The notes below the pieces were generated by a model. The model did no database searches. It was not told the DNA's origin and saw only the letters and a program-made list of their open reading frames with translations. 64,000 nucleotides of DNA from Candidatus Bathyarchaeota archaeon (GTDB lineage: Archaea; Thermoproteota; Bathyarchaeia; Bathyarchaeales; Bathycorpusculaceae). The stretch is from NCBI GenBank assembly GCA_963833575.1, contig CAWHXY010000004.1, forward strand, positions 384,001 to 448,000, in the 5' to 3' direction. Positions 1 to 64,000 of this stretch are shown piece by piece. Positions within the stretch are counted from its first letter, which is position 1; each line of letters begins with the position of its first letter. The position numbers and the translations under genes are program-made.

Positions 1-1
1 C

Positions 2-496
2 TTTTGTTGCGTTTAAAAGTCGGGCTGCTTCTCTTTTATGTCTATCAATTTGGCTTCTGTCAGGTACCTGAAAGTCTTGCCATTCATCTGCGATTGATTT
101 CACTTTATTAATGGTACTCGATCTTAACTTTGCTTTTCTTTCGAGATGTATTGCATCTTGCAACTGCCTCGTAATAAGGTCAGTCCGTGCTTTTGCCAAA
201 GCATCAATTGATGACTTGCCTTTGGGTGTCAGCTCAAAAACAATTTTTCCTTGCCAATTAGCTTTCCGGATCAAGTGCTTTTCGCATAGCCTGTTAATAC
301 TTATTTGCACTTGTTCTAGGTTAGTGCCCATTTTGTTACTAATTTTTGCGAGTGCCAGTTTTTCAGTTTGTTCATTTGTTGCTTTTTTGTCGAGATAATC
401 CAAGATAGCTTCGTCGATTGGTAATTTACTTGTGTCATTGACAGTCGTGTCGGTACAGCTCCATTTAGGTATGACTTGTTCTAGGCTAAATTCAAT
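2..496 (-). CDS. Winged-helix (MarR-like) domain protein, runs off left edge; start uncertain
   Basis: Manual translation of open minus frame ...PIDEAILDYLDKK...LAKISNKMGTNLEQVQISINRLCEKHLIRKANWQGKIVFELTPKGK...; TTTATAAA near 517-524; no canonical start codon found just downstream of it. Confidence 0.65.
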   Translation of the reverse strand, partial: MEFSLEQVIPKWSCTDTTVNDTSKLPIDEAILDYLDKKATNEQTEKLALAKISNKMGTNLEQVQISINRLCEKHLIRKANWQGKIVFELTPKGKSSIDALAKARTDLITRQLQDAIHLERKAKLRSSTINKVKSIADEWQDFQVPDRSQIDRHKREAARLLNATK

Positions 497-664
497 TGCA
501 ATATATCGAATTTGACTTTTATAAATCAATATCTAACTTTCTTCACATACTCTAGGCATGAACCCCTACCTATGGATCATGGCTCTATAGCAGGACATTT
601 TTGAGGTTCGAAAGACAGTTTATAAAAAAAAGAAAGCAAGAGGTTGTTAGTTTTTTGCGTTTGG

Positions 665-1327
665 TTATGTTAGTTTTGTGCCGCATTCGCCGCAGAAGCT
701 CGTGGCTGCGGGGTTTTTAGCTCCGCATTTGGGGCATACTTTCAGTCCTAATGGCGCTCCGCAGTTATTGCAGAATTTGCCTGATCCTGCTGGTTTTCCG
801 CATACGGGGCAGAGTGTTTGTCTCTGTGTTATTTCGCCTGTGTACACTTGGGTAGTTTCGGCTTTTTGTTTGATGTCTGTAACCATTTTTTCGGCTCTTG
901 CTGCAGCTACTTCTGTGCTTTCCCTTGGCGCGTCTTCGACACATAGTCCTTCTTGTTCGTTCCAGTCGTTTTCGCAGACGTATTTGTGGCATCTTGGGCA
1001 TCGTTGGAAGTGGCCTTTGGCTTCGTTTTGTGCAAGTTCAAATGCTTGTTCGTGTTCTTTGTGCCATTCTGGTGTCATGCCTTGGAATCTTTCGCTCATG
1101 ACATCTGCGCCTTGTTGAAGCGAATAGCCGCTGCTGCGCCCAGCTAGTTGAGATCCTATGGAAGCGACCTGGCCTACTCCTCTCCAGAATCCTTTTTTCT
1201 TGTAGGTTTTGCTTGCAATGAAGTTTGTTTTGTAGCCGTCGTTGCATATGTCGCAGTTGAACGTAAATTGGAACCCTGCATCCGTGCTATTGTCTTGATA
1301 GTTTCGGGTAAAAGGTTGAAGTGGCAT
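665..1327 (-). CDS. Double zinc ribbon (DZR) domain protein
   Basis: Many CxxC pairs, C-terminal CPVCG..FCNNCG..CPKCG..FCGECG. Confidence 0.8.
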   Translation of the reverse strand: MPLQPFTRNYQDNSTDAGFQFTFNCDICNDGYKTNFIASKTYKKKGFWRGVGQVASIGSQLAGRSSGYSLQQGADVMSERFQGMTPEWHKEHEQAFELAQNEAKGHFQRCPRCHKYVCENDWNEQEGLCVEDAPRESTEVAAARAEKMVTDIKQKAETTQVYTGEITQRQTLCPVCGKPAGSGKFCNNCGAPLGLKVCPKCGAKNPAATSFCGECGTKLT

Positions 1328-1332
1328 TTTTT

Positions 1333-1668
1333 TTATCTCCCTGTTATGTTTAGTGGTTTACCGCATTTTATGCATTTCTCTCCGAGCGGTGGCTGTTCGG
1401 TTTTGCACTTAGGACAGATTACTGTAAGTCTTTTACCGCAGCTTTGGCAGTAGTCTCCGAAAAATGTTGACTTTCCGCAGTATGGACAGTTTGTTTGAAG
1501 CGTCAAACCGCAACTGCTGCATTTGACTTGCCCGGTTTCGATTGGATTTCGGCATTTGGGGCATCTTTGAGGCCCAACTGGGTTGACTTTTCCGCAGAAT
1601 GGACATACGTTGTCGTCAAAAGATACGAGTTTTCCGCAATATTTACAAGGATGCTTGTAACCCGGCAT
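1333..1668 (-). CDS. Multi-zinc-ribbon (DZR) protein
   Basis: Eight CxxC motifs in 111 aa; abuts upstream gene. Confidence 0.8.
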   Translation of the reverse strand: MPGYKHPCKYCGKLVSFDDNVCPFCGKVNPVGPQRCPKCRNPIETGQVKCSSCGLTLQTNCPYCGKSTFFGDYCQSCGKRLTVICPKCKTEQPPLGEKCIKCGKPLNITGR

Positions 1669-3060
1669 TCATTGACCTCCTTTACTCCATTTTTCGTGGT
1701 CATCTATACTTTTGGTATTAAAGGCTAATAAGCTAATTACATCGGCTTTCCATTGTTCTTGGGATGCGTGAATTACTCTGCCCACAAATTGCTCTCTGAG
1801 GACTTTGAGCGAAGGAATTTTTGATATGGCGAACCTATATTGAGTATACCGAGTGCTTTCAAGCTGGTTTTCTGTGAGGTATATTGGTTCTCTTCTGAAA
1901 TTGATTTCAATCATGGATCGATTGAAGTTTTTGATGAAACTCTCTAATTCTTTAGTTAAATCATCATCTTCAGTTTGAGCGTATTCTTTTCTTCCAGCTG
2001 ATTTGAAAAAGTAGGTTGCTCCTATTGCGCCTGTTTCTTGTTCCTGGCCTTGGTTTTGAAGTGTTTCTTCTGGTATTTCGGAGTCCTCGTTTTTTATTAG
2101 TTGATCCTTGTTTTCAGAGTTGTCTTGAGTGTTGAATGCTTCTAGGGCGACTGTGTTGCTTAGTCTGTTTGTTCCTGGATTGAGAAGTGGGAATAGCATC
2201 CACATGTAAGTGCCTGTTAAGTCGCCCATGAGTCCGCGTTTTAGTCCTAAACAAACTTGGTCTTTTGCTGCAAGTGAATTCAGGAACTCATATTCCATCG
2301 TTAAGCCTGCTTCGTCTATTTTCTTGGTTAGTCGTCGCCAGAGGTCGGTTGATTGCTGTTCGATTTCTTTTCTTTTTGCTGCCAGCCCATCTTTCATTAG
2401 AGTTGCTAGTTTGTTTATTGTAATCGGTGTTGCTTCTGGAATTAGTTCTTTTATGCTTTGTTGTGTTCTAAGAATCATTTTGTTTATCGCATCTGAGAGG
2501 GCTTTTGCAAGTGGATCAAAGTTCTGTCCAAGTTGGGTGAATTCGGTTTTTTCTTGGGATTCGTTTGTTATCGTCAGTTTGTAGTCTTGTTTGTTTACTT
2601 TGGTTATGTAGCAATATGGAATACGGATAGGTTCGTTTTTTTGTGGAAGAACCACTAGTGCCGTGTCGTAGAGACGGATTTCACAATGTCCGGTTTGATT
2701 TATTTGGCCGTTTGGTTCAAGTTGTACGTATTGCCCTTCGAAGCCAGCCTGGAGCAGTGATTCTTCGATAAGCAAATACTTGAGCATGAGTTCGTTTCGG
2801 AGCTTGAATAATAGGAAAAGGAAGTCTTCGTAATTATATCCTAAGCTCCAAAGGTTTAGCTTTTCTTTCGAACTTAAGAAAAGGTCGACTTTATAGTCGT
2901 AGTCCGATATTCCAACAATGTCGGTGTAAGCGAAAAGCATGGGCTCCCCGAACGTAACGGTCAAAGTCAAGTACTGTTCGTCGAGAGTAGCCTTTGCTTC
3001 TCCTTCCTCTCTTACGTTTGACATATCATCGTAGAGTTTGTAGTTGAGTGCAACTTCCAT
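1669..3060 (-). CDS. Hypothetical protein, possibly tandem PH-like domains
   Basis: Long ORF; GGTGA RBS before ATG at 3060; two similar beta-rich segments (..IPY..I..V...DYKL.I..). Confidence 0.65.
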   Translation of the reverse strand: MEVALNYKLYDDMSNVREEGEAKATLDEQYLTLTVTFGEPMLFAYTDIVGISDYDYKVDLFLSSKEKLNLWSLGYNYEDFLFLLFKLRNELMLKYLLIEESLLQAGFEGQYVQLEPNGQINQTGHCEIRLYDTALVVLPQKNEPIRIPYCYITKVNKQDYKLTITNESQEKTEFTQLGQNFDPLAKALSDAINKMILRTQQSIKELIPEATPITINKLATLMKDGLAAKRKEIEQQSTDLWRRLTKKIDEAGLTMEYEFLNSLAAKDQVCLGLKRGLMGDLTGTYMWMLFPLLNPGTNRLSNTVALEAFNTQDNSENKDQLIKNEDSEIPEETLQNQGQEQETGAIGATYFFKSAGRKEYAQTEDDDLTKELESFIKNFNRSMIEINFRREPIYLTENQLESTRYTQYRFAISKIPSLKVLREQFVGRVIHASQEQWKADVISLLAFNTKSIDDHEKWSKGGQ

Positions 3061-3269
3061 AGTTTCACCTTTAGGGACTATTTGTGTGGTTAGTGACATA
3101 TCTAATTTTGCAGGTTGAGTACTAAAAAATATTGAGTTGTACACGAGAATATTAAACAAGACTGTACGACATAAAAAAGCATGAGAAAGAATTAGAAAAG
3201 TTAATGCGGTTTTAGGCTACTTGTAATTCGAAGATTTAAAAACTGTTTTGAATAGCCCCACGCAAAGAT

Positions 3270-3605
3270 TTAAGAAGAGAATTCTCCTTGGCTGATATGC
3301 GTTAATTCATGTTCCAAACTCTCAACAAGGTCAGCAGATTGTTTAACTAAAATGATGAAAGCTTCTTCAAACACAAACGTACAAGCTTCAATTAACTTGT
3401 CATTAAAATCTACTCCATATTCTTTAACTCTGGTATCAATCACACCGGGATTTTTCTTTAATAGTTTTAACATGTGATCGAAGTCTTTTTCATCAAATGT
3501 GTAGGCGTAGATATCTGGAAAAGGTTTGCCTGAAATTTTTTTCCAAACAACTTTAAGGAGCTTGGTAGAAACTGTCCTTGCAGAGGTTAATTTAGGTAAA
3601 TTCAA
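3270..3605 (-). CDS. Small protein with C-terminal HExxH (zincin-like) motif
   Basis: SLEHELTH near C-terminus. Confidence 0.55.
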   Translation of the reverse strand: MNLPKLTSARTVSTKLLKVVWKKISGKPFPDIYAYTFDEKDFDHMLKLLKKNPGVIDTRVKEYGVDFNDKLIEACTFVFEEAFIILVKQSADLVESLEHELTHISQGEFSS

Positions 3606-3925
3606 CTGCTATCACTTTAAAAAAGAACTAGCGGAGTTTATCAAGATTCAGGTTTTCTGAGATTCCTAAACCGCCATCTCTGATCTTGTTGTCGCCAAGG
3701 AGAACCAGTCATTGAAGTTGTTAATTTTAGAATACTTGACAAGTCAGGAAGCCATAGTTTCCTGAACTAATCTTCTCTTTAACTTAAGAAGTTGTCTCTG
3801 AAAAATCAATGCTGAGTTGGTACGGTAAAATACAGTTGTTACACCATTAACACACCCACAATCCTTCTTATTTCTCTCTATAGAAGTAACATAGGTATAT
3901 TCCACCACAACTAGGGAGAACTATA

Positions 3926-4066
3926 TTGGCTAACTGTCCAAACTGCAAAAAAGAAATATGCAAACCAGAGAAATCTCTCAAAAACTGTGTTTTCCAAATA
4001 GACGTTTATGTCTGTAGTGCTTGCGGACAACAGTTTAGAGAGACAAAAGATCAGTTTTCACGTTGA
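3926..4066 (+). CDS. Zn-ribbon microprotein (46 aa, Cren7-like/CPxCG type), not in ORF track
   Basis: AGGGAGA RBS, TTG start: MANCPNCKKEICKPEKSLKNCVFQIDVYVCSACGQQFRETKDQFSR; paralog at 30616. Confidence 0.7.
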   Translation: MANCPNCKKEICKPEKSLKNCVFQIDVYVCSACGQQFRETKDQFSR

Positions 4067-4284
4067 TAAGCAGAAAGCAGGTTTACATTTGCTATTCAGC
4101 TTTTTTGATTTATACGTATTGTCTGTTTATTATTATTTGTTGTAATTAGACATATACTTGTGCAGATTTGTAGGAAAAATCACTATTTTAATTCTTTAGC
4201 CATACTTCTGCATTGTCAGAATTTTCTGAAAAATAGGAAAGCTTAAGTATTAAAAACGTGTTTTATTGGTCATGGCGATTAAGT

Positions 4285-4536
4285 GTGAGTAGTTGTGAAG
4301 GAGACACCTGCAGAATTGATGCTGTCATTACTATGGATGCGAAAGGGCAAATTGTTCTTCCCAAAGATTTACGAGAAAAGGCAAATTTCAAGCCAAATGA
4401 CAAAATAGCTGTGGTGGCTTGCGAGAAGAACGGCGAAGTGTGCTGCATCATGATTTTAAAAGCTGAGAGATTCGTCGGTGCCGTAACGAAAACGCTTGGT
4501 CCATTGCTTAAAGGAGTAACTAACCAGGAGAGTTAA
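4285..4536 (+). CDS. AbrB-fold HgcAB-associated (HgcC-like) protein
   Basis: [39 protein letters not shown] pattern. Confidence 0.7.
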
Positions 4537-4538
4537 TA

Positions 4539-5366
4539 ATGAAAGAAGAAAAAGTTAAGAAAATTGTTAGAAATCGTTATGCAAAGGTCGCTAAAACAAA
4601 TGGTTCTTGCGCGGCCTCAAACGTGAGCTGTTGCTCAGCCCCTTCAAACCAGCAGGTGAGTAAAATGATAGGATATAGCGAAGAAGAAATAAATGCAGTT
4701 CCAGAAGGTGCCAATCTGGGATTAGGCTGTGGGAACCCTACAGCATTGGCTTCTTTGAAAGAAGGTGAAAGAATTCTCGATTTAGGTTCAGGTGCAGGGT
4801 TCGATTGCTTTTTGGCAGCCAAGAAAGTTGGCAAACAAGGAAAAGTAATTGGAGTAGACATGACTCCGGAAATGCTTGACAAAGCAAGAGCAAACGCTAA
4901 GAAAGGCAAATACACAAATGTAGAGTTTAGACTAGGAGAAATCGAAAACCTACCCGTTGCCGACAACTCGGTTGATGTCATAATTTCAAATTGCGTAATC
5001 AATCTCGCTCCAAACAAGAAGCGCGTATTCGAAGAAGCTTTCAGGGTTCTTGCTCCAATGGGTCGATTAATGGTTTCGGACATTGTGCTCTTAAAAGAGT
5101 TGCCTGAATCTATCCGAAATAATGTTGAAGCTTATGCTGGATGCATTTCTGGAGCGGAAATCAAGAACAAGTATCTCGAACTAATAAGGAAGGCTGGATT
5201 CCAAGAAGTTAAAGTCATAGAGGAAAAAACATACCCACTTGAATACATCATAAGCGAATCCACTTTGAAAGAAGCTATTAAGATGGCAAGCATGACGGAA
5301 GATGAGGTAAAAGAAGCGGCGAACATTGTGGTAAGCATTAAAGTCTCAGCAGTAAAAAACAATTAG
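4539..5366 (+). CDS. arsM: Arsenite S-adenosylmethionine methyltransferase
   Basis: [34 protein letters not shown] motifs. Confidence 0.93.
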
Positions 5367-5379
5367 CGAGGAATCAATT

Positions 5380-5958
5380 GTGAAACTCTCCCTTCCTGCA
5401 CAAACAATATTGCTCCCTTCTCCAGTGCTGATCATTGGAACATATGGCCCAGATGGCAGACCCAATATTATGACTGCCGCCTGGGGAGGAATAGCATCCA
5501 GCAAACCCCCATGTATTAGTGTGTCTCTCAGGGAGGCGACGCTTAGCTATCATAACATCAAACAGACCGAGGCCTTCACAGTAAATATTCCTTCTGAAAA
5601 GTACCTCAAAGAGGCCGACTTTGTTGGCATAGTTACGGGAAGAGAATGTGACAAATTCAAAGAGACTCGACTTACCGCGGAAAAGAGCAAATTAGTCAAT
5701 GCCCCAATCGTAAAAGAATTTCCATATGCTCTTGAATGCCATCTGGTTAAGAAGGTTGATCTTGGCTTGCACACAATGTTTATTGGAGAAATCGTCGGAA
5801 TGGTCGCTGATAGTGAGGTTCTAAGTCCAAACAAACTTCCAGACATCGAGAAAGTGCGACCTTTACTGTTTGGTTCATTTGGCAGTATGGCATATTATAA
5901 TTTAGGCGACAAACTTGGAGATGCATTCGCAGTTGGAAAAGAAATACAACGGAGCTAA
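5380..5958 (+). CDS. Flavin reductase-like (flavoredoxin) protein
   Basis: PNIMTAAWGG, FTVNIP, ECHL..GLHTMFIGEIV. Confidence 0.88.
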   Translation: MKLSLPAQTILLPSPVLIIGTYGPDGRPNIMTAAWGGIASSKPPCISVSLREATLSYHNIKQTEAFTVNIPSEKYLKEADFVGIVTGRECDKFKETRLTAEKSKLVNAPIVKEFPYALECHLVKKVDLGLHTMFIGEIVGMVADSEVLSPNKLPDIEKVRPLLFGSFGSMAYYNLGDKLGDAFAVGKEIQRS

Positions 5959-6100
5959 ATTTAGCTATGCAATAAGAATTAATCAAAAAAGCAAGTTAAT
6001 TAACTCAATTTTTATAGAAAGGTTATAATTAAGCTGTCGAAGAGAATTATAAAAAGCTTCGCAAATAGCGTTGTTTCAAATGGGACAATACTGTACCTAT

Positions 6101-6130
6101 TTGTAACATAAATGTCACAATACTTATTAC
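6101..6130 (+). promoter_or_regulatory. Near-palindromic operator TTGTAACA-N5-GTCACAA followed by TATA-like ACTTATTA
   Basis: Same motif and TATA spacing occurs upstream of lysW (39531-39561, minus). Confidence 0.55.
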
Positions 6131-6151
6131 AAACCGTAAACTAAATTACTT

Positions 6152-6388
6152 TTGCAGGTCAAGGAGCAAGCTTTAGATGCAATGCATTGAGGCATAGAAG
6201 CGTGCTAGTTGAAACAGCGAAAAATTAGTACGCGGCTAAGATCTTTCCTCAATGGGCTGAACATGTATAGTGTTGGAATCAACTAAGCCGCGAAGCAGCA
6301 GATTCATAACGGCACAAAGAATCTGCAGCGATTAAGATCGCGCTTAGATGGGCCGTAAACAACAATAAGGCTCAGACTTGACCTGCGA
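6152..6388 (+). ncRNA. Putative BHB-flanked structured ncRNA (predicted ~206-nt excised/circular product)
   Basis: Outer stem GCAGGTCAAG(6154-63)/CTTGACCTGC(6377-86), central 4-bp GAGC/GCTC, 3-nt bulges AAG and AGA; several internal hairpins; upstream TATA; no long ORF. Confidence 0.65.
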
Positions 6389-6558
6389 TAAACTAAGTGG
6401 GAAAAAAATAAAACATAAAGTAAATTTAAATTCCACTTTTTTATTCTTAGTTTTTAGGTCAAACATATTCGTTAGTTTTTTTGATCTTCGAAATTCTAAT
6501 ACAAGAGCCAAACCTCAAAGAAAACTATAGCAAAACAAGCTAAGAAATCATAATTAGA

Positions 6559-7491
6559 TTATTTGATTACGAGCTTCTGTGAATGCTTGTCGTGTGCTTC
6601 ATCTGACTCTATTCTTATCTTGAATTCTAAGACTTCATCAAATATCTGTTTTATCTTCTCTTCTACATTAGAAGCTATTTGATCTGCTTCCCTGACAAGC
6701 ATTTCACTGGAAACAACAATATTCATGTCCCCAGTCATGTATGGACCTACCTTTCTCACGCGAATGCTATGTGCTTCCTTAACGCCTTTAACGCTTTTAG
6801 CTAATTCTTCAATTGCACCAATGATATCTCCACAATTGCAAGCATCCACTAGAACTAAAGATGACTCTTTGAATATCGAATACGCGCCGACAAAAATGGC
6901 GCCAGAGATAAAGATTCCAGCAACTGAATCCGCATGCAAGATACCCAAGTACCTGTTAAGTGCAACACCACTAAGAACGGCAATTGAAGAAAGCACATCT
7001 AAAGTGCCGCTGAGCCCACCAACCTTCAGAGAGTTTGAACCAAACTTTTTTGATGCTCTATTAATCCATACAGATACTAGAAGCACGACTATTGTAGACG
7101 CAGTAGCAACTATAATTGCTGTTTCGGCGTTAGTAATTGCTTTTTGTGTCATCCACGCATTGTACGCTTCAAGAAGAATAAAACCCCCAAAAATAGCTAA
7201 AACGAAAGCTGCGATAAGACTCCCAAGAGATTCTATTCGATAATAACCAAAATGGAATGTACCATCAGGTGATCGCCTCGAAAATCTTAAGCCAATCCAC
7301 ACGACTAGAAAGATTATTGATGTTGCGATTGAGTCTATTCCATCGGCCAATAAAGCGACGCTATTAGAGAATAATGCCGCAATAACTTCAGCTATACCGA
7401 CTGCCAAAACTACGAAAAAAGCTATTTGCGCAACTACTGAACTCTTTTTCAGATCTCTTGATGACAAATCTATATCAACCTTGTTCAGCAA
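6559..7491 (-). CDS. Cation diffusion facilitator (CDF/FieF-like) transporter
   Basis: SVALLADGIDS, FHFGYYRIESL, TM helices plus C-terminal dimerisation domain. Confidence 0.9.
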   Translation of the reverse strand: MLNKVDIDLSSRDLKKSSVVAQIAFFVVLAVGIAEVIAALFSNSVALLADGIDSIATSIIFLVVWIGLRFSRRSPDGTFHFGYYRIESLGSLIAAFVLAIFGGFILLEAYNAWMTQKAITNAETAIIVATASTIVVLLVSVWINRASKKFGSNSLKVGGLSGTLDVLSSIAVLSGVALNRYLGILHADSVAGIFISGAIFVGAYSIFKESSLVLVDACNCGDIIGAIEELAKSVKGVKEAHSIRVRKVGPYMTGDMNIVVSSEMLVREADQIASNVEEKIKQIFDEVLEFKIRIESDEAHDKHSQKLVIK

Positions 7492-7762
7492 CTATGGACT
7501 TCTAAGTCGGGTGTATTTAACACTTTAAAAAAACAATTCTTAAACTTTTTTGCAGCGTTTGAATTAATTTTACATGAAGTATTTAGTCTGAACGATTTTG
7601 AAATAAGTAAATTCTCAGTTAGCATAGCTTATTATCTCAATGTGATCGCAAGAACAGATTAAGTAGTTTTGGGCAAGTCATAAGCCTTCGCGATATCAAT
7701 TTCACTAAAAACCCTAGAAATTCTAATAAACAACAATATGAGTTTGCAAGAACGATGAAGAT

Positions 7763-7870
7763 ATGAGCTCTAACAAGAAACTCCATTGCAAAAATTGCGG
7801 TCGCGAAATTACCAAACACGATCATGAGAATTGCGACGGAATGTGTTTGGAATGCTGGGACGATGAATAA
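7763..7870 (+). CDS. Zn-finger microprotein (35 aa), possibly truncated
   Basis: MSSNKKLHCKNCGREITKHDHENCDGMCLECWDDE. Confidence 0.55.
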   Translation: MSSNKKLHCKNCGREITKHDHENCDGMCLECWDDE

Positions 7871-7931
7871 CAGAGTAGTTCGTCGGCAAATTCGACTATC
7901 TTAAGGTTGTATGAGTTCAACTTCAAAAAAG

Positions 7932-8531
7932 CTACCATTCGTCTCTTCTGCTGGTTTGCTCATTTTTGACGTCTTCGTCAGTTTGATGGTAAATTCCTTT
8001 GTCAGAATCTGAAACTATAAACAAGTCAGTCCCCGCGATATGGTTAACAATTGGAATTTTCACCAATCTATCTTCTCGTCTGATTGGCACATATTCTATG
8101 CTTAGTTCTTTGCTCGCCGACGCAAGTTTTTCTCCATTCGACCATAACTCAAACATTTCAACTTTTATTAGGTGTGGTCCAGCGCTTATGCCTTTCATAT
8201 TTAGAACTGTTGTTAGCTCAAAATCGTCTTTTGTGAGTAGTCCTTGGGGAATGCTGAGGCGGGTAGTATTCGTCATGTGGCTGTCAAAATATAAGTCGAG
8301 TGTTATTTTTGAGTAGGCAGCCTTTGAGGGCAACAATCGAAAACTAGTCTTGAGAGCCAACTCGTCCTCTCTTGTTATAGCGACGATTTCAGATATTATT
8401 ATTTTTTTCTTGGAGCTACATACTGAGGTTTGAGCGGATATCTTTTTTGTGACAGGTAAAGTGTCAAATGTTGTTTGGTTGAATTGGTTTACTTCAGCAA
8501 TCATTTTTTCTCTTGAGCGCCTGGTTTTCAT
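7932..8531 (-). CDS. Hypothetical protein
   Basis: 199-aa ORF with protein-like composition. Confidence 0.65.
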   Translation of the reverse strand: MKTRRSREKMIAEVNQFNQTTFDTLPVTKKISAQTSVCSSKKKIIISEIVAITREDELALKTSFRLLPSKAAYSKITLDLYFDSHMTNTTRLSIPQGLLTKDDFELTTVLNMKGISAGPHLIKVEMFELWSNGEKLASASKELSIEYVPIRREDRLVKIPIVNHIAGTDLFIVSDSDKGIYHQTDEDVKNEQTSRRDEW

Positions 8532-8857
8532 TGGTCTGCAAACCTACTCTTTGCTTATAACACAATACCCAGTTAAGTTACACGGTTAATATCTGATCCA
8601 AACATAGTAAATAGTTACGAAAACTGCAACAAAGAAATTATAGTTTGTCCCATCATGAAATCAATATTCTTCTTTATTTAATTCTAAATTAAAAGAAAAA
8701 AATCTTTGGAAAAAAAATAAAATTTCTTTCTTGTATTTAGTAACTGAAGTTTATTGATCCAAGAATTAGTTTTAGTTTGTTAAGCGCTTGTTGCTTCAAC
8801 TTGTGCCAACATTATTTTATTATCTAAGAAAGCTTAACGGTAATTAAGGTAAGAAGA

Positions 8858-9097
8858 ATGAAGCAAGCGTATGCTTATACTGTGGATTTAACCAAAATAG
8901 ATGGCAAGGGAGATTTTTCATGTCCAAAATGTGGAGTTGTCATCTCGCCAGATGAGACTTCCGAAGAGATCTATAGCATTGTAGAGCCAAAAGTCAATGG
9001 TTACGGTTTAGAAGAAATAGTGATTTGCTGCACCAATTGTGCAAGTCAGATTCACCTTACTGGATTTTCTCTCTTGGAAAAACTATCAATTAAGTAA
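8858..9097 (+). CDS. Small Zn-finger protein (paralog of 30767-31063)
   Basis: DLTKIDGKGDFSCPKCG..ISPD..CCTNC..IHLTGF. Confidence 0.8.
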   Translation: MKQAYAYTVDLTKIDGKGDFSCPKCGVVISPDETSEEIYSIVEPKVNGYGLEEIVICCTNCASQIHLTGFSLLEKLSIK

Positions 9098-9190
9098 TTG
9101 ATAACCTCAATGATTGTTCTATTAGAAGTTCCATTTTTCAGAATCGATGAAAATCGTTGTTGTTTTTAAAGCACACAAAGTCTATACTTT

Positions 9191-9352
9191 TCAAATAGTT
9201 GAGATTTTCATAATGATTTCTCGGTATCGCGTATCATTGAAGTCTTTTTCACAAGCCACCAGTACAAGTCTGTTTTCAGTTCCCTTGCACTGATATATCG
9301 TGAAGTATTTGCCGTCTTTGATTTCTTCTCCACACAACACACACTTCTTCAA
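9191..9352 (-). CDS. Cys-containing microprotein (53 aa), not in ORF track
   Basis: GGAGA RBS, TTG start: MKKCVLCGEEIKDGKYFTIYQCKGTENRLVLVACEKDFNDTRYREIIMKISTI. Confidence 0.55.
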   Translation of the reverse strand: MKKCVLCGEEIKDGKYFTIYQCKGTENRLVLVACEKDFNDTRYREIIMKISTI

Positions 9353-9528
9353 TTTTCTCCCTTGCCCTTAACGTGCTTTATGCATTACAACTATAATAGC
9401 GTAAATGTTGGTTCCAACTTGGCAAAGGCAATAGAATCCGCCTAACAAAAAATAATTAAACCCAAACATTAACCAAGTTACAGCAAAGTTCTTATTTTAT
9501 TAGCCACTAAAATTTTATTGTTGATTAT

Positions 9529-9960
9529 ATGCGAAAAGTACTTGTTATTTATTATAGTCGTTCAGGAAATACTGAAAAGATGGCAAAAGCAGTCGCACAA
9601 GGCGCCAAAAGCGACCAAAACATAGCCGTTGACCTAAGCTACCACATCGAAGCTGACGAACTAGCAAACTATGATGCCATACTCGTTGGTACACCAACAT
9701 ACCACACTCAGATGCCTATCGACTTCAAAAACCTCTTTGAAGAAGCATCAGCAAAACAGATAAACCTAAAAAACAAAGTCGGCAGCGCCTTTGGATCGTA
9801 TGGATGGAGCGGAGAGGCACCCCAAGCTGTCATCGAAATACTCAAGAAATTTGAGATGCAAGTTATAGAACCGCCCATACGTGCCAAATACGTTCCTGAC
9901 CAAAAAGCTCTCGACGCTTGCATTGACCTAGGGAAAAAAGTCGCCCAACAATTAAGCTGA
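9529..9960 (+). CDS. Flavodoxin (FprA-like flavodoxin domain)
   Basis: YYSRSGNTEKMA, GTPTY, AFGSYGWSGEA. Confidence 0.9.
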   Translation: MRKVLVIYYSRSGNTEKMAKAVAQGAKSDQNIAVDLSYHIEADELANYDAILVGTPTYHTQMPIDFKNLFEEASAKQINLKNKVGSAFGSYGWSGEAPQAVIEILKKFEMQVIEPPIRAKYVPDQKALDACIDLGKKVAQQLS

Positions 9961-10067
9961 TAATTTAGCTTTACACAGCAGGAGCGAGCGTTTTGGTAGT
10001 TTTCTTCTGTTCTAGCGCACTCAATGTCTTCAAACATGACAACTGAAGTTGGGCTTTGAAACAATAC

Positions 10068-12662
10068 TTATTTTCTATTTTTGAAAATCAACTCGCCACT
10101 TTTTTCATCGACTATAATTTCCGTGTTCTTGTCGACTTTTTCTTGCAAGATCATTTTTGATAATTCGTTTAGCAAGTTTTTTTGAATAACGCGTTTTATT
10201 GGTCTAGCTCCAAACTGAGGGTCAAATCCGACATTCGCAATAAAATCAACGGCTTTTTTGGTTATTGTAAGTTTGATGTTGGTTTTTTCGAGCATTTTTT
10301 GAACGTTTTTTAGTTGAAGTTCTACTATTTTTCTTACTTCTTCTCGTATTAACGATTGGAACATTATTATTTCGTCAATTCGGTTAAGGAATTCTGGCTT
10401 AATGCTTCTTTTCAGCAAATCGAAGACTTGAGTTCGTGTTTGGTTTATTATTTCTTCGCGGTTTTCTTCATTCATTTTTTCTAGGTTTTCTTGGATTATG
10501 TGAGATCCGATGTTTGAGGTCATGATGATTATGGTATTTTTGAAATCTACGGTTCGACCTTTATTATCTGTTAGTCTGCCATCATCAAGTACTTGGAGCA
10601 GTATGTTGAAAACGTCAGGGTGTGCTTTTTCAATCTCATCGAGAAGTACAACAGAGTATGGTTTTCTTCGAACAGCTTCAGTTAGTTGTCCGCTTTCTTC
10701 ATAGCCTACGTATCCAGGAGGCGCGCCAATGAGTCTTGAAACCGTATGCCGTTCCTGATACTCAGACATGTCAATTCTGATCATGCTATTTTCATTGTTG
10801 AATAGGAATTCGGCTAACGCTTTGGCTAATTCGGTTTTTCCAACTCCTGTAGTGCCCAAGAAGATGAAAGATCCGATTGGCCGCTTGGGATCTTGTAATC
10901 CTGCACGGTTTCTCCTAATAGCATCCGCTACTGCATTTACTGCTTCATCCTGTCCGACGACTCGCATGTGAAGTTCTGTTTCTAGATTAAGCAGTTTTTG
11001 TTTTTCACTTTGGAGCATTCGACTAACAGGGATACCTGTCCAGCGAGAAACTACTTCCGCAATTTCTTCCGCATCCACTTCTTCATTTACCATGGCTGAA
11101 TCCTTCTGCAACTCTAACAGTTTCTTCTTTAGAGTTTCAATTGTTTTTTCTGCTTCTGGAATTTTGCCGTAGCGAATTTCTGCGACACGTCCAAGATCGC
11201 CATTGCGGTTTGCGCGCTCATCTTCAAACTTTAGTTGTTCGATCTCGTTCTTTTTGTTCTGAATTTGTTCAACTATATCTTTCTCAGAGTGCCATTTTGC
11301 GCGTAATTGATTGCGTTCTTCACTTAGGTTCGCGATTTCTTCATTGAGCGACTTGAGTTTCGCCTGATCTTTTTCACGTTTTATGGCTTCCCTTTCAATT
11401 TCTAGTTGGCGAATTCGGCGGTCTTTTACTTCGAGTTCTTCAGGTTCAGAATTGATTTCAAGTCGAAGTTTTGATGCAGCTTCATCAATCAAGTCTATCG
11501 CTTTATCTGGAAGGAAACGATCGGATATGTACCTTTGTGAAAGTTCAACTGCAGCAATTATTGCTTCATCCTTGATTCTGACATGGTGATATGTTTCGTA
11601 ACGTTCTTTTAGACCTCGAAGAATGGAAATAGCGTCTAACGTGTCAGGTTCATTGACCATTACTGGTTGGAACCGTCTTTCAAGGGCTTTGTCTTTTTCA
11701 AAATATTTTTGATATTCGTTTAATGTAGTGGCGCCGATTGCACGTAATTCGCCCCTTGCTAATGCTGGTTTTAATATGTTTGCTGCGTCCATTGCTCCTT
11801 CACCACCACCTGCTCCTACCAGTGTATGAATCTCGTCGATGAATAGTACTATTTCGCCTTCAGCTGAAACAACTTCTTTAACAACGCTTTTGAGTCGTTC
11901 TTCAAATTCACCCTTATATTTTGCGCCTGCAATAAGGGCGCTCATGTCTAGTGAATAAATTTGTTTTGATTTCAGATTTTCAGGAACATCTCCGTCGATT
12001 ATGCGGTGAGCTAGTCCTTCTGCAATTGCGGTTTTGCCAACGCCTGGCTCTCCGATTAGAATTGGATTATTTTTTGTTCTTCGCGATAGGATCTGGAGGA
12101 CACGTCTGATTTCCTCGTCGCGGCCAATAACTGGGTCAAGTTTGCCTTTTCTAGCCATGTCGTTTAGGTTGATTGCATATTTGTTTAAGGCGTTATAGGT
12201 TTCTTCTGCTGTTTGAGAATTAACAGTTGATCCTTTGCGAAGTTGCTTGATTGCTGTCTTTAAGTCTTTTTCGGTGACTCCATTTTCGTGAAGTAATCTT
12301 GTAGCTGAATCGTTTTGGGCCAAAATTCCTAGAAGCAGATGCTCGATGGAAATGAACTCGTCTTTGCCCTCTGAAGCTACCTCAGCGGCCTTTTGTAGGG
12401 CTCGATTAGAATTAGATGAAAGATATTGTTGTCCACCACTAACCTTAGGTAAACAATCAATCAGCTTATCAAGCTCTTTTGAAAAAACATCAAAGTTAAC
12501 ATTTAATTTTTTCAACAAATAGGGAACTACGTTTTCGTCAACCATCAATATTGCTTTCAACAGATGTGAGGGCTCAATTGATTGGTTTTGTTTTGCCGTA
12601 GCAATTTCCGTAGCTTTTTGAATTGCTTCTTGAGATTTAATGGTAAAATTATTCAAGTCCAT
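10068..12662 (-). CDS. clpB: ATP-dependent chaperone ClpB
   Basis: Two AAA+ modules ([17 protein letters not shown]), coiled-coil M domain, GARP motif. Confidence 0.97.
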
Positions 12663-12801
12663 TTACAATCTCCTCTTTAACAAAGCAGTTTCTAACTCAG
12701 CTATATTTGTTATTCTGCAACAAACAAACATTTCAAACTATTAAATTGTAAAGATACTTAGTTGATAAGAACTAGTTTTTAATCGCGTCTCGGTATGTAA
12801 T

Positions 12802-12924
12802 TTAAGCATGAATTGGTTGAATTTCTACGCTTAGGTAATGTCTTTTGATGCAGTCTGTTTTTGGGCATCCTTCACAGCCGATAAAGTTAGTTTTCTGGCA
12901 AGGCAGGATATAAGCTCGGTCCAT
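12802..12924 (-). CDS. Cys-rich microprotein (40 aa)
   Basis: MDRAYILPCQKTNFIGCEGCPKTDCIKRHYLSVEIQPIHA; purine-rich upstream sequence. Confidence 0.45.
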   Translation of the reverse strand: MDRAYILPCQKTNFIGCEGCPKTDCIKRHYLSVEIQPIHA

Positions 12925-13434
12925 TTTTTCACTTCCTGTTTTTTATCGTGTATAATGTGTCTTAATATACACTAAGTGCTTGCTTAAGAAATTTTCTGAA
13001 CGCACGTCAATATTTGAATATCACCGCATGTTATTTTGAAGTTTAGAAGTTTACAAAATGCAAACAAAAATCTAAAAGATGAAAAAAAGAGAATAAAGCA
13101 GTTATCTGCTGTTTCTCAATCGATTAATTTGTTGTTCAGATAGCCTGCGATCTGATTCAGCCCATTTTCGTTCAGCCTCGACAAATGCTCTTTCCGCATG
13201 AGAGTGATCAGGCATTCTTAATCACCAGAAGAAAAGGCGTTAATACCATATGAAATATATAGTTTCTATAATTTATTTATTTTCCTTTCTCAGATTTAAA
13301 CCCAACAAGAAATTTTGGCAGCTTGAATTTCAATCACACTCATGGTTTTACTGCATATTTGGTGCAACAGAGGCATCAAATCGCACTATGTCAAATTGAG
13401 AAAATTTATTAACACGGTTGCAGTTCAAGTTTGG

Positions 13435-13492
13435 TTTGACGAAAGTAGCATTTTTGCTTACCCCAATTGGTAAGTTTTGCGCTTTCGTTAAA
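13435..13492 (+). promoter_or_regulatory. Long 5'-UTR hairpin of beta-propeller gene
   Basis: TTTGACGAAAGT/GCTTTCGTTAAA outer stem, GCTTACC/GGTAAGT inner stem; TTTATTAA box ~25-30 nt upstream. Confidence 0.55.
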
Positions 13493-13532
13493 GAAAACAT
13501 AAAAATCTAAAAGAAAAGGAGAAAAAGAAAAA

Positions 13533-16355
13533 ATGCAAATTAGTAAAAACAAAACACTAGGTATTACGATCGCAATATTGTTAACAATTTCAATGGGAGC
13601 TTCAATGATGCTTATACCCAACGCTATCGCACACACACCATCACAGAGCATTCAACTCTTCGCATTTATCAATGTGGCACCTAACCCTGCAGGCATAGGT
13701 CAAGCTGTAACTGTCAGCTTCTTTCTCAATGAACCACCAATGACAGCAGGCGGTCCATATGGAGACAGATTTGGTCCTTTCACGGTAAATGTTGTAAAGC
13801 CTGATGGAACCAATGAGACACTCGGACCATTTATTTCCGATGACACAGGAGGAACAAGCACTCGCTACACACCCACTCAACTTGGCACATACCAATTCCA
13901 GATGTTTTTCCCAGGAATGAAAATGACTGGATCAACTAACAACCCAGCTTCAGCTGGCGTCAGTCCCAGCAGCGGGCTCATCAGTAATACTGCTTATATT
14001 AATGACACTCTCCTACCGGCAACAAGCTCAGTAGCAACGCTTACAGTGCAACAACAGCCAGTACCATATGTCGCAGGAGCTCCGCTTCCTACATCTTATT
14101 GGCAAACCCCAATAAACGCAATGAACGTTCAGAACTGGTACGCAATTGGCGGTCCTTACCTTGGCCTCTATATTGGTTACAGTGCAGGTAAAGGTGCTTC
14201 CAACTACAATACAACAACAAACTTCAACCCATACTCTTTGGCGCCACAAACATCTCACATCATGTGGACAAGACCAATAGCATTCGGAGGCACAATCGGT
14301 GGAGATGCAGGCGGAACAACAACCTACGGCAACTACTATTCAACCTCTCAGTACGAACGCAAATATGATCCAATAGTCATCAATGGCTACCTCTACTACA
14401 CTCAATTCCCAGGAAGCTCGACTAGCCCAGTAGCTAACGTCGCAGTTGACTTATTCACTGGAAAAACAATATGGACAAACGATGCAAGCAACTATAACGG
14501 TGGCAGTCCAACACAGAACATGCTAACAACGACAGGCGTCGTTACGCCATTTACATGTGGCCAAGTACTCGATTACGTGTCACCTAACCAATACGGAGGA
14601 ATTGCTTATTTATGGACAACAGGGAATCCTGCCTGGATCACTCCAAGTGTTATGAACTTAACTGGAACGACCCTAAACATGTTTGACGCTATGACTGGTA
14701 AATACATCCTCAGCATTGTTAACGGAACAGGTTTCAGCTATGGAAACACGGTAGACGCAAGTGGAGATTTGATATCTTACTACACAAATACCACCGTTGG
14801 AACACAAACAATCTACGGCCAAATTCTGCCGGTTACTGGACCAACACCGACAAAAGTCACTAACACTGCGGGCAACTCACTCCTCGAAGCATGGAACTCA
14901 ACTCAATGTATTATGGAAGGTGCTGGCTGGTCAACTGGATCGGCTTCAGGCTGGCAATGGAGACCCGTACAAGGTTCACTAATTCCATTTTCATATGGAA
15001 TACAATCCGCATGGCAACTACCTGGCACTGTACCAGTTGGTGCATACGCAAATAATGCTACATTGCCAAACACTTGGACAATCATGGGCGTTAACAGCGG
15101 TGTAGCTATTCTTTATTCAGCAGATAACGCAGGACTCACAAACTACTTCCAAAGAGGATCCACAGTCTTTACAGGTTACGACATAAACACGGGAAACCAG
15201 CTATTCGTCCAAAATGAAACCTTCACACCTTACACTGCAGTCAACCTAGACAACTATGGCAACGTCGCCGACGGACTTTTCACCACAGTTATCAAAGAAA
15301 CTGGTCAAGTTACCGCATTCAGTGTCACGACAGGCCAGCAAGCATGGCAAACAACACTTACAGGCGACAATGGCGCACCTATCAATCCATACGATACTAT
15401 CGGCGGAATCAAAGGAAACGTTTACGGCACCAGTTTCCTACTCTTCGGTTTCGGAGGAGACGCCTGGTCTTTAAACATGGCTAATGGCAAACTTAACTGG
15501 TATACAAACACAACTAAACTCATGGGCGACGCTGGCTCTAACACCCCATATGGCGTTTGGCCTATCTGGGTACAAACAGGCATTGGCGGCGGCGGCGGAA
15601 TAGAATGGCTTGAAGTAGGACACGAATATGCACCACCATTGTTCCTTGGAGCACAACTACTGGCATTGAACACTACAACTGGACAACTAGCATGGAGTAT
15701 ACCTTCCTTCGATGTTGATGCAAACCCCGAATTAGCATACGGCATTATGACAACACTAAACGCATATGACAACCAAGTCTACGCTTACGGCCAAGGACCA
15801 AGTGCAACGACTGTTACAGCACCCAGCGTAGGCGTAACAACAGCAACACCAGTAACCATAACAGGCACAGTAATGGACGTATCTGCAGGCGCAAAGCAAG
15901 AAGCAGTAGCAGCGAACTTCCCCAACGGTCTACCAGCAGTTTCTGATGCAAGCATGAGTTCGTTTATGGCATCTGTTTACATGCAACAACCAATTTCTCA
16001 TGACATTACCGGAGTTCCAGTTACACTAAGCGTTGTTGACTCAAACGGCAATTACAGAACCATAGGCAACACTACAACCGACGCTACAGGTTCGTATGGT
16101 CTCAAATGGACACCTGACATATCTGGCTCTTACACTATCGTTGCTACATTCTCAGGATCAGGAGCATACTACGGATCAACAGCTCAAACATACCTATATG
16201 CCAGCGCAGCAACCACACCAGCACCAACAACCGCACCTCAATCAAATCTAGCAACAACAGCAGATCTAATGATATACGTAGTCGCAGCAGCAATCGCCAT
16301 AATCATCGCAATAGCCATAGTTGGCATTGTAATAGTAATGCGGCTCAAAAAATAG
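13533..16355 (+). CDS. Secreted, membrane-anchored PQQ-like beta-propeller surface protein (Bathyarchaeia-type family)
   Basis: Signal peptide, PNPAGIGQ..TLGPFISD N-domain, repeated TG..W propeller motifs, PAVSDASM..GVPVTL C-domain, C-terminal TM anchor plus basic tail. Confidence 0.85.
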   Translation: MQISKNKTLGITIAILLTISMGASMMLIPNAIAHTPSQSIQLFAFINVAPNPAGIGQAVTVSFFLNEPPMTAGGPYGDRFGPFTVNVVKPDGTNETLGPFISDDTGGTSTRYTPTQLGTYQFQMFFPGMKMTGSTNNPASAGVSPSSGLISNTAYINDTLLPATSSVATLTVQQQPVPYVAGAPLPTSYWQTPINAMNVQNWYAIGGPYLGLYIGYSAGKGASNYNTTTNFNPYSLAPQTSHIMWTRPIAFGGTIGGDAGGTTTYGNYYSTSQYERKYDPIVINGYLYYTQFPGSSTSPVANVAVDLFTGKTIWTNDASNYNGGSPTQNMLTTTGVVTPFTCGQVLDYVSPNQYGGIAYLWTTGNPAWITPSVMNLTGTTLNMFDAMTGKYILSIVNGTGFSYGNTVDASGDLISYYTNTTVGTQTIYGQILPVTGPTPTKVTNTAGNSLLEAWNSTQCIMEGAGWSTGSASGWQWRPVQGSLIPFSYGIQSAWQLPGTVPVGAYANNATLPNTWTIMGVNSGVAILYSADNAGLTNYFQRGSTVFTGYDINTGNQLFVQNETFTPYTAVNLDNYGNVADGLFTTVIKETGQVTAFSVTTGQQAWQTTLTGDNGAPINPYDTIGGIKGNVYGTSFLLFGFGGDAWSLNMANGKLNWYTNTTKLMGDAGSNTPYGVWPIWVQTGIGGGGGIEWLEVGHEYAPPLFLGAQLLALNTTTGQLAWSIPSFDVDANPELAYGIMTTLNAYDNQVYAYGQGPSATTVTAPSVGVTTATPVTITGTVMDVSAGAKQEAVAANFPNGLPAVSDASMSSFMASVYMQQPISHDITGVPVTLSVVDSNGNYRTIGNTTTDATGSYGLKWTPDISGSYTIVATFSGSGAYYGSTAQTYLYASAATTPAPTTAPQSNLATTADLMIYVVAAAIAIIIAIAIVGIVIVMRLKK

Positions 16356-16375
16356 CCAAAAGCTTCAAAACAACC

Positions 16376-16394
16376 AAACCCCTTTCCTTTTTTT
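16376..16394 (+). terminator. Pyrimidine/oligo-T terminator
   Basis: AAACCCCTTTCCTTTTTTT after stop; near-identical tract follows the paralog. Confidence 0.55.
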
Positions 16395-16667
16395 AGTTCT
16401 TAAAAAAGAAAATTCAAAATAGAGATAAATAGTCTTTGTTTAGATTCACAAGACAGCTGTAATTCGTGATAGAGTTGGCATTTGCTCTTTTTATTGTTCT
16501 CGAAGTCTAAGCAAATCTCAATTGGTCAAAAATCTTCTAATATGTCAGTACAAGCGTCTACGTCACGCTTTTATTAGGCTTATGAATAACAATGCGACGC
16601 TATTTTGCTGAGACAACAAAACAGCAGGCGACAAACGATTCTTATATTCGCAATGTTGTTTGTATTT

Positions 16668-17096
16668 ATGGTACTTGACCTTCAAGGCAATTTAGTTTCT
16701 GTTGTTCAAGTCTTAGCATTAATTTTGCTTGTAATAGGAGTTTATCCTTACCGAATAAGAACAAAAAACAGAAACCTCATCATGCATGGGTTCCTAAGCA
16801 TCTTAGCTATTGCTTTAAACCTTGCCACCGTATTCGCAGTAATGCTTCCAGCTTTAAGTAATCGTTTGACTCTCGTTAGCAGTTTGTCGATTTTACAGTC
16901 AGCAGTTGTTTGGCTGCACGTTGCCTTAGGAATAACTGCCATAACTTTAGGTTTTGTAATCATTATTTCATGGATAACTCATCCTTTAGGTGAACTCGGA
17001 TGCTCAAAAACCTGGAGGCTAATGATACCCACTTTCTCAATTTGGCTTATCACATTGATAATAGGGTTAGCAATACAAATATTCAACATTATTTAA
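16668..17096 (+). CDS. DUF420-like membrane protein
   Basis: Four TM segments with His residues (HGFL, WLHVALG); CTTATA box upstream suggests leaderless start. Confidence 0.65.
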   Translation: MVLDLQGNLVSVVQVLALILLVIGVYPYRIRTKNRNLIMHGFLSILAIALNLATVFAVMLPALSNRLTLVSSLSILQSAVVWLHVALGITAITLGFVIIISWITHPLGELGCSKTWRLMIPTFSIWLITLIIGLAIQIFNII

Positions 17097-17230
17097 TGCG
17101 TGCTTACTTTTTAGTTAATTAAAATCTATTTTAGTTCTTTGCAGGTTGAACAAACACCTTCACGACGTTTTTTGTTGAGCTGGTTTTGGGCTGCTTTTTT
17201 GGTTTGGGGTTTGATTTGTTTGCAGGCTAC

Positions 17231-17300
17231 GTCATTATTTGTCAGGAATCGTCATTAATCGTCGCATTTCGTCACGATCCGTTACTAATCGCCACAATTC
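17231..17300. repeat. Seven degenerate 10-bp tandem units, consensus GTCANNAATC
   Basis: gtcattattt/gtcaggaatc/gtcattaatc/gtcgcatttc/gtcacgatcc/gttactaatc/gccacaattc. Confidence 0.7.
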
Positions 17301-17337
17301 TGAAAGTGTCATGTCTTTTAGCCGAAAAAAATGTTGC

Positions 17338-18687
17338 CTAAGTCTTATGAAAGTTTTCGAATTGGATTTTATAGGTGCTCAGTCGCCACAAATAATCACA
17401 CGAGTTATGGTCAGGATCCATCCGATTGATTATTTCAATTAAGTCATCTGGAACAATCAGTACGAGACAGAAATATTCACTATATCGTTTTCGAAAAATT
17501 GAAAGTTTGACCAAGACTTCAATAATGTTGGCTTTAACGCCATGCGGCTCAAGCAGAACTTTTCTACCTCTATCAGTAAACTGAGGGAGAAGAAAATCCG
17601 GTTTGTAAGTTAGCAATGGATTATCTTTAGATAAACGGAATTCCATGAACTCATAATAAAAAATTACCTGCTTGTTTTTCAGAAAATCAAAAACATCTCT
17701 TTCAAATCCACTGAATGCTCCTGGTTCAGCAATAACTTCGCCGACTCGATTGTAGTGTGAAACTACACTTAAGTATTGGATAAGGGGTTGCACCAAATCT
17801 TGGTATTTTTGAATGAAAAACCGCAGGGATTTTTCTAATGAAGTTAACGTAAGGTCAGAGTATTCCAGCCAAGTTCCAAGCATAAAGAAGGGGAAATCAA
17901 TTTTGGCGGGATCTTCGGGAAAGAGTGAACGCGCAAAGCCAGTTAGACGTTGGGCATCGGCATCAAATTCGGCGGTGTTTTTCCACCAGCTTTCTGGTCT
18001 AATTTTTCTATTTAACATTAAGGGCAAGTTTTCATTATTATTTAACCCTAACGCAACGTAAACTCGCAGTTTTGGAGTTGTTAACGGTACCATCAAATCT
18101 TCAGGATTAAATTGGAACAGCCCAAGGTCAGGTGAGCCTCGAACCATCCAGCGCAGATAAAGCCAAGATTTTGAAGTATGCTGCTTATTCATACCCCTAA
18201 CTTTGTACGATAACTGTTCAACGAAGTCTATTGGTTTTCTACCCTTTTGGTTTAATTTGTCGGAGTAATTAATCAGATCACCATTGGCTTTTTCTTCGAC
18301 GAACTGGTTAACTGAGCACAATACGTTAGGGATTTGCGCTTTTGCTTTGCCCAAATGCTCCAATTTTTGATAATTGTATTCAAATTTAGTAATTTCTTGC
18401 GCAAATTCGTTTGGATTCTTTATTACATACAGTTTACTTTCAAACACAGAAAAAAGATGATGCAGTAGCAAACTTGTGTTCCGTGGATTTCCAGTTAGCC
18501 CAAAGTCGCTCAGTGATGCCAGGAGCAAAAAGTAGTGTGCCGCTTCCCTTTTGGCCTCATAACTGTCAAGTGGCATAAAACGTAGTTTTGTATTTTCCAA
18601 GTTAAGTTCTATGTCGGGAACACAACTATAAATTTCGACAAATTGCGTGATTAGTTCTCTTAGGGCTGGTGGAACCTCTGCAGTCAT
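17338..18687 (-). CDS. DUF2400/TIGR02757-like domain fused to C-terminal PD-(D/E)XK-like nuclease
   Basis: KSWLYLRWMVR..DLGL, FPEDPAKIDFPFF; then SGFE..FYYE..YKPDFLL..LLEPHG. Confidence 0.7.
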   Translation of the reverse strand: MTAEVPPALRELITQFVEIYSCVPDIELNLENTKLRFMPLDSYEAKREAAHYFLLLASLSDFGLTGNPRNTSLLLHHLFSVFESKLYVIKNPNEFAQEITKFEYNYQKLEHLGKAKAQIPNVLCSVNQFVEEKANGDLINYSDKLNQKGRKPIDFVEQLSYKVRGMNKQHTSKSWLYLRWMVRGSPDLGLFQFNPEDLMVPLTTPKLRVYVALGLNNNENLPLMLNRKIRPESWWKNTAEFDADAQRLTGFARSLFPEDPAKIDFPFFMLGTWLEYSDLTLTSLEKSLRFFIQKYQDLVQPLIQYLSVVSHYNRVGEVIAEPGAFSGFERDVFDFLKNKQVIFYYEFMEFRLSKDNPLLTYKPDFLLPQFTDRGRKVLLEPHGVKANIIEVLVKLSIFRKRYSEYFCLVLIVPDDLIEIINRMDPDHNSCDYLWRLSTYKIQFENFHKT

Positions 18688-18854
18688 ACTTGAAGCTTGG
18701 TTGCTTCTACTTAATTAGTTTTACAAGAAAAGAAAAAATGGTTGCCGGACCTGAGCACACTTTTTCAGTATGTTTTAAGTTTTTTTTGTTTTTGGGTTTA
18801 ATTTTTTGGATAATACCTAAAATTTATTTAATGCATATTACTTGATTAAGCAGA

Positions 18855-19346
18855 ATGGATCCTGTCGTTAACATCGATGAAATAGACAACCAAATTCTAC
18901 ACATGCTTATCCAAGATGCCCGCACGAGCCTTAAGGATATAGGTAAAAAATGCGGAATTTCAACAGTTACAGCTTTGAATAGAATTAAGCGGCTTAAAGA
19001 AACAGGTGTAATAACTGGTGCAGCACTTTTTGCTGCGCTTGATGTTTTTCAGTTTCAAATTGTCGCTTCCATTGGAATGGAGATTGAAGCAAGCGCTAAC
19101 GTTCAGGAAATTCTCGAGTTCTTTGAAAAGAACACCTATCTAGTTGAACCCTCAAATAGTATCGGAAAATACGATCTTCAAGCTGTAATTTATGCTGAAG
19201 ACATAGCGAGCCTAAATAACCGCGTTGAGATGGTCAGAAGACTTCGCGGAATTAAAAGGGTAATGGTATCTGTTTGGTCAGGAATTCCTTACCTCAGTTT
19301 TGATAATATTAATCTCACAAGCAGAGAGGATAGAAAGCGTGGATAA
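18855..19346 (+). CDS. Lrp/AsnC family transcriptional regulator
   Basis: IDEIDNQILHMLIQDARTS..RIKRLKETGVI; GKYDL. Confidence 0.9.
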   Translation: MDPVVNIDEIDNQILHMLIQDARTSLKDIGKKCGISTVTALNRIKRLKETGVITGAALFAALDVFQFQIVASIGMEIEASANVQEILEFFEKNTYLVEPSNSIGKYDLQAVIYAEDIASLNNRVEMVRRLRGIKRVMVSVWSGIPYLSFDNINLTSREDRKRG

Positions 19347-19830
19347 ATTAGATTACCTAGTTTTAAGCGAACTTGAAAGAGATGCATCACTTTCGTTTGT
19401 TGCTATTGCCAAGAAGGTTGGATCAACCCCTTGCACTGTTAAGCGTCGGTATGAGAAGTTCAGACGAGAGGGGATAATTTTTGGGTGTATTGTATCACTG
19501 AATCTTTCCAAATTAGGATTTTGTGGCAAAGCCACGCTCTCAATAACCCTAACGCCTAACAGTAACAAGTCAGTCACTATAGAATACCTTAGAACCGTGA
19601 AAAACGTAATAATTGTAACTGAAATCATCGGCGCCTACGACCTTATGGCAATCGCGCCAATCACTGATTTGAAAAGTATTCAAACATTGTTGGACGAAGT
19701 TAGAAAAGCACCTAACATACATAGAGTTGAATTTTCCTGCGTAGACAATACGGATTTTCCCGTTAGCCCAAACTATGGCACTATGTTGAGCCAGAAGGGC
19801 AAGACTCTGGCTAGTGCTAAGAAAAAGTAG
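19339..19830 (+). CDS. Lrp/AsnC family transcriptional regulator
   Basis: GTG start overlapping previous gene; DKLDYLVLSELERDA..; IGAYDL. Confidence 0.88.
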   Translation: MDKLDYLVLSELERDASLSFVAIAKKVGSTPCTVKRRYEKFRREGIIFGCIVSLNLSKLGFCGKATLSITLTPNSNKSVTIEYLRTVKNVIIVTEIIGAYDLMAIAPITDLKSIQTLLDEVRKAPNIHRVEFSCVDNTDFPVSPNYGTMLSQKGKTLASAKKK

Positions 19831-19867
19831 GGGATGAAGAAGGGCAGATCTAAAATGGTGGGGGGAA

Positions 19868-20458
19868 ATGAATAGCAAGGAAATAGGGACAGTTATTGCT
19901 TTCACAGCTCTTACAACAACGTTAAACTTTGTCCGAGTACCCGTGCCTTATATGCCGGCGTTCGCTTACCAGTTGGGCGATGTTGTTTTGGTCGTAGTGC
20001 TGTTACTTTTTGGCATCAGAATTGCCATCGCCGCAGCCACTTTGAATATGTTGATAAACATAGTGCTTTCTTTAAGTCCAGCAGGGCCGATTGGTCCACC
20101 TTACTATTTGTTATCGGTTGTTGCAATGTTTTCAGGAGTCTATATTTTTGAAAAAGTGATAAAGAGAAGAATACTAGCCAACCGAGATATAATCAAAACT
20201 GTTTCTCTTGCAACCGGATTTGGAGTTTTAACCAGAGTTCTGATCATGCTACCATTCGACTATTTTGTTTATGGTTTCTTGGTTTCTTTGGTATCTGGCT
20301 TGAGTATTTCGGTTTCGTATGCAATTGTGCTAGCTTCTATGCCCGGGATTATCGTATATAACATCACAGTTCCAGTTATTATGATTCCAATAAGCTATTC
20401 TATAGCCAAGAGCGTGTCGAAGTACCGCTTGTTAAAGTCTGATTCTACCTTGTTTTAA
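19868..20458 (+). CDS. ECF transporter S-component-like membrane protein
   Basis: Hydrophobic ~6 TM; VPVPYMP..YQLGDV..LLFG pattern. Confidence 0.7.
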   Translation: MNSKEIGTVIAFTALTTTLNFVRVPVPYMPAFAYQLGDVVLVVVLLLFGIRIAIAAATLNMLINIVLSLSPAGPIGPPYYLLSVVAMFSGVYIFEKVIKRRILANRDIIKTVSLATGFGVLTRVLIMLPFDYFVYGFLVSLVSGLSISVSYAIVLASMPGIIVYNITVPVIMIPISYSIAKSVSKYRLLKSDSTLF

Positions 20459-20481
20459 GATGTTAGGTATAGGCAGAAATT

Positions 20482-20588
20482 AAGAGTTTGCTGAGGCTCT
20501 GTCCACTTTAGGAGAAAAGAACGCAAATGCAAATGCGCTATCACGATTGCTAATATCATGATTAAGCCAGAGTCCTATTCAGCCTCTT
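20482..20588 (-). ncRNA. Putative BHB-flanked antisense RNA, copy 1 (predicted 90-nt excised product)
   Basis: Minus RNA AAGAG-GCUG-AAU-AGG..CUCUG / CAGAG-CCU-CAGC-AAA-CUCUU; homologous to 29361-29475. Confidence 0.7.
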
Positions 20589-20611
20589 CTATTATGTTCT
20601 TTGTTGGGACT

Positions 20612-20632
20612 AAAAAAAAGGAATAGGGTTTT
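20612..20632 (-). terminator. Pyrimidine/oligo-T terminator of beta-propeller gene
   Basis: Minus strand AAAACCCTATTCCTTTTTTTT, similar to 16376-16394. Confidence 0.5.
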
Positions 20633-20644
20633 GATTGTGGTTGC

Positions 20645-23173
20645 TTATGCTCGTTTTCTGAGCATTAGCACCATTACCATGCCGACTATTGCTATCGCAA
20701 TGATAATTGCAACTACTGCTGGGACAAAGTACGTATCGTATGCTGAAGTGTTATTCTGGACTATTGGTTGAGATGTTGCTGCTGGTGCATTTTCTACGTT
20801 TATGGCAGTTTCAGCTGTTGATCCATAATATGAATTGGAGCCTTCGAAATTAGTAGAGACTGTGTATTGTCCTGGGACACTTGGAGTGAAAGTAAAGCTG
20901 TAGTAGCCGTTTGCATCGCTTGTTGCTGTACCAACTGTGTAAGTATTGTTGTTGGGGTCGAGAACACTGATTGTAACGGGTACTCCTGTGGCGTTAGTTG
21001 GTCGTGGATACTGCATATAGACATATTGCATCCATTCTGTTTGACTTGCGTCAGAGACAGCGGGTACACCTAGTGGGAACCGCGCAGCGACATCATATGT
21101 TTTGGTGCCTGGGGCTATATCAGTAACATACCCTTGCACCATTACTTTATCGCCGTTTATTGATATTGTCGGATCTGCTTGAACTGTTGTTTCAGTTGCG
21201 CCTTTTCCAAATGCATATATACGGTTGTCGTATCCTGCGTTGAGTCCTGCAATTACTCCGTCACCGATAACTGGCGTTCCGCCCCACCAACTGTCAAACC
21301 AACTGCAGGTGTATATTACCTGACCGCTTGTTGCGTTGAGGCAGGTCATATATGCACCTTTAGCTTGTAGGTTGGGGTGGTGTGTTGCGTAGGACAAGTA
21401 GAGTTTTCCGTCAGTAGCGAACCAGAACACTGTCGGCCAATTGTTGCTCCACAAGACTTGAGCATAGTAGTCTGTACAGTTGTAGGTCCATAATCTTTGG
21501 CCAGTGTGGATATTGTAGGCAATTGTCATTCCGCTCTGGCGTTCGCTGTAGAAGATGCCATATGCGATCATGGGGCCGTACCATTTGTCATAGTACGCAA
21601 GGTATGGTTCTTGGTCGGTTTGCCATAAGTAAGCACCCGTGTCTAAACTAAAGCCGTAGAATCTTAGACTTTCTCTGCAAGATATAATGAATACACGATC
21701 AGTGAAGCTCACATCACTCCATACCCAAGTTCCTCCGGTAAAATCTGATGGTACTGTCCAAGTGTTATTGAAGATCAGTTGTCCAGCGGTCCCTACCTTT
21801 GTGCTTATAGCCCATGAAGTAATTGTTGGTCCGGTTGCACCTGGGAATGCGGATGATGTTGATCCAAGTACGCAATCGTCAAATTGAGCATTGCAAACAG
21901 CTCCGGGCAAACCAAGGGGTATCGAAACGTTATAATCATAACCTTGGCTTGCGTCTATTATGCTTCCGATTGGAGTCCAACTGCCATCACCGACTGACCC
22001 CGTAAGCTGTGGGTTGATTGCTCTGCTTGAGTTCCATTCAGTCAACCTACCATTTGTAGTGTCAACGGTGTATCTGTAGATTACGCCATCTGGTCCATAG
22101 TAGTTGTAGTCTGGATTTCCCGCAGGCACGTTTATTAGTTGATATAGCCAGCGTCCAGTAAGAGGGTCATACGCATTCCAAGTATAGGATAATGTTTGCC
22201 CGAATGCACCGGTTACAGGTGTCGAAGTGAATAAGTATGCGAAAGTGCCGTCAAGGTTGAATCCTTTCCAGTGGAAGACTTGGCCAAAGGATAGGCGTGT
22301 GTTGTTCCAGTTCTTTTCCCAAAGTTGTTCTCCAGTTTTAAGGTTTATAGCTACAACTGTTTGTTCAGATATTGGTGCTCCGGTTGAATCATATCTGTTG
22401 AAGTACAATACGCCGTTGATTACTATTGTGTTTAAGAATTTGCCTACGTATGCATCGCCCATCTCCATTCCTCCTCCTTCAGCGGTAATGTTGCCGCCTG
22501 CCAATCCTCCTTCAGCGTATTGATAAGTCCATAGTACGTGAGCGGTTTCAGGTGCACCTTCGTTACCGGGTATGTACTTATCATCTGGGGGCATTGTGTA
22601 ACTTCCTATGGCTCTTAGCCAGTCACCGGTCAATGGAGCCCATTGTTCGAATTGGGCGTTTATTGGACGGTTCCAGTATTCAGTTGGCAGTGGGAAAGCT
22701 GGAAAATAAGCTATTGGGTTTTGCTGTACTACTAGGTAAGTTATTGGACTGTCACTGGCGGCGTATGGTATGGAGCCAACTCCTACGAAGGGAATTGCCA
22801 TGTTTTGTGCTGGGAAGTGGGTTTGGAATTTGTATGTGCCGACCATTGTTGGAACATAAATTGAGCCTGTCCCCCCTGTTGCGTCAGTACTAAATGGGCC
22901 TAGGGTTTCAGTGGTGTTGTCAGGTTTTGTTACTGTTACAGTCAATCCTGTCCATTTAAAATAGGTTCCAGCTGTGGGTTCTGATATTCCGATGTGGAGA
23001 AGGACTTCTTGGCCAACGCCGACTGGATTTGGGGTAGTTCCGAGAAACGCATATGTTTTTTTAGGAGTTGCTGTTGTTGTCTGCGCATTGCTTGTTGGAT
23101 ATGCTGCAATTAGAGAAACTGCAAATGCAAGTATAATAAATACTGCTGCGATTTGATTTATGCTTGTTTTCAT
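20645..23173 (-). CDS. Secreted PQQ-like beta-propeller surface protein (paralog of 13533-16355)
   Basis: Signal peptide, PNPVGVGQ, TLGPFSTD, PAVSDASQ..GVPVTI, C-terminal TM anchor. Confidence 0.85.
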   Translation of the reverse strand: MKTSINQIAAVFIILAFAVSLIAAYPTSNAQTTTATPKKTYAFLGTTPNPVGVGQEVLLHIGISEPTAGTYFKWTGLTVTVTKPDNTTETLGPFSTDATGGTGSIYVPTMVGTYKFQTHFPAQNMAIPFVGVGSIPYAASDSPITYLVVQQNPIAYFPAFPLPTEYWNRPINAQFEQWAPLTGDWLRAIGSYTMPPDDKYIPGNEGAPETAHVLWTYQYAEGGLAGGNITAEGGGMEMGDAYVGKFLNTIVINGVLYFNRYDSTGAPISEQTVVAINLKTGEQLWEKNWNNTRLSFGQVFHWKGFNLDGTFAYLFTSTPVTGAFGQTLSYTWNAYDPLTGRWLYQLINVPAGNPDYNYYGPDGVIYRYTVDTTNGRLTEWNSSRAINPQLTGSVGDGSWTPIGSIIDASQGYDYNVSIPLGLPGAVCNAQFDDCVLGSTSSAFPGATGPTITSWAISTKVGTAGQLIFNNTWTVPSDFTGGTWVWSDVSFTDRVFIISCRESLRFYGFSLDTGAYLWQTDQEPYLAYYDKWYGPMIAYGIFYSERQSGMTIAYNIHTGQRLWTYNCTDYYAQVLWSNNWPTVFWFATDGKLYLSYATHHPNLQAKGAYMTCLNATSGQVIYTCSWFDSWWGGTPVIGDGVIAGLNAGYDNRIYAFGKGATETTVQADPTISINGDKVMVQGYVTDIAPGTKTYDVAARFPLGVPAVSDASQTEWMQYVYMQYPRPTNATGVPVTISVLDPNNNTYTVGTATSDANGYYSFTFTPSVPGQYTVSTNFEGSNSYYGSTAETAINVENAPAATSQPIVQNNTSAYDTYFVPAVVAIIIAIAIVGMVMVLMLRKRA

Positions 23174-23571
23174 GTTTTACATTCCTTTCATTTTCGTGTT
23201 TTTCATGTCGGCTTATTCAGTTTATAAGACTTTTCAATACAGCGGTAGCATATGACTTTTATTTAATTTATTTCAACATTATCGCTAAAAATAGTTCATT
23301 ATGTTCATTCTGTTTATCACATCATTTCAAAATTGAGGACACACCTTTTCGCCTTGTGCGCAGTTTCTTGACTGAGTGGGCCAAAGATGGCCCCAATGTT
23401 CACAAAACTTGATGTTTATGGTTTTTTCAAAATTCAAAAATGCCTAAATCTCAAAATCAAGAGTTTCTAATAAAAAACTTGAAGTGAATGAAAAGACGGG
23501 ACTAAAGTTTTCGTAACGTTATCATAATGGATATTAGCGGAAGAATCGATATTTCTTGTGAGGAATTATAA

Positions 23572-23826
23572 TTGATTAAAGGCAAATTTGAGGAGCAGAT
23601 TGTTGAGCCGTATTTACCAAACAAGATTGTTCCCCCAGAATATATTAGAGATGTCTTGAATGAGGCAAACCAAGATTTCCCATCTTTAGATTTTGAAATT
23701 GATGTCCCTCACAAATGGGCAATACAAGAGTACAAAGAAAGATACGAAGAGTTGGAACGCCAGATGATGGAAATTTTATCATGGCGCATAAGATGGTTTG
23801 GAAATAAAGAAACAGACAAAAAATAA
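23572..23826 (+). CDS. Hypothetical protein
   Basis: 84-aa ORF after GTGAGG RBS. Confidence 0.6.
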
Positions 23827-25500
23827 CAACACTTGTTTCAAATCTCGATTATTTTCTTTTTTTTTTCTTTGTCCAAAATAAACCGAAATGGTCAGAGCAA
23901 TGACCACAATTGCAACTACCAAAAGTACAACTTCATTCTTAAAGCTAAGAAGGGTTGACGTAGAAGACTGATTTGACGGAGTTGCAGTGGATTGACTTAT
24001 CGGAGTTGAAGCCGGGGACGAAGATGGAATTGACAACGGGGTTGGCGATACTGCTGTGTGGGTCGGAGATGAAGTGGGGACGGCTGACGAATATGTTTGA
24101 GCGGTCGAAGAGTCAGCAACAAAATTAGCGGGTTCAATTAGGGTTAATTGAGGAGATTGTTCAAAGTCAAATGAGTTCATCATATCGCTGGCATTCACGT
24201 CTCTTACTCCAAGAGTTTGAAGATTGAAATTTACTTCTGCAAGTTTGAGCATCGACGAGAATTCGTATTGTGTGTGGTCGATATAGTGAGATTTTGCCCA
24301 AGGGGAAATGACCAAGGTTGGAACGCGGAAGCCTAAGCCGCTTTGATCAATTTGTGGTGGAGCAACGTGATCGTAAAAACCTCCATAGTCATCCCAAGTT
24401 ACTACGATGGCAGTTGATTGCCAATATGGGCTGTTCATAACTTGATTAATGAGGTATGAAACATAATCCATTCCAGCGTCCGAGCGGGCTGGAGGATGCT
24501 CACTGACAGATTCGTTTGCAAAAACTGAGGGCAAGGTCGGAGGATGCCAACTTCCAGGCATGATCCAAGACACTGCAGGCAAATTATTGTTCTGTATATC
24601 AACCGAGAAATTCTCCGTATTTTCTACGTGCGCCGAAAGCTCTTCAGGATGGATTTGGAAATAATTGAACAGAGGAAGAACATTCCACAGCGTGGGCTCA
24701 ATAGGATTTGTGTTCCCATCGTACCACTTCCAAGACAAATTACCAATAGAAAGTTCTTCAGCTAAAGTTGACCAGGTCAAGTTTGCTTCTGGCCAAACCA
24801 CAGTGGGAGCTTTACCGCCAGGAACAGTTATGCAGGGCGGATTATCAATTATGCTGCCGTTTGAAACCCAAGAATCATTTGAGTCGATTGGACCATCGGT
24901 CCCTGAAGCAATGTAAAGATGATTTGGAAAACTTGGTCCCATCTCAGAAGAAAAGAAATTGTCATCCAAGACATACTTATCCGCGTAATCCCAATAATAA
25001 GGGATATCACTTCTATTGTAATAGCCCAAAGTTAAGGTGCTTCCTTCAGCTTGGACAAAGCCATCCATTTTGCCGTTATCATAAGCCTGACGTGCAACTT
25101 CTGATGAATGATCAATGTCCTGGCCAATTGATTCAGAGATAAGATGAAACGGCAACTCAGAAGTGTTATTAACAGGCGCAAGATCTTCAGGATCAGCCAC
25201 TCCAGGTGGAAGTTCATCTCCTACTATTGAAATTGGTTGGGTGACGTTAAGATGGTAGGGTTCGACATAACCTGACGTTTCGTTGTTTGGGTCGACGGGA
25301 ACAGAGGTATTTGATAGAATGCCGTTAGCTCCAGGATAAGTTCCAAAGTAATTATCAAATGAATGGTTCTCTTGAACAATAAATATTAAATGCTGAATTT
25401 TTGTTTGAGAGTTATTGGAAGATTGAATTGGAAGAATAACTCCAGAACTTAAAATAAAGATTGAAATTATGATTGCCGCTGCAAACACGATTGTTTTCAA
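23779..25500 (-). CDS. Secreted phosphoesterase / phospholipase C (AcpA-like), membrane-anchored
   Basis: [41 protein letters not shown]; S/T/P linker plus TM. Confidence 0.9.
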
Positions 25501-25902
25501 AGCTTATTCGCCTATTTGCAGCACTTGGTTCGTTTGATGCACAGCCCTTCAATAAAATTATTGCATTAATAAATAAACCGCAAAAAGCTCTGAACAGTGA
25601 CTTCAAAAACAAAAAGCAGGGTACAGATATTTCTGAAGAGACAACCATTTGATTTTTGTTGCTTCAGTTTAGCGAGCGAGGTTCGTGCCTTAGTAATTGC
25701 AAAATTGGAGCTTGAAAATAGCGTGAAAATGAAAAAATGGGCAAATTCGCTTTTAATGCTTTCAGCACATCATTTCATTGTCTCTACTATCAATTGGAGA
25801 CAAATTCTTCGAACTAAGCAAATTTATTCCGACAGGTGCTTCACAAATAATTCTATGAACCGCAATGTAAACTAATAGAAACGACTTTTCTATGACCCGA
25901 AC

Positions 25903-27390
25903 CTAACATCTTCTCTTCTTCAAATAAGCAAAAACAGCTAGCACAATCGCAATCCCAATTCCCGCTATTGCAACACCAGTTATGATCCAAGTGTTGGAAG
26001 AAGGCGAAGGCGACGTTGAGGGTTGAGTTGAGTGAGTTGGAGTAGGTGAACCAAGTTGTGTCGGTGAAAGAGTTTGAGTTGGAGAAGGTGAGGAAGTTGG
26101 TGTCGGTGTGGTACTCGGTGACGTAGTTGGCGACGCTGACTGTACAGGAATAAAAGCACTTGAGCTTAGATTGGTAACCAAGCCGATTCTATATATTAAC
26201 CAACCCGTAGGGAAAGTGATCGTTCTCACTATTTGTCCAGCTGGGTTAACTTCAATTAAATCAGCTCCAGTATCATTGAAGCCCCAGGGTTGGTTTTCTG
26301 GAAATTGATGCGTTGGACTGCCGAAGTCACCAATCCAGTCTCCGTTTGGCAATATGTCGGTTGCTCCCAAAAATTGTGTATAGTATTGTTCTGGCGCAGT
26401 CCAACTCCAATTTACAAAAGCGGTCATGTTTTGCTCGTTTAATGTCAGCTCTATCATTTGGCTATTGGCATCATTTGGATTTGTTATGTTATCAAAATCG
26501 TTATTAAACATGGTAAAAACATCTGGTGCGACTAGCTCAAGGTCATGACTGTGAAACCAGAGGCTTGAAACTTGAGTGCCGTTTGCTCCAAGAAGGGTAA
26601 AGTTGCCAAACTGTCCACAAGCCCAGATAATGTCGCCGGATGTTTGATTAATTTTGTAGAAAGTATTTGTGTTCCTTACATTCAGATAGATTACGTTATG
26701 AGTGTAGTCCCAATCTAGAGCGTTGGCATGCGTGAAATCGATCACGGTTTGTCCATTGAGTGTAGCTGTAAGATTGAAAGGATCAGTTTCAGTGAGAGGT
26801 ATATGATCATAAGAGTCCCAACTCCACAAAATATTACCTGCGGTGTCAACTTCCACAATTTTGTCAACTAAAATCGAATTGTTTCCCACTTCTCTCACGT
26901 AATCCTGCAAAGTAAGAAATGTGTTATTGATCGGATCATATTCAAGGTCATGTTCACCAATAACTTCAGGAAAGTCTTGAGTTGAGTTTGAATCAACATT
27001 CCATATATGCGAAGCATAGGTCGGAGCGGCGTTTGATCCGTCTACCTCAGGCTCGCCCTGAAACATTAAAGTGTCCGTTGCAATGTTCTTCACGACGCCA
27101 TAGGCACCGTTGGATTCCCGAAGATCTATCAGTGTACCGTTGGTGTTCATAACCACCAAATAATCATTGAGTCCAAAAGCTAATAATCCATTCCAAGCGT
27201 TTCCAAATGTAGTAACAGTGCATGGCAAAACAAATCCTTGAGCGGCCACCTTTTGAACTGCTACTTGATCTATAGGGAAGAATCCAATGGAAAAAACAAG
27301 AATTACAATTAGTGTTGTAGTTTCAATAACAATTAGACTCTTAGATAACATAAAACTAAATTTCGCCTCAATTTCCTGAAAATCAGGCAA
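25903..27390 (-). CDS. Arylsulfotransferase (ASST) family, membrane-anchored
   Basis: WSWDSYDH, DFTHANAL, FHSHD, FNND; S/P/T linker plus TM. Confidence 0.8.
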   Translation of the reverse strand: MPDFQEIEAKFSFMLSKSLIVIETTTLIVILVFSIGFFPIDQVAVQKVAAQGFVLPCTVTTFGNAWNGLLAFGLNDYLVVMNTNGTLIDLRESNGAYGVVKNIATDTLMFQGEPEVDGSNAAPTYASHIWNVDSNSTQDFPEVIGEHDLEYDPINNTFLTLQDYVREVGNNSILVDKIVEVDTAGNILWSWDSYDHIPLTETDPFNLTATLNGQTVIDFTHANALDWDYTHNVIYLNVRNTNTFYKINQTSGDIIWACGQFGNFTLLGANGTQVSSLWFHSHDLELVAPDVFTMFNNDFDNITNPNDANSQMIELTLNEQNMTAFVNWSWTAPEQYYTQFLGATDILPNGDWIGDFGSPTHQFPENQPWGFNDTGADLIEVNPAGQIVRTITFPTGWLIYRIGLVTNLSSSAFIPVQSASPTTSPSTTPTPTSSPSPTQTLSPTQLGSPTPTHSTQPSTSPSPSSNTWIITGVAIAGIGIAIVLAVFAYLKKRRC

Positions 27391-27589
27391 GCAACTAAAA
27401 GAGTGGTAACTATCACAGACCTATAAAGAATTGTGATTGATTCGTAACAGTTACACCGTTTTGCGTTGTTACAATTCATTTGGAAAAAAGACAGCTTTAC
27501 GACAACATTCAGAAGTCAAAGCCGCGTCAATAACATACCGTTTTTGAACTTTTTTTATCGTTTAACTTGATGACTCAAACAGAATCTCA

Positions 27590-28846
27590 CTATAATTTAG
27601 AAAGTCTGGTTGATAATAACGGTACAATCATTTCTTCAGGCGTCATTCCGCCATGGGCACCATAGATGTTTTGGGGCGTTTCTCTTGGGCGGTATTGGTG
27701 GAGGATTATGTTTTTGCTGTGGCTCAATGCTGTAAAGGTTCCAACTGTTGTTTGTAGTCGATCTAAGTTCTTGACTGGACCAAACGCGCCTTTTTCAATT
27801 AGATCAGCTGACCGCATCACGCGGAATCCTTGAAGGCTGTTTTCCAAAGCTTCCCTGAGTGGCTCTTGTTGACCATATTTTGGGAAAAAATATGTGGACC
27901 GCATGTCTCCAGTCGGAGGTACAAGAAAAAGATTGGAAACGGGCGGTTGATTAAGAAAATGTGTTTGCCCCGTTTCCACTACGCCATGATCCGCGGTTAT
28001 AAGAAGCATCGTTTTCTGCTTTGTAACCATTGAAAGCTTCTCGATCAATTGACTTCTTAGAAGGCTTTCAAAGAGTTGTAGCTCAGCTGACACCTCCTCT
28101 GAATAGGGACCATATGAGTGTTCCATTGTGTCAATGCCTCCATAGTAAACGATTAAAAGAAGCTGTCCCGGCTGCTCAAGAGCCCGCTTAACCTGAACCA
28201 TCATGTCCGAAGCCAACGCATAACCAACCAAATCCTGACGCCTATGAATCAACCGTGATAAGCCGCTGCCCGCAAGATTTCTTCGCGTGAAAGTCTTAAC
28301 ATTGACACCTTCGTCAAGGAGCAAAGGCGGCCAGGGAAAAGAAGACTCTGAAAAAAAATCAACCAAATCAATTCCGCTACTATACCCGACAGCAGGCGCC
28401 ATTTCTAACGTGTTGAATATGAGTCCGTAATCGGGAACATACATGTTAAAGCCTATTACGCCGTGCAAAGAGGGAGGTACACCTGTGAAGATGCTAATTA
28501 AAGCGGTTGACGTGGTTGAGGGAAAAGAACTCGATAAAGCCTTCAAAACGCCCCTTTCTGCCAAATCATAGAAGCCGCCTTTAAACTTCTCCATATGAGA
28601 AACGAGGCGATCGTAGCCTAAGCCATCAACCACGAAAAGAACAACCTTGTCCACACCAGAAAAATCATCCACAACCGCACCTGAAAGATTCACCCTCACC
28701 AAAGCTTTAACAGAAAAGATTTTCCCAACAACTGAACCAATGTTGGCGATGTTGAACTGTTCATAATCTGGCAAAACAAAACTTTCCAAAAAAGAACGAC
28801 GACTAACCAACCCATTAACATCTTCTTTGAAAACATCAAAATCCAA
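27590..28846 (-). CDS. Alkaline-phosphatase superfamily phosphodiesterase / nucleotide pyrophosphatase
   Basis: VVDGLG, FPSTTSTA, TADHG, GAHGG..EEM.VP. Confidence 0.88.
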   Translation of the reverse strand: MDFDVFKEDVNGLVSRRSFLESFVLPDYEQFNIANIGSVVGKIFSVKALVRVNLSGAVVDDFSGVDKVVLFVVDGLGYDRLVSHMEKFKGGFYDLAERGVLKALSSSFPSTTSTALISIFTGVPPSLHGVIGFNMYVPDYGLIFNTLEMAPAVGYSSGIDLVDFFSESSFPWPPLLLDEGVNVKTFTRRNLAGSGLSRLIHRRQDLVGYALASDMMVQVKRALEQPGQLLLIVYYGGIDTMEHSYGPYSEEVSAELQLFESLLRSQLIEKLSMVTKQKTMLLITADHGVVETGQTHFLNQPPVSNLFLVPPTGDMRSTYFFPKYGQQEPLREALENSLQGFRVMRSADLIEKGAFGPVKNLDRLQTTVGTFTALSHSKNIILHQYRPRETPQNIYGAHGGMTPEEMIVPLLSTRLSKL

Positions 28847-28973
28847 ACAAATCCCACTCTATTTGAAGCAGAGCTTCCTTATATTTCTTAAAATAGGAAA
28901 AACAACCAGCTAAGATATGAAAAGGAAAAAGCAAAATAGCATTGAAATGTTACTTAAGTATAGAGGGAGTAAT

Positions 28974-29093
28974 TTGGAAGCATATGCTGTCTTAGGTAAA
29001 TTGGCTGATATAGATAAAAAATTAGAACTAATAGAACAACGATTGAGAAATATTGAAACAAAGTTAGATATCATTCAAGGTCACAAACCATAG
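28974..29093 (+). CDS. Coiled-coil microprotein (39 aa; in-frame ATG at 28947 also possible)
   Basis: GAGGGAG RBS; MEAYAVLGKLADIDKKLELIEQRLRNIETKLDIIQGHKP heptad pattern. Confidence 0.5.
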   Translation: MEAYAVLGKLADIDKKLELIEQRLRNIETKLDIIQGHKP

Positions 29094-29360
29094 AAACCAA
29101 ATGTGGATAATTAAATAATTACAAGAGCATCTTGTTAAATTACCCCTATGTTTCGCTGAAAAACACTTCTGTTTTTTTCAATAATAGCAAATTAATCACT
29201 TTACTTAAAGTCACTAAGAACCACGAACGTGTATGAGCCTACAGCCAAAGTTATTAATTTCAAAACGGTTTGCTGGACGCTTGATTAAATTGTCTTGCTG
29301 CAAAAACTATAGAACAGCTTCAGTCCAAAACGTTTTTTTTAGCTGCGAAAAATGTCGAGA

Positions 29361-29475
29361 AGTAGGGTTTGCTGAGGCTCTGGGAGTTTTCTTTTAGGAG
29401 AAAAAGAAAAATGCAAATACCATCACGATTGCTATTGTACTTCGTGAATTTAACCAGAGCCTACTCAGCCCCACT
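29361..29475 (-). ncRNA. Putative BHB-flanked antisense RNA, copy 2 (predicted 95-nt excised product)
   Basis: Minus RNA GGG-GCUG-AGU-AGGCUCUGG / CCAGAGCCU-CAGC-AAA-CCC; TATA-like ATATTCTTAAG on minus strand at ~29509-29519. Confidence 0.72.
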
Positions 29476-29638
29476 GTTTTTGATTGGTTAACTCTTATTG
29501 GCACATTCTCTTAAGAATATGTAATCAGTGCCACTTCTGACAGGAATTGGTAGCAATTTGAGACTAAATTTGACTGAATGTGGAAAAAAGTTGATAAGTC
29601 CCTGCAAAAATTCTCATTTGCTTTGAGGGAGAATAGCA

Positions 29639-30485
29639 ATGCTTCAAAGTGACGAAGCAACCGGAACACTAATGGATTTAGGACTTACGTATTTGCAAGC
29701 GAAAACGTACTTAAGTCTAACTAAGTTTGAAAAAGCGGAAGCCAATAAAATTGCGAAAATTTCGGATATTGCTCGACAAGACAGCTATAGAATAATGGCA
29801 ACACTTGAAAACCTAGGTCTTGTAGAAAAAATAATAGCAAAACCGATTTCATACAAAGCTACGCCTCTGAAAGAAGGCTCCTTAATGTTGCTACAAAAGA
29901 AAACTAAGGAGCACAGGATATTACAAAAGAAAACAAAATCACTTTTAGATGGTGACCAGAAAAGAAATCTTCTAATCGCTCATGAAGAAAACACACAATT
30001 CACAATTACTTCTGAAAGGAAACTTTTTGTGAAAAGGCTAGAAAAATCATTTGAAGAAGCTAAAACCTGTGAGAAGGTTTTTTCCAGCGGCAGGTTTACA
30101 TTTCACTTTGTTTCATTTTTTCCAAATTCTCAAATTGGCATTGAGGAAGGGTGCAAAAATTCGAATAATTACTGAAGCCACAGAATTCACCTCAATAAGC
30201 AAAAAAATAGAAATATTAGAGAAAAATCCTTTTTTCAAAATCAAATTTGCTTCTTCACCCATTAATTTTGGAATAATACTTTTTGATAACAAACAAGTGA
30301 ATATGTGCATTTCTAATAGTAGCCATGCAGAGGTTCCGAGTTTAGGCACCAATAATCAACAATGTGTAGAGGCAGCCAAAATGATGTTTGAAGTTATGTG
30401 GAATAATGATCAAGAAAGAAATATTAGAAATCTGGAAACTCTGCCTCAAATTGAGGAATTACATGAGAGAACTATTCAGCGCTAG
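29639..30485 (+). pseudogene. TrmB family regulator, frameshifted (or sequencing error)
   Basis: N-terminal TrmB HTH (LGLTYLQAKTY..LGLVEK) in one frame, C-terminal domain in another; shift at T-run ~30078-30083. Confidence 0.75.
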
Positions 30486-30615
30486 TGGCAATAAAAAGCA
30501 AAGCTCCTAAGGATTCACTGGTATTTCTACTCAAGCCCTTTTGTTGTAGCATTGTGTGACAACTTCACTTTATCCCTTAACTTGTATCGTGTAATTTGAT
30601 TAAGAAGTGTACTTT

Positions 30616-30740
30616 ATGGGTACTTGCCCTAATTGTGGAAAAGAAAATTCCAAGCCAAAGAAAACCATAGAGAACAGTCTATTTCATTTAACGTATTACA
30701 TTTGCGATAATTGCGGAAATCTTTTACAATATCCTCTTGA
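30616..30740 (+). CDS. Zn-ribbon microprotein (paralog of 3926-4066), probable 1-nt frameshift near the end
   Basis: MGTCPNCGKENSKPKKTIENSLFHLTYYICDNCG; one extra A would give KSFTISS-stop, matching paralog length. Confidence 0.55.
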
Positions 30741-30766
30741 GGGCATAATTACAGTGGGTCACCGGT

Positions 30767-31063
30767 TTAAACATGGGTCACATAGGATAACGATTCTTCC
30801 GTTTTTTCAAGAGGTTTTTTAGTATTGATCTTCGATAGTTCTTCCAACATGGAAAAACCAGTTAAGTGAAGTTGGATTCCACATTTGTTGCAGCAAATCA
30901 CCACTTCATCCAAACCGTGACTGTTGACTTTTGCTTCGATAATCGTGTATGCGTTCTCGGTGCAATCGTCGGGAGAAATAGTATTTCCGCAGCATGGACA
31001 TGAAAAGTCTCCTTTTCCACCAATTTTGTTCAAATCTATCATATACGTACTTTTTTGTTTCAT
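30767..31063 (-). CDS. Small Zn-finger protein (paralog of 8858-9097)
   Basis: IDLNKIGGKGDFSCPCCG..ISPDD..CCNKCG..LHLTGF. Confidence 0.8.
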   Translation of the reverse strand: MKQKSTYMIDLNKIGGKGDFSCPCCGNTISPDDCTENAYTIIEAKVNSHGLDEVVICCNKCGIQLHLTGFSMLEELSKINTKKPLEKTEESLSYVTHV

Positions 31064-31263
31064 CTTTCTTGCCTCCTTTACAGGTTTCAATGTTGTGGAG
31101 AGATTATTAATCGATTTTTCCGATTTCCACTCAAATAGGCACCAAATTACTACCAAATTGAGTTTGTTGAAAAATAAACGAAACTTTGGAAAGACAAGTT
31201 TTAGGTTCCAATTTGAGCAGCAAAACAAATAATTAGGAAAGGTTATTTCTGAACAAAGAGAGG

Positions 31264-31731
31264 TTGAGTATTTTGTCTTGGGAAATATTAGATGAAAATA
31301 CATTAAGCAAAATCAAGAAACAGAAGGACTTTGAAGATGAAACATCAAAGAAACTCATGCCGTTATATGAGTCTGCTAAAAACCCAATAATAAAACTCTA
31401 CATACACAGTATAATTCTGGATACCATGAGACATTCAGATACTTATCAAATGCTTATCGATTTAAATGATCGAGCTCAAATAGGTGAAGAAAGCGCGAAA
31501 ATTGGAGAACAAGAGTTGAAGAGCCACATCACAGAGGAAGCCAAGATGCTAGCTCAAACGGAGCAAATCAGCAAATCAGTGAAGGATAAAAGGATCAAAC
31601 AAATAGTTCAGAGCATACTTGAAGACGAACAAAAACATCACAGGGTATTGAGTGAATTGATGAAGATTTTGAAGAAAGAATCAAAAGAATGGGACGCCTA
31701 TTTATACGACCTGATGACGGGTTTCCCATAA
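31264..31731 (+). CDS. Ferritin-like / rubrerythrin-family protein
   Basis: DTMRH and DEQKHH four-helix diiron-like motifs. Confidence 0.75.
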   Translation: MSILSWEILDENTLSKIKKQKDFEDETSKKLMPLYESAKNPIIKLYIHSIILDTMRHSDTYQMLIDLNDRAQIGEESAKIGEQELKSHITEEAKMLAQTEQISKSVKDKRIKQIVQSILEDEQKHHRVLSELMKILKKESKEWDAYLYDLMTGFP

Positions 31732-31856
31732 AGGCCTTCTTCTTTTTCAAAACAATTCTTTGTAGCTTGCATAAAGGCAGATTTGCACCATATTCAACCT
31801 ACAAAGTAATGAGTCTATTTCGCCTGGTTGAAAGGTTATCTTTGAACTGCGACTCT

Positions 31857-32288
31857 TTATGGAAAAGATGTATCGGGATATCGCCCCATAGCTTCCAGTA
31901 TTTCTTCAGAGACTGACTTTTTCCCGGCATTTCGTACAAAATCCGAAGCAACGACTATACCAACTAATTTGTTCTGTTTCAAGACTGGAAGTCTTCTAAT
32001 CTTATTGCTTGACATTACTCTTGCTGCTTCTTTAAGCGAGGCATCTGGGCTAATTGTGATAAGCGACTTAGACATGACCTCGGAAATCTTGGTTTCCAAG
32101 GGCAATTTTTTCGCCACAACTCTTCTGACGATATCTCTTTCAGTGACTATTCCAATAGTCTCTTCTCCATTAACGATAACTAAGCTACCAACCTGATTAG
32201 AACTCATGAGATTTGCCGCTTCAAAAACACTAGCACTAGGACCTATTGAAACAACATTCTCCGTCATAATATCTTTAACTGTAGGCAT
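31857..32288 (-). CDS. CBS-pair domain protein
   Basis: VKDIMT, GIVTERD, IRRLPV. Confidence 0.92.
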   Translation of the reverse strand: MPTVKDIMTENVVSIGPSASVFEAANLMSSNQVGSLVIVNGEETIGIVTERDIVRRVVAKKLPLETKISEVMSKSLITISPDASLKEAARVMSSNKIRRLPVLKQNKLVGIVVASDFVRNAGKKSVSEEILEAMGRYPDTSFP

Positions 32289-32415
32289 AATCTCTGTTAG
32301 AAGAGGCGTACCTTAAAGATTTTTTGGAATAAACTAACTCAGCATTTAAGTAAAGGTACCGCAAACATTCAAATTCAGTGCAATCATAACAGATTAGAGA
32401 CTGAGGAACAATCTT

Positions 32416-33186
32416 TTGACTGAAATAAATGCAGAATCAATTCCCCAAGCAGATGCCCCAAAGGAACTTGAACCCCAAACAGCTGATAACCAACTCAGAA
32501 GAGAAACCATAGTTCCAAGAAAGACCATTGTTTACGAGACTCGCGTAGACTCTACGGTAATAAGGTTAGCCGGTGAGAAAGTAAAACAGCAACCATTTAC
32601 CAAGTTTGGTTTATTAAAACCCAAGCCGGAAGAAATCCAATTTGTCTCTCTCGAAAAATATTATCAACCCTTCATTGTGATTAATGGAAAATACTCGATT
32701 GATTATTACCGCCAATGCACCTACGAAGTAAAAGTTGATAGCGCAGTCAAAGAAGTCGTTCTATTAAACAACAAATTTTTGCCTGAACGCGGTAAAGAGG
32801 GTTCATACGGCACCAATAATCGGATCAAGCTAGAAGGAGAAGAACGCATAGTCAACGAGGCAAAAGCTTTTCTAGTCCTAAACAGTCAAGGCCAAGACAC
32901 ACCTCCAAAAAATTTGCCTGCTGCCCCCTCAGAAAAAAATCCCCAAGAAATAATTGAACAAAACGGCTTAAAGCAATTCGACGAAAACATCGATGTAGAT
33001 TTCCTTAAACAAAGAATAATTAAACGCCCTAGTAACGTAAGCAGAATTGTTAGTGAGAATTTTGAAGTAACAGAACGCTCCATAATTTACGCTCCCAGAT
33101 ACAAACTAAAATATGTAAATTCTAAGAACAGCAAAGAAAAAACAGTAGAGTTTGACGCAGTTACATCTGAAAAAATCCATGCATAA
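32416..33186 (+). CDS. Hypothetical protein
   Basis: 256-aa ORF with RBS; no motif recognised. Confidence 0.7.
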   Translation: MTEINAESIPQADAPKELEPQTADNQLRRETIVPRKTIVYETRVDSTVIRLAGEKVKQQPFTKFGLLKPKPEEIQFVSLEKYYQPFIVINGKYSIDYYRQCTYEVKVDSAVKEVVLLNNKFLPERGKEGSYGTNNRIKLEGEERIVNEAKAFLVLNSQGQDTPPKNLPAAPSEKNPQEIIEQNGLKQFDENIDVDFLKQRIIKRPSNVSRIVSENFEVTERSIIYAPRYKLKYVNSKNSKEKTVEFDAVTSEKIHA

Positions 33187-33298
33187 GTTTGCGGTCTTGC
33201 AAGAGAATGTTCGCCGTCTCGAGAGACAAAACTACATAGAAATTAAATGATGTTTTGTTTTAGATCAAATTGACTGGGTAAACCTTAAGATTAATGAG

Positions 33299-33526
33299 TT
33301 ACTTTTTTACGATTGCCACCTTAATTTTTCCTACAATTGTTCCTACAGTTTCTTCGCAGACTTCTGGTTTCCAAGTGCAAATACCTTCAATTATCTCGTC
33401 AAGATAGTGAGCCAACTCTTCACTGGTAACGCCCTTACAACAATCAACTTTATACTCGATTTCTTCTTTGACCCGTTTTACCTTTATTTCTACCAATGTA
33501 TCCTTATCCATAAACTTAGGCCTCAA
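33299..33526 (-). CDS. Small hypothetical protein (ATG at 33511 likely)
   Basis: Protein-like ORF MDKDTLVEIKV..DCC.. Confidence 0.55.
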   Translation of the reverse strand: MRPKFMDKDTLVEIKVKRVKEEIEYKVDCCKGVTSEELAHYLDEIIEGICTWKPEVCEETVGTIVGKIKVAIVKK

Positions 33527-33810
33527 TACAATCTCAAGCGCTCCAAATTTAAAGTTTTACAATTCCGCATAAACCAATCGGAATCGTCCATTGACTGCTA
33601 AATCATTTCTGAAAAACTTAAAGTTTTCACGCTCATCTTTCGAATGACACTTTGCGCAAAGAAAAAGCTTGCCCGCCTTCTGAGCAAAAAAGATTACCTT
33701 CTATTCAGCTTGCTTATCAAGACCCAAAAGCTTGTTTCTTCTCTTAAATTCAAACTGACAATCGTTAAACAGTCTATTCTTTAAGCAATTGAAGCCATTT
33801 ACTTGATAGT

Positions 33811-34947
33811 TCAAAAAGTGTTATCTATTTTCCCATTTTTGTTATTATAAAGTTCTGATAATTTGACAAGTGTTTCTTTGTAAACTTGGATTGAATTCAG
33901 GTATTCGCTTATTTCAATGTGCTCGTCTAAAGTATGATCTAGGTGTGAGTCGCCTGGTCCATAAGTGACTATCGGCAGGTTCATGGCTTTACCCAAAATA
34001 TTCATGTCACCAGTTCCAGTTTTGTGCAAAAGCATCGCTGGTTTGTTTAGCACTTTTCTAACAGACGAAGATAATACATGCACAAGCGGCGAAGCTTTGT
34101 TAACTTCGAAGGGCTCAACAGTATCAAGTACGGTTGCTTTTACCGAAACCTTTGGATTAGCAACATGATACTTTGTAATTATCTTCTCTATCTGCTCGAA
34201 AACCTGAGCGGTGCTGAACTGTATTGGCACTCGAACGTCAAGAAACATCTCAACTTCAAATGGAACAACAGAGGTTGCCCTCCCACCCATGACCTTGACT
34301 AAGCATGCTGTAACAGCATTATACGGGCTTGCCGAAGGATCCAACGATGGATAGGAAGAGGCGTTTTTGATTTGGTCCCAAAGCTCATAAGCTTTCTCTA
34401 AGGCATTATCGTACATCCATGGAGTAGAAGAATGCCCTGTCTCGGTTTTACAAACGATTTTTAGTTGAATTTGACCTTTATAACCGATAGTTACATTCTC
34501 AACGCCACTGGGTTCACCAAAAATAGCGTAATCCGCTTTGATTCCCTGAGTAATAAGGTACTTGACGCCTCGGCTAGTGGCTTCTTCTTCTACAACGCTG
34601 GCAACCAAAATTTTGCCTTTAAACCCAGGCTCCTTAGCAGCCGCAACCGCAGCCATAATCATCGCAGCAAGCGGACCTTTCGCATCTACTGCACCCCTAG
34701 CAAAGATTTTACCTTCCTCAATGCGAAGCGGCAAATGCCCAGCCACCGTATCCATATGACCACAAAGAAGGATAACTGGTTGACCTTCACCTACAACGCC
34801 GATTACATTGCCTATGGCATCTTTTCCAACTTCAAAACCCATCTTTTTCATTTCATACTCTAAGAAATTGGCTGCATCAATTTCTTTTCCTGAAGGACTG
34901 TAAATGCCCAGAAGGTTAGTTAGGAACCGTATTGCTTGCTCGCTCAT
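33811..34947 (-). CDS. lysK: [LysW]-lysine/ornithine hydrolase (M20)
   Basis: GHMDTV, RGAVDAKG, EEE, YGPGDS.LDHT..EH; operon context. Confidence 0.9.
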   Translation of the reverse strand: MSEQAIRFLTNLLGIYSPSGKEIDAANFLEYEMKKMGFEVGKDAIGNVIGVVGEGQPVILLCGHMDTVAGHLPLRIEEGKIFARGAVDAKGPLAAMIMAAVAAAKEPGFKGKILVASVVEEEATSRGVKYLITQGIKADYAIFGEPSGVENVTIGYKGQIQLKIVCKTETGHSSTPWMYDNALEKAYELWDQIKNASSYPSLDPSASPYNAVTACLVKVMGGRATSVVPFEVEMFLDVRVPIQFSTAQVFEQIEKIITKYHVANPKVSVKATVLDTVEPFEVNKASPLVHVLSSSVRKVLNKPAMLLHKTGTGDMNILGKAMNLPIVTYGPGDSHLDHTLDEHIEISEYLNSIQVYKETLVKLSELYNNKNGKIDNTF

Positions 34948-36127
34948 TTTCTTCTTCCCCTAAAACCTCATCCAGAACAGTGATTGCTCGATCAATTTGG
35001 TTCTTGTTAATAACTAAGGGCGGCAACAGTCGGACAACGGTTCTTCCAGCATCCAAAACTAAAACCCCCCTTTCCGCTGCTTTGAGAATTATGTTGTGAA
35101 CATCAAAACGTGATTCTATGCCAAGCATTAGACCTAGACCTCGAACTTCCTTGATGATTCTATGCTTAGACATCAAGCCTTCTAGCCGAGCTTTAAAGTA
35201 CTCACCCATGTCAGCAGCATGATCGGTGAGTTTTTCTTCCACAAGCGCATCTATTGCCGCACATCCAGCAGCACAAACCAATGGGCTCCCACTGAATGTA
35301 GTTGAGTGCTCGCCGATTTTAAGTGCTGACATAATGTTTTCTCTAGCTACGGTTATACCGATTGGTAGTCCACCTGCAAAAGGCTTCGCTAGACACATAA
35401 TGTCAGGAGTAACATCCCAGTTCTGGCACCCGAACAGTTTCCCAGTTCGCCCAAAACTTGTTTGCACCTCATCAAAGATTAACAAAACATTTTTTTCGTC
35501 ACAGATTTTCCGCACTAACTGCAAATAACCGTCCTGAGGAACTCGTACACCGCCTTCTCCTCGGATAGGCTCCATTAAGACTGCGGCTGTTTTGTCAGTT
35601 ATCGCTTCACGAATTTTATAGGCGTCATCTGGGGCAACATGTTTGAACTCAGGAACAAGAGGCATGAAAGGTTCACGATACTTCTTGTCCCACGTTGCTG
35701 ACAGTGCGCCCATGGTTTTACCGTGAAAAGCGCCCATTAAAGCGATAATCTCCGTTTTGCCCATGAATTTACGCGCAAGTTTTATTGCGCACTCGACAGA
35801 TTCTGCGCCGCTGTTCGAAAGAAACACTTTGTCCAATCCTTTAGGCATTATCTTAACAAGCTTCTCAACAAATTCTGCTCGTTTATCATTATAATAACTG
35901 CCATGACATGTGATAAGCTGCGTAGCTTGAGTCTGAACTGCCTCCACAACTTTTGGGTGGCAATGTCCCAACAAAGCAACACCATAACTAGTGGAACAAT
36001 CCAGGTATTCTTTCCCATTAATGTCCCAGACAATCGCGCCTTTACCTCTTGTAAGTACGACTGGTTTTTTGCTGAAAACATTCGCCATATAACGAGTTTC
36101 AATATCTATTATTTCTTTGTCATTCAC
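34916..36127 (-). CDS. lysJ: [LysW]-aminoadipate semialdehyde / acetylornithine transaminase
   Basis: Class III PLP: FDEVQT.FGRTG, AK, HSTTF. Confidence 0.9.
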   Translation of the reverse strand: MNDKEIIDIETRYMANVFSKKPVVLTRGKGAIVWDINGKEYLDCSTSYGVALLGHCHPKVVEAVQTQATQLITCHGSYYNDKRAEFVEKLVKIMPKGLDKVFLSNSGAESVECAIKLARKFMGKTEIIALMGAFHGKTMGALSATWDKKYREPFMPLVPEFKHVAPDDAYKIREAITDKTAAVLMEPIRGEGGVRVPQDGYLQLVRKICDEKNVLLIFDEVQTSFGRTGKLFGCQNWDVTPDIMCLAKPFAGGLPIGITVARENIMSALKIGEHSTTFSGSPLVCAAGCAAIDALVEEKLTDHAADMGEYFKARLEGLMSKHRIIKEVRGLGLMLGIESRFDVHNIILKAAERGVLVLDAGRTVVRLLPPLVINKNQIDRAITVLDEVLGEEENERASNTVPN

Positions 36128-36929
36128 CAGTTATCACTGTACCAACCTTATGATCTAACGCGGAGCTAATAGGCTGATTGCCCGTACCCGCAGTAACTAA
36201 AACTTCCTTTACACCTTGTTCTAACGCTTCTATAGCTGCATGGACTTTAGTGCTCATGCCAGAACCGATGCTTGACATGACCTCTTTAACCTCTGTTACA
36301 CTAATTTTTGGAACGCACTCACCCTTGAACATTAAGCCCTGAACGTCAGTGAGCAGAATTAAACGATCCGCTTTAAGAGCGCCTGCAATGTTGGCGGCTG
36401 TTCGATCACCATCCACGTTTAGCGGCTCAAAATCTTGGCTAAGCGCGATAGGCGTAACAATCGGCACATAGCCTTTCTCAAGCAACAGATTAATCAGCCC
36501 AGAGTCAACTTGAGTTATTTTTCCTGTATAGCCGCCGTCGATTACCTTTTTTCGGCCCCGCTCGTCAACATGAATAAGCTTAGCTTTTCGGTCTCCTTTC
36601 AAAGTCGCTCCATCTAAGCCAGTTATTCCAACGGCCGAAATGCCTTGGCGTTGCAATTCGAGAACGATTTGCTTGTTGATTTTTCCGGCCATAACCATGG
36701 TGTAAATTTCTATGGTTTCTTTGTCAGTGTATCGACTTCTGAAACCTTCAGGAGAAATAATAAATTTTTGTTCCTTGCCCAACTTAGATGCGATTTCAGT
36801 AACTTCAACACCGCCACCATGGACAAGTATAACTTTGTTGGTTTTGGCAACTTCTTTTAGGTCAGCGACTAGTTCTTGAGATGCGCCTTCTTTGAGTATG
36901 CTTCCACCAATTTTTATTACGAGCAACAT
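36120..36929 (-). CDS. lysZ: [LysW]-aminoadipate/glutamate kinase
   Basis: KIGGS, VHGGG, RSRYTD, NVDGDR; ATG at 36929. Confidence 0.9.
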   Translation of the reverse strand: MLLVIKIGGSILKEGASQELVADLKEVAKTNKVILVHGGGVEVTEIASKLGKEQKFIISPEGFRSRYTDKETIEIYTMVMAGKINKQIVLELQRQGISAVGITGLDGATLKGDRKAKLIHVDERGRKKVIDGGYTGKITQVDSGLINLLLEKGYVPIVTPIALSQDFEPLNVDGDRTAANIAGALKADRLILLTDVQGLMFKGECVPKISVTEVKEVMSSIGSGMSTKVHAAIEALEQGVKEVLVTAGTGNQPISSALDHKVGTVITGE

Positions 36930-36934
36930 GTTAG

Positions 36935-37990
36935 TCACATCGGATGAAAACCGGTACTTTTTAGCCCAGTTGTTTCGTCGATGCCAAGTTGAATGTTCAT
37001 GCATTGCACTGCTTGGCCTGCTGCCCCTTTGGTCATATTATCGATAGCTGAGAAGAGCAAAAGCCGGTTTGCATGTTCATCAACCTCAAAGCCGACATCG
37101 CAGAAATTTGTGCCCTGAGTCACTTTGGGATCAGGCAACTGGTAAGGTCCCTTTTGATATTTTACTAAGCGTACAAAGGGTTCATTGCCGTACATTGCGC
37201 GAAGTGCACGCCATATATCCTTGTTTTCGATCTTTTGTTTAGGAAAAGTGTGAATTGTTGCTAGGATTCCGCGAACCATGTTCACAGCGTGGGGTGTGAA
37301 CGAGATTTTCACTTGCTCACTAGTTAATGCGTTAAGTTCTTGTTCGACTTCTGCAATGTGGCGATGCCCAACAACTTGGTAGGGACGGACTCCGCTGAAT
37401 CGTTCAGGGTGATGTGATGATAGCGATGGTTTGCTGCCGCCTCCTGATGAACCCACTTTCAGATCGACTACGATTTTGTCTTTGTCAATCAGTCCAGCTT
37501 TAATTACCGGCGCTAAGCCAAGGATAGCCGATGTTGCCATGCAGCCTGGGCATGCAATTATCTTAGCTGTCTTGATTTCTTCTCGATGAATCTCAGGTAG
37601 GCCGTATGCTACATCTTTAAGCATTTCTGGATGCGCATGTTTCCAACCATAATAAGTTTCATAATCTGCTGGGTTTTTGAGGCGATAATCAGCGCTCATG
37701 TCAATTACTTTCAAACCAGCCTCCAAAAGTTTAGGAACCAAGTTAACCGAACCGCCGTGTGGAGTCGCAGTGAAGATTAAGTCGCAGTTTTTCTGCATCT
37801 CAACCATGTCTTGAGGAACAAATTTCAATTGAGTTACACTTCGCAGGTTCGGATGCACATTAAAAACGTATTCTCCTACGCTTTGACGCGAAGTAACCAT
37901 AGTTACATCTACTTGAGGATGCAAAAGCAGCAAACGCAAAAGTTCACTGCCAACATATCCCGAACCGCCAATTATTCCGATTCTCAACAT
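36935..37990 (-). CDS. lysY: [LysW]-phosphate reductase (ArgC family)
   Basis: GGSGYVG, CPGC, IDNMTKGAAGQA. Confidence 0.9.
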   Translation of the reverse strand: MLRIGIIGGSGYVGSELLRLLLLHPQVDVTMVTSRQSVGEYVFNVHPNLRSVTQLKFVPQDMVEMQKNCDLIFTATPHGGSVNLVPKLLEAGLKVIDMSADYRLKNPADYETYYGWKHAHPEMLKDVAYGLPEIHREEIKTAKIIACPGCMATSAILGLAPVIKAGLIDKDKIVVDLKVGSSGGGSKPSLSSHHPERFSGVRPYQVVGHRHIAEVEQELNALTSEQVKISFTPHAVNMVRGILATIHTFPKQKIENKDIWRALRAMYGNEPFVRLVKYQKGPYQLPDPKVTQGTNFCDVGFEVDEHANRLLLFSAIDNMTKGAAGQAVQCMNIQLGIDETTGLKSTGFHPM

Positions 37991-38010
37991 TCTATTTACC
38001 TCTCTTTTAA

Positions 38011-39195
38011 TTAATGGTCAATTAAGCTCAGCGCACTCTTCAAGAGTGGAACAGCCACATTATACCCTGTTGCAAGCCGAGTGTTCTCCCAGAACTCTGG
38101 ACAAGAATTCGACTCATGAAACACCAAGGCACTCTTGTTTTTTTCTACGCTTTCTTCAATTACCTTTTTAATATTTTCGTAATTTACATTATTGGCATAG
38201 CTTTGAAACGCTTTTTCCAATTTGCTATTCCAGCCCTGAAAATCGGTAAGGCGAGTTTCATCCCGTTTAACCCTTTGAATAGGCAAAAATGCTTTCGCCG
38301 CCTTATCAAGTTCAGCCTTAAGATAAACGTCGTCAACCTGCTTATTTTCTTTAACATTGACCATTGCGTCTAGAGCAAAAATCCAAGCTTCACTACCTTT
38401 GCTTAGGCTTCTGCCACATTTTACTGATAAATCCTGAATGCTTTTAGGCAGTTTAGCACCGAAAACCAAGTTTCCCAAAAAAGTGTTGGTTCTAAAATCC
38501 TTAAACCCAGCTCTTGCCATCGCAATAGGATAGCAAAAGGGCTGTTTACCTTTTTCTTTGTGAACAATTATTCTTAAGTCATAAAACCATTTCTGAATCA
38601 ATTCCTGCGCGACAACGCCAACAGGGTTAATTATCGAAGGTTTTGTTTCCTGAATATTCGCGATGAGTTCTTCATTATTATTTGCCAACATGATCATTTT
38701 GCCATGTGTTCCAGCATCAGCCTTAATTACAATGCCGTCTGAAACAGGAATTTCTTGTTGGAAAAGTTCCGCTATGTCTTTTTCGTTGTGGATAACTTGC
38801 CCATTCTTCAAAGTGTCAGTTGAGTCACAAGGGATAAAAATGGTTTTTGGAATCGGTATTCCATCTTTCCAAAGGTTAAGCAATGTACGCAGTTTGCTGT
38901 AGCATACAAACTCGATTTGCGAATTGTTTATGGTTTTTTTGCCAAGCTGCTCTATTATATACGAGGCTTGGAGTCGACGGTTTTTGCTTTGCGCACGATT
39001 AAGCACAACAGAGGTCTCATTGATTATGGCTGTGTAGTCTTTACCTTTAGTTTTAGCGTTAAAGCCTGCTTTAGAAATAGAAAAAGCAATTTTTCTGAAG
39101 GGCAGAAAAGTTAAGTCGATACCTAATTGCTGAGCGGTTAGTTTTATGCCATTTTCGTCATTTTCTGACCGCTCATATAAAAGTGCTACGCTCAA
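38011..39195 (-). CDS. Divergent LysX/ArgX-like ATP-grasp ligase with large insertion
   Basis: Sits between lysW and lysY; KLRT, IPKT, FRTN, ESNSCPEF. Confidence 0.7.
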   Translation of the reverse strand: MSVALLYERSENDENGIKLTAQQLGIDLTFLPFRKIAFSISKAGFNAKTKGKDYTAIINETSVVLNRAQSKNRRLQASYIIEQLGKKTINNSQIEFVCYSKLRTLLNLWKDGIPIPKTIFIPCDSTDTLKNGQVIHNEKDIAELFQQEIPVSDGIVIKADAGTHGKMIMLANNNEELIANIQETKPSIINPVGVVAQELIQKWFYDLRIIVHKEKGKQPFCYPIAMARAGFKDFRTNTFLGNLVFGAKLPKSIQDLSVKCGRSLSKGSEAWIFALDAMVNVKENKQVDDVYLKAELDKAAKAFLPIQRVKRDETRLTDFQGWNSKLEKAFQSYANNVNYENIKKVIEESVEKNKSALVFHESNSCPEFWENTRLATGYNVAVPLLKSALSLIDH

Positions 39196-39268
39196 TGCTT
39201 TTCTGCTCCACTAAAAAAATTAATTCAAAAAACTGATTCAAATAATGAAGACGTGTAAGGGATACTGT

Positions 39269-39475
39269 CTATTCGCCCCAGTCTTCGCCTTCAATGGTTA
39301 ATTCTTGAAGGTCTACGCATCCGCCTTTTACTTGTTTTACTTCAAGTTCTAGTCCGCATCCAGGGCAGCTTAGGATTTCTCCTTTCTCTGTGTCTGATGG
39401 AACATCAAGGTCGGCGTCACAATCGGGGCATCTTGCCGTCACTTTTTGTGGATTTGAAATTGCTGGTTTAATCAT
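39269..39475 (-). CDS. lysW: Amino-group carrier protein LysW
   Basis: CPDC..CPGC zinc ribbon and C-terminal EDWGE. Confidence 0.95.
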   Translation of the reverse strand: MIKPAISNPQKVTARCPDCDADLDVPSDTEKGEILSCPGCGLELEVKQVKGGCVDLQELTIEGEDWGE

Positions 39476-39530
39476 TTTTTATTCGTCACTTTTGTTTTTT
39501 CGGAAATGTCTTTTTGATTAATTCCCAGTT

Positions 39531-39561
39531 TAATTTAAACATTGTGACTTATTTGTTACAA
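39531..39561 (-). promoter_or_regulatory. Operator TTGTAACA-N5-GTCACAA plus TATA (TTTAAA) of lysW operon
   Basis: Matches motif at 6101-6120 with the same spacing to the TATA box. Confidence 0.55.
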
Positions 39562-39720
39562 CTTGAACTTTTAATGTTCCATTTGGTGCAGTCATTTAGC
39601 GCTCGGAAGAGTTGAAAACGTAAAACAAACAAGCAACCACAACGAAAAACGCAAAATAACTATAATCCTTATAAGGTAAAGTGGTAGATTTAATGAAATC
39701 AAAACAACTCGGCGAAAAAA

Positions 39721-40131
39721 ATGGACGATACAGATAGGCAAATAATCAAACTCTTAAAAGAAGATGCAAGAGCTGGGTACGGCGAGATAGGCAATAAAGT
39801 AGGCTTATCTGAAGGTGCCGTACGGAAAAGAATCAAAACATTAACAGATGAAGGAAACATACGCAAATTCACAATTAAAATCAGCGTTGCAGAAGGCGCC
39901 CAAGCAATAACATTGCTTGCAACCAACCCTGCTAACCCAACACAGGAAGTTTCAAAGAAAATCCAAGCAATCCCCAACGTTGAAACTACGTATGAAGTCA
40001 GCGGCGAATACGACATCGTTGCAGTAATCAGCGGAATGAACATGACCGAAGTAAACGAATGCATAGAAAAAATCCGTATGGTTGGAGGCATAGTGAAAAC
40101 CAACACTATGATCGTATTGCGTAGCTCTTGA
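39721..40131 (+). CDS. Lrp/AsnC regulator (LysM-like) divergent from lys operon
   Basis: DDTDRQII..GLSEGAVRKRI; SGEYD. Confidence 0.85.
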   Translation: MDDTDRQIIKLLKEDARAGYGEIGNKVGLSEGAVRKRIKTLTDEGNIRKFTIKISVAEGAQAITLLATNPANPTQEVSKKIQAIPNVETTYEVSGEYDIVAVISGMNMTEVNECIEKIRMVGGIVKTNTMIVLRSS

Positions 40132-40252
40132 CTACGTTTCTTTTTTTTTAATTGAGGTTTTTTTCAATAAAAAGTTAGGATTTTTTTTTCTGTCTATATC
40201 TGATTAAAGTCAATCAGAATGAAATTTTTCAGCGAAGTTATTCGCGCAAAAC

Positions 40253-40588
40253 TCAAAAAAACAAAGACGCTTTGTCAACGATTTCAACATATATTTTTCC
40301 ATTTTGTACTTCACATCGGTAACTTGCCAATATTATCAATTTGTTTTCAGAATACTGTCCATTTCTTATGTCAAACTTCCAACCGTGACATGGACACATA
40401 ACTAAGTATTCATTGAGGATGCCTTTTGCGAGGGAACAGCCTTCATGAGGGCAATCATTCGAAACCCCAAAGATTTTTCCCTCTTTTCGAACCAACAAAA
40501 TAGACCTACCCTTAACTCGGACAGATTTCATTTGACCTTCTCTTAATTCACTTTCTTTCAAACATGAAACAAAATTATCTAAAACCAC
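40253..40588 (-). CDS. Rieske [2Fe-2S] ferredoxin
   Basis: CPH..CPCHGWKFD. Confidence 0.9.
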   Translation of the reverse strand: MVLDNFVSCLKESELREGQMKSVRVKGRSILLVRKEGKIFGVSNDCPHEGCSLAKGILNEYLVMCPCHGWKFDIRNGQYSENKLIILASYRCEVQNGKIYVEIVDKASLFF

Positions 40589-40756
40589 AAAATCAAATCC
40601 TTGACAATTAATTATTTCTCATCTAAAGATTATGGTCTTCCCAGACTTTAGTCTTTCTTGTGTTCACGTGCCCAACAGAAATACTAAACATCTAATGAAT
40701 CGTAAGGTTTAATATACATTGATAAACTTCAAATTCATAAAGGCGGAGAGAAAAAA

Positions 40757-41398
40757 ATGAATGAAAAATTGCAGGAGAGCGCCCAATACCTAAAGTACTG
40801 CAGCATTATCGAAAATGAAACTTTTAAGCTCTACGAAACCTTCTCCAAAAAAATCAATCAGCCTGAAAACAATTTCATCTTAGGACTGGCCTACGACAGC
40901 TTAAAAAATGCAAAAATTATCCAGGGAATACTTGACTCTTTTGACCAACCAGAAACGGAAAATAGAAATGATAAGAAGAACCTATTGGAACTAACTGCGG
41001 AGATTAAGAACCTCACAAAGAAGATCTCTAAAATCAATAATATGAATTACGTGATTTCATATGAGATTCTAAAAGAATTCATTAACCTCGAAGACCTTCT
41101 CAGCGAAATTTACACAAACTATTTGCAATCAAGTGGAACAAAAGTTTTGGCAGACGAATTGTCAAAAGCAGTCGCTGTAAACCTTGGAAATTTCAAGAAA
41201 GTATTTGAAAACTTTGTAGAAGAAAAAGGAAAACATAGAGAAACGCTCATCGAAATCATATATTGCCTTGAAGCAAAAGAAACAGAAATACATAGGCAAA
41301 TAACTCCAACAGTTAAATATCAAAACCCTAGCGCATGGAATCATGAATCCACACTTCATGCTTTCTCGAACGCACCAGTCAAAGAAACCAGTCAATAA
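40757..41398 (+). CDS. Ferritin-like hypothetical protein
   Basis: IENE..DSLKN..EEKGKH helical repeat pattern. Confidence 0.6.
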   Translation: MNEKLQESAQYLKYCSIIENETFKLYETFSKKINQPENNFILGLAYDSLKNAKIIQGILDSFDQPETENRNDKKNLLELTAEIKNLTKKISKINNMNYVISYEILKEFINLEDLLSEIYTNYLQSSGTKVLADELSKAVAVNLGNFKKVFENFVEEKGKHRETLIEIIYCLEAKETEIHRQITPTVKYQNPSAWNHESTLHAFSNAPVKETSQ

Positions 41399-41489
41399 AT
41401 ACAAGTCACGCAGGCAGTAAGTAGAAAATTAAGCTGATACATCAACTATACCAAATAAGTTTGGGCTCAAAAACAAATTTTCTTTTTTT

Positions 41490-41892
41490 TATAGACTATT
41501 CTCAATTGAAACGAGTTTTAGAACTCTAGGTTCAATTTCATCTCTGATTTCCGCACCTCACCTATGGATTTGCCTTTCGGGTCGTCAAGTTCCCAATCAA
41601 TATTTTCTTTGAAGAAGGGACCGGGACAAAAATCAGAGGTCCCACAGCCCATAGTGACAATTAGATCAGCTTGGTTTGCCATTTCCTGTGTGAGCAGTTT
41701 AGGCTTATTTCGGGATATATCGATACCATTTTCGCTCATTGCATCCACGACAACTGGGTTGACTTGTGAGGCTAGCTTCATTCCTGCGCTCTGTGCAGTT
41801 AATTTTCCTTGACCATACTTGTTGGCGAAGGCTTCAGCCATTTGACTTCTGCCAGCGTTTTCAACGCAAACAAACAAGACTTTTTTCATCAT
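41490..41892 (-). CDS. arsC: LMW-PTP-type arsenate reductase; apparent 1-nt frameshift near C-terminus
   Basis: CVENAGRSQMAE, TMGC, DDPKGK; typical VRKIRDEIE tail continues in another frame. Confidence 0.8.
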
Positions 41893-42172
41893 TAACCACT
41901 TTTTGATTTTTCTTATTCTTAACCAAAAAGCAATTTACTAAACTAATCATAACGAGTAATCTTTATTAAAGAATTATCAAGGATCGCCATTATATTGATC
42001 AAAGGCGGTCTAATTTTTTTAAGCCAATTGTTGCTGCAGAAGGTAATTAACAAAATCTTTTGCTTTCATCGCATTGTTTTATCTTATAATTCACTTTAAG
42101 CAAACCCTCCCCTGATCAGTATAGTCGTTTCTTGACTGACCTTTTAACTCCATTGAACCATACCCTGCACAA

Positions 42173-42418
42173 GTGGCTTATATGAAAAAGAAAACTATGC
42201 TCTTAATGACTGAAGAAGAGCTCTCTCTTGATTTAACGTTGCACGATGTTCCCGCCTCTCTTGTTGCCGAGTTTGCACAAAAAATCGTGAGACCTTACTA
42301 TAATGGAAACTTGAACGGTGCCATACAAGATCTAATCAACAAAGTGCTATCAGAACAGGATTACGTTTATTCGCATATAACTCACGTCAGAAAACCACCT
42401 AAACTGCAAAATAAGTAA
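42173..42418 (+). CDS. Small hypothetical protein (possible ribbon-helix-helix)
   Basis: DLTLHDVPASLVAEFA..AIQDLI. Confidence 0.6.
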   Translation: MAYMKKKTMLLMTEEELSLDLTLHDVPASLVAEFAQKIVRPYYNGNLNGAIQDLINKVLSEQDYVYSHITHVRKPPKLQNK

Positions 42419-42648
42419 ATTATTCTTTCTATGATATTGTGAAGAAAGCATTTTTCCCACCAAATTATTAATCAATTCAAAATTATGCCATGATTTTTTC
42501 AGTACCAACATTCAATTTGATGCTTCATCGAAGCATTTCACGTGAAGAAAAATGAAATGACACACTCAAAACGTTTCACATGAAAGCTGTCTTAAGAGGA
42601 AAGGCTTAATAGTTCTGAAGATAAAAATTTTCTTTATAGGCGTATTCT

Positions 42649-42930
42649 TTGGCGCTTTCACGAATGGAGAAGTATCTAGCCATCATCAGAGTCTTAGACA
42701 ACGAGGATTCAATAACGCAAAAACAAATCGTACTCAAGGCTGACATCAAATTATCTTCACCAAAAGAAACACTAAAGTTTTTAGTCCAACTAGAACTAAT
42801 AATCGAAAAAAGCCTTGGGAACAAGAAAGTGTATTCGATTACAGATAAAGGGCAAAAGTTGTGTGAATATTTCAGGTCCAAGGATGACGATTCGATATTC
42901 GGCGGAACCAACATAAGTCGAATTGATTAA
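42649..42930 (+). CDS. Winged-helix DNA-binding protein
   Basis: SRMEKYLAII..YSITDKG. Confidence 0.8.
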   Translation: MALSRMEKYLAIIRVLDNEDSITQKQIVLKADIKLSSPKETLKFLVQLELIIEKSLGNKKVYSITDKGQKLCEYFRSKDDDSIFGGTNISRID

Positions 42931-43020
42931 AACGTTTGTTTTCCCGCTCTCATTTAATAAATCGGTATAAATCTCCATTGGAATTTCGCAAATTATTGAA
43001 GCAAGCGTAAAATGGAAAAC

Positions 43021-43329
43021 CTATTTGCCCAATTCTTGCTCTTCGTATTGCATGGACATGGCTTTGCCGTCTTCTATTATAGTAAGCGTTTTATCTAGTT
43101 GCGTAAAGAAGCTGATAACTGATGTTCCGCGAGAAGTATTTGCGTAAACTGTATTGCGTTTTCCAACCATGCGCTCTTCAATTAATCCTTGTTTAATCAA
43201 GAATTCCAAGTACCCTTTTACGGTGTTTGTTTCGACATTTGCTTCAACTGCAATATGTGATGCCTTCAGAGGCCCACTTTCTGCTAAGACCTTCAGAATG
43301 TCAACGTACATCTCTAATTTGGATCCCAT
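43021..43329 (-). CDS. Winged-helix DNA-binding protein (paralog of 42649)
   Basis: SKLEMYVDILKVL..YLEFLIKQGLI..YANTSRG. Confidence 0.8.
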   Translation of the reverse strand: MGSKLEMYVDILKVLAESGPLKASHIAVEANVETNTVKGYLEFLIKQGLIEERMVGKRNTVYANTSRGTSVISFFTQLDKTLTIIEDGKAMSMQYEEQELGK

Positions 43330-43520
43330 TTGTTGTTACCCGTTTTACAAGTAACCCGAAATCTGGTATTAACAATTTGTGCGTAGAAAAACTCACCCTA
43401 CGTTCGCTAAAACAAAATCATTCCAAACGAAAAATTGTCATGAAAAGCCAAACATCGTTTTGACCAAGAAACTATGACTTAATAGTTCAGATATTGCCAA
43501 AGAAACAGTTGTAACTAAAA

Positions 43521-44243
43521 TTAGATTCGTCTTGATCTTGTTTTCTGAATTTTTTCGACAGCATTTCCGGTTCCAACATAAGCGATATCTGTCAAACCAA
43601 TAAAAAACCCAGTTTCTATGACACCGGGAATCATCTTTACCGTAACCTCTAATTCGTCAGGTCTATTTATTTCACCAAAATATGAGTCCAAAATGACGTT
43701 CCCATTATCTGTTATAACTGGACCAAGCTTGCCTTTACTTTCGCGTACAACAGGTTTACCGCCAGCATCAATAATTTTTCGTTTTGCAAGTGAAATAGCA
43801 AATGGCAAAACTTCAATCGGCACAGACTGGTTATTTTCACCTAGCCGATTCACTTTTTTCTTCTCATCAGCAATTATAATGTTGAGTTTTGAGGCAGCAG
43901 CAACAATCTTTTCTCTTGCCAACGCTGCACCCATACCTTTGATTAAACTTAGTTCGGGGGTTATTTGGTCAGCACCATCAATTGTTAAGTCTATTTCTGG
44001 GTGCTCATCCAATGTTGTGATTGGAATTCCACAATCAACTGCTAACAAGAAAGCTTGATAAGAAGTTGGAATCCCCAAAACACTAAGTTTTTCATTTTTC
44101 GTGCGTTCTCCCAAAGCTTCTATGGCAAAAGCAGCTGTACTTCCGCTGCCTAAACCAACAATAAAGCCGTCTTTAACATGTTTCATCGCCTGTAAAGCTG
44201 CGTTGCGCTTGGCGTTTTGAATTGCATCAGGGTTAACTTTCAA
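43521..44243 (-). CDS. rpiA: Ribose-5-phosphate isomerase A
   Basis: GLGSGST, IDGADQ, KGMGAALAREK. Confidence 0.95.
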   Translation of the reverse strand: MKVNPDAIQNAKRNAALQAMKHVKDGFIVGLGSGSTAAFAIEALGERTKNEKLSVLGIPTSYQAFLLAVDCGIPITTLDEHPEIDLTIDGADQITPELSLIKGMGAALAREKIVAAASKLNIIIADEKKKVNRLGENNQSVPIEVLPFAISLAKRKIIDAGGKPVVRESKGKLGPVITDNGNVILDSYFGEINRPDELEVTVKMIPGVIETGFFIGLTDIAYVGTGNAVEKIQKTRSRRI

Positions 44244-44973
44244 TTTCCATCTGCCCCAGTTTATCTAAAACTTTTTCAACTTCGCTTCTAATTGTATCTA
44301 TTCGTTTTTCAGCTTCAGTTTTAGCATCAGGTCTTTCCTCAGGCGGCTTTCGTTTCTTTTTGGGCTTTTCCTCATCCGCTTCAGTCTCTTCCTCTTCTTC
44401 AGCATCTTCAATCTTTTCCATCCGCGAAGGTGGCGTCTGATTGGGTAATCTTACAGGTATTTCTTTTATTGGTTTAACATCAATTTTGGTTCTAAGTTCA
44501 TCGACCTTAGAAGTTAATTCTCCGAAACGTTCGCTGAAGAGCTTCATTAAATCTTCTTGCATACCTTCAAGATCGTGCAAGGCAACAATAGTTTCATCTT
44601 TTGAGATAGATTCTTTGATGGACATCATTCTTGCTTTATAGCTTGCAGCAAGCTTTTCTCTTTCTTGCTCTGTAATTTTTCCTTCCGCTTGAGCTTCATA
44701 CAAGCGTCGGATTGCATCACTTAAAATTTCTCGTTCTAAATCAAGCATTCGCAACTCGTCTTTTGCGTTAGAAGCTGTGGATGTTTGAACGCTTTTTGAA
44801 ATTTTGAACGGTGAAGTGGAATAATCAAGACGTGAATCATCAGTTGTTTTTTGAGGTTTCTTTGGTTGAGGCTTTTTGCCTAATCGTCTCATGGCGTAAA
44901 TGACTATTCCAGCAGCGGCGATTATCACTACTGCAACTGCTATTACAGTTATAGGATCGTCATACCAAGCCAT
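44233..44973 (-). CDS. Membrane-anchored coiled-coil protein
   Basis: N-terminal TM, coiled coils, acidic/basic linker; overlaps rpiA start. Confidence 0.7.
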   Translation of the reverse strand: MAWYDDPITVIAVAVVIIAAAGIVIYAMRRLGKKPQPKKPQKTTDDSRLDYSTSPFKISKSVQTSTASNAKDELRMLDLEREILSDAIRRLYEAQAEGKITEQEREKLAASYKARMMSIKESISKDETIVALHDLEGMQEDLMKLFSERFGELTSKVDELRTKIDVKPIKEIPVRLPNQTPPSRMEKIEDAEEEEETEADEEKPKKKRKPPEERPDAKTEAEKRIDTIRSEVEKVLDKLGQMEIES

Positions 44974-45073
44974 GCCAAGCTGTCCTCGGTATCTTGATTA
45001 TGTACCATTAATATATAAATTATACAAATTCCTTCTAGTTTTTTCGAAGTTTTAACCTTAATACCGATGTGCA

Positions 45074-45625
45074 CTATTCTATTTTGACTCGCTTAACCTG
45101 GGCTTTTTCGAGAATCCCAACAACTGGTAACGCAATAACAACCCCGATTATTCCTCCTAATACATTCCAGCCTGCCCAAACAGTTAAAGTAAACATAAGT
45201 GCAAGATTAAGAATAACGATTCCATTTACAACAGCAGCAACATAGGCGCAAACAATTGTCGTTAACACAACAATGCTGATGTTAACTGATTTTAGGTTAA
45301 CTCTGTGACGATTGACCAATAAAGCTAAATCAAATAAGAATGCCGCCGGTACAAAGCCTAATACGGGAAGCACTTGCGGATTGGCAAGAACCACAATAGC
45401 GGATCCAATAATACAGACAGCCGACGCAGCGCCATATTGACCTGTCGCCCAGATAACAAGAACAAGCATGAAAAAAATTATCAAACTGTGAACGACGGGC
45501 AAATGAAAAATAGCAAAGCCAAGCGGAGCAATTGTTAGGTTTAGAATAACCCAAAGTGCGCTGAAAATGCTGATTAGCGCGATGTTGACACTAAAACGGT
45601 TTCTTGTTGTTTGTTGGGTAACCAA
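45074..45625 (-). CDS. ECF S-component-like membrane protein
   Basis: Hydrophobic 183 aa, ~6 TM. Confidence 0.6.
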   Translation of the reverse strand: MVTQQTTRNRFSVNIALISIFSALWVILNLTIAPLGFAIFHLPVVHSLIIFFMLVLVIWATGQYGAASAVCIIGSAIVVLANPQVLPVLGFVPAAFLFDLALLVNRHRVNLKSVNISIVVLTTIVCAYVAAVVNGIVILNLALMFTLTVWAGWNVLGGIIGVVIALPVVGILEKAQVKRVKIE

Positions 45626-45776
45626 TTCAGTAACACTTCGTTAGACTTCAGCAATATCAGCAAACTAAAGTCTTTACATAACACCAGTTTAGAACAAACT
45701 AATAAATAATTAACCAAAGAAATCCCCAATAATGATGTCTTGCCAGAACACTCAACATTGACACGATCGCAGTTAA

Positions 45777-46155
45777 CTAACTACTGATGAATTAAGGATA
45801 CTGCTACTTAAAATCAGAGACAAAGCCCACTTACTTGGCCTAAAATTCTTACAGTACACACCAACGCAATACTGCAATTTTGACCCTATACAATTAGGCT
45901 TAGGCATCAAAACTTAAAGCTGCTATGATAAACGTTTGCGTTGGACCAAATGGCCAAATTTGTCCATGCCAAAGTTATTTTCAAACCTTAGGAAATATTC
46001 TTACTGATTCATGGGACAAGATTTGGGATAATCCTTTGGCGGTGAAACTCCGCAGTAGAGGTTATGTTGAACAAAAATGCAAGAGGTGTTCTCAATTGGA
46101 AGTTTGTGGTGGGGGATGCCCTTTGGAACTACAAAAACCGAGAGCATCAATGTAG
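45777..46155 (+). pseudogene. Radical SAM/SPASM C-terminal remnant
   Basis: ..YTPTQYCNFDPIQLGLGIK(stop/shift)..NVCVGPNG..PCQSY..CKRCSQLEVCGGGCP; no CxxxCxxC N-terminus. Confidence 0.75.
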
Positions 46156-46232
46156 TGAAACAGCATAATTTATCTTTTAGCAAGCCACCATTTCCTTCTT
46201 AATAGACAGCGTATTCGTGAGTTCAGAAAGAA

Positions 46233-47468
46233 ATGGGTGATATCGAGAAAACTAGGCTTGTAGTTTTTGACGTTGAAGGAGTACTTATTCCGAAAAACCG
46301 CTTCATTTTCACTGTTGGAAGAAGCTTGGGTTTCAGCAAGTTGATACAGCTACTTTTTTACGGCTTTCTATATGAATCTGGCATTGTTAAGCTGGATTCA
46401 GCATTAAGAAAAATCTTTAAAGAACTAAAAGGAGTAGAACTTGACACCTTAATGCTTATTTTTGCAACAATTCCTTCTACGCCTTACCTTCAAAATATTT
46501 TTTCTCAAATCAAAGTTAGAAATTGCAAGATAGCTTTGATTAGTTCAGGATTGCCAACTGTTATGGTTGAAAAATTAGCCATTGCCGTAGGTGCAGAATA
46601 TGCATACGGAATTGAAGTTGAAACCAAAGATGACAAGCTAACCGGTGAAATCCGTGGTGACGCCATCGAACCCAGTGGCAAACTGAAGATTCTTTGCCAA
46701 ATACTGGAAAAAGAAAAACTGAACTTAAATGACTGCGTAGTTGTTGCTGACGATAGAAACAACCGTTGCATTTTTCTGAAAGAAGCATTAAAAATTGGTT
46801 TCAACCCTGATTTTATTATACGGGTTAAAGCGGATAGGGTAGTAAACGGTACGCTTTCTGGAATCTTGCCCATCATAGATGGGAAACAACATAAACATTC
46901 TCTTCCTTCTGTTAATGATTTTGTAAGAGAAGATATCCACGCTTCAGGATTTTTTATGCCAGTTGTCGCTAGCCTCATCGGTGTTCCAGCAGTTGGTTCA
47001 ATAATTTTCGCCATTGCACTCATCTATACAATATCAGAACTTGGCCGTCTAGAAGGAAAAGAATTGCCGATAATTTCAGCAATTACGCGTCATGCCGCTA
47101 ATCAATCAGAACTGCGGGGGTTCGCCGCAGCACCATTATACTTTGCTTTTGGCATTTTGTTCACATTAGTAGTCTTTCCACATCCGGCAAGTTATGCTGC
47201 TATAGCAATGTTTTGTTTAGGTGATAGCGCGGCTTCACTTTTTGGAGGTCTTGTCTCCACATCATTGCCTTTCAATAAAGGCAAAACGTGGGAAGGTTCT
47301 TTAGCGGGTTTCTTTTTCGCTTTTTTAGCAGGGACCTTTTTTGTATCCCCATTATTGGCTTTAGCTGGAGCTGCGATTGCTATGACTATTGAAGTTCTTC
47401 CGTTGCCTATTAATGATAATGTTCTAATACCCGTTATTACTGGGGCAGTATTATCATTGTTGATCTAA
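46233..47468 (+). CDS. HAD (SerB-like) domain fused to dolichol/phytol-kinase (CTP-transferase-like) membrane domain
   Basis: FDVEGVL, ISSG; then GDSAASLFG, KTWEGS, NDN. Confidence 0.75.
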   Translation: MGDIEKTRLVVFDVEGVLIPKNRFIFTVGRSLGFSKLIQLLFYGFLYESGIVKLDSALRKIFKELKGVELDTLMLIFATIPSTPYLQNIFSQIKVRNCKIALISSGLPTVMVEKLAIAVGAEYAYGIEVETKDDKLTGEIRGDAIEPSGKLKILCQILEKEKLNLNDCVVVADDRNNRCIFLKEALKIGFNPDFIIRVKADRVVNGTLSGILPIIDGKQHKHSLPSVNDFVREDIHASGFFMPVVASLIGVPAVGSIIFAIALIYTISELGRLEGKELPIISAITRHAANQSELRGFAAAPLYFAFGILFTLVVFPHPASYAAIAMFCLGDSAASLFGGLVSTSLPFNKGKTWEGSLAGFFFAFLAGTFFVSPLLALAGAAIAMTIEVLPLPINDNVLIPVITGAVLSLLI

Positions 47469-47937
47469 CAAAACAAGGGACTTAAGATAATCCTTAACAA
47501 AGAATTTTTTGCCTTTTTGAGTGACTATATGCCCTTCCTGCTCTAGAAGCCTCTTTTGTGATTCAAAACCGCCTGGGTATTTTTCATTCAGTAATCCGCC
47601 CGTCTTTAGAGTTCGCCAATAAGGAGTAATTTCCGTCGCTCCTTGCTGTTGTTGCTCTTCAGCAGCATGGGCGGATATCCAAACGAAAATTCCAGTAGTT
47701 AATGGGCAACCAATAGTAGTATGATGTTTGATTGCGAGGGCTGAGCGGATTTCGTTGATGGTTATCATTTTTCCTTTGGGAACTTTTTTCATTAACTGAT
47801 CCACTTCGGTTGGAGCGGGAATTACCAATGTGCCGGTGCCCCATTTTTTTGCTCATTCGTTCGCTTATTTCTTCAACTTTAGGGTAACCTTTACTATTGT
47901 TTAGTTTTTCCTGCCACGAAGGTTTCTTTGATGGCAT
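47454..47937 (-). pseudogene. MGMT/ATL-like DNA-binding protein, frameshifted at A7 run
   Basis: MPSKKPSWQEKL..MSKK then WGTGTLVIPAP..CPLTTG..PYWRTLK in another frame (T-run 47844-47850). Confidence 0.75.
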
Positions 47938-47995
47938 AACATCACCAAGAATGTATTGCCAAGGATTTTAATGAAACTGCCTAAAAAATTATTTC

Positions 47996-48241
47996 CTACT
48001 TTGAATTAGCGAGATCAAGTTTCTGCTGATGATTTAACTTTTTTATTTCTCTTTCACGCTTCATCGCTTTGCTTCTTGAATCCAAAATTTCAACGTACGC
48101 TATCTTTTGTGGTCTATGTGATTTTGTGTATTTTGCACCTTTACCTGTTTCATGTTGTTTTATTCTTTCATCTAAATCCTTGGTATAACCAGTGTAAAAA
48201 CTCCCGTCACAGCAAAGTAGAATATAAACGTAAAATGGCAC
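47996..48241 (-). CDS. GIY-YIG nuclease family (UPF0213)
   Basis: YVYIL.C.DGSFYTGYT..R...H..GKGAKYT. Confidence 0.92.
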   Translation of the reverse strand: MPFYVYILLCCDGSFYTGYTKDLDERIKQHETGKGAKYTKSHRPQKIAYVEILDSRSKAMKREREIKKLNHQQKLDLANSK

Positions 48242-48247
48242 TAAGCG

Positions 48248-48928
48248 CTAAGTCTCCTTGATTTCGCGCGGCAGATAATCGTATACAATTCCTTTTTGCA
48301 TCGCTCTCTTTAGATAAGCTTCAGGATCAATTTCTTGAACTTTTGCTCGGTCAACGTCAATAATGTAAATTTCGTGTATGCGTGCATTTCGTATTTCTTC
48401 AAGAGTCACAGGAGGTTTTTGGTAATATGCATCGACGAGATTTTTTATCTGCAATATTTCCCAGTCAGCTCTATTTCTTGGCGGCTTAGCTAACGCACGT
48501 GGAAAAGGCAAGATATAATGAGGCGGCACGCCTAAAGCAAATTTTCCAGCAAAACTACTGTACCTTATTATTTTACTTGCTAGACGTGCAGAAGTATATG
48601 TTAATGGTGCCAAAGCGTTTTCGGGAGGAATAAAACCAGTTTCAACTTCAACAATAACATTTCCAAAACCTTTTATAGCATATAAATCGCAAGTTAATAA
48701 CTCATTTAACTGATACTCAATCTGAACGCTGTAGCCTTTTTGAATGAGATACTTAGCACATACAAGCTCCATGACAGAGTGATTAATTTTTACGACATTT
48801 TCTTTTTGCAGCTTTACCAGCCAGTCTTTTAAAATCTTAAGTCCATCTGCAACTTCTTTTTCACTATCAGTTGTTAGCCTCGATAACAGTACCTTCAAAT
48901 CTTGCTCAAACTTTTGCCGGTTACTCAA
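48248..48928 (-). CDS. Conserved archaeal protein, PD-(D/E)XK-like fold
   Basis: CDLYA..IVEVETG. Confidence 0.65.
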   Translation of the reverse strand: MSNRQKFEQDLKVLLSRLTTDSEKEVADGLKILKDWLVKLQKENVVKINHSVMELVCAKYLIQKGYSVQIEYQLNELLTCDLYAIKGFGNVIVEVETGFIPPENALAPLTYTSARLASKIIRYSSFAGKFALGVPPHYILPFPRALAKPPRNRADWEILQIKNLVDAYYQKPPVTLEEIRNARIHEIYIIDVDRAKVQEIDPEAYLKRAMQKGIVYDYLPREIKET

Positions 48929-49096
48929 CGTTGCTTCCTTTCCGATTGATTGGCAACTATTAAACTAATTGATTTAACAATATATAAAGTCAAAAATCAA
49001 TTTTTGTGCTGCTTGCCCAGACCTTTAAAGACTAAGTTCTAACTCGCAAATAAGAAAAAGTTAAAAAGAATTTGATTTTGCTTGGAAAATATTTGT

Positions 49097-49282
49097 TCAA
49101 GTTTTCACGGTTGAAAGGACAAGCCTTGTGTAGTTAACGTCTACTTCAACTATCTTGCAATTTTTGAATTCTTTGGCTTCGCCTAGTATGTTTTTAACTA
49201 TTACGTTGTCTCCTTCAATCTTACCGTAAATTACGTCTTTGAATTGTATTTCTCCATTGAGGATTACGTTAAATTCACACAT
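49097..49282 (-). CDS. CooT family nickel-binding protein
   Basis: MCE start, NILGE, I.EVD. Confidence 0.8.
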   Translation of the reverse strand: MCEFNVILNGEIQFKDVIYGKIEGDNVIVKNILGEAKEFKNCKIVEVDVNYTRLVLSTVKT

Positions 49283-49494
49283 AATTTATCAACATGAAAA
49301 AAGAAAATTCTCGTTTATAAGGCTTTTAACAAAAAAATCGAAGTACCTACACAGACTTTAAGAAAACTTACGAGAAATAATTTTACACAAGTTGAAATAT
49401 TTCTGCAAAAGTACAAACAATTGAGAATTACACCGTAAACCTTTTATTTGTACAGTTATGTTCTTTTAAGGACTGGTATTTAAGAGGAATTAAG

Positions 49495-49545
49495 ATGAGG
49501 GATCGTCACCTCAATAGCTGGGATCGTCGGGTACTTATTCTTTGA
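49495..49545 (+). CDS. Putative ilv leader peptide MRDRHLNSWDRRVLIL
   Basis: AGAGGA RBS; last four codons Val-Leu-Ile-Leu; ~100 nt upstream of ilvB. Confidence 0.55.
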   Translation: MRDRHLNSWDRRVLIL

Positions 49546-49642
49546 TTCGCCTAGGCACCCCTCTGAAAAATTACCTGCAAAATTTGCAATCAATTTTTTT
49601 CAAGACGACAGCATAGATAATTTTATAAAAGGAGACCAATAA

Positions 49643-51355
49643 ATGACCAAAATGTCTGGTGCAAAAGTACTAGTAGAATCCCTTGAACAACAAAATGTGG
49701 ACGTTATATTCGGCATCTTAGGCGGAGCAATCCTGCCAGTATACGATGCGTTATGTGGCAACGAGAAAATTAGACACATACTGGCACGACATGAACAGGG
49801 AGCGGCACATGCAGCCGAAGGCTATGCCCGAGCCAGCGGTCGAGTAGGAGTATGTATGGCAACTTCAGGACCAGGAGCCACAAACTTAGTCACTGGAATA
49901 GCAAATGCATACATGGATTCTTCGCCTATGGTAGCCTTAACAGGGCAAGTTCCCTCGACAGGCGTTAACTCTTCTTACATGATTGGCAGAGACGCTTTCC
50001 AAGAAGCAGACATCATCGGCATCACCACCCCAATTACAAAGCATAATTATCAGCCTCGGGCAATTGCCGAAATCCAACCGATGGTCAATGCCGCGTTCTA
50101 CATAGCATCCTCAGGCAGACCTGGACCAGTCCTAATTGACCTGCCAAAAAATGTGCAGTCGGACGTTGCCGATGTTGAGTTAGGAGTTACAGATAAAATT
50201 GAAGGAAGGGGTTACAAACCAGCAATCAGGCCAGATTTAGTTAAAATTAGCGAAGCAGCGGGTTTGCTCGCGGAGGCAGTGGAACCATTGATACTGGCCG
50301 GCGGAGGAACAATTTCTTCTAATGCATCTGACGAACTAATGCAAATGTCCGATTTGCTAATGGCACCAGTTGCAACAACTTTCATGGGCAAAGGTGCTTT
50401 TCCTGAAGGCCATCCCTTATCGCTTGGATGCATCGGGATGCATGGAAATCCAGCCGCTAACAGACTAATTGGTGAAGCTGACGTGTTGTTAGCTGTTGGG
50501 ACAAGATTTTCTGACCGTGCAACAGCCAACTTGGACACTTTTGCGCCTAACGCTAAAAAGATTCACATAGACATTGATGCTGCAGAAATCGGCAAGAATA
50601 TTGAAGTTGACGTTCCAATTGTTGGAGACGCAAAAGTATCGTTAAAACTATTGTATGATGCCGTGACAAAGAAGCTACCCAGAATGAAAGTCAGCGCATG
50701 GTCAAAACGTGTTAAAGAAGCTAAAGAGCAGTTAAGTCCGCTGCTAAAAGAAAGACCCAAAGACCTGGTTCCCAAAGCCTTACTAACTGAGCTTAGAAAA
50801 CTGTTACCCGTGGACACCATCGTTACCACCGAAGTGGGCCAAAACCAGATGTGGTCAGCACTGTACTTCCAAGCGTTGAAACCGAGAACCTTCATAAGTT
50901 CAGGCGGATTAGGCACAATGGGTTTTGGTTTTCCAGCAGCTATAGGAGCAAAAGTTGCCTGTCCAGACAAACCCGTCGTAGACATAGCTGGTGACGGCAG
51001 CTTCATAATGACTGAGCAAGAACTTGCTTGTTCAGTAGCTGAAAAAATTCCAGTCATAGTCATTGTGCTAAACAATTCGGTGCTTGGCATGGTTGCGCAG
51101 TGGCAAAGAACTCTCTACAATCGCCGTTACATGGCAGTAAACTTGGGTAAAACACCAGATATGGTTAAGCTGGCGGAAGCTTATGGAGCACAAGGCCTGC
51201 GAGCAAACTCAATTGAAGAATTCCAAAAAGCAGTTAAGACAGCGCTAAACAGTAATGTTACAACAGTAATCGATGTGCCCATTGGCTCAGAACAGGATGT
51301 TGTTCCATTTGTGCCTCCAGGCTGCGGTTTACCACAACAAAGAGGTGACTACTAA
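49643..51355 (+). CDS. ilvB: Acetolactate synthase large subunit
   Basis: RHEQGA, TSGPGATN, GGLGTMGFG, GDGSF. Confidence 0.95.
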   Translation: MTKMSGAKVLVESLEQQNVDVIFGILGGAILPVYDALCGNEKIRHILARHEQGAAHAAEGYARASGRVGVCMATSGPGATNLVTGIANAYMDSSPMVALTGQVPSTGVNSSYMIGRDAFQEADIIGITTPITKHNYQPRAIAEIQPMVNAAFYIASSGRPGPVLIDLPKNVQSDVADVELGVTDKIEGRGYKPAIRPDLVKISEAAGLLAEAVEPLILAGGGTISSNASDELMQMSDLLMAPVATTFMGKGAFPEGHPLSLGCIGMHGNPAANRLIGEADVLLAVGTRFSDRATANLDTFAPNAKKIHIDIDAAEIGKNIEVDVPIVGDAKVSLKLLYDAVTKKLPRMKVSAWSKRVKEAKEQLSPLLKERPKDLVPKALLTELRKLLPVDTIVTTEVGQNQMWSALYFQALKPRTFISSGGLGTMGFGFPAAIGAKVACPDKPVVDIAGDGSFIMTEQELACSVAEKIPVIVIVLNNSVLGMVAQWQRTLYNRRYMAVNLGKTPDMVKLAEAYGAQGLRANSIEEFQKAVKTALNSNVTTVIDVPIGSEQDVVPFVPPGCGLPQQRGDY

Positions 51356-51867
51356 TGGAAGATCAAAAAGCAAAAGTCATCTCCGTTCTCGTCGAAAACA
51401 AACCAGGTGTCCTTCACGGAGTCTCCAATCTCTTCCGACGTAGAAACTTTAACATCGAAAGCATCACAGTTGGACCAAGCGAACAAATTGATATAGCACG
51501 AATGACAATCACGGTCAATGGGGACGAAAAAACATTAGAACAAGTCGTTAAACAACTGGCAAAACTCATCGATGTCCTAAAAGTCGAAGAGTTAGAAGCA
51601 GGACACTTTGTGATGCGGGAACTAGCTTTAATAAAAGTTAACGTGCCCACCCCCAAAGAACGCTCAGACATCATAAACTGCGTAGAAGTCTTCAGAGGGC
51701 GAATAATCGATGTTGCAACTGACAGTTTAACCGTTGAGATTACAGGAACCCCAGATAAATTAGATGCATTCCTAAACCTAATGAAAACAACTGGCGTCAT
51801 TGAACTCGCAAGAACCGGCATAACAGCATTGGCAAGAGGAGCAAAAACAGTAAGAATAGACGAATAA
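51355..51867 (+). CDS. ilvN: Acetolactate synthase regulatory subunit
   Basis: ENKPGVL, RRNFNIESITV, ELARTG. Confidence 0.93.
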   Translation: MEDQKAKVISVLVENKPGVLHGVSNLFRRRNFNIESITVGPSEQIDIARMTITVNGDEKTLEQVVKQLAKLIDVLKVEELEAGHFVMRELALIKVNVPTPKERSDIINCVEVFRGRIIDVATDSLTVEITGTPDKLDAFLNLMKTTGVIELARTGITALARGAKTVRIDE

Positions 51868-51974
51868 ATCGTTTCCTTGAACGGAAACGCTTAACTCTCA
51901 GTTTCTCAAAAATGAGAAACGCTCACAGAAGATTATTCAAAATAAATAATTATTGTAAAAAAGAGAGAACAACA

Positions 51975-53243
51975 ATGAACATTACAGAAAAAATCTTGGC
52001 TAAAGCTTCAGGAAAAGATATTGTGCACCCGGGCGAAATCGTCGATGCTAACGTCGACATGATCATGGTGCATGATTTAACTGGACCGTTAGCTGTTGAA
52101 GCTTTCAAAAAAATAGGCATACACAAAGTTTGGGATAACCAAAAAGCAGTGGTGATACTGGATCATCAAGTTCCAGCTGAATCAATTAAAGCGGCAGAAC
52201 TACACAAAACCATGCGTCAATTCGCTAAAGACCAAAAAATACAAATCTACGACGTAGGCAGAGGCGGAATCTGCCACCAAGTTATGCCTGAAAAAGGACA
52301 TGTTGTTCCAGGAACAGTAATTGTTGGCGCTGACTCACACACGTGCACTTATGGAGCGTTTGGGGCTTTCGCTACAGGCATTGGCTCAACTGAAGCCGCT
52401 GCAGTAATGGCAACAGGAAAAATTTGGCTGAAAGTTCCGGAAGCAATCAAAGTTAACGTGAAGGGAGAATTTCAAAAGTTCGTCACACCAAAAGACCTAA
52501 TCTTGTCAATAATTGGCAAAATGAGTGTTGACGGCGGCACTTACAAAAGCGCAGAGTTTACAGGTCCAACAATTAGAAACATGAGCATTGCTGGAAGAAT
52601 GACAATATGTAACATGGCAGTAGAAATGGGCGCAAAAAATGGCATAATTGAACCAGATGAAACAACACGGAAGTTTCTAGAAGGTAGAGTAAAAACAATG
52701 CCGAACTTTGAAGCGTTGAAAAGCGATAAAGACGCTGCTTATGAGCGCACAGTGGAATTTGATGTTTCAAAAATGGAGCCTCAAGTTGCTTGTCCATCAT
52801 CAGTTGACAATGTTAAACCAGTTTCAGAAGTAGGCAACATGCCAATTGAGCAAGCGTTTATCGGTTCATGCACCAATGGCAGAATCGAAGATTTGCGCTT
52901 AGCCGCCGAAGTAATGAAAGGCAAACGGGTAAAAGACAGAGTCAGAGCGCTTGTGATTCCGGCTTCCCAAGAAGTTTACCGACAAGCCATAGACGAGGGG
53001 TTACTGGAAATATTCACTGACGCAGGCGCTATCGTTTGCGGTTCAGCATGCGGTCCATGCTTAGGGGGACATATAGGATTACTAGCAGCAGGCGAAGCTT
53101 GCGTTAGCACTTCGAATCGAAATTTTATCGGAAGAATGGGGAGCACCCAAGCCAACGTTTTCTTAGCATCTCCAGCAACTGTTGCAGCTTCTGCAATTGC
53201 GGGTAAAATTACTGACCCAAGAAAACTGGAGGCAAAAGCATGA
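51975..53243 (+). CDS. leuC: 3-isopropylmalate dehydratase large subunit (LeuC/HacA family)
   Basis: GADSHTCT, GSCTNGR, CGPCLG, SNRNF. Confidence 0.88.
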   Translation: MNITEKILAKASGKDIVHPGEIVDANVDMIMVHDLTGPLAVEAFKKIGIHKVWDNQKAVVILDHQVPAESIKAAELHKTMRQFAKDQKIQIYDVGRGGICHQVMPEKGHVVPGTVIVGADSHTCTYGAFGAFATGIGSTEAAAVMATGKIWLKVPEAIKVNVKGEFQKFVTPKDLILSIIGKMSVDGGTYKSAEFTGPTIRNMSIAGRMTICNMAVEMGAKNGIIEPDETTRKFLEGRVKTMPNFEALKSDKDAAYERTVEFDVSKMEPQVACPSSVDNVKPVSEVGNMPIEQAFIGSCTNGRIEDLRLAAEVMKGKRVKDRVRALVIPASQEVYRQAIDEGLLEIFTDAGAIVCGSACGPCLGGHIGLLAAGEACVSTSNRNFIGRMGSTQANVFLASPATVAASAIAGKITDPRKLEAKA

Positions 53244-53743
53244 ACATTAAAATCAAAGGTATGGCCATAAAATTCGCAAACAACGTTGATACGGACGTTA
53301 TTCTGCCTGGAAAATATATGACAATAGTTGACCCATACGAGCTGGCAAAACATGCCTTAGAAGGCTTAGATCCAGAGTTCCCTCACAAAGCAAAAGACGG
53401 AGTGATCTTAGTCGGGGGCAAAAACTTCGGATGCGGCTCAAGCAGAGAACAGGCACCGCTTGCTCTAAAGTATGCAGGCGTAAAATGTGTATTAGCTGAA
53501 TCATTCGCCCGAATTTTCTTCCGCAACGCAATCAACATTGGCTTACCAGTAATCGAATGCAAAGGCATATCCGCTGCGGTTGAAACAGGCAACCAGTTAT
53601 CTGTAGACTTTGAAGTTGGCAAGATAGAAAATGAAACCAACGGCAAAAAATTTCAAGTAGAAAAGTTACCACCACTCATACTAGAAATATTAGTTGATGG
53701 TGGATTAATCGAAAACTTACGCAAAAGGATGAACAAAAAATGA
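53240..53743 (+). CDS. leuD: 3-isopropylmalate dehydratase small subunit
   Basis: VDTDVI, NFGCGSSREQA. Confidence 0.88.
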   Translation: MNIKIKGMAIKFANNVDTDVILPGKYMTIVDPYELAKHALEGLDPEFPHKAKDGVILVGGKNFGCGSSREQAPLALKYAGVKCVLAESFARIFFRNAINIGLPVIECKGISAAVETGNQLSVDFEVGKIENETNGKKFQVEKLPPLILEILVDGGLIENLRKRMNKK

Positions 53744-54777
53744 CACAATATGTAATTTCCCTAATTCCTGGAGATGGAATAGGGCCAGAACTAACTGAAG
53801 CAACCCTGAAAATATTAGACGCTGTACAGAAAAACTTTGGCGTAAAGCTTAAGATTGTTGAGGTAGAAGCCGGCGACGGAACCTTAGCCAAAACAGGTGT
53901 AGCCTTGCCTCAAGACAGCATAGAAAAAATCAAGGCATCCCACGCTTGTTTAAAGGGACCTGTAGGCGAAAGCGCAGCCGACGTGATTGTTAAACTGCGA
54001 GTAATGTTTGATTTGTACGCCAATTTGCGTCCACTAAAGGCGTATCCCAACGTTCCCGTTGCTCACCCTGACATAAATATGATATTTGTTCGAGAGAACA
54101 CTGAGGACGTTTACAAAGGCCTAGAATTCACAATAGGTAATGACACAACAATATGCATGAGAGTCATTACACGGAAAAATTGTGAGCGCATAGCCAAAAA
54201 AGCATTTGAGATTGCACGTTTGCGCAATAGCAAGAAGAAAGTAACCGCCATTCACAAAGCCAACGTTATGCGAGTGACCGACGGATTATTCCGTGATGTT
54301 TGCCGCGAAACAGCCAAAAAATACCCAGACATCGCCTTCAACGAATTATACGTTGACGCAGCATCCATGCGGCTCATCAAAGAACCGGAAGTATTTGACG
54401 TATTCTGCACTTGCAACATGTTCGGCGACATTTTATCCGATGAAGCAGCTCAACAAATCGGCGGCTTAGGCATGGCTCCAGGCGCAAACATCGGCGACAA
54501 CTTTGCACTCTTCGAACCAATCCATGGTTCAGCACCAAACAGAACGGGAAAACAAACGGCAAACCCAATCTCCATGATACTGGCCGCAAAAATGATGCTG
54601 GACTGGCTAGGCGAAAAATACAATGACAAAAAATGTACAGAAGCAGGAACTGCAATTGAAAATGGAGTAGTATATGCTTTACGTAACCGTCAATCTGTTC
54701 CAGACTGCGGCGGCACAACCACAACGTTGGGAATGGCAGAAGCCATCGCTGCAGCTTTAACAGTGAAAACTGGTTGA
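53740..54777 (+). CDS. leuB: 3-isopropylmalate (or homoisocitrate) dehydrogenase
   Basis: GDGIGPE, NMFGDILSD, EPIHGSAP. Confidence 0.85.
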   Translation: MTQYVISLIPGDGIGPELTEATLKILDAVQKNFGVKLKIVEVEAGDGTLAKTGVALPQDSIEKIKASHACLKGPVGESAADVIVKLRVMFDLYANLRPLKAYPNVPVAHPDINMIFVRENTEDVYKGLEFTIGNDTTICMRVITRKNCERIAKKAFEIARLRNSKKKVTAIHKANVMRVTDGLFRDVCRETAKKYPDIAFNELYVDAASMRLIKEPEVFDVFCTCNMFGDILSDEAAQQIGGLGMAPGANIGDNFALFEPIHGSAPNRTGKQTANPISMILAAKMMLDWLGEKYNDKKCTEAGTAIENGVVYALRNRQSVPDCGGTTTTLGMAEAIAAALTVKTG

Positions 54778-54781
54778 AAGT

Positions 54782-56305
54782 ATGACAAATAAAACCCAAA
54801 AAACCATCCGTATTTTTGACACAACTTTAAGAGACGGAGAACAAACTCCGGGGGTCTCTTTAACTGCGGATGATAAGATAGAGATTGCGCGCCAACTAAG
54901 CAAGTTAGGCGTCGACACTATTGAAGCTGGTTTTCCAAGTTCTTCTGAAGGCGAAAAAAAGGTTGTCAAAGATATTGTCAAAATAGGGTTAACCTCTGAA
55001 ATCTGCGCTTTATCAAGGGCAACAACAAATGACATTGACGCGGCAATTGATTGCGACGTTGATTTGATCCACGTTTTTATTCCAACATCTCCCGTTCAGA
55101 TGAAATATGCAGTAAACTTAACGCCTGAACAAGTGTTATCTGCAACTGTAGAGTCGATAGAGCATGTAAAAAAGCATGGGATAAAATGCGAGTTTTCACC
55201 CATGGATGCCACACGCTCAGAAATGCCCTTCCTAAAACAAGTATGTCAAGCAGCAGAGAAAGCAGGGATGGATAGCCTAAATGTTCCCGACACTGTGGGT
55301 ATAATGATTCCTAAAACAACAATTAAACTAATCGAGGAACTAAAAACTGTAGTTAAAGTTCCAATAAGTACACACTGTCATGATGACTTTGGCTTAGCAG
55401 TTGCAAACTCTTTAGCCGCTGTTGAAGCCGGCGCGACCCAAGTACACGTTGCCGTTAACGGACTAGGTGAGCGAGCTGGAAACGCATCTCTAGAAGAAGT
55501 TGTTATGGCTCTACATTCGATTTACAAATACAAAACTGGCGTAAACACACGGTTGTTATACAGCACTTCCCGATTGGTTTCTTCGCTAAGTGGCATAGCT
55601 GTGCAAGCTAACAAAGCAATTGTTGGCGAAAACGCTTTTGCTCATGAATCAGGTATCCACACACGGGGTGTAACTGAGAAACCATTAACCTTTGAACCCA
55701 TAGACCCCGAATTAGTGGGACGAACAAGAAAACTGGTCGCTGGAAAACTAGCTGGAACAAGCGGAATAAAAGCTGAACTTGAAGAAGTAGGCATTCACCC
55801 AACTGGAGAGCAAATCAAAGAAATTGTCCAACGAGTAAAAGAATTAGGCGACAAGGGCAAAATGGTGACGGATGCAGATTTGCTTGCGTTAACTTCTGCT
55901 GTTATGGGTGAAGTTATAGGAGAAGAAAAAATCGTTGACTTATGCGACTTAGCTGTTGTAACAGGCATCAAAGTAATTCCTACAGCTTCAGTTAGGCTTA
56001 CTTTGGATGGAAAAGAATACATTGCGGCAGAAACTGGTGTAGGTCCAGTTGACGCTGTCTTAAAAGCCATCCAAAAACTAACCAACAACTTGGAAAGCAT
56101 ACGGCTTAGCGAATATCGTCTTGAAGCAATCACAGGTGGTTCAAATGCCGTCGCCGAAGTTGTCATAAAAGTTGCTGATGAAAAAGGCAACATTGTTTCT
56201 GCGCGGGCTGCAAGAGAAGATATTGTAATGGCTAGCGTTGAAGCAATGATAAACGGTATAAACAAGCTTTTGATAAAGAATCGTAAGCAGGGAAACAAAA
56301 AGTGA
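54782..56305 (+). CDS. leuA: 2-isopropylmalate synthase (or citramalate synthase)
   Basis: DTTLRDGEQ, HCHDD, C-terminal regulatory domain GVGPVDA. Confidence 0.85.
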   Translation: MTNKTQKTIRIFDTTLRDGEQTPGVSLTADDKIEIARQLSKLGVDTIEAGFPSSSEGEKKVVKDIVKIGLTSEICALSRATTNDIDAAIDCDVDLIHVFIPTSPVQMKYAVNLTPEQVLSATVESIEHVKKHGIKCEFSPMDATRSEMPFLKQVCQAAEKAGMDSLNVPDTVGIMIPKTTIKLIEELKTVVKVPISTHCHDDFGLAVANSLAAVEAGATQVHVAVNGLGERAGNASLEEVVMALHSIYKYKTGVNTRLLYSTSRLVSSLSGIAVQANKAIVGENAFAHESGIHTRGVTEKPLTFEPIDPELVGRTRKLVAGKLAGTSGIKAELEEVGIHPTGEQIKEIVQRVKELGDKGKMVTDADLLALTSAVMGEVIGEEKIVDLCDLAVVTGIKVIPTASVRLTLDGKEYIAAETGVGPVDAVLKAIQKLTNNLESIRLSEYRLEAITGGSNAVAEVVIKVADEKGNIVSARAAREDIVMASVEAMINGINKLLIKNRKQGNKK

Positions 56306-57117
56306 AGACAGTAGCCTTCCAAGGCGAACCAGGTGCTTACAGCGAGAGCGCAGTTTATCAGTTCTTCGGAAACGGCACCATAGCTAACCCATACAAGGAT
56401 TTCAAAGCTGTTTTTGACAGTGTTTGCTCTGAGGAAGCCGAGTTTGGCGTTGTTCCGATAGAGAATAGTATTGAGGGTAGCGTCACACAGAATTATGATT
56501 TATTTCTCAGGTACGATTTGAAAGTTTGCGCAGAAGTTATTGTTAAGCTTGAGCATTGCTTAATTGCTAACCCAGGTACCGCCATAGAAGATATTAAAGT
56601 GGTTTATTCGCATCCGCAGGCTTTGGGACAATGTCGAACTTTTCTTGAAGAGTTCGGGCGTGAATTAATATCAACTTACGACACAGCTGGCAGCGTTAAA
56701 ATGATTAAAGAAAAAGGTTTGAAGAATGCAGCGGCAATTGCCAGTGAAAGAGCAGCCAATCTTTATGGCATGCATATCCTCGCCAAAGATATCTCTGACA
56801 ACCCTGAAAATTACACTCGTTTCTTTGTTCTATCTACAGAAGATGCGGCACCAACAGGCAAAGATAAAACTAGCATAATCTTCGCGGCTAAGCACGAGCC
56901 AGGCTCACTCTATCATGCACTGGGTGAATTTGCCAAACGAAACATCAACTTAACAAAAATCGAGTCAAGACCCACTAGACAAACACCCTGGGAATACAAC
57001 TTCTACCTTGACTTTGAGGGACATAGAACCCAACCCCAATGTGCTGACACGTTAATTGCCCTTGAGAAATTTGCCATTTTTGTTAAAGTTCTAGGTTCGT
57101 ACCCCAAAGCAAGATAA
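56302..57117 (+). CDS. pheA: Prephenate dehydratase
   Basis: PIENSIEG, NYTRF, IESRP. Confidence 0.93.
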   Translation: MKTVAFQGEPGAYSESAVYQFFGNGTIANPYKDFKAVFDSVCSEEAEFGVVPIENSIEGSVTQNYDLFLRYDLKVCAEVIVKLEHCLIANPGTAIEDIKVVYSHPQALGQCRTFLEEFGRELISTYDTAGSVKMIKEKGLKNAAAIASERAANLYGMHILAKDISDNPENYTRFFVLSTEDAAPTGKDKTSIIFAAKHEPGSLYHALGEFAKRNINLTKIESRPTRQTPWEYNFYLDFEGHRTQPQCADTLIALEKFAIFVKVLGSYPKAR

Positions 57118-57192
57118 TTGGTCATTCTATCTTTCTTTGGTTTGTTTGATCAAGCATGATGCATTCTAAATGTTCAAAATTAACGGAAAAAA

Positions 57193-58065
57193 TTACGCCT
57201 CAGTTGATTCAAGCATTTTGTACATTATTTCATAAGACTTAGCATAGTCACCGTCAATTTCTACCAGTTTTGACTTCAGACGCTCCATTCTCTTAACGAT
57301 AGCATCAACGTCTTTGTTTTTGATAAGGTCTAGCCATGCTTGTGCTTTAGCTATGAATTGGTCTTCAATTTCTCCAAGCTTAGGCAAGTTCGTTTGAAGA
57401 CTAGCGTAAAGGTCTGGCGTTTCCAACGCAGTGGCTTCCGCCAGCGTAAACAGCATGCGATAGGTTGTGCCAGCAACTTTTTTGCTTTCAAGGAAGTTCT
57501 TTTGCTCTAGAAGCGTTTCGCATGCAACTAAACCTAGAAAATGCGGTAACCCCAAAACAACTGAAATTATTTCATCGTGTTTTTTTGGTGACATTATAAA
57601 GACGTGTGCTTCCTCAGTTTCCAGCCATTTCTTGAATTCCTCAGCAAACTTTTCTTCCGCTGGATTAGTTGGTGTGAGAACATATGCTTTGTGTTTAAGC
57701 CCAGTGCTTCCTGGACCAAAAACTGGGTGAGTACCCAAGACTGTAGCAGTTTTGATGAACTGGTGCATGGTTTTAACTGGGGCTTCTTTGATTGAGCAAA
57801 TATCCATCACAACTTGACCCTGATGAAGGGCAGGACTGATCGCTTTAACAACTTCTTCGATCGCGCCTATTGATACGCAAAGGAAGATCTGATCAGCCTC
57901 TCGTACTGCCTCTTCGAAATTGGTAGTTAAGTCAACAGTTAAGTCTATGAGTTTCTTGAGTTTCTCTTTTTTCCTATCCGCCAATATGACATCGTAATTT
58001 TTTGAATTAAGAAATTTTGCGAACCAAACGCCCATTTTTCCTGCGCCAATTATGGCAACTTTCAT
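57193..58065 (-). CDS. tyrA: Prephenate dehydrogenase
   Basis: GAGKMG, DICSIK, HPVFGP. Confidence 0.9.
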   Translation of the reverse strand: MKVAIIGAGKMGVWFAKFLNSKNYDVILADRKKEKLKKLIDLTVDLTTNFEEAVREADQIFLCVSIGAIEEVVKAISPALHQGQVVMDICSIKEAPVKTMHQFIKTATVLGTHPVFGPGSTGLKHKAYVLTPTNPAEEKFAEEFKKWLETEEAHVFIMSPKKHDEIISVVLGLPHFLGLVACETLLEQKNFLESKKVAGTTYRMLFTLAEATALETPDLYASLQTNLPKLGEIEDQFIAKAQAWLDLIKNKDVDAIVKRMERLKSKLVEIDGDYAKSYEIMYKMLESTEA

Positions 58066-59186
58066 TCAAGGGCCTCGGTGATTATGTCCAGCGCCGTCTT
58101 TATTTCTTCTCTGGGCGCGGTTAAGGATATTCGGAAATGTTCTCTGTAGTCGCCAAAAGACGTACCTGGAGCAACTGCTACACCTTTGTCAAGTAATTCT
58201 AAAGTGAATTTTTCTGAGTCCAACCCCTGGCGCTTAGGGAAAACATAGAATGGCGCTTCTGGTTTCGTGAATGAGAGCCCTGCTTTTGCTAATGTTTTGG
58301 TTGCCATCTTTGCCCTTTCTTGGTATTCATCTTTTATTGTTGTGGCAAGTTGTTTTTCCATTTCCAGCCCTTTCAAAGCGGCTTCTTGTATGAATACTGG
58401 GACGTTATTAATTGTAATTTGGTTTAGTCTAGTTATATTGTCTACGAGTTGTTTGTTGGCAATGATATAGCCTATTCGCCAACCCGTCATGGTGAAGGTT
58501 TTGGAGAAGCCATTAGATAGAATATGTTTGTGCCCTCCATTGTATTCTAAGATGCTTTTTGCTTTGGTAAATGCAATTGTGCTGTAGACTTCATCTGAGA
58601 GAATTGTGACTCCTTTTTTGTTTGCTATTTCTACTATGCCGTCAAGGGCTTCAGCGTCGATTACTTTGCTCGTGGGGTTGTTTGGGTTGTTGAGTATTAT
58701 CATACGAGTGTCTTTGTCAATCATAGCCTCAAGTTTTTCAAGATCAACTTTCCAGCCGTTTTCCATTTCTGTTCTTAACAGTTTAGTTTGAGCGCCAAGG
58801 CTCTTTGCAGTTAAATCGTAAGCGGTCCAGTAAGGCGTAGGAATGATAACGTTTCCGCCACCCCTCATCATGAGGTACATTGTAGCAAAAATACCCCATT
58901 TAGAACCAGGAGTTATTACTACGTTTTCAGCTTTGACTCCATGTAGCTCTGCGAGTTTTTCGCGTAATTTTAGCTCACCATAGGAGGAGGAATATTTTGT
59001 TTTACCAGCCTTCATGGCATTGTACGCAGCTTCAATTATCTCATCTGGCGTAGCTAGGTCTGGATCGCCTAGGTTTAAGCGAATTATTTTTTTTCCTTCA
59101 CTTTCGAGTTTTAGAGCCTTTTCATTTATTTCATAGAGCACTGTGTCGAGCCTCTCATTGACTTCTTTTTTACTCCTGAACAGCAC
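58062..59186 (-). CDS. Class I PLP aminotransferase (aspartate/aromatic)
   Basis: NNPNNPT, SDEVY, SKTFTMTGWRIG. Confidence 0.9.
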   Translation of the reverse strand: MLFRSKKEVNERLDTVLYEINEKALKLESEGKKIIRLNLGDPDLATPDEIIEAAYNAMKAGKTKYSSSYGELKLREKLAELHGVKAENVVITPGSKWGIFATMYLMMRGGGNVIIPTPYWTAYDLTAKSLGAQTKLLRTEMENGWKVDLEKLEAMIDKDTRMIILNNPNNPTSKVIDAEALDGIVEIANKKGVTILSDEVYSTIAFTKAKSILEYNGGHKHILSNGFSKTFTMTGWRIGYIIANKQLVDNITRLNQITINNVPVFIQEAALKGLEMEKQLATTIKDEYQERAKMATKTLAKAGLSFTKPEAPFYVFPKRQGLDSEKFTLELLDKGVAVAPGTSFGDYREHFRISLTAPREEIKTALDIITEALE

Positions 59187-59430
59187 TGCACATATTAACT
59201 ATTTCGCGGTAAACTGCTTCAACTTGTACGGGATCAAGATGAAATTTAACAGCTCTCAGTTTGACCCGCTTGAAAACCTCGTCTTCTCGGCCAAGGTCCC
59301 TTACTGGCACACCATTCTTTTTCTTAACTAAGCCAATTGCCCTACACGCTTTCGTTCTTTCGCAAAGGGCAGTAATGATTTGTTCGTCAATTTCATCAAC
59401 TTTTTTTCGAAGCTTTTCGATTTCATCCAT
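59170..59430 (-). CDS. Chorismate mutase (AroQ)
   Basis: LRKKVDEIDEQI..R..K..RE. Confidence 0.9.
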   Translation of the reverse strand: MDEIEKLRKKVDEIDEQIITALCERTKACRAIGLVKKKNGVPVRDLGREDEVFKRVKLRAVKFHLDPVQVEAVYREIVNMCSAVQE

Positions 59431-60545
59431 TATTTAGCTCTCTCCAAAACTTTCGGAATAAATCCAGCACGAATCATGTGATCAGCTAAGGTTATTGCCA
59501 CCGCAGATTCAACCGCGGGTACGGCTTTTGGAACTACGCATGGATCATGCCTGCCCTTGATTTTGAGTATAGATTCTTTCATTGTCGAAAGATCAACGGT
59601 TTTCTGTTCTTTGCCGACAGAAGGTGTCGGTTTAATTGCCGCGTGAATTATTATTGGCATGCCATTTGATAATCCGCCTAAGATTCCGCCCATATTATCC
59701 GACAAAGTTGCAACTTTTCCATTTTGCATAATGTAGGCATCGTTACTTTCTGAACCTTTCAACGCTGCAATCGCGGAGCCCAATCCAAACTCAACGCCTT
59801 TAACTGCAGGAACATCAAATAGTGCCTTCGCTAAGTCAGCATCAAGCGAATCGAACAAAGGTTCTCCGACACCCACGGGAACGTTTAAGGCAATGCATTC
59901 AACGGTTCCGCCAATGCTTTCACCTTCTTTTCTGGCATCCACGATGGCTTGCTCCATACGTTCGCCACAGGCCAAGTCCGGACATCTTGTAGCCCCCGCA
60001 TACTTGTTCTGACGAATATCTTCAGTGCTAAATTTCTTGCCACTTGTAATTTTTCCAATCGCGCGAGTATAAGCTAAAACGTCAACGTTGAATTGGCGCA
60101 GTAGTTTTTTTGCTATTGCTCCAGCCATGATGAGTGCAACTGTCACCCTGCCACTGAAGCGCCCACCACCGCGATAATCCTGAAAATCACCATACTTCAA
60201 ATGAGCTGGGTAGTCGGCGTGTCCTGGTCTTGGCAAGTCCTTTATTGCCTCATAATCGCTGGAGTCAACCTCTTTGTTCTCGACAGTCAGAGCGATTGGG
60301 GCACCCGTAGTAAAACCGTTAAAAACTCCTGAAAGAATCATAGCGATGTCTTTCTCGATTCTTGCTGAAACAATTTTTGTCTGAGTTGGAATACGCCTGT
60401 CTAGTTCCATTTGAATGTCGTCTTCTGAGAGAGGCAAACCTGCGGGACACCCATCAATGACTACTCCAATGATTTTGCCATGACTTTCGCCAAAAGTGGT
60501 AATAATAAATTCTTTACCTATCGAATTGCCCGCCAACAATTTCAA
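59430..60545 (-). CDS. aroC: Chorismate synthase
   Basis: GESHG, RPGHAD, KPTPS, RHDPC. Confidence 0.95.
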   Translation of the reverse strand: MKLLAGNSIGKEFIITTFGESHGKIIGVVIDGCPAGLPLSEDDIQMELDRRIPTQTKIVSARIEKDIAMILSGVFNGFTTGAPIALTVENKEVDSSDYEAIKDLPRPGHADYPAHLKYGDFQDYRGGGRFSGRVTVALIMAGAIAKKLLRQFNVDVLAYTRAIGKITSGKKFSTEDIRQNKYAGATRCPDLACGERMEQAIVDARKEGESIGGTVECIALNVPVGVGEPLFDSLDADLAKALFDVPAVKGVEFGLGSAIAALKGSESNDAYIMQNGKVATLSDNMGGILGGLSNGMPIIIHAAIKPTPSVGKEQKTVDLSTMKESILKIKGRHDPCVVPKAVPAVESAVAITLADHMIRAGFIPKVLERAK

Positions 60546-61818
60546 CTCCTATTTGTTTTAGATCAGTGAAGAACTGCGGATAAGACTTTCTAACGCACTC
60601 AGCATTTCGGATAATGGTTTTTCCTTCCGCGCCTATCGCTGCAACTGAGCAAGCCATCGCTATACGATGGTCATTGTGAGAATCGATCACTGCACCGTGC
60701 AGAGCGCAGGGACCTTCTATGGTTAAGCTGCTTTCATCTACCTTTATTTTTGCACCCATCTTTCCCAATTCAAGATAAAGTGACTTCAACCTATCTGATT
60801 CTTTAAGTTTAAGCCTTTGTGCCCCAGTTATTTTTGACGTACCTTCGGCAAAACACGCAAGCGCTGCACAAACGGGAACCAGATCCGGAATATTTCTTGC
60901 GTCAACGTCTATAGGCTTAAGGTGTACTCCCATTCCATTTATTTCAATGCTGTTATTGCAAACTTTTCCATCAATACCCATTTGTTTAAGGATACCAAGA
61001 ATTACTTTATCGCCCTGCACACTTTTGTATTCAAGATTGTTTAATTGTACTTTGGAGTTGGTTACGGCTGCGGCTGCGAACAGAAAGGAAGCTGAAGAGA
61101 AATCACCCGGAACCCTGCAGTCACACGGTTTATAGGATTGATTTGCCGGAATTTTTATTCGATTAAAGTTATCATGGATTTCAACCCTGATTTCATGTTT
61201 GGAGAGAACATCTAACGTCATTTTAACGTAATCTGAAGATTCAAGCGGAGTTGTCAAAGTGATTTCCGTTTCAACCTTTGCCATTGGGCAAGCAAACATT
61301 AAGCCAGAAATAAATTGCGAGCTAATATCGCCAACAATCGATGTCTCCCCTCCAAGAATCCCACCGCCCAATACAAAAACAGCGTCTTTGCCTCCGAACT
61401 TTCGTATTTGAGCTTTTGCACCGAGATCTTCAAGGCTTTGAAGTAGAGGTTCGATTGGTCTTCGTGTAAGAGAATCATGAAAAACTAGGATTGATGGATC
61501 AGGAGCTAAAGCGGCTACAGGGATCATAAAACGCAACGTAGCACCTGATTCGCCACAGTCAATAGGCTCTTTGGCGTTTGTGAGCGGGTGTGCACCGGTA
61601 ACTGTCCAGCATTCGTCAGCCGTTGCTACTTGCGCGCCTAAAGCGGTGATGGCTCGCAGTGTTGCTTGTGTGTCCTCGGATATGAGAGGGTTCGATACTT
61701 TGGAAATGCCGTTGGTTAGGGCAGCGGCTAAAAGCATTCTTTGTGTGTAAGATTTTGATGGGGAAGCACATATCTCGCCCTTTAAACTTTCTGTTTTTTT
61801 GATGGTTACATCAGTCAT
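60514..61818 (-). CDS. aroA: EPSP synthase
   Basis: SKSYTQR, SSQF, KESDR, DHRIAM. Confidence 0.95.
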   Translation of the reverse strand: MTDVTIKKTESLKGEICASPSKSYTQRMLLAAALTNGISKVSNPLISEDTQATLRAITALGAQVATADECWTVTGAHPLTNAKEPIDCGESGATLRFMIPVAALAPDPSILVFHDSLTRRPIEPLLQSLEDLGAKAQIRKFGGKDAVFVLGGGILGGETSIVGDISSQFISGLMFACPMAKVETEITLTTPLESSDYVKMTLDVLSKHEIRVEIHDNFNRIKIPANQSYKPCDCRVPGDFSSASFLFAAAAVTNSKVQLNNLEYKSVQGDKVILGILKQMGIDGKVCNNSIEINGMGVHLKPIDVDARNIPDLVPVCAALACFAEGTSKITGAQRLKLKESDRLKSLYLELGKMGAKIKVDESSLTIEGPCALHGAVIDSHNDHRIAMACSVAAIGAEGKTIIRNAECVRKSYPQFFTDLKQIGVEIVGGQFDR

Positions 61819-62693
61819 TTATCAATCACCTTAGCTTTCTCGCAGTTCAAATGCGTCTCCAAGATTTCTCCGCCGTATTTTTGTAGGGAGGCTCTCACTG
61901 AATCTAGTTTATCTTTGAATGTAACAGCCGTCACCGCTGGTCCTTTTCCACATAATCCAGCCGCTACTGCTCCAGCAGATAAAGCATCTAATGCTATTGC
62001 AGGGTTGTATCCTGAGGCGGAGGAGTAAATTAAGCCATTAAGCGTGAGTGCCTCCCATATTTTTCCCTCCAATGCAAGCGTATAAGCAATTTCGACAAGA
62101 GGTTTTATCGTTTGCAGCCTGATAACATTGGAGTTAGCCGTATAGGCTTTTTCCAGTGGTAAATGAAACAGCACTACTAAATCTTCCGCCAAAGGCAATT
62201 GTTTTACTATTTTACGTTTCAAATTATCAGTAATCACTATACCGCCGAAGTAAGAAGCGCAAGCATCATCAAGAGCGCCAGTTATTGTAACTTTCGCATC
62301 AAAAGCCGCTTCAACGCCCAGATTTATAACTTCTAAGTCATCAAGCTTTTCGCCTAGCGCGGCGGTAGATGCAAGAGCTACAGCGTTTGCCGCTGCACTG
62401 CTGCTTTTGAGTCCTTTGGCAGCGGGAATGTTGGACCAAGTTGTTATTTTTGCGCCAAAACTTTTGTCTAAACAGAATTTTTTCAGGACTCGGGATACCG
62501 TTTTTTCTACTAGAATGGTGCTTTCTTTTGAGTCCGAGGTTATTTCTGTTTTGAAAACATGAGGTTCATCGGTTAACATGACTTCAGCTTTAGTCCATAA
62601 ATCAACGCCAAAAGCTGCGCCTTTCCCGAGTGCAATGGCGTTAATGATTGTTGCAGCGCCATGAGTTATTGCCGTAGCCTTACCAGTCAACAT
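61815..62693 (-). CDS. aroK: Archaeal shikimate kinase (GHMP)
   Basis: GLKSSSAA, TITGALDD. Confidence 0.93.
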   Translation of the reverse strand: MLTGKATAITHGAATIINAIALGKGAAFGVDLWTKAEVMLTDEPHVFKTEITSDSKESTILVEKTVSRVLKKFCLDKSFGAKITTWSNIPAAKGLKSSSAAANAVALASTAALGEKLDDLEVINLGVEAAFDAKVTITGALDDACASYFGGIVITDNLKRKIVKQLPLAEDLVVLFHLPLEKAYTANSNVIRLQTIKPLVEIAYTLALEGKIWEALTLNGLIYSSASGYNPAIALDALSAGAVAAGLCGKGPAVTAVTFKDKLDSVRASLQKYGGEILETHLNCEKAKVIDK

Positions 62694-63557
62694 TTACACC
62701 TTTAGCAAGTGATTAAGGGCTGCCTTTCTCATAACCTCTACTGGTGCATTGCACGCGGTCCAGATTTCAAAAGAGGCAGCGCCTTGATAAATTAACATTT
62801 CAACCCCACTTACTACTTTGGCGCCAGCCGCTTTGGAATCTTTAGTTAATTTTGTTTCAATTGGGTTGTACACTATGTCCATTACAGCTAAGTCAGGTTT
62901 CAACCATTCAGGCTCCACAAGGGTTTGGTCTACGTTTGGTTTCATACCGACTGAAGTGGCATTAATGAGCACGTCGGCATCAGCAAGATTATCTTTAAGT
63001 GAGACTGGCGAAAGGCTGCCGCCCTTGATTTTTTTGTTAAACTTTTGGCTTAAGAGATTAGCTAAACATTCTGCCTGTTCAGATGTGCGATTCAAAATTA
63101 CCAATTTATCTGCTTCCTGTGAAAGTGTGTAAGCAATGGCTTTTGCCGCGCCACCCGCTCCAAGCAACAATACTTTTTTGCCTCTCGGCTTAACGCCGTT
63201 CTGTTCAAGGGCATTTAGTGCGCCCACACCGTCAGTGTTAAAACCAAAAAGTTTTCCATCCTTATTTAAAATAGTATTGATTGAAGCTATAGTTTTAGCA
63301 GTCGGATCTGTCTCATCCAAATATTTGATGACCGCATTTTTGTGAGGCATGGTAACGTTTAACCCGTGAATATTCAAAGCACGCACACCATTTATTGCCT
63401 TTTCAACTTCAGCCGTTTTTACCTTGAAAGCCAAAAAAACATAATCAAGCTCTAATGCTTCAAACGCAGCATTCTGCATTATTGGGCTAAGAGTATGCTC
63501 AATAGGATTACCGATTACTCCACAAACCCTTGTTGTTCCCGAAACAACCATTTTCAC
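62694..63557 (-). CDS. aroE: Shikimate dehydrogenase
   Basis: NVTMPHK, NTDG, GAGGAA, NATSVG. Confidence 0.95.
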   Translation of the reverse strand: MKMVVSGTTRVCGVIGNPIEHTLSPIMQNAAFEALELDYVFLAFKVKTAEVEKAINGVRALNIHGLNVTMPHKNAVIKYLDETDPTAKTIASINTILNKDGKLFGFNTDGVGALNALEQNGVKPRGKKVLLLGAGGAAKAIAYTLSQEADKLVILNRTSEQAECLANLLSQKFNKKIKGGSLSPVSLKDNLADADVLINATSVGMKPNVDQTLVEPEWLKPDLAVMDIVYNPIETKLTKDSKAAGAKVVSGVEMLIYQGAASFEIWTACNAPVEVMRKAALNHLLKV

Positions 63558-64000
63558 TTTACCCCTAGAAGATCGTAAGCAGATCTCATTTCTTGAATAC
63601 TCATCTGTCCAGATGCAGTTTCGCTTCCCTGTTCAAGTGAAGCAAAAGTGAAGAAGGCACCAAACAATGGTGAGAGGAGCCTAGAGATTTTGCCTTTTTC
63701 GCCCATGCAGAAACAGACAAGTTTCAGGCTGCTTGGCTTAGAAGAAACGAAATTTAGCGTCGGCAGGTTGTCTTCGATTTTCTTTGCGGTTGTTACTATT
63801 TTGCAGACGTCCGCTCCACTGGAGAGTTCTTGTTCTAGAATCTTTTCTATTTCGGAAATGCTTAGTGCGCCGTCGAATTTGTGGTATGATACGATTGGTT
63901 TGGCGCCCAACTGCTGGATTTCATCGATTGTTTCTTTACATTTTGAGCTTGATAGGTCAACATCAACATATTCAAAGCCATTTTTAGCAGCGTTAAGTAA
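63554..64000 (-). CDS. aroD: Type I 3-dehydroquinate dehydratase, partial (runs off right edge)
   Basis: Frame open to edge; YVDVD, VSYH, CKIV, MGEKG..SR, ASGQ. Confidence 0.9.
   Translation of the reverse strand, partial: LLNAAKNGFEYVDVDLSSSKCKETIDEIQQLGAKPIVSYHKFDGALSISEIEKILEQELSSGADVCKIVTTAKKIEDNLPTLNFVSSKPSSLKLVCFCMGEKGKISRLLSPLFGAFFTFASLEQGSETASGQMSIQEMRSAYDLLGVK

Follow-up and report, generated by a model that had tools for sequence, protein, structure and literature searches.

A probable stand-alone gene for a BHB-excised, two-domain circular RNA in Bathyarchaeia

The locus and its bulge-helix-bulge motif

The window analyzed here is a stretch of 64,000 nucleotides from the genome (G000) of a member of Bathyarchaeia. 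At positions 6152-6388 of the + strand it carries an intergenic element that is richer in GC (0.43-0.46) than its flanks (0.21-0.33), as had been pointed out in the initial annotation, which also described the element as flanked by a motif of the bulge-helix-bulge (BHB) type with canonical polarity, a description borne out by the sequence, by comparison with shuffles, and by covariation. The features of the putative gene outside the excised segment and those of the motif itself are as follows.

6113-6129, +: putative promoter, consisting of the block TGTCACAA (6113-6120) followed by the TATA-like TTATTA (6124-6129)
6152-6163, +: 5′ strand of outer helix h (P1), pairing with 6377-6388; precursor only
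6154-6163 / 6377-6386, +: core of outer helix h, GCAGGTCAAG/CTTGACCTGC, 10 bp by sequence
6164-6167, +: GAGC, 5′ strand of the central 4-bp BHB helix H; in the leader, removed
6168-6170, +: 5′ bulge AAG, predicted cut 6169/6170
6171-6173 / 6367-6369, +: inner helix h′, CTT/AAG, from the sequence
6370-6373, +: GCUC, 3′ strand of helix H; in the circle its GC would pass to helix P1b and its UC to a loop
6374-6376, +: 3′ bulge AGA, predicted cut 6375/6376
6377-6388, +: 3′ strand of outer helix h (P1); precursor only
6396-6442, +: downstream hairpin, AGUGGGAA (6396-6403) / UUCCACU (6431-6437), with a T-run at 6437-6442

The outer stem is lengthened from 10 to 12 bp by TT (6152-53) facing GA (6387-88), and 8 of 10 of its pairs show two-sided changes among 25 homologs. 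The 3-nt bulges, the 4-bp helix, the flanking helices, and the polarity (5′ bulge inward, 3′ bulge outward) are those of a canonical hBHBh′ substrate. When 4/4 standard pairs were demanded in the central helix, 57 out of the 58 distinct copies of the gene were called as having the 3-4-3 bulge/helix/bulge arrangement at the aligned position. The pairing of GAGC (6164-67) with GCTC (6370-73) holds in 100% of cells both in the 25 sequences of the genus and in 20 sequences from other families, the GAGC strand varying solely by G/A, A/G, and C/U exchanges that face U, U, and G, respectively. The opposite strand reads GCTC or GCTT in all 57 motif-bearing copies, the 5′ bulge is A-N-G in 56 of them, and the 3′ bulge is AGA in 54. 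Helix h′ has 3 bp in the window genome and in 45/57 copies, at least 2 bp in 52/57, and a single standard pair in 5/57, in which the strict hBHBh′ form is loosened. In the available text of PMC4090602, the first two bases of the anticodon lie within the 4-bp helix, which puts the cut after the second bulge nucleotide, and the cut positions predicted for the element agree with this rule. The genome encodes both the endonuclease and the ligase expected for processing of BHB substrates, with matches of EndA-family proteins (PF01974) at two places and of RtcB (PF01139) at one, and 8 of its 45 predicted tRNAs contain introns.

A scan for BHB geometry (a perfect outer stem of 8 bp, a helix of 4 bp, and an inner helix of 3 bp, 60-450 nt apart) returned the element as its only hit within the window. 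Across the genome, the scan gave 67 hits of true polarity and 75 of mirrored polarity, that is, no excess of BHB-flanked small elements, and the initial proposal that BHB processing is a general route of noncoding RNA maturation in this lineage is not sustained.

The element does not correspond to a recognized RNA, again as initially noted. Searches with Rfam 15 at the gathering threshold returned no match over the window in genomic letter order, and searches at E values up to 10 over 5950-6600 gave only chance-level matches, all outside the element. ARAGORN found no tRNA in the window, and the SRP RNA, RNase P RNA, and 5S rRNA of the genome are located elsewhere and are conventional; a known RNA was rejected on these grounds. 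The motif also fails as a tRNA or rRNA intron, the flanks being AT-rich intergenic DNA with no tRNA and no Rfam match.

The TTATTA box precedes the outer stem by ~25 nt, where the initial annotation had placed a TATA-like element, and is kept across genera: upstream of 51 copies of the gene, the arrangement reads tgtc(a/g)caaa..TTATTA within the genus and gtgcaaaag.cTTATATA in other families. From this pattern, we infer that 6113-6129 is a promoter, with transcription starting near 6152. For the operator initially proposed, the sole candidate is a 7-nt inverted repeat (6100-06/6127-33). On the 3′ side, a GTGGAA...TCCAC arrangement followed by T6-8 recurs in most copies of the genus, and the hairpin at 6396-6442 with its T-run is a likely terminator, judged from its letters; the terminator scan tool made no call there, the loop being too long. 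A bacterial-style small RNA with an intrinsic terminator was rejected, the organism being an archaeon.

The gene following the element in the window genome is convergent. A same-strand ORF of at least 80 aa starting within 100 nt downstream is absent from 44 of 51 loci, and the remaining 7 have such an ORF without a recurring gene class; the same-strand downstream gene class expected of a riboswitch or cis-acting leader was not found in the 51 loci. Small ORFs are located directly 3′ of a few copies in genomes G040 and G179.

Covariation and the fold of the excised segment

The + strand of the element folds with a minimum free energy of −84 kcal/mol (z = −4.83), and none of 200 shuffles was as good; for the − strand, z = −2.0. 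In 25 same-genus homologs, 94.0% of cells are paired versus 86.1% after shuffling, with 0/500 shuffles reaching the observed value, pairing with slid partners falls to 30-39%, and 37 of 67 pairs show two-sided changes. The 20 single-domain relatives from other families have 90% of cells paired versus 74.2% after shuffling (0/500) and two-sided changes in 41 of 51 pairs. Covariation, strong in both sets, backs five helices and one of the two pseudoknots (that of domain 2). The features of the excised segment are as follows.

6170-6375, +: predicted mature circular RNA, 206 nt, from contig depth and a permuted junction
6170-6175, +: GCUUUA, 5′ strand of closing helix P1b, pairing with UAAGGC (6366-6371)
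6185-6254, +: domain 1, with P2, P3, an A-rich hinge, and a loop
6185-6194 / 6245-6254, +: P2, 5/9 pairs changing on both sides
6200-6210 / 6223-6233, +: P3 hairpin, 7/11 pairs changing on both sides
6215-6218, +: P3 loop CAGC
6234-6244, +: A-rich hinge of domain 1
6256-6259, +: GCUG, proposed pseudoknot partner of the P3 loop, 100% paired
6260-6274, +: P4, putative linker hairpin AACA/UGUU
6280-6350, +: domain 2, paralog of domain 1, with P5 and P6
6280-6287 / 6343-6350, +: P5
6295-6305 / 6319-6329, +: P6 hairpin, 6/10 pairs changing on both sides
6309-6356, +: domain 2 pseudoknot, P6 loop ACGGC (6309-6313) with GCCGU (6352-6356)

The two domains share a plan in which a long helix is broken by an A-rich hinge of 8-13 nt and the loop of the distal hairpin pairs with a strand at the foot of the domain, forming a pseudoknot. 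In domain 2, where a pseudoknot had been suggested as possible from the sequence, two-sided changes affect 4 of its 5 pairs, with 90% of cells paired. In domain 1, the changes in the GCUG/CAGC pairing are one-sided only within the genus, and the equivalent pseudoknot covaries in the short forms (at pair 69-113, 16 sequences have GC and 4 have AU). The other internal pairings initially proposed had a mixed fate: CATTGAGG/CCTCAATG and GCGTGCTAGTT/AATTAGTACGC are retained on the strength of covariation, as is GCAGATTC/GAATCTGC, lengthened to 11 pairs; the GGCT/AGCC pairing gives way to P5, in which CAACTAAG (6280-87) pairs with CTTAGATG (6343-50) and 6 of 7 pairs change on both sides; and the GCGAT/ATCGC hairpin is not conserved in homologs. 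The inner AACA/TGTT hairpin, 86% paired and with no double change, is kept as P4, a weak candidate.

Helix P1b has all six pairs standard in 25/25 sequences, and its equivalent in the short forms changes from U.G to C-G at pair 25-128 in 4/20. It would form after circularization, capped by the junction loop UCAG (6372-6375). P1b and the central helix H compete for the same GC, covariation cannot separate them, and a switch from one helix to the other is postulated.

Three other readings of the fold were rejected. Kink-turns at the two domain hinges are incompatible with the covarying register of P2 (pair 50-96 of alignment A3), which does not admit tandem G.A pairs; a hammerhead-like loop, GAAAC..CUGAAGA, seen in relatives has its boxes in the wrong order by inspection and is absent from the window genome; and a coding circle finds little room in an RNA whose longest open stretch, read over four laps, is 31 codons.

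RNA contigs and the permuted junction

The RNA evidence consists of contigs assembled from four metatranscriptome runs of four studies (X16, X17, X18, and X20); unlike raw reads, contigs cannot reveal strand, ends, or covalent closure. Contigs from relatives were many, with 13-22 aligned contigs per run less than 90% alike, and 7-9 per run (X17, X20) matched the window at 99% or more. In peat and wetland metatranscriptomes, the RNA is present in the contigs at a high level, among the more abundant assembled RNAs at the locus, so that the transcription anticipated by the initial annotation is observed. Contig depth, up to 34,634 inside the element, is limited to bins 6162-6385 and is 0 over 6050-6161 (including 6146-6161, the 5′ strand of the outer stem) and over 6402-6500. 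Coverage extends from ~6170 to 6379, with the outer stem absent, and contig pieces begin at 6170 or 6173. The tiny depth in 6386-6401 arises from junction contigs that the aligner extended, and the downstream hairpin (6396-6442) has no RNA contig depth.

This distribution bears on two readings in which the circle is not the product. In the first, the element would be an intron, the selected product being the leader-trailer hairpin or a downstream mRNA and the circle a by-product or regulator. Some copies in G040 and G179 have a Shine-Dalgarno-like GAGGTG and a start codon 20-50 nt past the element, a large same-strand ORF begins 49-84 nt downstream in three loci of family f23, and a 5′ UTR BHB intron, that of Haloferax HVO_1309, is described in the available part of PMC7714728. 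We nevertheless consider this reading improbable: covariation and invariant unpaired adenines fall within the excised part, the leader sequence varies freely provided that pairing holds, RNA depth is confined to the excised part, the downstream gene of the window genome is convergent, and 44 of 51 loci lack a near same-strand ORF. In the second, which we regard as extremely improbable, the RNA would be linear and small, its terminal stem forming a kink-turn bound by L7Ae, with the BHB likeness incidental. Tandem sheared pairs could arise between the GA that follows the outer stem and the GA that precedes its 3′ strand; in the genus alignment, the GA columns 13-14 and AGA columns 233-235 are near-invariant, and the putative UCA bulge has a C-G pair after it. 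The 1n adenine, expected to be invariant in a kink-turn, is however G in 2 of 20 relatives, and in 5 of them A replaces the 2n guanine, the variants in each case keeping a standard pair with the opposite U in the BHB helix; moreover, the outer stem is absent from the RNA contigs and the permuted junction is present, so that the segment in question is removed from the mature RNA.

The permuted junction ...GGCUCAG/GCUUUAG..., in which 6375 is joined to 6170 as the initial annotation had predicted, occurs in contigs of X16, X18, and X20. The letters preceding 6170 are ...AAGGCTCAG in three contigs of X20 and two of X16, and ...AAGGCTTAG in one contig of X18. Further wrap-around joints, from 6379 back to 6212 via 37 variant letters, were found in X16, X17, and X20. 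In a control, the junction word was absent from every gene copy of the RNA family. In these contigs, the BHB motif of the element is accompanied by apparent cuts after the second bulge nucleotide and by apparent joining of the resulting ends. The simplest reading of the permuted contigs is a circle, which would be covalently closed. It is quite improbable, in our assessment, that the mature RNA is instead a linear 6170-6375 molecule produced by trimming and that the permuted contigs are artefacts of assembly or template switching. Contigs are the only data, De Bruijn assemblers and reverse transcriptase can make chimeras, and the two domains are paralogous repeats, all of which would favor an artefact; yet the same junction falls exactly at the BHB cuts in several sequence variants and in runs of four studies. 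In addition, no 30-mer is common to the two junction contexts in the window, and thus a k=31 graph cannot join the two sides without spanning reads, and contigs of 227, 231, and 235 nt have the lengths of the predicted circles (197-205 nt) with 30 nt added.

Distribution, proposed biogenesis, and possible role

The family was found only in Bathyarchaeia. Among the sampled genomes of this class, the RNA is present in 25 of 151, from 13 of 79 genera, in a survey whose fast filters miss weak copies, with one to five copies per genome, and 131 genomes from other classes of the phylum gave no match. When 185,579 species genomes were scanned for the motif, 46 stretches were returned, of which 38 were confirmed by the single-domain model R2; all 38 carry archaeal titles (36 Bathyarchaeota/Bathyarchaeia and 2 'uncultured archaeon'), and the 8 bacterial stretches of the scan were not confirmed by R2. 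The patchy distribution argues against an essential housekeeping role. Copy number, patchiness among genera, and a circular, very abundant RNA might also suggest a selfish element, whether a BHB intron that is mobile or a replicon resembling viroids and possessing a DNA copy. This origin appears very improbable, given the conserved promoter and terminator-like end on each copy, the deep synteny with one protein gene (see below), the purifying selection on structure, circle ORFs of at most 31 codons, and the lack of flanking repeats and transposases in the loci examined.

The predicted circles measure 106-111 nt (21 copies), 124-135 nt (5), 192-207 nt (30), and 289 nt (1). The 106-111-nt forms have one domain, those of 124-135 nt a variant domain, and the 289-nt form three domains; R2 finds a match in either half of the two-domain forms, the element included, and at three places in genome G013. 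Glycine riboswitches likewise occur as singlets and tandems, and with compact pseudoknotted domains, invariant unpaired purines, and some copies directly 5′ of ORFs, the element could be a ligand-sensing, riboswitch-like aptamer, present once or in tandem up to three times and working in cis or in trans. We assign little probability to this alternative: the downstream gene class is not conserved, no Rfam aptamer matches, and circularization detaches the RNA from any mRNA. Circular riboswitches are not known.

Taken together, the absence of an Rfam match, the covariation, the transcription, and the junction support the initial idea of a novel structured circular noncoding RNA matured through a BHB from its own promoter, and we consider it highly probable that 6113-6442 is a stand-alone gene for such an RNA, excised as a 206-nt two-domain circle. 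In the biogenesis that we propose, a conserved archaeal promoter would drive a transcript from near 6152, probably ending at the T-run past the downstream hairpin. The ends of the precursor would pair as the 12-bp stem followed by the BHB (AAG, GAGC/GCUC, AGA, and CUU/AAG), the splicing endonuclease, presumably encoded by the two EndA-family genes, would cut past the second nucleotide of each bulge, and RtcB would join G6170 to G6375, yielding the circle. With the leader lost, the freed GC of the central helix would re-pair with G6170-C6171, and the circle would then be closed by GCUUUA/UAAGGC, with the tetraloop UCAG at the junction as a cap. The circle would hold two tandem paralogous domains, in each of which the hinge may let the distal hairpin fold back into the pseudoknot.

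Parts of this scheme have counterparts in known systems. BHB-excised tRNA and rRNA introns and circular pre-16S/23S intermediates, as treated in the available parts of PMC4090602 and PMC7714728, have the same motif, cuts, and circular product, whereas the element has no host tRNA or rRNA gene, its 'exons' being a stem of ~18 nt on each side, and its excised part is a conserved, covarying product with its own promoter. As BHB substrates beyond tRNA and rRNA, the portions of the literature at hand describe one mRNA and the HVO_1309 leader (PMC7714728) and a permuted SRP RNA (PMC4731332). In the last case, that of Thermoproteus, BHB processing and circularization of the permuted gene product restore a functional RNA, according to the available text of PMC4731332; the element would similarly be a dedicated noncoding RNA gene whose functional form arises by BHB cleavage and circularization, the difference, as far as that text goes, being that SRP RNA is a universal RNA in rearranged order, whereas the RNA of the element has no known relative. 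HVO_1309 of Haloferax volcanii, whose 5′ UTR contains a BHB intron found as a circular RNA (PMC7714728, available part), resembles the element as a BHB substrate outside tRNA and rRNA, and a few family members (in G040 and G179) are also 5′ of ORFs. In contrast to this single-species mRNA leader, as it is portrayed there, the family is class-wide, has a conserved internal fold, and in most copies is followed by no same-strand gene.

RNA genes of this kind, standing alone and giving rise to a BHB-excised circle, appear not to have been described previously. No description of the family was found in the literature, where supplementary tables of circular-RNA surveys might list it. The known BHB substrates would be extended by free-standing genes that form a class-wide family, with the production of a highly structured circular RNA as their only evident purpose, from a major uncultured archaeal group of soils and sediments; archaeal circular-RNA biology would then include dedicated genes, beyond processing by-products. 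The family offers a circular RNA scaffold that is natural, compact, and modular, what appears to be a helix switch from precursor to product within a BHB, and a candidate protein partner. The tRNA-intronic circular RNAs (tricRNAs) of animals, also stable circles, are produced from tRNA genes by the tRNA splicing endonuclease and RtcB and are not known to have a conserved fold themselves; the element differs in that its gene is free-standing and its architecture covaries and is pseudoknotted.

The candidate partner is encoded by a gene that is divergent from and adjacent to the RNA in 24 of 38 loci, mostly ~100 nt away, and that adjoins it in 12 of the 23 sampled genomes containing both. The protein has no Pfam match, and Foldseek returned only weak matches, all to PD-(D/E)xK folds (best E value 2.6e-3). 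Tentatively, the circle could serve as a nuclease-resistant, modular protein-binding scaffold or decoy, the partner of which may be this protein. In a more specific version, which we regard as doubtful, the circle would be devoted to the divergent, Bathyarchaeia-specific PD-(D/E)xK-fold protein as its RNA subunit or its regulator, forming a new type of circular-RNA/nuclease ribonucleoprotein in which each pseudoknot domain binds one protein unit; if so, the one-, two-, and three-domain forms would set its stoichiometry. In type III toxin-antitoxin systems, ToxI-like RNAs are pseudoknot repeats that inhibit a neighboring nuclease, and the element is comparable in having a variable count of pseudoknot modules beside a gene for a nuclease-fold protein. 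It is distinguished from them by the divergent orientation of the gene pair, without co-transcription, by a circular and presumably long-lived RNA, and by a candidate partner that is PD-(D/E)xK-like rather than ToxN-like and is common without the RNA. The protein was identified in 74 of 151 genomes and, in family f24, in 27/27 genomes, in 1 of which the RNA was found. No second RNA copy was found beside the homolog of this protein in the window genome, which is encoded at 48248-48928 of the window on the − strand, 42 kb from the RNA.

Fold and setting of the RNA gene

The finding is real: Bathyarchaeia carry a new family of free-standing genes, each encoding a circular structured RNA excised at a bulge-helix-bulge (BHB). 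The window (contig 4, 384001-448000, of the 2.75-Mb source genome) houses the element at 6152-6388 on the + strand, within the 600 nt that separate a flavin-reductase-domain ORF from a convergent cation-efflux ORF; its GC content is 0.43-0.46, against 0.21-0.33 in the adjoining DNA.

Features of the locus and its candidate protein partner (window positions)
4539-5958, + strand: class I methyltransferase and flavin-reductase-domain protein, neighbours of the RNA gene
5380-5958, + strand: flavin-reductase-domain ORF, left neighbour of the element
6100-6133, + strand: 7-nt inverted repeat TTTGTAA / TTACAAA flanking the promoter box; across the genus, its upstream TTTGTA block is preserved
6396-6442, + strand: hairpin AGUGGGAA with UUCCACU, then a T-run; common to most copies of the genus
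6559-7491, - strand: CDF-type cation-efflux ORF, convergent right neighbour
48248-48928, - strand: Bathyarchaeia-specific homologue (226 aa) of the neighbour protein, 42 kb from the RNA

The outer stem, 4-bp helix, two bulges and short inner helix proposed in the initial annotation proved correct at every coordinate when checked against the sequence. The + strand folds at -84 kcal/mol (z -4.83, with none of 200 shuffles as good), whereas the - strand is not far better than its shuffles (z -2.0). No Rfam family reached gathering score anywhere in the window; relaxing the cut-off to E 10 across 5950-6600 produced chance-level matches alone, all outside the element, and ARAGORN predicted no tRNA in the window. 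RNase P RNA and SRP RNA, both of archaeal type, are located elsewhere in the genome.

With blastn, the element was recovered from 19 of 24 further genomes of the genus, each holding one to three copies of 68-85% identity. In an alignment of 25 copies, in which 67 pairs were tested, 94.0% of cells are paired, compared with 86.1% after shuffling (0/500) and 30-39% with slid partners, and 37 of the 67 pairs show two-sided changes. This covariation upholds three of the hairpins first drawn and the pseudoknot 6309-13/6352-56, but rejects the GGCT/AGCC pairing, the partner of the GGCT segment being 6343-50 instead; the GCGAT/ATCGC hairpin is without conservation among the homologues.

A putative promoter block conserved in all lineages lies ~25 nt 5' of the outer stem, and the inverted repeat around it, previously called an operator, may be a regulator site. 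The RNA gene is followed by T-rich sequence, which in the genus takes the form of the conserved hairpin and T-run, a candidate, terminator-like element that received no call from the scan tool because its loop is long.

The probable circular product and its biogenesis

Part of the stretch is contained in 20 public runs, six of them metatranscriptomes, and the RNA evidence consists of assembled contigs from four metatranscriptome runs of four studies. Contig depth is zero at 6050-6161 and 6402-6500, and word depth reaches 34,634 inside 6162-6385. The contig pieces have their first position at 6170 or 6173 and their last at 6373 or 6379; immediately ahead of 6170 they read ...AAGGCTCAG in three contigs of run X20 and two of X16, and ...AAGGCTTAG in one contig of X18. 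In X16, X17 and X20, contigs pass from the 3' end of the element into its 5' part again; their lengths, 227-235 nt, fit circles of 197-205 nt plus 30. The junction word is absent from every gene copy checked. The main reading of the initial annotation, a structured circular RNA excised at a BHB, is right: its fold covaries, and the predicted junction joining 6375 to 6170 is present in the RNA contigs at the canonical cut position, which PMC4090602 places after the second bulge nucleotide.

The same GC near the outer stem is contested between the BHB helix GAGC/GCUC and a helix GCUUUA/UAAGGC, both of them 100% compatible with every sequence. A kink-turn at the stem, the reading favoured at first, was rejected on variation among the short forms, single-domain relatives of the RNA (n=20): in 2 of the 20 its key adenine is replaced by G and in 5 its guanine by A, and each variant base still pairs with the opposite U, as expected of a Watson-Crick helix but not of sheared pairs. 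The RNA data settle the question between the BHB and its alternatives, and the contig junction reconciles the two helices. The BHB forms in the precursor; after excision, the freed GC would re-pair, so that the circle is closed beneath a UCAG (or UUAG) loop with the ligation site inside it. The biogenesis of the RNA by BHB excision is well supported. The genome encodes RtcB, two EndA-family ORFs, which suggest a heteromeric endonuclease, and 45 tRNAs predicted by ARAGORN, 8 of them with introns.

The proposal that BHB processing is a general route of ncRNA maturation in this lineage is unsupported: a genome scan that demands a perfect 8-bp stem, and would let weaker elements escape, returned 67 BHB-flanked elements (60-450 nt) of true polarity and 75 of mirrored polarity, hence no excess and nothing to suggest that such genes are numerous. 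The RNA is undescribed in the available portions of the full-text literature, including PMC12918454 and PMC7714728; supplements of circular-RNA surveys may list it.

Family distribution and domain architecture

A covariance model (R1) finds a single copy in the source genome; among 151 sampled Bathyarchaeia genomes it has matches in 25, spread over 13 of 79 genera, and it has none among 131 genomes from other classes of the phylum. Many relatives are genes of only ~138 nt, in which the outer stem and the BHB are retained with a single domain. The long form has two domains, which are paralogues of each other. In the short forms (n=20), 90% of cells are paired versus 74.2% after shuffling (0/500), with two-sided changes in 41 of 51 pairs, the pseudoknot included. 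Switching filters off revealed weaker variants in further families, with longer, different interiors and the same ends. When all species genomes were scanned for the motif, 46 stretches emerged, of which the model confirms 38/38 archaeal and 0/8 bacterial ones.

The 3-4-3 BHB arrangement occurs at the aligned place in 57 of 58 distinct copies, with A-N-G as the 5' bulge in 56, AGA as the 3' bulge in 54, and an inner helix of three pairs in 45 and at least two in 52; one degenerate copy (L067, genome G159) is without the motif. Predicted circles measure 106-111 nt (21 copies), 124-135 nt (5), 192-207 nt (30) and 289 nt (1), the last from a copy with an extra duplicated 5' domain, thus three domains:
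L016, positions 1295-1612, - strand: three-domain copy of genome G013

Each domain comprises a ~13-bp helix, a hinge and a ~11-bp hairpin, the hinge of the short forms consisting of one A opposite G-N-N-A-A-A-G-A. Because the loop of this hairpin is paired with the strand at the domain foot, the hairpin must fold back along the first helix. Unpaired invariant bases are mostly adenines, and no ORF in the circle exceeds 31 codons. We infer a putative compact, nuclease-resistant binding module, used in one to three copies.

Gene neighbourhoods and a candidate protein partner

A gene for a protein of 210-226 aa adjoins the RNA gene divergently in 12 of 23 sampled genomes having both, in 24 of 38 motif-scan loci (mostly ~100 nt away) and beside 5-6 weak RNA variants, these counts being drawn from overlapping, related sets and not independent. 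The protein matches no Pfam family; its AlphaFold model is confident (pLDDT 87, pTM 0.84), and its structural matches are only PD-(D/E)xK-fold nucleases, at weak scores (best E 2.6e-3; also Atlas). It is found in 74 of 151 genomes, including 27/27 of one family in which the RNA was found once, and this wide occurrence, together with the 42-kb separation in the source genome, counts against a strict RNA-protein link. An RNA copy was sought beside the homologue of the source genome, and none was found.

The closest relative (L023) retains the CDF-type efflux gene beside the RNA; 12 others do not. A same-strand ORF of at least 80 aa lies within 100 nt downstream in only 7 of 51 loci. A few copies in genomes G040 and G179 directly precede small ORFs, as a 5'-UTR intron would. 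Three short-form loci from these genomes (L068, L071 and L072) have GAGGTG and the start codon of a small ORF 20-50 nt 3' of the element, which would there be a 5'-UTR BHB intron; by eye, these ORFs may be dodecin-like and cold-shock-like. In one family (L048, L049, L052-L055 and L043), a convergent ORF of ~490 aa ends 11-57 nt past the RNA gene and, judged by its N-terminal motif, may encode an ATP-dependent DNA ligase, giving the order nuclease-fold protein, RNA, candidate ligase.

Follow-up and report, generated by a model that had tools for sequence, protein, structure and literature searches.

A short repeated element with a bulge-helix-bulge (BHB) fold lies as a fixed 3' module behind the genes of a surface-protein family in a Bathyarchaeia genome, and its loop is complementary to the start regions of that same family. 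The loops match the initiation site of one family gene in particular and favour family starts over those of other genes. The canonical fold is found on the strand antisense to the Shine-Dalgarno (SD) sequence and start codon, the element is spread through the genus, and loops and starts differ jointly between two genera. Our best reading, which we put forward as plausible but short of probable, is that the element would give rise to a circular antisense RNA acting in trans. Transcription, cleavage, circularisation, pairing and repression are the inferred parts of this reading.

The target gene and the element copies around it

The window, meaning the whole 64-kb stretch of DNA analysed, contains an ATG at position 13533 which opens a 940-aa ORF (13533-16355, plus strand). 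The encoded protein begins with the signal peptide MQISKNK..., continues as a PQQ_2/BamB-like beta-propeller and ends in a C-terminal membrane helix with a basic tail. It belongs to a set of about 31 paralogous surface-protein genes in this genome, whose products all combine a signal peptide with a beta-propeller and a C-terminal anchor. The proposed target site (13517-13540, plus strand) reads AGGAGAAAAAGAAAAAATGCAAAT and comprises the SD sequence AGGAG (13517-13521), the ATG and five further bases, CAA AT. Type-A loops elsewhere in the genome match this region exactly over 25 nt; four other copies reach this length (BLAST E 3e-07 each, 2.75 Mb) and one further copy is exact over 23 nt, a degree of matching that chance is very far from explaining.

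The original prediction drew on two copies in the window, and its coordinates and strings agreed with the sequence throughout. In copy 2 (29365-29472, minus strand; arms GGG-GCTG-AGT-AGGCTCTGG ... CCAGAGCCT-CAGC-AAA-CCC), the stretch 29396-29418 is indeed identical to 13517-13540 apart from one A fewer in a homopolymer, with the sense SD at 29396-29400 and the sense ATG at 29411-29413. The neighbouring loop segment ATCACGATTGCTAT (29422-29435) resembles ATTACGATCGCAAT (13563-13576, plus strand), which forms the signal-peptide codons I-T-I-A-I of the target gene, at 11 of 14 positions, as had been claimed. The same I-T-I-A-I segment also recurs in the 5' ends of other family genes. Copy 2 is an orphan, with neither a host gene nor the conserved 3'-flank upstream of it. 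In BHB orientation it is divergent from a 178-aa TrmB-family regulator gene (29639-30175, plus strand), whose assignment is borne out by a Pfam TrmB match. The predicted excised piece of copy 2 covers 29369-29463 (95 nt).

Copy 1 (20484-20586, minus strand; arms GAG-GCTG-AAT-AGGACTCTGG ... ACAGAGCCT-CAGC-AAA-CTC) holds the two shared strings expected of it, AGGAGAAAAG (20510-20519) and AAATGCAAAT (20525-20534). Within its loop are an anti-SD and the anti-start TTTGCATT, the latter displayed in a hairpin loop on a GCGCA/TGCGC stem; the piece predicted to be excised is 20488-20577 (90 nt). The copy does lie downstream of a second family gene on the same strand (20645-23173, minus strand; 842 aa, MKTSINQ..., tail ..LRKRA), at 59 nt from the stop codon, and a run of 8 T (20612-20619, minus strand) separates the two. 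The start region of this host gene (AAAGGAATGTAAAACATGAAA) is, as stated before, unmatched by the loop of copy 1.

A third, degenerate copy (16424-16516, plus strand; nhmmer E 2e-08) stands 68 nt past the stop codon of the target gene itself, on the same strand. A run of 7 T (16388-16394, plus strand) lies between stop codon and copy, within the conserved 3'-flank motif CCTTTCCTTTTTTTAGT, which is found upstream of most hosted copies. This third copy, the genome-wide number of 28 and the nature of the element as a fixed 3' module had escaped the original prediction. Scans of the 64-kb window matched no Rfam family and found no tRNA.

Number, position and spread

A profile search counted 28 copies genome-wide, each of about 90-125 nt. 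Eighteen of them are placed 59-74 nt past the stop codon of a same-strand paralog, the hosts being ORFs of 825-1074 codons that end in a membrane helix and an LRKRP-like tail; the remaining 10 of the 28 have no host gene. TATA-like strings precede orphan copies, and we make no claim of promoters from them given the AT-rich flanks. Solitary arm remnants also exist.

Among the 24 other genomes of the genus that were searched, 20 carry the element, and matches occur in two of 16 genomes from other genera of the order (seven in G040, one in G031). An exact match to a 19-mer of the arm was found in 113 stretches of public genomes, mostly Bathyarchaeota/Bathyarchaeia metagenome-assembled genomes, with eight bacterial ones among the 80 stretches listed of the 113. 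Across genomes, 98 of the 166 distinct copies have an ORF of 200 codons or more that ends within 150 nt on their strand; in a wider set, 100 of 139 anchored copies follow one gene family at a constant distance and on its strand, and 27 of the 139 show neither host tail nor T-run motif upstream. The element is a fixed 3' module of a surface-protein gene family. A run of at least five T, 15-60 nt upstream of the element and between it and the stop codon, is present in 98 of the 100 hosted copies, which complicates the earlier suggestion that an RNA from the element would be derived from the 3' UTR.

Structure and strand of the element

The arms are nearly invariant and are predicted to fold as helix, 3-nt bulge, 4-bp helix, 3-nt bulge and helix. 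Taking as reference the tRNA-Arg intron of the same genome, in which each bulge lies 3' of a strand of the 4-nt helix, the 3-4-3 BHB is canonical only on the strand of the host gene, which is the strand antisense to the SD and ATG. It has the hBHBh' geometry, with two 3-nt bulges on opposite strands flanking the 4-bp helix. Of 94 distinct copies in other genomes, 92 have AAA as the 3' bulge and 79 have AGA or AGT as the 5' bulge. Pairing is kept in these copies at 98.4% in the central helix, 96.7% in the inner 9-bp helix and 84.1% in the outer 3-bp helix, so that flanking helices exist on both sides of the bulges; slid controls pair at 27-51%. Double changes affect 13 pairs against 7.3 in shuffles, a number reached by none of 500 shuffles. 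Past the outer helix, a flank and its true partner pair only slightly more strongly than mismatched flanks do (-3.3 versus -2.6 kcal/mol, p ~0.01).

The strand is further indicated by G·U pairs, which outnumber A·C in the inner helix by 40:12 in relatives and 15:3 in this genome, in favour of the host strand. The computed fold is also the more stable on that strand in 23 of the 28 copies. The placing of the BHB antisense to SD and ATG, already part of the original prediction, is upheld by both the tRNA-Arg intron geometry and the G·U over A·C counts. Substrates of the archaeal splicing endonuclease have this hBHBh' shape, and two paralogs of the enzyme (regions C7:351219-351458 and C6:37209-37463 of this genome) as well as RtcB (C4:637563-638873) are encoded; cleavage and a circular product are predictions from the model. 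The 16S processing stem has no arm words in common with the element.

Both the family SD and the start codon, the latter together with the codon after it, are present in the loop as reverse complements. Conservation in the loop is highest at TTTCTCCT and ATTTGCATTT, anti-SD and anti-start being its best-kept positions; it is far higher still in the arms. A small hairpin often presents the anti-start in its loop, and changes in the hairpin stem come in pairs (GAGCA/TGCTC, GCGCA/TGCGC, GAGAG/CTCTC).

These features bear on three explanations other than an antisense RNA. On the first of these, function would lie with the sense strand, each element being a paralog's decayed 5' end, a tiny gene or a start-site decoy. 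The sense loop does hold a ribosome-binding site (RBS), an ATG and signal-peptide-like codons, and in copy 2 the sense fold is the more stable (-44.4 versus -38.6 kcal/mol). The sense ORFs, however, share no frame and vary in length between 1 and more than 59 codons, and 45 of 166 copies have no SD...ATG at all; with the canonical BHB, the G·U bias and the majority of fold energies all on the opposite strand, a functional sense strand is highly improbable. A small sense-strand ORF in particular was rejected on its scattered lengths. A homology of the arms to signal-peptide codons was dropped as well, at 10 of 24 positions by eye.

The element could also be miniature inverted-repeat mobile DNA, its arms being terminal repeats bound by a transposase and its loop a captured cargo. 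The hostless copies here, the anchored copies elsewhere that have neither host tail nor T-run motif, the near-invariance of the arms over many species and the solitary arm remnants would all suit such DNA. Against it stand the fixed distance and strand of 100 of the 139 anchored copies after a single family, an arm asymmetry that reproduces the 3-4-3 geometry exactly and in a single handedness, and the strand-biased excess of G·U over A·C, which is not predicted for a repeat acting at the DNA level. Furthermore, arm pairs spaced by more than 200 nt never enclose a longer element in this genome, and no target-site duplication was apparent by eye in the listed flanks. We consider a mobile origin of this kind quite unlikely.

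Lastly, inverted repeats around a segment with RBS and ATG recall an invertible DNA switch, in which recombination between the arms would flip the loop and its RBS. Since the arms are asymmetric, the orientation of the loop can be read, and the 28 copies here and 100 model matches in other genomes (97 full-length, three cut by a contig end) are collinear with a single loop orientation. Such a switch is barely conceivable.

Matching of loops to start sites

The original prediction held that, among all gene starts, the loops would find those of MQ-type family members first, and that equally good matching to many unrelated A-rich RBS regions would count against it. For genome-wide tests we used a crude ORF call giving 31 family genes and 2521 others (2552 in total). 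The longest exact word common to a start window (-28 to +20) and any loop of the whole genome is at least 13 nt for 16 of the 31 family starts versus 11 of the 2521 other genes; it is 12 nt or shorter for the other 2510. Nine of the top ten genes in this ranking are family members, with gene 13533 first at 25 nt. When the 34-nt anti-initiation segment was evaluated for duplex formation with the -22 to +14 windows of the 2552 genes, gene 13533 again ranked first (-34.3 kcal/mol), and the family provided six of the top ten and 14 of the top 50; taken by copy, gene 13533 came third for copy 2 and 16th for copy 1. Complementarity to the initiation region exceeds background, and the similarity of loops to start sites, judged on sequence, is specific to the family.

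Whole loops behave otherwise. Paired with -30 to +30 windows and ranked by duplex energy alone, they place gene 13533 at rank 40 (copy 2) and 329 (copy 1) of 2552, and bring zero to five of the 31 family genes into the top 50. Many unrelated A-rich ribosome-binding regions then pair equally well or better, which is the adverse outcome named beforehand. The expected prominence of family and MQ-type starts is found with exact words and the restricted duplex, and is lost with whole loops. The loops are also biased in composition, ATGCAA occurring in 18 of 27 loops but in 7 of 31 family starts.

The tests further address a clamp in cis, by which an element transcribed by read-through would block the RBS of its own gene until the endonuclease removes it. 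In 18 of the 28 copies, element and start region belong to one gene and one strand, and family starts are complementary to loops in general, as this would require. Yet the loops show no preference for the start of their host: the longest shared word averages 7.9 with the own start and 8.07 with others, and the own start comes out on top in three of 50 cases, its median rank being 22 of 50. Pairing in cis with the host's own start was rejected on these figures. The failure of copy 1 to match its host, the existence of orphan copies and the T-run between gene and element argue in the same direction, and we regard a cis clamp as very unlikely.

Variation between and within genera

The second genus is represented by G040. 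There the arms are kept and the loops carry the complement of GAAGGTGA or GAAGGAAT plus ATGAAAA; the family starts of G040 likewise carry GAAGGTGA or GAAGGAAT plus ATGAAAA, with one exact loop match of 22 nt. All six G040 starts fit the loops of their own genus better, with a mean best match of 14.0 versus 9.3 for the loops of the present genome, and the reverse comparison of this genome's starts gives 13.1 with own-genus loops versus 9.1. Loops and family starts have changed together between the two genera. A joint difference of this kind with constant arms requires selection or repeated directed copying.

Within the genus, no fine-scale co-variation was seen, and among hosts there was no within-genome excess over between-genome matching. 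In the closest relative with an ortholog (92% identity; genome 66% complete), the start region differs and no loop found there follows it. In G044, G004 and G019, no loop follows the ortholog's start region, in a tracking whose start pattern missed four of eight loci (those of G004, G014 and G020, and a broken second G044 copy). The co-variation across genomes anticipated at the outset is seen between two genera and was not seen within one.

The main competing explanation takes the element for a conserved 3' structure of the gene family that serves RNA processing, stability or termination, and its loop for a relic of an old inverted family 5' end, refreshed occasionally by gene conversion. The BHB would then perhaps still be cut, and the complementarity would have no regulatory use. 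The much stronger conservation of the arms than of the loop agrees with this, as do the missing co-variation within the genus, the bias of loops to ATGCAA irrespective of their hosts' starts and the unspecific energies of whole loops. The likeness of the loop is moreover what homology predicts, including a signal-peptide codon segment that an anti-initiation RNA would not need. A relic does not account so readily for the best-kept loop positions being anti-SD and anti-start, for the paired changes in the stem of the anti-start hairpin, or for loops and starts differing jointly between two genera while the arms are unchanged. We consider the relic explanation possible, if less credible than the antisense one.

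A circular antisense RNA as the preferred reading

Under the antisense reading, the element would be transcribed in the direction of the host gene, by read-through or from a start of its own; the endonuclease would cut both bulges, and RtcB would close a circle of about 90-95 nt. Acting in trans, this stable circle would base-pair with sister paralogs at their initiation regions and lower their translation, the best targets being MQ-type starts and gene 13533 foremost. In archaeal termination, a T-run would stop many host transcripts before the element. Two further points weigh against an antisense RNA: the near-invariance of the arms exceeds the need of an endonuclease that reads structure, and shared ancestry with occasional re-copying could yield all of the similarity without pairing.

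The idea may be extended to a self-referential surface circuit in peat and sediment Bathyarchaeia, where the circular RNA from the 3'-flank of an expressed gene would block the RBSs of its sisters and let one or a few of about 30 paralogs dominate. If true, this would be an RNA-based surface-variation system in archaea and the first regulatory circular RNA made by the enzymes of tRNA splicing. We find this extension doubtful, and mutually exclusive expression, raised by the original prediction, is speculative.

With dozens of copies per genome and hundreds across the genus, each with a precise predicted cut site, a predicted circular product and a concrete target hypothesis, the element offers ample test material. 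If the antisense reading is true, the enzymes of tRNA splicing would also make regulatory RNAs, and the element would provide a first handle on the control of the surface repertoire in an abundant, uncultured archaeal group. Even with no antisense role, it is a new conserved RNA structure for RNA family libraries and metatranscriptome searches.

Comparison with known systems

A literature search returned no repeated BHB element and no such element from Bathyarchaeia, although supplements may hold lists of circular RNAs. Outside tRNA and rRNA, the excerpts of one source name as substrates of the splicing endonuclease only the cbf5 mRNA intron of Crenarchaeota and a 46-nt intron in the 5' UTR of HVO_1309 in Haloferax volcanii (PMC7714728). 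As described in those excerpts, these introns share with the present element a canonical BHB in or beside a protein-coding transcript and an excised piece expected to be circular, with an endonuclease and an RtcB-type ligase encoded here as well. They differ in being single-copy, in lying in a coding region or 5' UTR and in releasing an RNA with no function assigned in the same excerpts, whereas the element occurs in 28 copies per genome after the stop codon of one paralog family, with a loop antisense to the family's starts.

Other systems resemble the proposed mode of action. In some Euryarchaeota, the tRNA-Trp intron contains a C/D box RNA that guides 2'-O-methylation of its own tRNA; the likeness would be that of a BHB-released RNA acting by base pairing, and no C/D boxes were seen by eye in the element. 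Antisense RNAs that cover the RBS in trans include bacterial 3'-UTR-derived sRNAs and Methanosarcina sRNAs such as sRNA162. The proposed pairing over SD and start codon by recognition bases in hairpin loops would be analogous, and none of these sRNAs is known to be circular or released by the splicing endonuclease, or to be carried in multiple copies on its own target paralogs.

The RNA-257 family of Sulfolobus solfataricus consists of transposon-derived paralogous antisense RNAs, and would be a parallel as a set of repeated archaeal non-coding RNAs acting by antisense pairing. It is derived from a mobile element and targets a 3' UTR, whereas for the present element no transposon partner was found in this genome and the start site is the proposed target. 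Archaeal miniature inverted-repeat elements, finally, are likewise short, multi-copy and intergenic, with inverted ends and some orphans; the element described here departs from them by its 3-4-3 ends, its strand-biased G·U pairs and a position and strand fixed to a single gene family.

Start region of the surface-protein gene and its antisense match

The ATG at position 13533 begins a 940-codon open reading frame on the plus strand (13533-16355), hereafter gene 13533, one of about 31 surface-protein paralogs. Its product carries a signal peptide (MQISKNKTLGITIAILLTISMGASMM...), a PQQ_2/BamB-like beta-propeller match and a C-terminal hydrophobic helix followed by a basic tail. According to the original prediction, the loop of a bulge-helix-bulge (BHB) RNA is antisense to this initiation site, and on re-reading of the window sequence its strings and positions are exact. 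The start region at 13517-13540 reads AGGAGAAAAAGAAAAAATGCAAAT and differs by one A from 29396-29418, within copy 2 of the element (29365-29472, minus strand), and a second segment of loop and gene is identical at 11 of 14 positions. Copy 1 (20484-20586, minus strand) ends 59 nt from the stop codon of a gene that, as proposed, lies on the minus strand (20645-23173). The observation is confirmed. Beside the surface-protein gene, 10068-12662 (minus strand) encodes a ClpB-type chaperone of full length with a double AAA+ architecture (Clp_N, AAA, AAA_2, ClpB_D2-small).

Genomic context and distribution of the element

An iterated profile search seeded with copies 1 and 2 yielded 28 element copies in this 2.75-Mb, 8-contig genome (contigs are numbered C1, C4 and so on), among them a degenerate copy at 16424-16516 (plus strand), absent from the original prediction, 68 nt past the stop codon of gene 13533. 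The ends are nearly invariant in all copies and read GGGGCTGAGTAGGCTCTGG and CCAGAGCCTCAGCAAACCC on the host strand, that of the surface-protein gene upstream. With the element in BHB orientation, 18 of the 28 copies follow, at a distance of 59-74 nt, an ORF of 825-1074 codons on the same strand, and all 18 host ORFs encode a C-terminus made of a membrane helix and ...LRKRP or a close variant. Behind the host stop codon come a conserved motif, (A)TTTCCCCTTTTTTAGTC, a short A-rich stretch and then the element. The motif stands about 25-35 nt past paralog stop codons, in the window within 16356-16423 and 20587-20644, and accompanies most hosted copies (C4, C6, C7, C1); it could terminate paralog transcripts, serve the element as a TATA-like start signal, or do both.

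Ten of the 28 copies, including copy 2, have no host gene, some retaining 3'-flank remnants and others consisting of the element alone. Three such orphans (C4:745038-745158, C4:177633-177743 and C7:64058-64180) have near-identical loops, each with a 25-nt exact match to the start region of gene 13533, and look like a recently spread subfamily. Two solitary 3' arms with one mismatch each (C4:104008-104025 and C7:458491-458508), beside which 5' arm and loop are not recognisable, are probably remnants of lost copies. In G044, the relative with the closest gene 13533 ortholog, a second copy of that ortholog (contig C30 of G044, 3256-6060; 86% identity) contains four in-frame stop codons and is still followed by an element.

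With up to 2 mismatches, an 18-mer of the 3' arm is present in 20 of 24 other genomes of the genus and in two other genera of the order (seven matches in G040, one in G031), the reversed pattern giving 0-1 hits per genome. An exact 19-mer arm scan of public species genomes returned at least 113 stretches; among the 80 matches listed, all but 8 belong to Bathyarchaeota/Bathyarchaeia MAGs, those 8 being bacterial and close to chance expectation. Public and relatives' loci pooled with this genome gave 166 distinct copies, and for 98 of them an ORF of at least 200 codons on the same strand ends no more than 150 nt away (modal gaps 61-70 nt). An LRKRP-type tail lies upstream in 100 of 139 anchorable copies, and in 98 of these 100 a T-run of at least five T is found 15-60 nt ahead of the element. 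In archaea such a run would end many host transcripts before the element is reached, and the element may thus need read-through or a start of its own.

Structure and strand of the arms

The tRNA-Arg(CCG) intron of this genome served as geometry reference. It is arranged as stem-CTCC-GGA-helix ... helix-GGAG-TTA-stem, with each 4-nt helix strand followed on its 3' side by a 3-nt bulge; the ARAGORN splice sites fall behind the second base of the bulge. The element arms, GGG-GCTG-AGT-AGGCTCTGG ... CCAGAGCCT-CAGC-AAA-CCC, match this arrangement exactly, and do so on one strand alone, the one complementary to AGGAG...ATG (minus in copies 1 and 2), so the strand originally proposed was right. By the tRNA-intron splice-site rule, the predicted excised pieces are 29369-29463 (95 nt) for copy 2 and 20488-20577 (90 nt) for copy 1.

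A covariance model built from 27 copies was used to align 100 matches from other genomes, 94 of them distinct. Pairing reaches 98.4% in the central 4-bp helix, 96.7% in the inner 9-bp helix and 84.1% in the outer 3-bp helix, in an alignment that is fitted to the model, hence biased towards the structure, and whose copies are related. With partners slid, pairing is only 27-51%; both partners have changed in 13 pairs versus 7.3 in shuffles, and the observed values were reached in none of 500 shuffles. Independently of the geometry, the strand is also indicated by inner-helix G·U pairs, possible on the host strand only, which outnumber A·C pairs, possible on the opposite strand only, by 40:12 in relatives and 15:3 in this genome. 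The outer-helix ratio is reversed (1:22), probably mostly owing to its outermost, poorly paired position, where 29 of 92 cells are unpaired. Of the two strands, the host strand gives the more stable fold in 23 of 28 copies, copy 2 being among the five exceptions, and a U-rich host strand favours such stability by itself. In the flanks beyond the arms, own-partner pairing is only slightly better than pairing with mismatched partners.

A mobile DNA element would account for the orphan copies and the invariant arms, but it leaves unexplained the fixed context, the exact 3-4-3 handedness and the strand-biased G·U pairs, and no partner element was found in this genome.

Loop content and complementarity to gene starts

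Read in sense, the loops resemble family 5' ends, with TTTAGGAGAAAA(A)GAAAAATGCAAAT followed, after a gap of some 22 nt with respect to the genes, by ATCACGATTGCTAT-like signal-peptide codons; the loop is thus a family 5' end copied in inverted orientation and shortened internally. Loop conservation among the 94 distinct copies is highest at TTTCTCCT (anti-SD) and ATTTGCATTT (anti-start). The latter often occupies a hairpin loop whose stem varies by paired changes (GAGCA/TGCTC, GCGCA/TGCGC, GAGAG/CTCTC, AAGAAA/TTTCTT). A small gene or decayed gene start on the sense strand is unlikely, sense ORFs being anywhere between 1 and more than 59 codons long, with no common frame, and 45 of 166 copies lacking SD...ATG. 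A flipping DNA switch is also unlikely, as loop orientation is always the same relative to the asymmetric arms.

Specificity was assessed by shared words and duplex energies, without an accessibility term, on 2555 genes from a crude ORF caller, the starts of 31 family members being set by signal peptides. When start regions (-28 to +20) were compared with the 28 loops for the longest shared word, exact words of at least 13 nt occurred in 16 of 31 family starts versus 11 of 2521 other genes. The family supplies nine of the ten top genes, headed by gene 13533 with 25 nt (loops C4:760068, C4:745038, C4:177633 and C7:64058). The top non-family gene, C1:5522-6103 (minus strand), has 17 nt (AAGGAGAAAAGAAAAATGAAAAT-like) in common with a loop.

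When a 34-nt anti-initiation segment was paired with -22 to +14, gene 13533 ranked first of 2552 (-34.3 kcal/mol with the best of the 28 loops), third for copy 2 and 16th for copy 1. Within the top 10, 20 and 50 genes the family counted 6, 7 and 14 members, respectively, and five of seven MQ-type paralogs were among the top 25. Family specificity holds in these two tests but is poor for whole-loop duplexes (-30 to +30), where gene 13533 ranks 40th of 2552 for copy 2 and 329th for copy 1, and only 0-5 family genes enter the top 50 per loop (eight of 28 loops tested). Many unrelated purine-rich ribosome-binding regions outpair family starts with the U-rich whole loop, an outcome that the original prediction had itself named as speaking against it.

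Co-variation of loops and starts

Co-variation across genomes, which the original prediction had named as possible support, appears between genera but not within the genus. Within the genus, no preference of loops for the start of their own host was found (own 7.9 versus others 8.07; own start best in 3 of 50 hosts), and this genome's loops match its own starts (8.9) without excess over those of other genomes (8.6; p 0.40). The closest ortholog of gene 13533, in G044 (92% identity), has the start region AGGAGAAAAAAAAATGCAAATT, and in that genome, which is 66% complete, no loop found has more than 11 nt in common with it.

In G040, from another family of the order, arms and position are kept, 42-53 nt past genes ending ...YWMLRRK and behind a T-run. 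Its loops carry the complement of GAAGGTGA, GAAGGAAT or GAGGA plus ATGAAAA, and these motifs recur in its family starts, in one case with an exact match of 22 nt. The mean best word with own-genus loops is 14.0 for G040 starts (n=6) and 13.1 for this genome's starts (n=31), versus 9.3 and 9.1 with other-genus loops. Each of the six G040 starts has a better match among G040 loops than among those of this genome. Here 23 of the 27 loops and 20 of the 31 starts contain AGGAGA; none of the 7 loops or 6 starts in G040 does. These comparisons show that loops and starts changed together at least once around fixed arms, the sample being one other genus. Selection for pairing would produce such joint change, and repeated copying of starts into loops equally would. 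The main rival explanation is a structured 3' module whose loop is merely a relic.

The antisense interpretation is partly supported: strand, structure, family-specific complementarity and between-genus co-variation hold. The putative circular RNA would be transcribed and cut from the element, would act in repression and might provide an expression switch; a look-up of public sequencing runs for this stretch listed none of RNA.

Processing enzymes and known BHB substrates

The genome encodes RtcB and two splicing-endonuclease paralogs, a pair that suggests the two-subunit enzyme type, which tolerates relaxed substrates. The paralogs are separate (C7:351219-351458 and C6:37209-37463), in open frames of about 200 aa. 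Introns occur in at least 8 of 44 ARAGORN-predicted tRNA genes, some at unusual positions; the intron-containing tRNA-Ser(CGA) gene (C4:744701-744822) lies about 200 nt from the orphan copy C4:745038 and 1.4 kb from another, C4:746242. Full-text literature searches found no paper on such an element. The excerpted text of one source names just two substrates beyond tRNA and rRNA: the cbf5 mRNA intron and the HVO_1309 5' UTR (PMC7714728).

Follow-up and report, generated by a model that had tools for sequence, protein, structure and literature searches.

The window analysed here is the whole of a 64-kb stretch of DNA from Candidatus Bathyarchaeota archaeon (GCA_963833575.1, contig CAWHXY010000004.1, positions 384,001-448,000 of the forward strand). 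It contains two genes of a paralogous family and three copies of a short element built around a bulge-helix-bulge (BHB). The features are as follows; the predicted circles are derived from the rule that cleavage occurs after the second bulge nucleotide.

13517..13541, plus strand: translation start region of the paralog gene 13533..16355 (AGGAGAAAAAGAAAAAAUGCAAAUU)
13533..16355, plus strand: second paralog gene in the window (940 aa, begins MQISKNK)
16414..16523, plus strand: third, decayed copy of the element (covariance model 49.3 bits, E 3.5e-7)
20484..20586, minus strand: copy A, full hBHBh' module (covariance model 97.4 bits, E 4.3e-18), with outer helix GAG/CUC, central helix GCUG/CAGC and bulges AAU and AAA
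20488-20577, minus strand: predicted circle of copy A (90 nt)
20508..20536, minus strand: core of copy A, antisense to the paralog start region, consisting of an anti-AUG GCAUUUGCAUUUGC hairpin and then the anti-Shine-Dalgarno UUUUCUCCUAA
20609..20623, minus strand: conserved C-rich motif and T-tract (CCUUUUUUUUAGU) between the P0001 stop codon and copy A
20645..23173, minus strand: paralog gene P0001 (842 aa; PF13360, E 2.3e-7)
29365..29472, minus strand: copy B, full hBHBh' module (covariance model 105.9 bits, E 5.1e-20), with outer helix GGG/CCC, central helix GCUG/CAGC and bulges AGU and AAA
29369-29463, minus strand: predicted circle of copy B (95 nt)
29393..29419, minus strand: core of copy B, antisense to the paralog start region, with the anti-Shine-Dalgarno UCUCCU in a hairpin loop

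The product of P0001 is laid out as a signal peptide, a PQQ/BamB-like beta-propeller, an Ig-like domain and a C-terminal membrane anchor, and the stop codon of the gene lies about 58-60 nt from copy A. Copy B has no paralog gene upstream. The third copy begins ~65 nt behind the paralog gene 13533-16355, and retains neither the BHB pairing nor the anti-Shine-Dalgarno.

An earlier note on this DNA had described copies A and B as elements with common ends and core. Both are found where it placed them, with a mean column identity of 78% over 159 aligned columns, and the pattern of the 5' end has two sites in the window, compared with none expected (100 shuffles). The note had taken them for a family of two. 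The family exists, but a covariance model search yields 27 copies in the same genome at E ≤ 3.5e-7. The modules are ~95-125 nt in length, and some copies are orphan or in tandem.

With the covariance model, copies were also obtained in 28 of 36 other genomes of the same genus and in both genomes of a genus in another family. In a class-wide draw the element occurs in 11 of 151 genomes (G000 included), and the hits, bar one weak one, are confined to five genera in two families of Bathyarchaeia. The hosts in these five genera are uncultured archaea of soil and peat.

On the minus strand, both copies fold into the structure that the earlier note had proposed, i.e. a 3-4-3 BHB with an outer helix, a 4-bp GCUG/CAGC central helix and an inner helix, in which each strand carries a 3-nt bulge on the 3' side of the central helix (AAU or AGU; AAA). 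The internal hairpin with its G-U pair is likewise predicted on this strand, and the junctions named in the note (20488/20577 and 29369/29463) coincide with the canonical cut sites. Its double change in the outer stem (GAG/CUC vs GGG/CCC) is also borne out: copy A has A-U at pair 10-145, where 22 others have G-C. Every aligned copy retains the 3-4-3 geometry. The 3' bulge reads AAA in 24 of the 25 copies from the same genome and in 73 of the 75 from other genomes, and the 5' bulge is A-R-N in every aligned copy. The central helix is paired in 99.0% (own genome) and 98.7% (other genomes) of the alignment cells, the 9-bp inner helix in 94.6-97.2%, and the GGG/CCC outer helix in 84-88%. The flanking helices h and h' have at least 2 bp, and the bulges lie on the same sides as in pre-tRNAs.

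The stems are supported by compensatory changes. In the own-genome alignment 92.7% of the cells are paired and double changes occur in 7 of 22 pairs, and among 75 distinct copies from other genomes the values are 92.9% of 1517 cells and 16 of 22 pairs. None of 500 shuffles of the 75-copy alignment reaches any of five measures, and slid partners pair at 31-52%. The changes include a compensatory GUUG/CAAC in the central helix.

Folding of the minus strand gives -34.9 kcal/mol for copy A (z -2.83) and -38.6 kcal/mol for copy B (z -4.41). Because the plus strand of copy B folds equally well (-40.7 kcal/mol, z -3.87), folding energy alone leaves the strand unfixed. The BHB polarity, as the note had stated, is right on the minus strand only; it is the same as that of the tRNA-Arg(CCG) intron of this genome and agrees with the definition given in the section of PMC4090602 drawn on here. 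On the strand of the element, G-U exceeds A-C in the BHB helices (39 vs 24 and 16 vs 8), an excess of only about 1.6- to 2-fold. The modules share the strand of the gene in front of them. Should the opposite strand be the functional one, a short transcript could encode a small peptide or run antisense into the 3' end of the paralog. The plus reading does carry AGGAGAAAA(N)AAAUGCAAAU, a well-spaced Shine-Dalgarno and AUG, and the plus strand of copy B folds well. Such a transcript would, however, have the wrong BHB polarity and would leave the G-U excess on the other strand. Moreover, the open reading frames from this AUG span 2-104 codons, mostly 8-26, and vary in frame and sequence (22 in-element matches, the in-element flag being taken from an approximate coordinate list), and the spacing between the conserved blocks shifts by non-multiples of three. 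A functional opposite strand is accordingly considered highly improbable.

The earlier note had regarded the elements as stand-alone intergenic genes. They do lack tRNA and rRNA exons, but they are not scattered at random between genes: most lie at a fixed distance behind the members of one paralogous family. These host genes encode large secreted, membrane-anchored PQQ-like beta-propeller proteins, with about 31 paralogs in the source genome. In that genome, 17 of 25 copies lie 60-73 nt behind an ORF of 825-1074 aa on the same strand; counted from the genes, a copy begins 58-73 nt downstream of 17 of the 31 paralogs. The other eight copies, which include copy B, lack a preceding paralog. In the other genomes, 54 of 78 copies lie 44-96 nt behind a homolog of P0001 (28-52% identity), and in a genome of another family (G052) a copy is found behind 14 of 15 paralogs.

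A T-run of five or more, ending 22-37 nt before the GCUG, is present in 65 of the 96 copies examined. Together with the C-rich motif, this tract may terminate the gene, serve the element as a TATA-like box, or do both, and transcription might end ahead of the element. The position directly behind the genes, together with a long GC-rich stem in an AT-rich genome, would also suit a plain hairpin at the 3' end that serves to stabilise or terminate the paralog mRNAs and that EndA does not cut, the likeness to a BHB being incidental. A plain stem, however, would not be expected to hold two 3-nt bulges 4 bp apart in about 100 copies, nor to contain the antisense start region described below, and the T-tract precedes the stem rather than trailing it. 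This explanation is therefore judged to be quite improbable.

Several known classes were considered. As the earlier note had held, no tRNA or rRNA halves are present: ARAGORN finds no tRNA in the 64-kb window, nor does Rfam. A tRNA intron or a split or permuted tRNA gene is ruled out, the BHB having no flanking tRNA exons in the window in either search. The statement that no described family matches also agrees with Rfam 15, which gives no match at the gathering score in the window; the best hits of a permissive search have 12.2 and 13.3 bits with E above 1. A C/D box sRNA is ruled out by the lack of the C box RUGAUGA in all 25 copies, and the C/D families of Rfam give only weak hits, on the other strand (11.6-11.8 bits against gathering scores of 37-40). 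A MITE with target-site duplications, the finding that the note had named as contrary to its reading, is not what is seen. In 23 of 25 copies the flanks are identical over no more than 2 nt (0-2 nt), and MITEs are ruled out by the absence of target-site duplications and by the fixed position behind the paralog stop codons.

More generally, the elements might act at the DNA level, as a miniature transposon with inverted ends or as an anchor for recombination or gene conversion among paralog cassettes. Conserved repeats lie behind the pilin loci of Neisseria, and the multiple copies, the inverted termini and the existence of orphan or tandem copies fit such a role, as a diversifying family of surface proteins whose 5' and 3' flanks are conserved would be suited to cassette exchange. 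The lack of target-site duplications speaks against it, and the fixed position behind the stop codons of paralogs with only 28-52% identity indicates inheritance with the gene rather than insertion. Furthermore, the stems are kept paired by compensatory changes, including that in the central helix, and an exact 3-4-3 geometry has no role in DNA. An element of DNA only thus has a small probability.

The conserved core of the element is the reverse complement of the translation start region of the paralogs (Shine-Dalgarno, spacer, AUG, to about +8). The motifs AGGAGAAAA and AAATGCAAAT of the earlier note are present, and belong to this core; the note had offered no interpretation of them. In the module the core is single-stranded or in a loop. 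Outside the elements, the four longest exact reverse-complemented matches of the core in the genome (25, 24, 19 and 19 nt) are all paralog starts, and no other site in the genome complements an element core exactly over as long a run as the start region at 13517-13541 (25 nt). A perfect complement of at least 12 nt is found in 19 of 29 paralog start regions, compared with 13 of 923 other start regions bearing a Shine-Dalgarno; since the start regions are rich in A and low in complexity and the paralogs share ancestry, these enrichment statistics overstate independence.

In duplex predictions, copy B forms with 13517-13541 a 23-bp duplex with one bulge (-28.2 kcal/mol, shuffled -12.3 ± 2.9), and the core of copy A pairs with the same region at -24.1 kcal/mol (shuffled mean -11.1). 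The start region of the gene beside copy A shows no notable pairing with copy A or B (-17.3 and -14.5 kcal/mol, within the shuffled range). In a general comparison, paralog starts and other starts are modestly apart (median -25.6 vs -22.4 kcal/mol). The anti-Shine-Dalgarno window has a mean unpaired probability of 0.64, compared with 0.43 overall, in the 21 of 23 folded circles that contain the CUCC or AUCC sought; the remaining two yielded no value. In one subfamily (e.g. C7:474652) the anti-Shine-Dalgarno is paired inside the RNA, with an unpaired probability of 0.14. As in trans-acting antisense RNAs that cover ribosome-binding sites, the core offers an accessible, contiguous complement over the Shine-Dalgarno and the start codon.

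The core also differs in step with the start region in another genus. In G052 the start region is GAAGGUGAAAAAAUG or GAAGGAAUGAAAAAUG, and the element core is the complement of these. The best complement per start region averages 13.3 and 13.1 nt within a genome, and 8.7 and 10.3 nt across genomes.

These observations bear on a reading in which the element is a stable RNA that is processed at the BHB and serves otherwise, for example as a ring that binds protein or acts as a scaffold, or through some other partner, its likeness to the start region being left over from an inverted duplication of the 5' end of the gene. The complementarity could be a relic of such a duplication whose two parts have stayed similar through processes at the DNA level. 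Sequence conservation of the BHB arms goes far beyond the needs of pairing, the conserved hairpin UUCACGA...AUAG...UCGUGA bears no relation to the paralog start region, and the masked anti-Shine-Dalgarno of one subfamily points the same way. That the core has changed along with the start region between genera is, however, unexpected of a passive relic, and UUUUCUCC is among the most conserved internal stretches. An RNA of another role is rated as rather unlikely.

The preferred interpretation is that EndA and RtcB release a circular antisense RNA which would block ribosome binding across the paralog family; judged from sequence, it has about an even chance of being correct. Transcription of the module would start either at the gene and read through the T-tract that follows it, or at a promoter of the module's own that overlaps this tract. 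A heteromeric EndA would then cleave both bulges, and RtcB would join the excised piece of 85-115 nt into a ring. The ring would pair in trans with the ribosome-binding sites of paralog mRNAs and stop initiation, and the outcome would be family-wide feedback or cross-repression among surface-protein variants. Transcription, strand, cleavage, circularisation and regulation are all predicted here from sequence. A pattern for the back-splice junction had no hit in metagenome contigs, which speaks neither for nor against the ring. The genes required are present in the genome, with two PF01974 matches of the EndA family (96 and 70.5 bits) and one PF01139 match for RtcB (588 bits). In the same genome, ARAGORN predicts introns in 8 of 44 tRNAs.

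The same elements could instead act in cis. Each element would be transcribed with its gene as a 3' UTR, and its core would close the start of its own mRNA until excision at the BHB lifted the block, so that splicing would be the activation step and the ring a by-product. The fixed distance from the stop codon on the same strand is consistent with this, and a BHB intron in an mRNA leader that is relevant to expression has been described in Haloferax in the portion of PMC7714728 used here. In contrast, elements match the start region of their own gene no better than those of other genes (mean 8.2 vs 9.6 nt), the own start region ranking from 3rd to 29th of 29 for the match to its linked element, and therefore action in trans is favoured over action in cis. 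Copy A has no match to the start region of its own gene, eight of 25 copies are without a paralog in front, and the T-tract separates the gene from the element. The cis reading is accordingly given a low probability.

What is new here is the linkage to the stop codons of the paralogs and the core antisense to their translation start. The BHB signal frames a multi-copy small-RNA family that is seemingly built for regulation and is conserved across five genera. In its full form, the interpretation is that the splicing machinery makes ring RNAs, each at the tail of a paralog and antisense to the ribosome-binding site shared by the family, so that expression of one variant would act by feedback on how all the others are translated; this fuller version is put forward tentatively, at somewhat less than an even chance. 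If it is true, the work of the splicing endonuclease would extend from RNA maturation to the making of regulators, and the family would show, in archaea, translation controlled by a circular antisense RNA; it would also be the first instance in which circular RNAs excised at BHBs act as antisense regulators in trans. It would further constitute a self-referential circuit controlling the dosage, or the mutually exclusive display, of about 30 surface variants, and a first handle on how Bathyarchaeia control a large, fast-diverging surface-protein family of unknown function. The predictions are sharp, comprising junctions to the nucleotide, defined target sites and covariation of core and target.

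Archaeal EndA cuts BHBs, and ligation by RtcB circularises the excised piece. BHB cleavage and RtcB ligation serve the maturation of tRNA, rRNA and a handful of single RNAs. The BHB introns of pre-tRNA and the BHB stems of pre-rRNA, as described in the section of PMC4090602 drawn on, have the same hBHBh' geometry and polarity as the elements. The elements differ from them in having no tRNA or rRNA exons and 27 copies per genome, and in carrying the conserved information in the excised piece and not in the flanks.

Protein-coding genes outside tRNA and rRNA are also known with BHBs. According to the parts of PMC7714728 used here, Haloferax volcanii HVO_1309 has a BHB intron in its 5' UTR that was cut by recombinant EndA, the cbf5 mRNA of Crenarchaeota also has a BHB intron, the intron is excised as a ring in both, and both resemble the elements in that the BHB is tied to a protein-coding gene. 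In both cases a single gene is concerned, its motif being located in the leader or the coding part, and the same parts of that source give no known role for the ring. The elements, in contrast, lie behind the stop codon and T-tract, belong with about 30 paralogs and carry an antisense start region.

Functional RNA can be released as a BHB-excised ring, as from the tRNA-Trp intron that houses a C/D box sRNA (PMC12558985 and PMC4090602, in the sections drawn on); the elements have no C box (0 of 25), no C/D match in Rfam and no tRNA host. The permuted SRP RNA of Thermoproteus, which according to the excerpted account in PMC4731332 is matured through BHB cleavage and circularisation, is like the proposed elements a functional RNA other than tRNA that depends on the splicing machinery. 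It is a single housekeeping RNA, whereas the elements are multi-copy and gene-linked, with no SRP match by Rfam in the window.

Base-pairing sRNAs that cover the Shine-Dalgarno and the start codon, including those derived from bacterial 3' UTRs, are linear, cut by RNase E and often dependent on Hfq. The proposed elements resemble them in the occlusion of the ribosome-binding site and in their origin directly behind a coding gene. They are predicted to differ in the use of tRNA-splicing enzymes, in the ring as product, and in having as targets the family of the host gene itself.

The two elements that the earlier note had reported were recovered, when their sequences were aligned with each other, at the positions and with the shared ends and core ascribed to them, and the pattern of the 5' end occurs at two sites in the window and in none of 100 shuffles. 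RNA folding of the minus strand likewise bore out the claim that both form a bulge-helix-bulge (BHB), the motif cut by the splicing endonuclease EndA with ligation by RtcB, in 3-4-3 geometry:

20484-20586, minus strand: copy A
29365-29472, minus strand: copy B
Outer helix, minus strand: GAG/CUC in copy A, GGG/CCC in copy B
Central helix, minus strand: GCUG/CAGC, 4 bp, in both copies
Bulges, minus strand: 3 nt, 3' of the central helix on each strand, AAU or AGU, and AAA
Inner helix, minus strand: 9 bp in both copies

Cuts placed after the second nucleotide of each bulge reproduce the predicted junctions, 20488-20577 (90 nt) and 29369-29463 (95 nt). The intron of tRNA-Arg(CCG) in the same genome shows the identical order of outer helix, 4-bp helix, 3-nt bulge and inner helix, each bulge lying 3' of the central helix as in copies A and B, and this layout agrees with the motif definition in PMC4090602. 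The minus strand of copy A folds at -34.9 kcal/mol (z -2.83) and its plus strand more weakly at -27.7 kcal/mol (z -1.65), whereas in copy B the plus strand (-40.7 kcal/mol, z -3.87) is as stable as the minus strand (-38.6 kcal/mol, z -4.41). Therefore, the strand is not fixed by folding energy alone. The excess of G-U over A-C in the BHB helices (39 versus 24, and 16 versus 8) speaks modestly for the strand given in the earlier note. A 25-letter pattern of the predicted circle junction matched no stretch of the metagenome contigs searched, but these are mostly DNA assemblies, in which a 95-nt ring would rarely be assembled. Sequencing runs listed for 20000-29999 of the window included none of RNA, and neither outcome weighs for or against a ring.

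About 25 full copies are present in the 2.75-Mb genome of the window (G000, with contigs C4, C6 and C7), as found by BLAST and motif scan. These 25 copies were aligned and a covariance model, the search proposed in the earlier note, was built on the BHB and one internal hairpin. At E ≤ 3.5e-7 the model recovers 27 copies in G000. Within the genus, 28 of 36 further genomes carry copies, as do both genomes of a genus in another family, and none of 22 other genomes drawn from the order carries the element. A class-wide draw gave 11 positives in 151 genomes (G000 counted), which belong to five genera in two families bar one weak match (G183:C523:1285-1405; 36.6 bits, E 2.8e-4). This match comes from a distant family of the class and an assembly of 550 contigs with 5% contamination, and could be either a genuine outlier or the product of mis-binning. 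In named genomes, a 19-letter scan gave, among the 80 matches listed, 71 Candidatus Bathyarchaeota or Bathyarchaeia MAGs, 2 entries named 'uncultured archaeon' and 7 bacterial chance matches.

The pairing is strongly conserved. In 75 distinct copies from other genomes, 92.9% of 1517 cells are standard pairs and both sides have changed in 16 of 22 pairs (62 cells); none of 500 shuffles attains any of five measures, and sliding the partner by 1-3 columns reduces pairing to 31-52%, although this alignment was fitted to the covariance model and is thus biased towards the structure. The MAFFT alignment of the own-genome copies gives 92.7% pairing with double changes in 7 of 22 pairs, and the copy at C7:531293 has a double change within the central helix itself (GUUG/CAAC). 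The 3-4-3 geometry is kept among the homologs: the stems pair, the 3' bulge is AAA in 24 of 25 own copies and 73 of 75 copies elsewhere, and the 5' bulge is A-G/A-N. Judged from these sequences, it is hardly to be doubted that the element family and its structure are real and under selection.

Several other identities were considered. The window holds no tRNA (ARAGORN), no Rfam family reaches its gathering score there, and permissive searches of both copies yield nothing better than 13.3 bits, with E above 1. Target-site duplications, which would be expected of a MITE, were not found, the flanks being identical over at most 2 nt in 23 of 25 own copies, and a MITE was rejected as the main reading. 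A coding element was rejected because small ORFs, sense and antisense, are inconstant in length and frame, and a C/D box sRNA because the C box is missing. A relic of an rRNA processing stem was also rejected, since the sequences on either side of the only 16S gene (C4, about 51.2-52.7 kb) are unlike the element ends.

The elements had been described as stand-alone intergenic genes. Copy B has no paralog ahead of it, but most copies sit behind members of one family of PQQ-like beta-propeller surface-protein genes (the paralogs). The window features concerned are:

13533-16355: paralog
16414-16523, plus strand: third, decayed copy, among the 27 model matches, behind the gene 13533-16355
20645-23173, minus strand: P0001, paralog of 842 aa ahead of copy A

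P0001 combines a PQQ/BamB-like beta-propeller and an Ig-like domain with a signal peptide and a C-terminal membrane anchor. No NCBIfam model attains its cut-off on this protein; among its relatives, for which Bathyarchaeota records use the name 'PQQ-binding-like beta-propeller repeat protein', 1179 proteins reach E ≤ 1e-20 (7999 scored). In the own genome, the stop codon of a same-strand ORF of 825-1074 aa lies 60-73 nt ahead of 17 of the 25 copies. Conversely, 17 of the 31 P0001-homologous ORFs of at least 600 aa have a model match starting 58-73 nt downstream, and one more copy lies behind a more distant PQQ_2 protein. Elsewhere, 54 of 78 copies follow a P0001 homolog of 28-52% identity by 44-96 nt, a count in which three rows duplicate a place already counted and some misses are at contig ends or are second tandem copies. 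In G052, a single-contig genome of another family, a copy comes after 14 of 15 paralogs, and 14 of the 17 copies are placed in this way. The paralog proteins are only about 30-45% identical, yet the element ends are near-identical; the element is therefore passed on together with its gene and maintained by selection or homogenisation.

The decayed copy keeps the T-tract and internal hairpin and has lost the BHB pairing and the anti-Shine-Dalgarno sequence; the gene ahead of it has the start region best matching intact elements elsewhere. Tandem pairs or triplets behind one gene occur at C4:949041-949168 with C4:949339-949451, and in other genomes at L068 (three copies), L140, G168:C15, G089:C8 and G193:C1. 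Copy B, one of eight own copies with no paralog ahead, lies between a divergent TrmB-family regulator gene and a phosphodiesterase gene. The neighbours of copies A and B occupy 23779-28846 (minus strand) and 29639-30175 (plus strand), and between the two copies are phosphoesterase-family (PF04185), arylsulfotransferase-like (PF05935) and type I phosphodiesterase (PF01663) genes. Another orphan, C4:799979, has 225 nt upstream a 267-aa ORF (C4:798951-799754) with a weak terminase RNaseH-like match (PF17289, E 1.5e-4, just under cut-off), and may lie in or near viral DNA.

The conserved core is the reverse complement of the paralog translation start region. The plus-strand motifs AGGAGAAAA and AAATGCAAAT singled out in the first reading correspond to the Shine-Dalgarno sequence, and to the start codon with the first codons; many paralog starts read ...UUAGGAGAAAAGAAAAAUG(C/A)AAAU, encoding MQI or MKI, and on the element strand the sequence is ...AUUUGCAUUUUUCUUUUUCUCCUAA... 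When element interiors are reverse-complemented and matched to the rest of the genome, the four longest exact matches (25, 24, 19 and 19 nt) are all paralog start sites, and most 16- and 17-nt matches carrying a Shine-Dalgarno sequence are too; an unrelated 193-aa ORF, matched at its start, is one exception. A perfect complement of at least 12 nt is found in 19 of 29 paralog start regions versus 13 of 923 other Shine-Dalgarno-bearing ones, an enrichment whose p-value is overstated because the paralogs are kin. In this comparison the longest matches of the sense and reversed controls are 12 and 11 nt. Exact-complement length was used in place of RNAduplex energy, which over the whole interior separates paralog from other start regions modestly (medians -25.6 versus -22.4 kcal/mol, Mann-Whitney p 2.8e-4) and is noisy, since GC-rich start regions score well by chance.

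The 25-nt match is at 13517-13541, ahead of the paralog 13533-16355. Copy B would form with it a duplex of 23 bp interrupted by one bulge, at -28.2 kcal/mol versus -12.3 ± 2.9 for shuffled targets, and copy A at -24.1 kcal/mol. In the 21 of 23 predicted circles that have the motif, the anti-Shine-Dalgarno window has a mean unpaired probability of 0.64 versus 0.43 for the rest. One subfamily exposes UCUCCU in a hairpin loop, another exposes UUUGCAUU, containing the AUG complement, and in a third the anti-Shine-Dalgarno sequence is paired internally. The 16S rRNA 3' end (C4:51200-51260, minus strand) reads GAUCACCUCCUAA, and the similarity of the element's UCUCCUAA to this tail is expected of a sequence competing with it for Shine-Dalgarno sites. 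A mini-hairpin, UCACGAUACGUGA, which repeats exactly the 5' half of the internal hairpin of the element, precedes two paralog start codons by about 40-60 nt in the sense direction, and could be a common protein-binding site or a remnant:

C4:803240-803275: mini-hairpin upstream of the paralog starting at C4:803301
C4, about 806430-806460: mini-hairpin upstream of the paralog starting at C4:806486

Core and target also vary together between two genera, as judged from the two genomes compared in full. Among the G052 paralogs the start region is GAAGGUGAAAAAAUGAAAAA or UUGAAGGAAUGAAAAAAUG, and the element cores of that genome are CAUUUUUUCACCUUC or CAUUUUUUCAUUCCUUC. A 20-letter pattern of the first type has 18 matches in G052 at up to 3 mismatches versus 5 for the backward control; by their coordinates, 8 of the 18 fall within elements, in antisense, and 4 at paralog starts. 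Averaged over start regions, the best complement measures 13.3 nt for G000 elements on G000 starts and 13.1 nt for G052 on G052, against 8.7 and 10.3 nt across the genomes; some G052 start codons were chosen crudely, which can only weaken the within-genome value. Matching in cis was also sought, and an element fits its own gene no better (mean 8.2 nt) than other combinations (9.6 nt), which argues for action in trans across the family.

A conserved C-rich motif and T-tract (CUUUCCCCUUUUUUAGUC) separates the stop codon from the element, a T-run of at least 5 ending 22-37 nt ahead of GCUG in 65 of 96 copies examined. The tract could be an mRNA terminator, a TATA-like box for the element, or both, the distances being compatible with either reading; in orphan copies, different A/T-rich boxes occupy roughly this position. 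The leader between the T-tract and the 5' GGG is often AAUGGAGAAAAAAUUG (e.g. upstream of C7:481215, and at L054-L060 in other genomes), which is Shine-Dalgarno-like and complementary to the UUUUUCUCC of the element itself. In the precursor this leader could hide the core; alternatively, it could extend the outer stem with the trailer UUCUCCAAUUG (C4:949041, C4:952242).

The genome encodes one RtcB and two EndA-family proteins, the latter at separate loci:

C7:351219-351458: EndA-family gene, frame of 203 aa
C6:37209-37463: EndA-family gene, frame of 198 aa

The two genes suggest that the splicing endonuclease is heteromeric, and heteromeric enzymes of this kind accept relaxed BHB motifs. Introns are predicted in 8 of its 44 tRNAs (ARAGORN). 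In the proposed mechanism, the element strand would be transcribed, EndA would cut the bulges and RtcB would circularise the excised piece, and the ring would pair with paralog mRNAs and block initiation. Processing by EndA to a ring is considered fairly probable, and the full antisense reading an evenly balanced proposition.

Literature searches, supplements aside, found no description of a BHB-flanked small RNA family in Bathyarchaeia or of antisense rings made by the splicing endonuclease; the circular RNA lists that accompany PMC7714728 and PMC12558985 are from other organisms. Known BHB substrates outside tRNA and rRNA are few. They are the cbf5 mRNA intron and the HVO_1309 leader intron (PMC7714728), the C/D box RNA in the tRNA-Trp intron (PMC12558985, PMC4090602) and the permuted SRP RNA of Thermoproteus (PMC4731332). 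A recent survey of archaeal circular RNAs reports rings from rRNA and tRNA and IS-associated ones, which lack a BHB (PMC12558985). The processing signal and the mode of action are each already known, and what is new is the combination of both, the arrangement of many copies behind the genes of one paralogous family, and targeting that turns back on that family itself.
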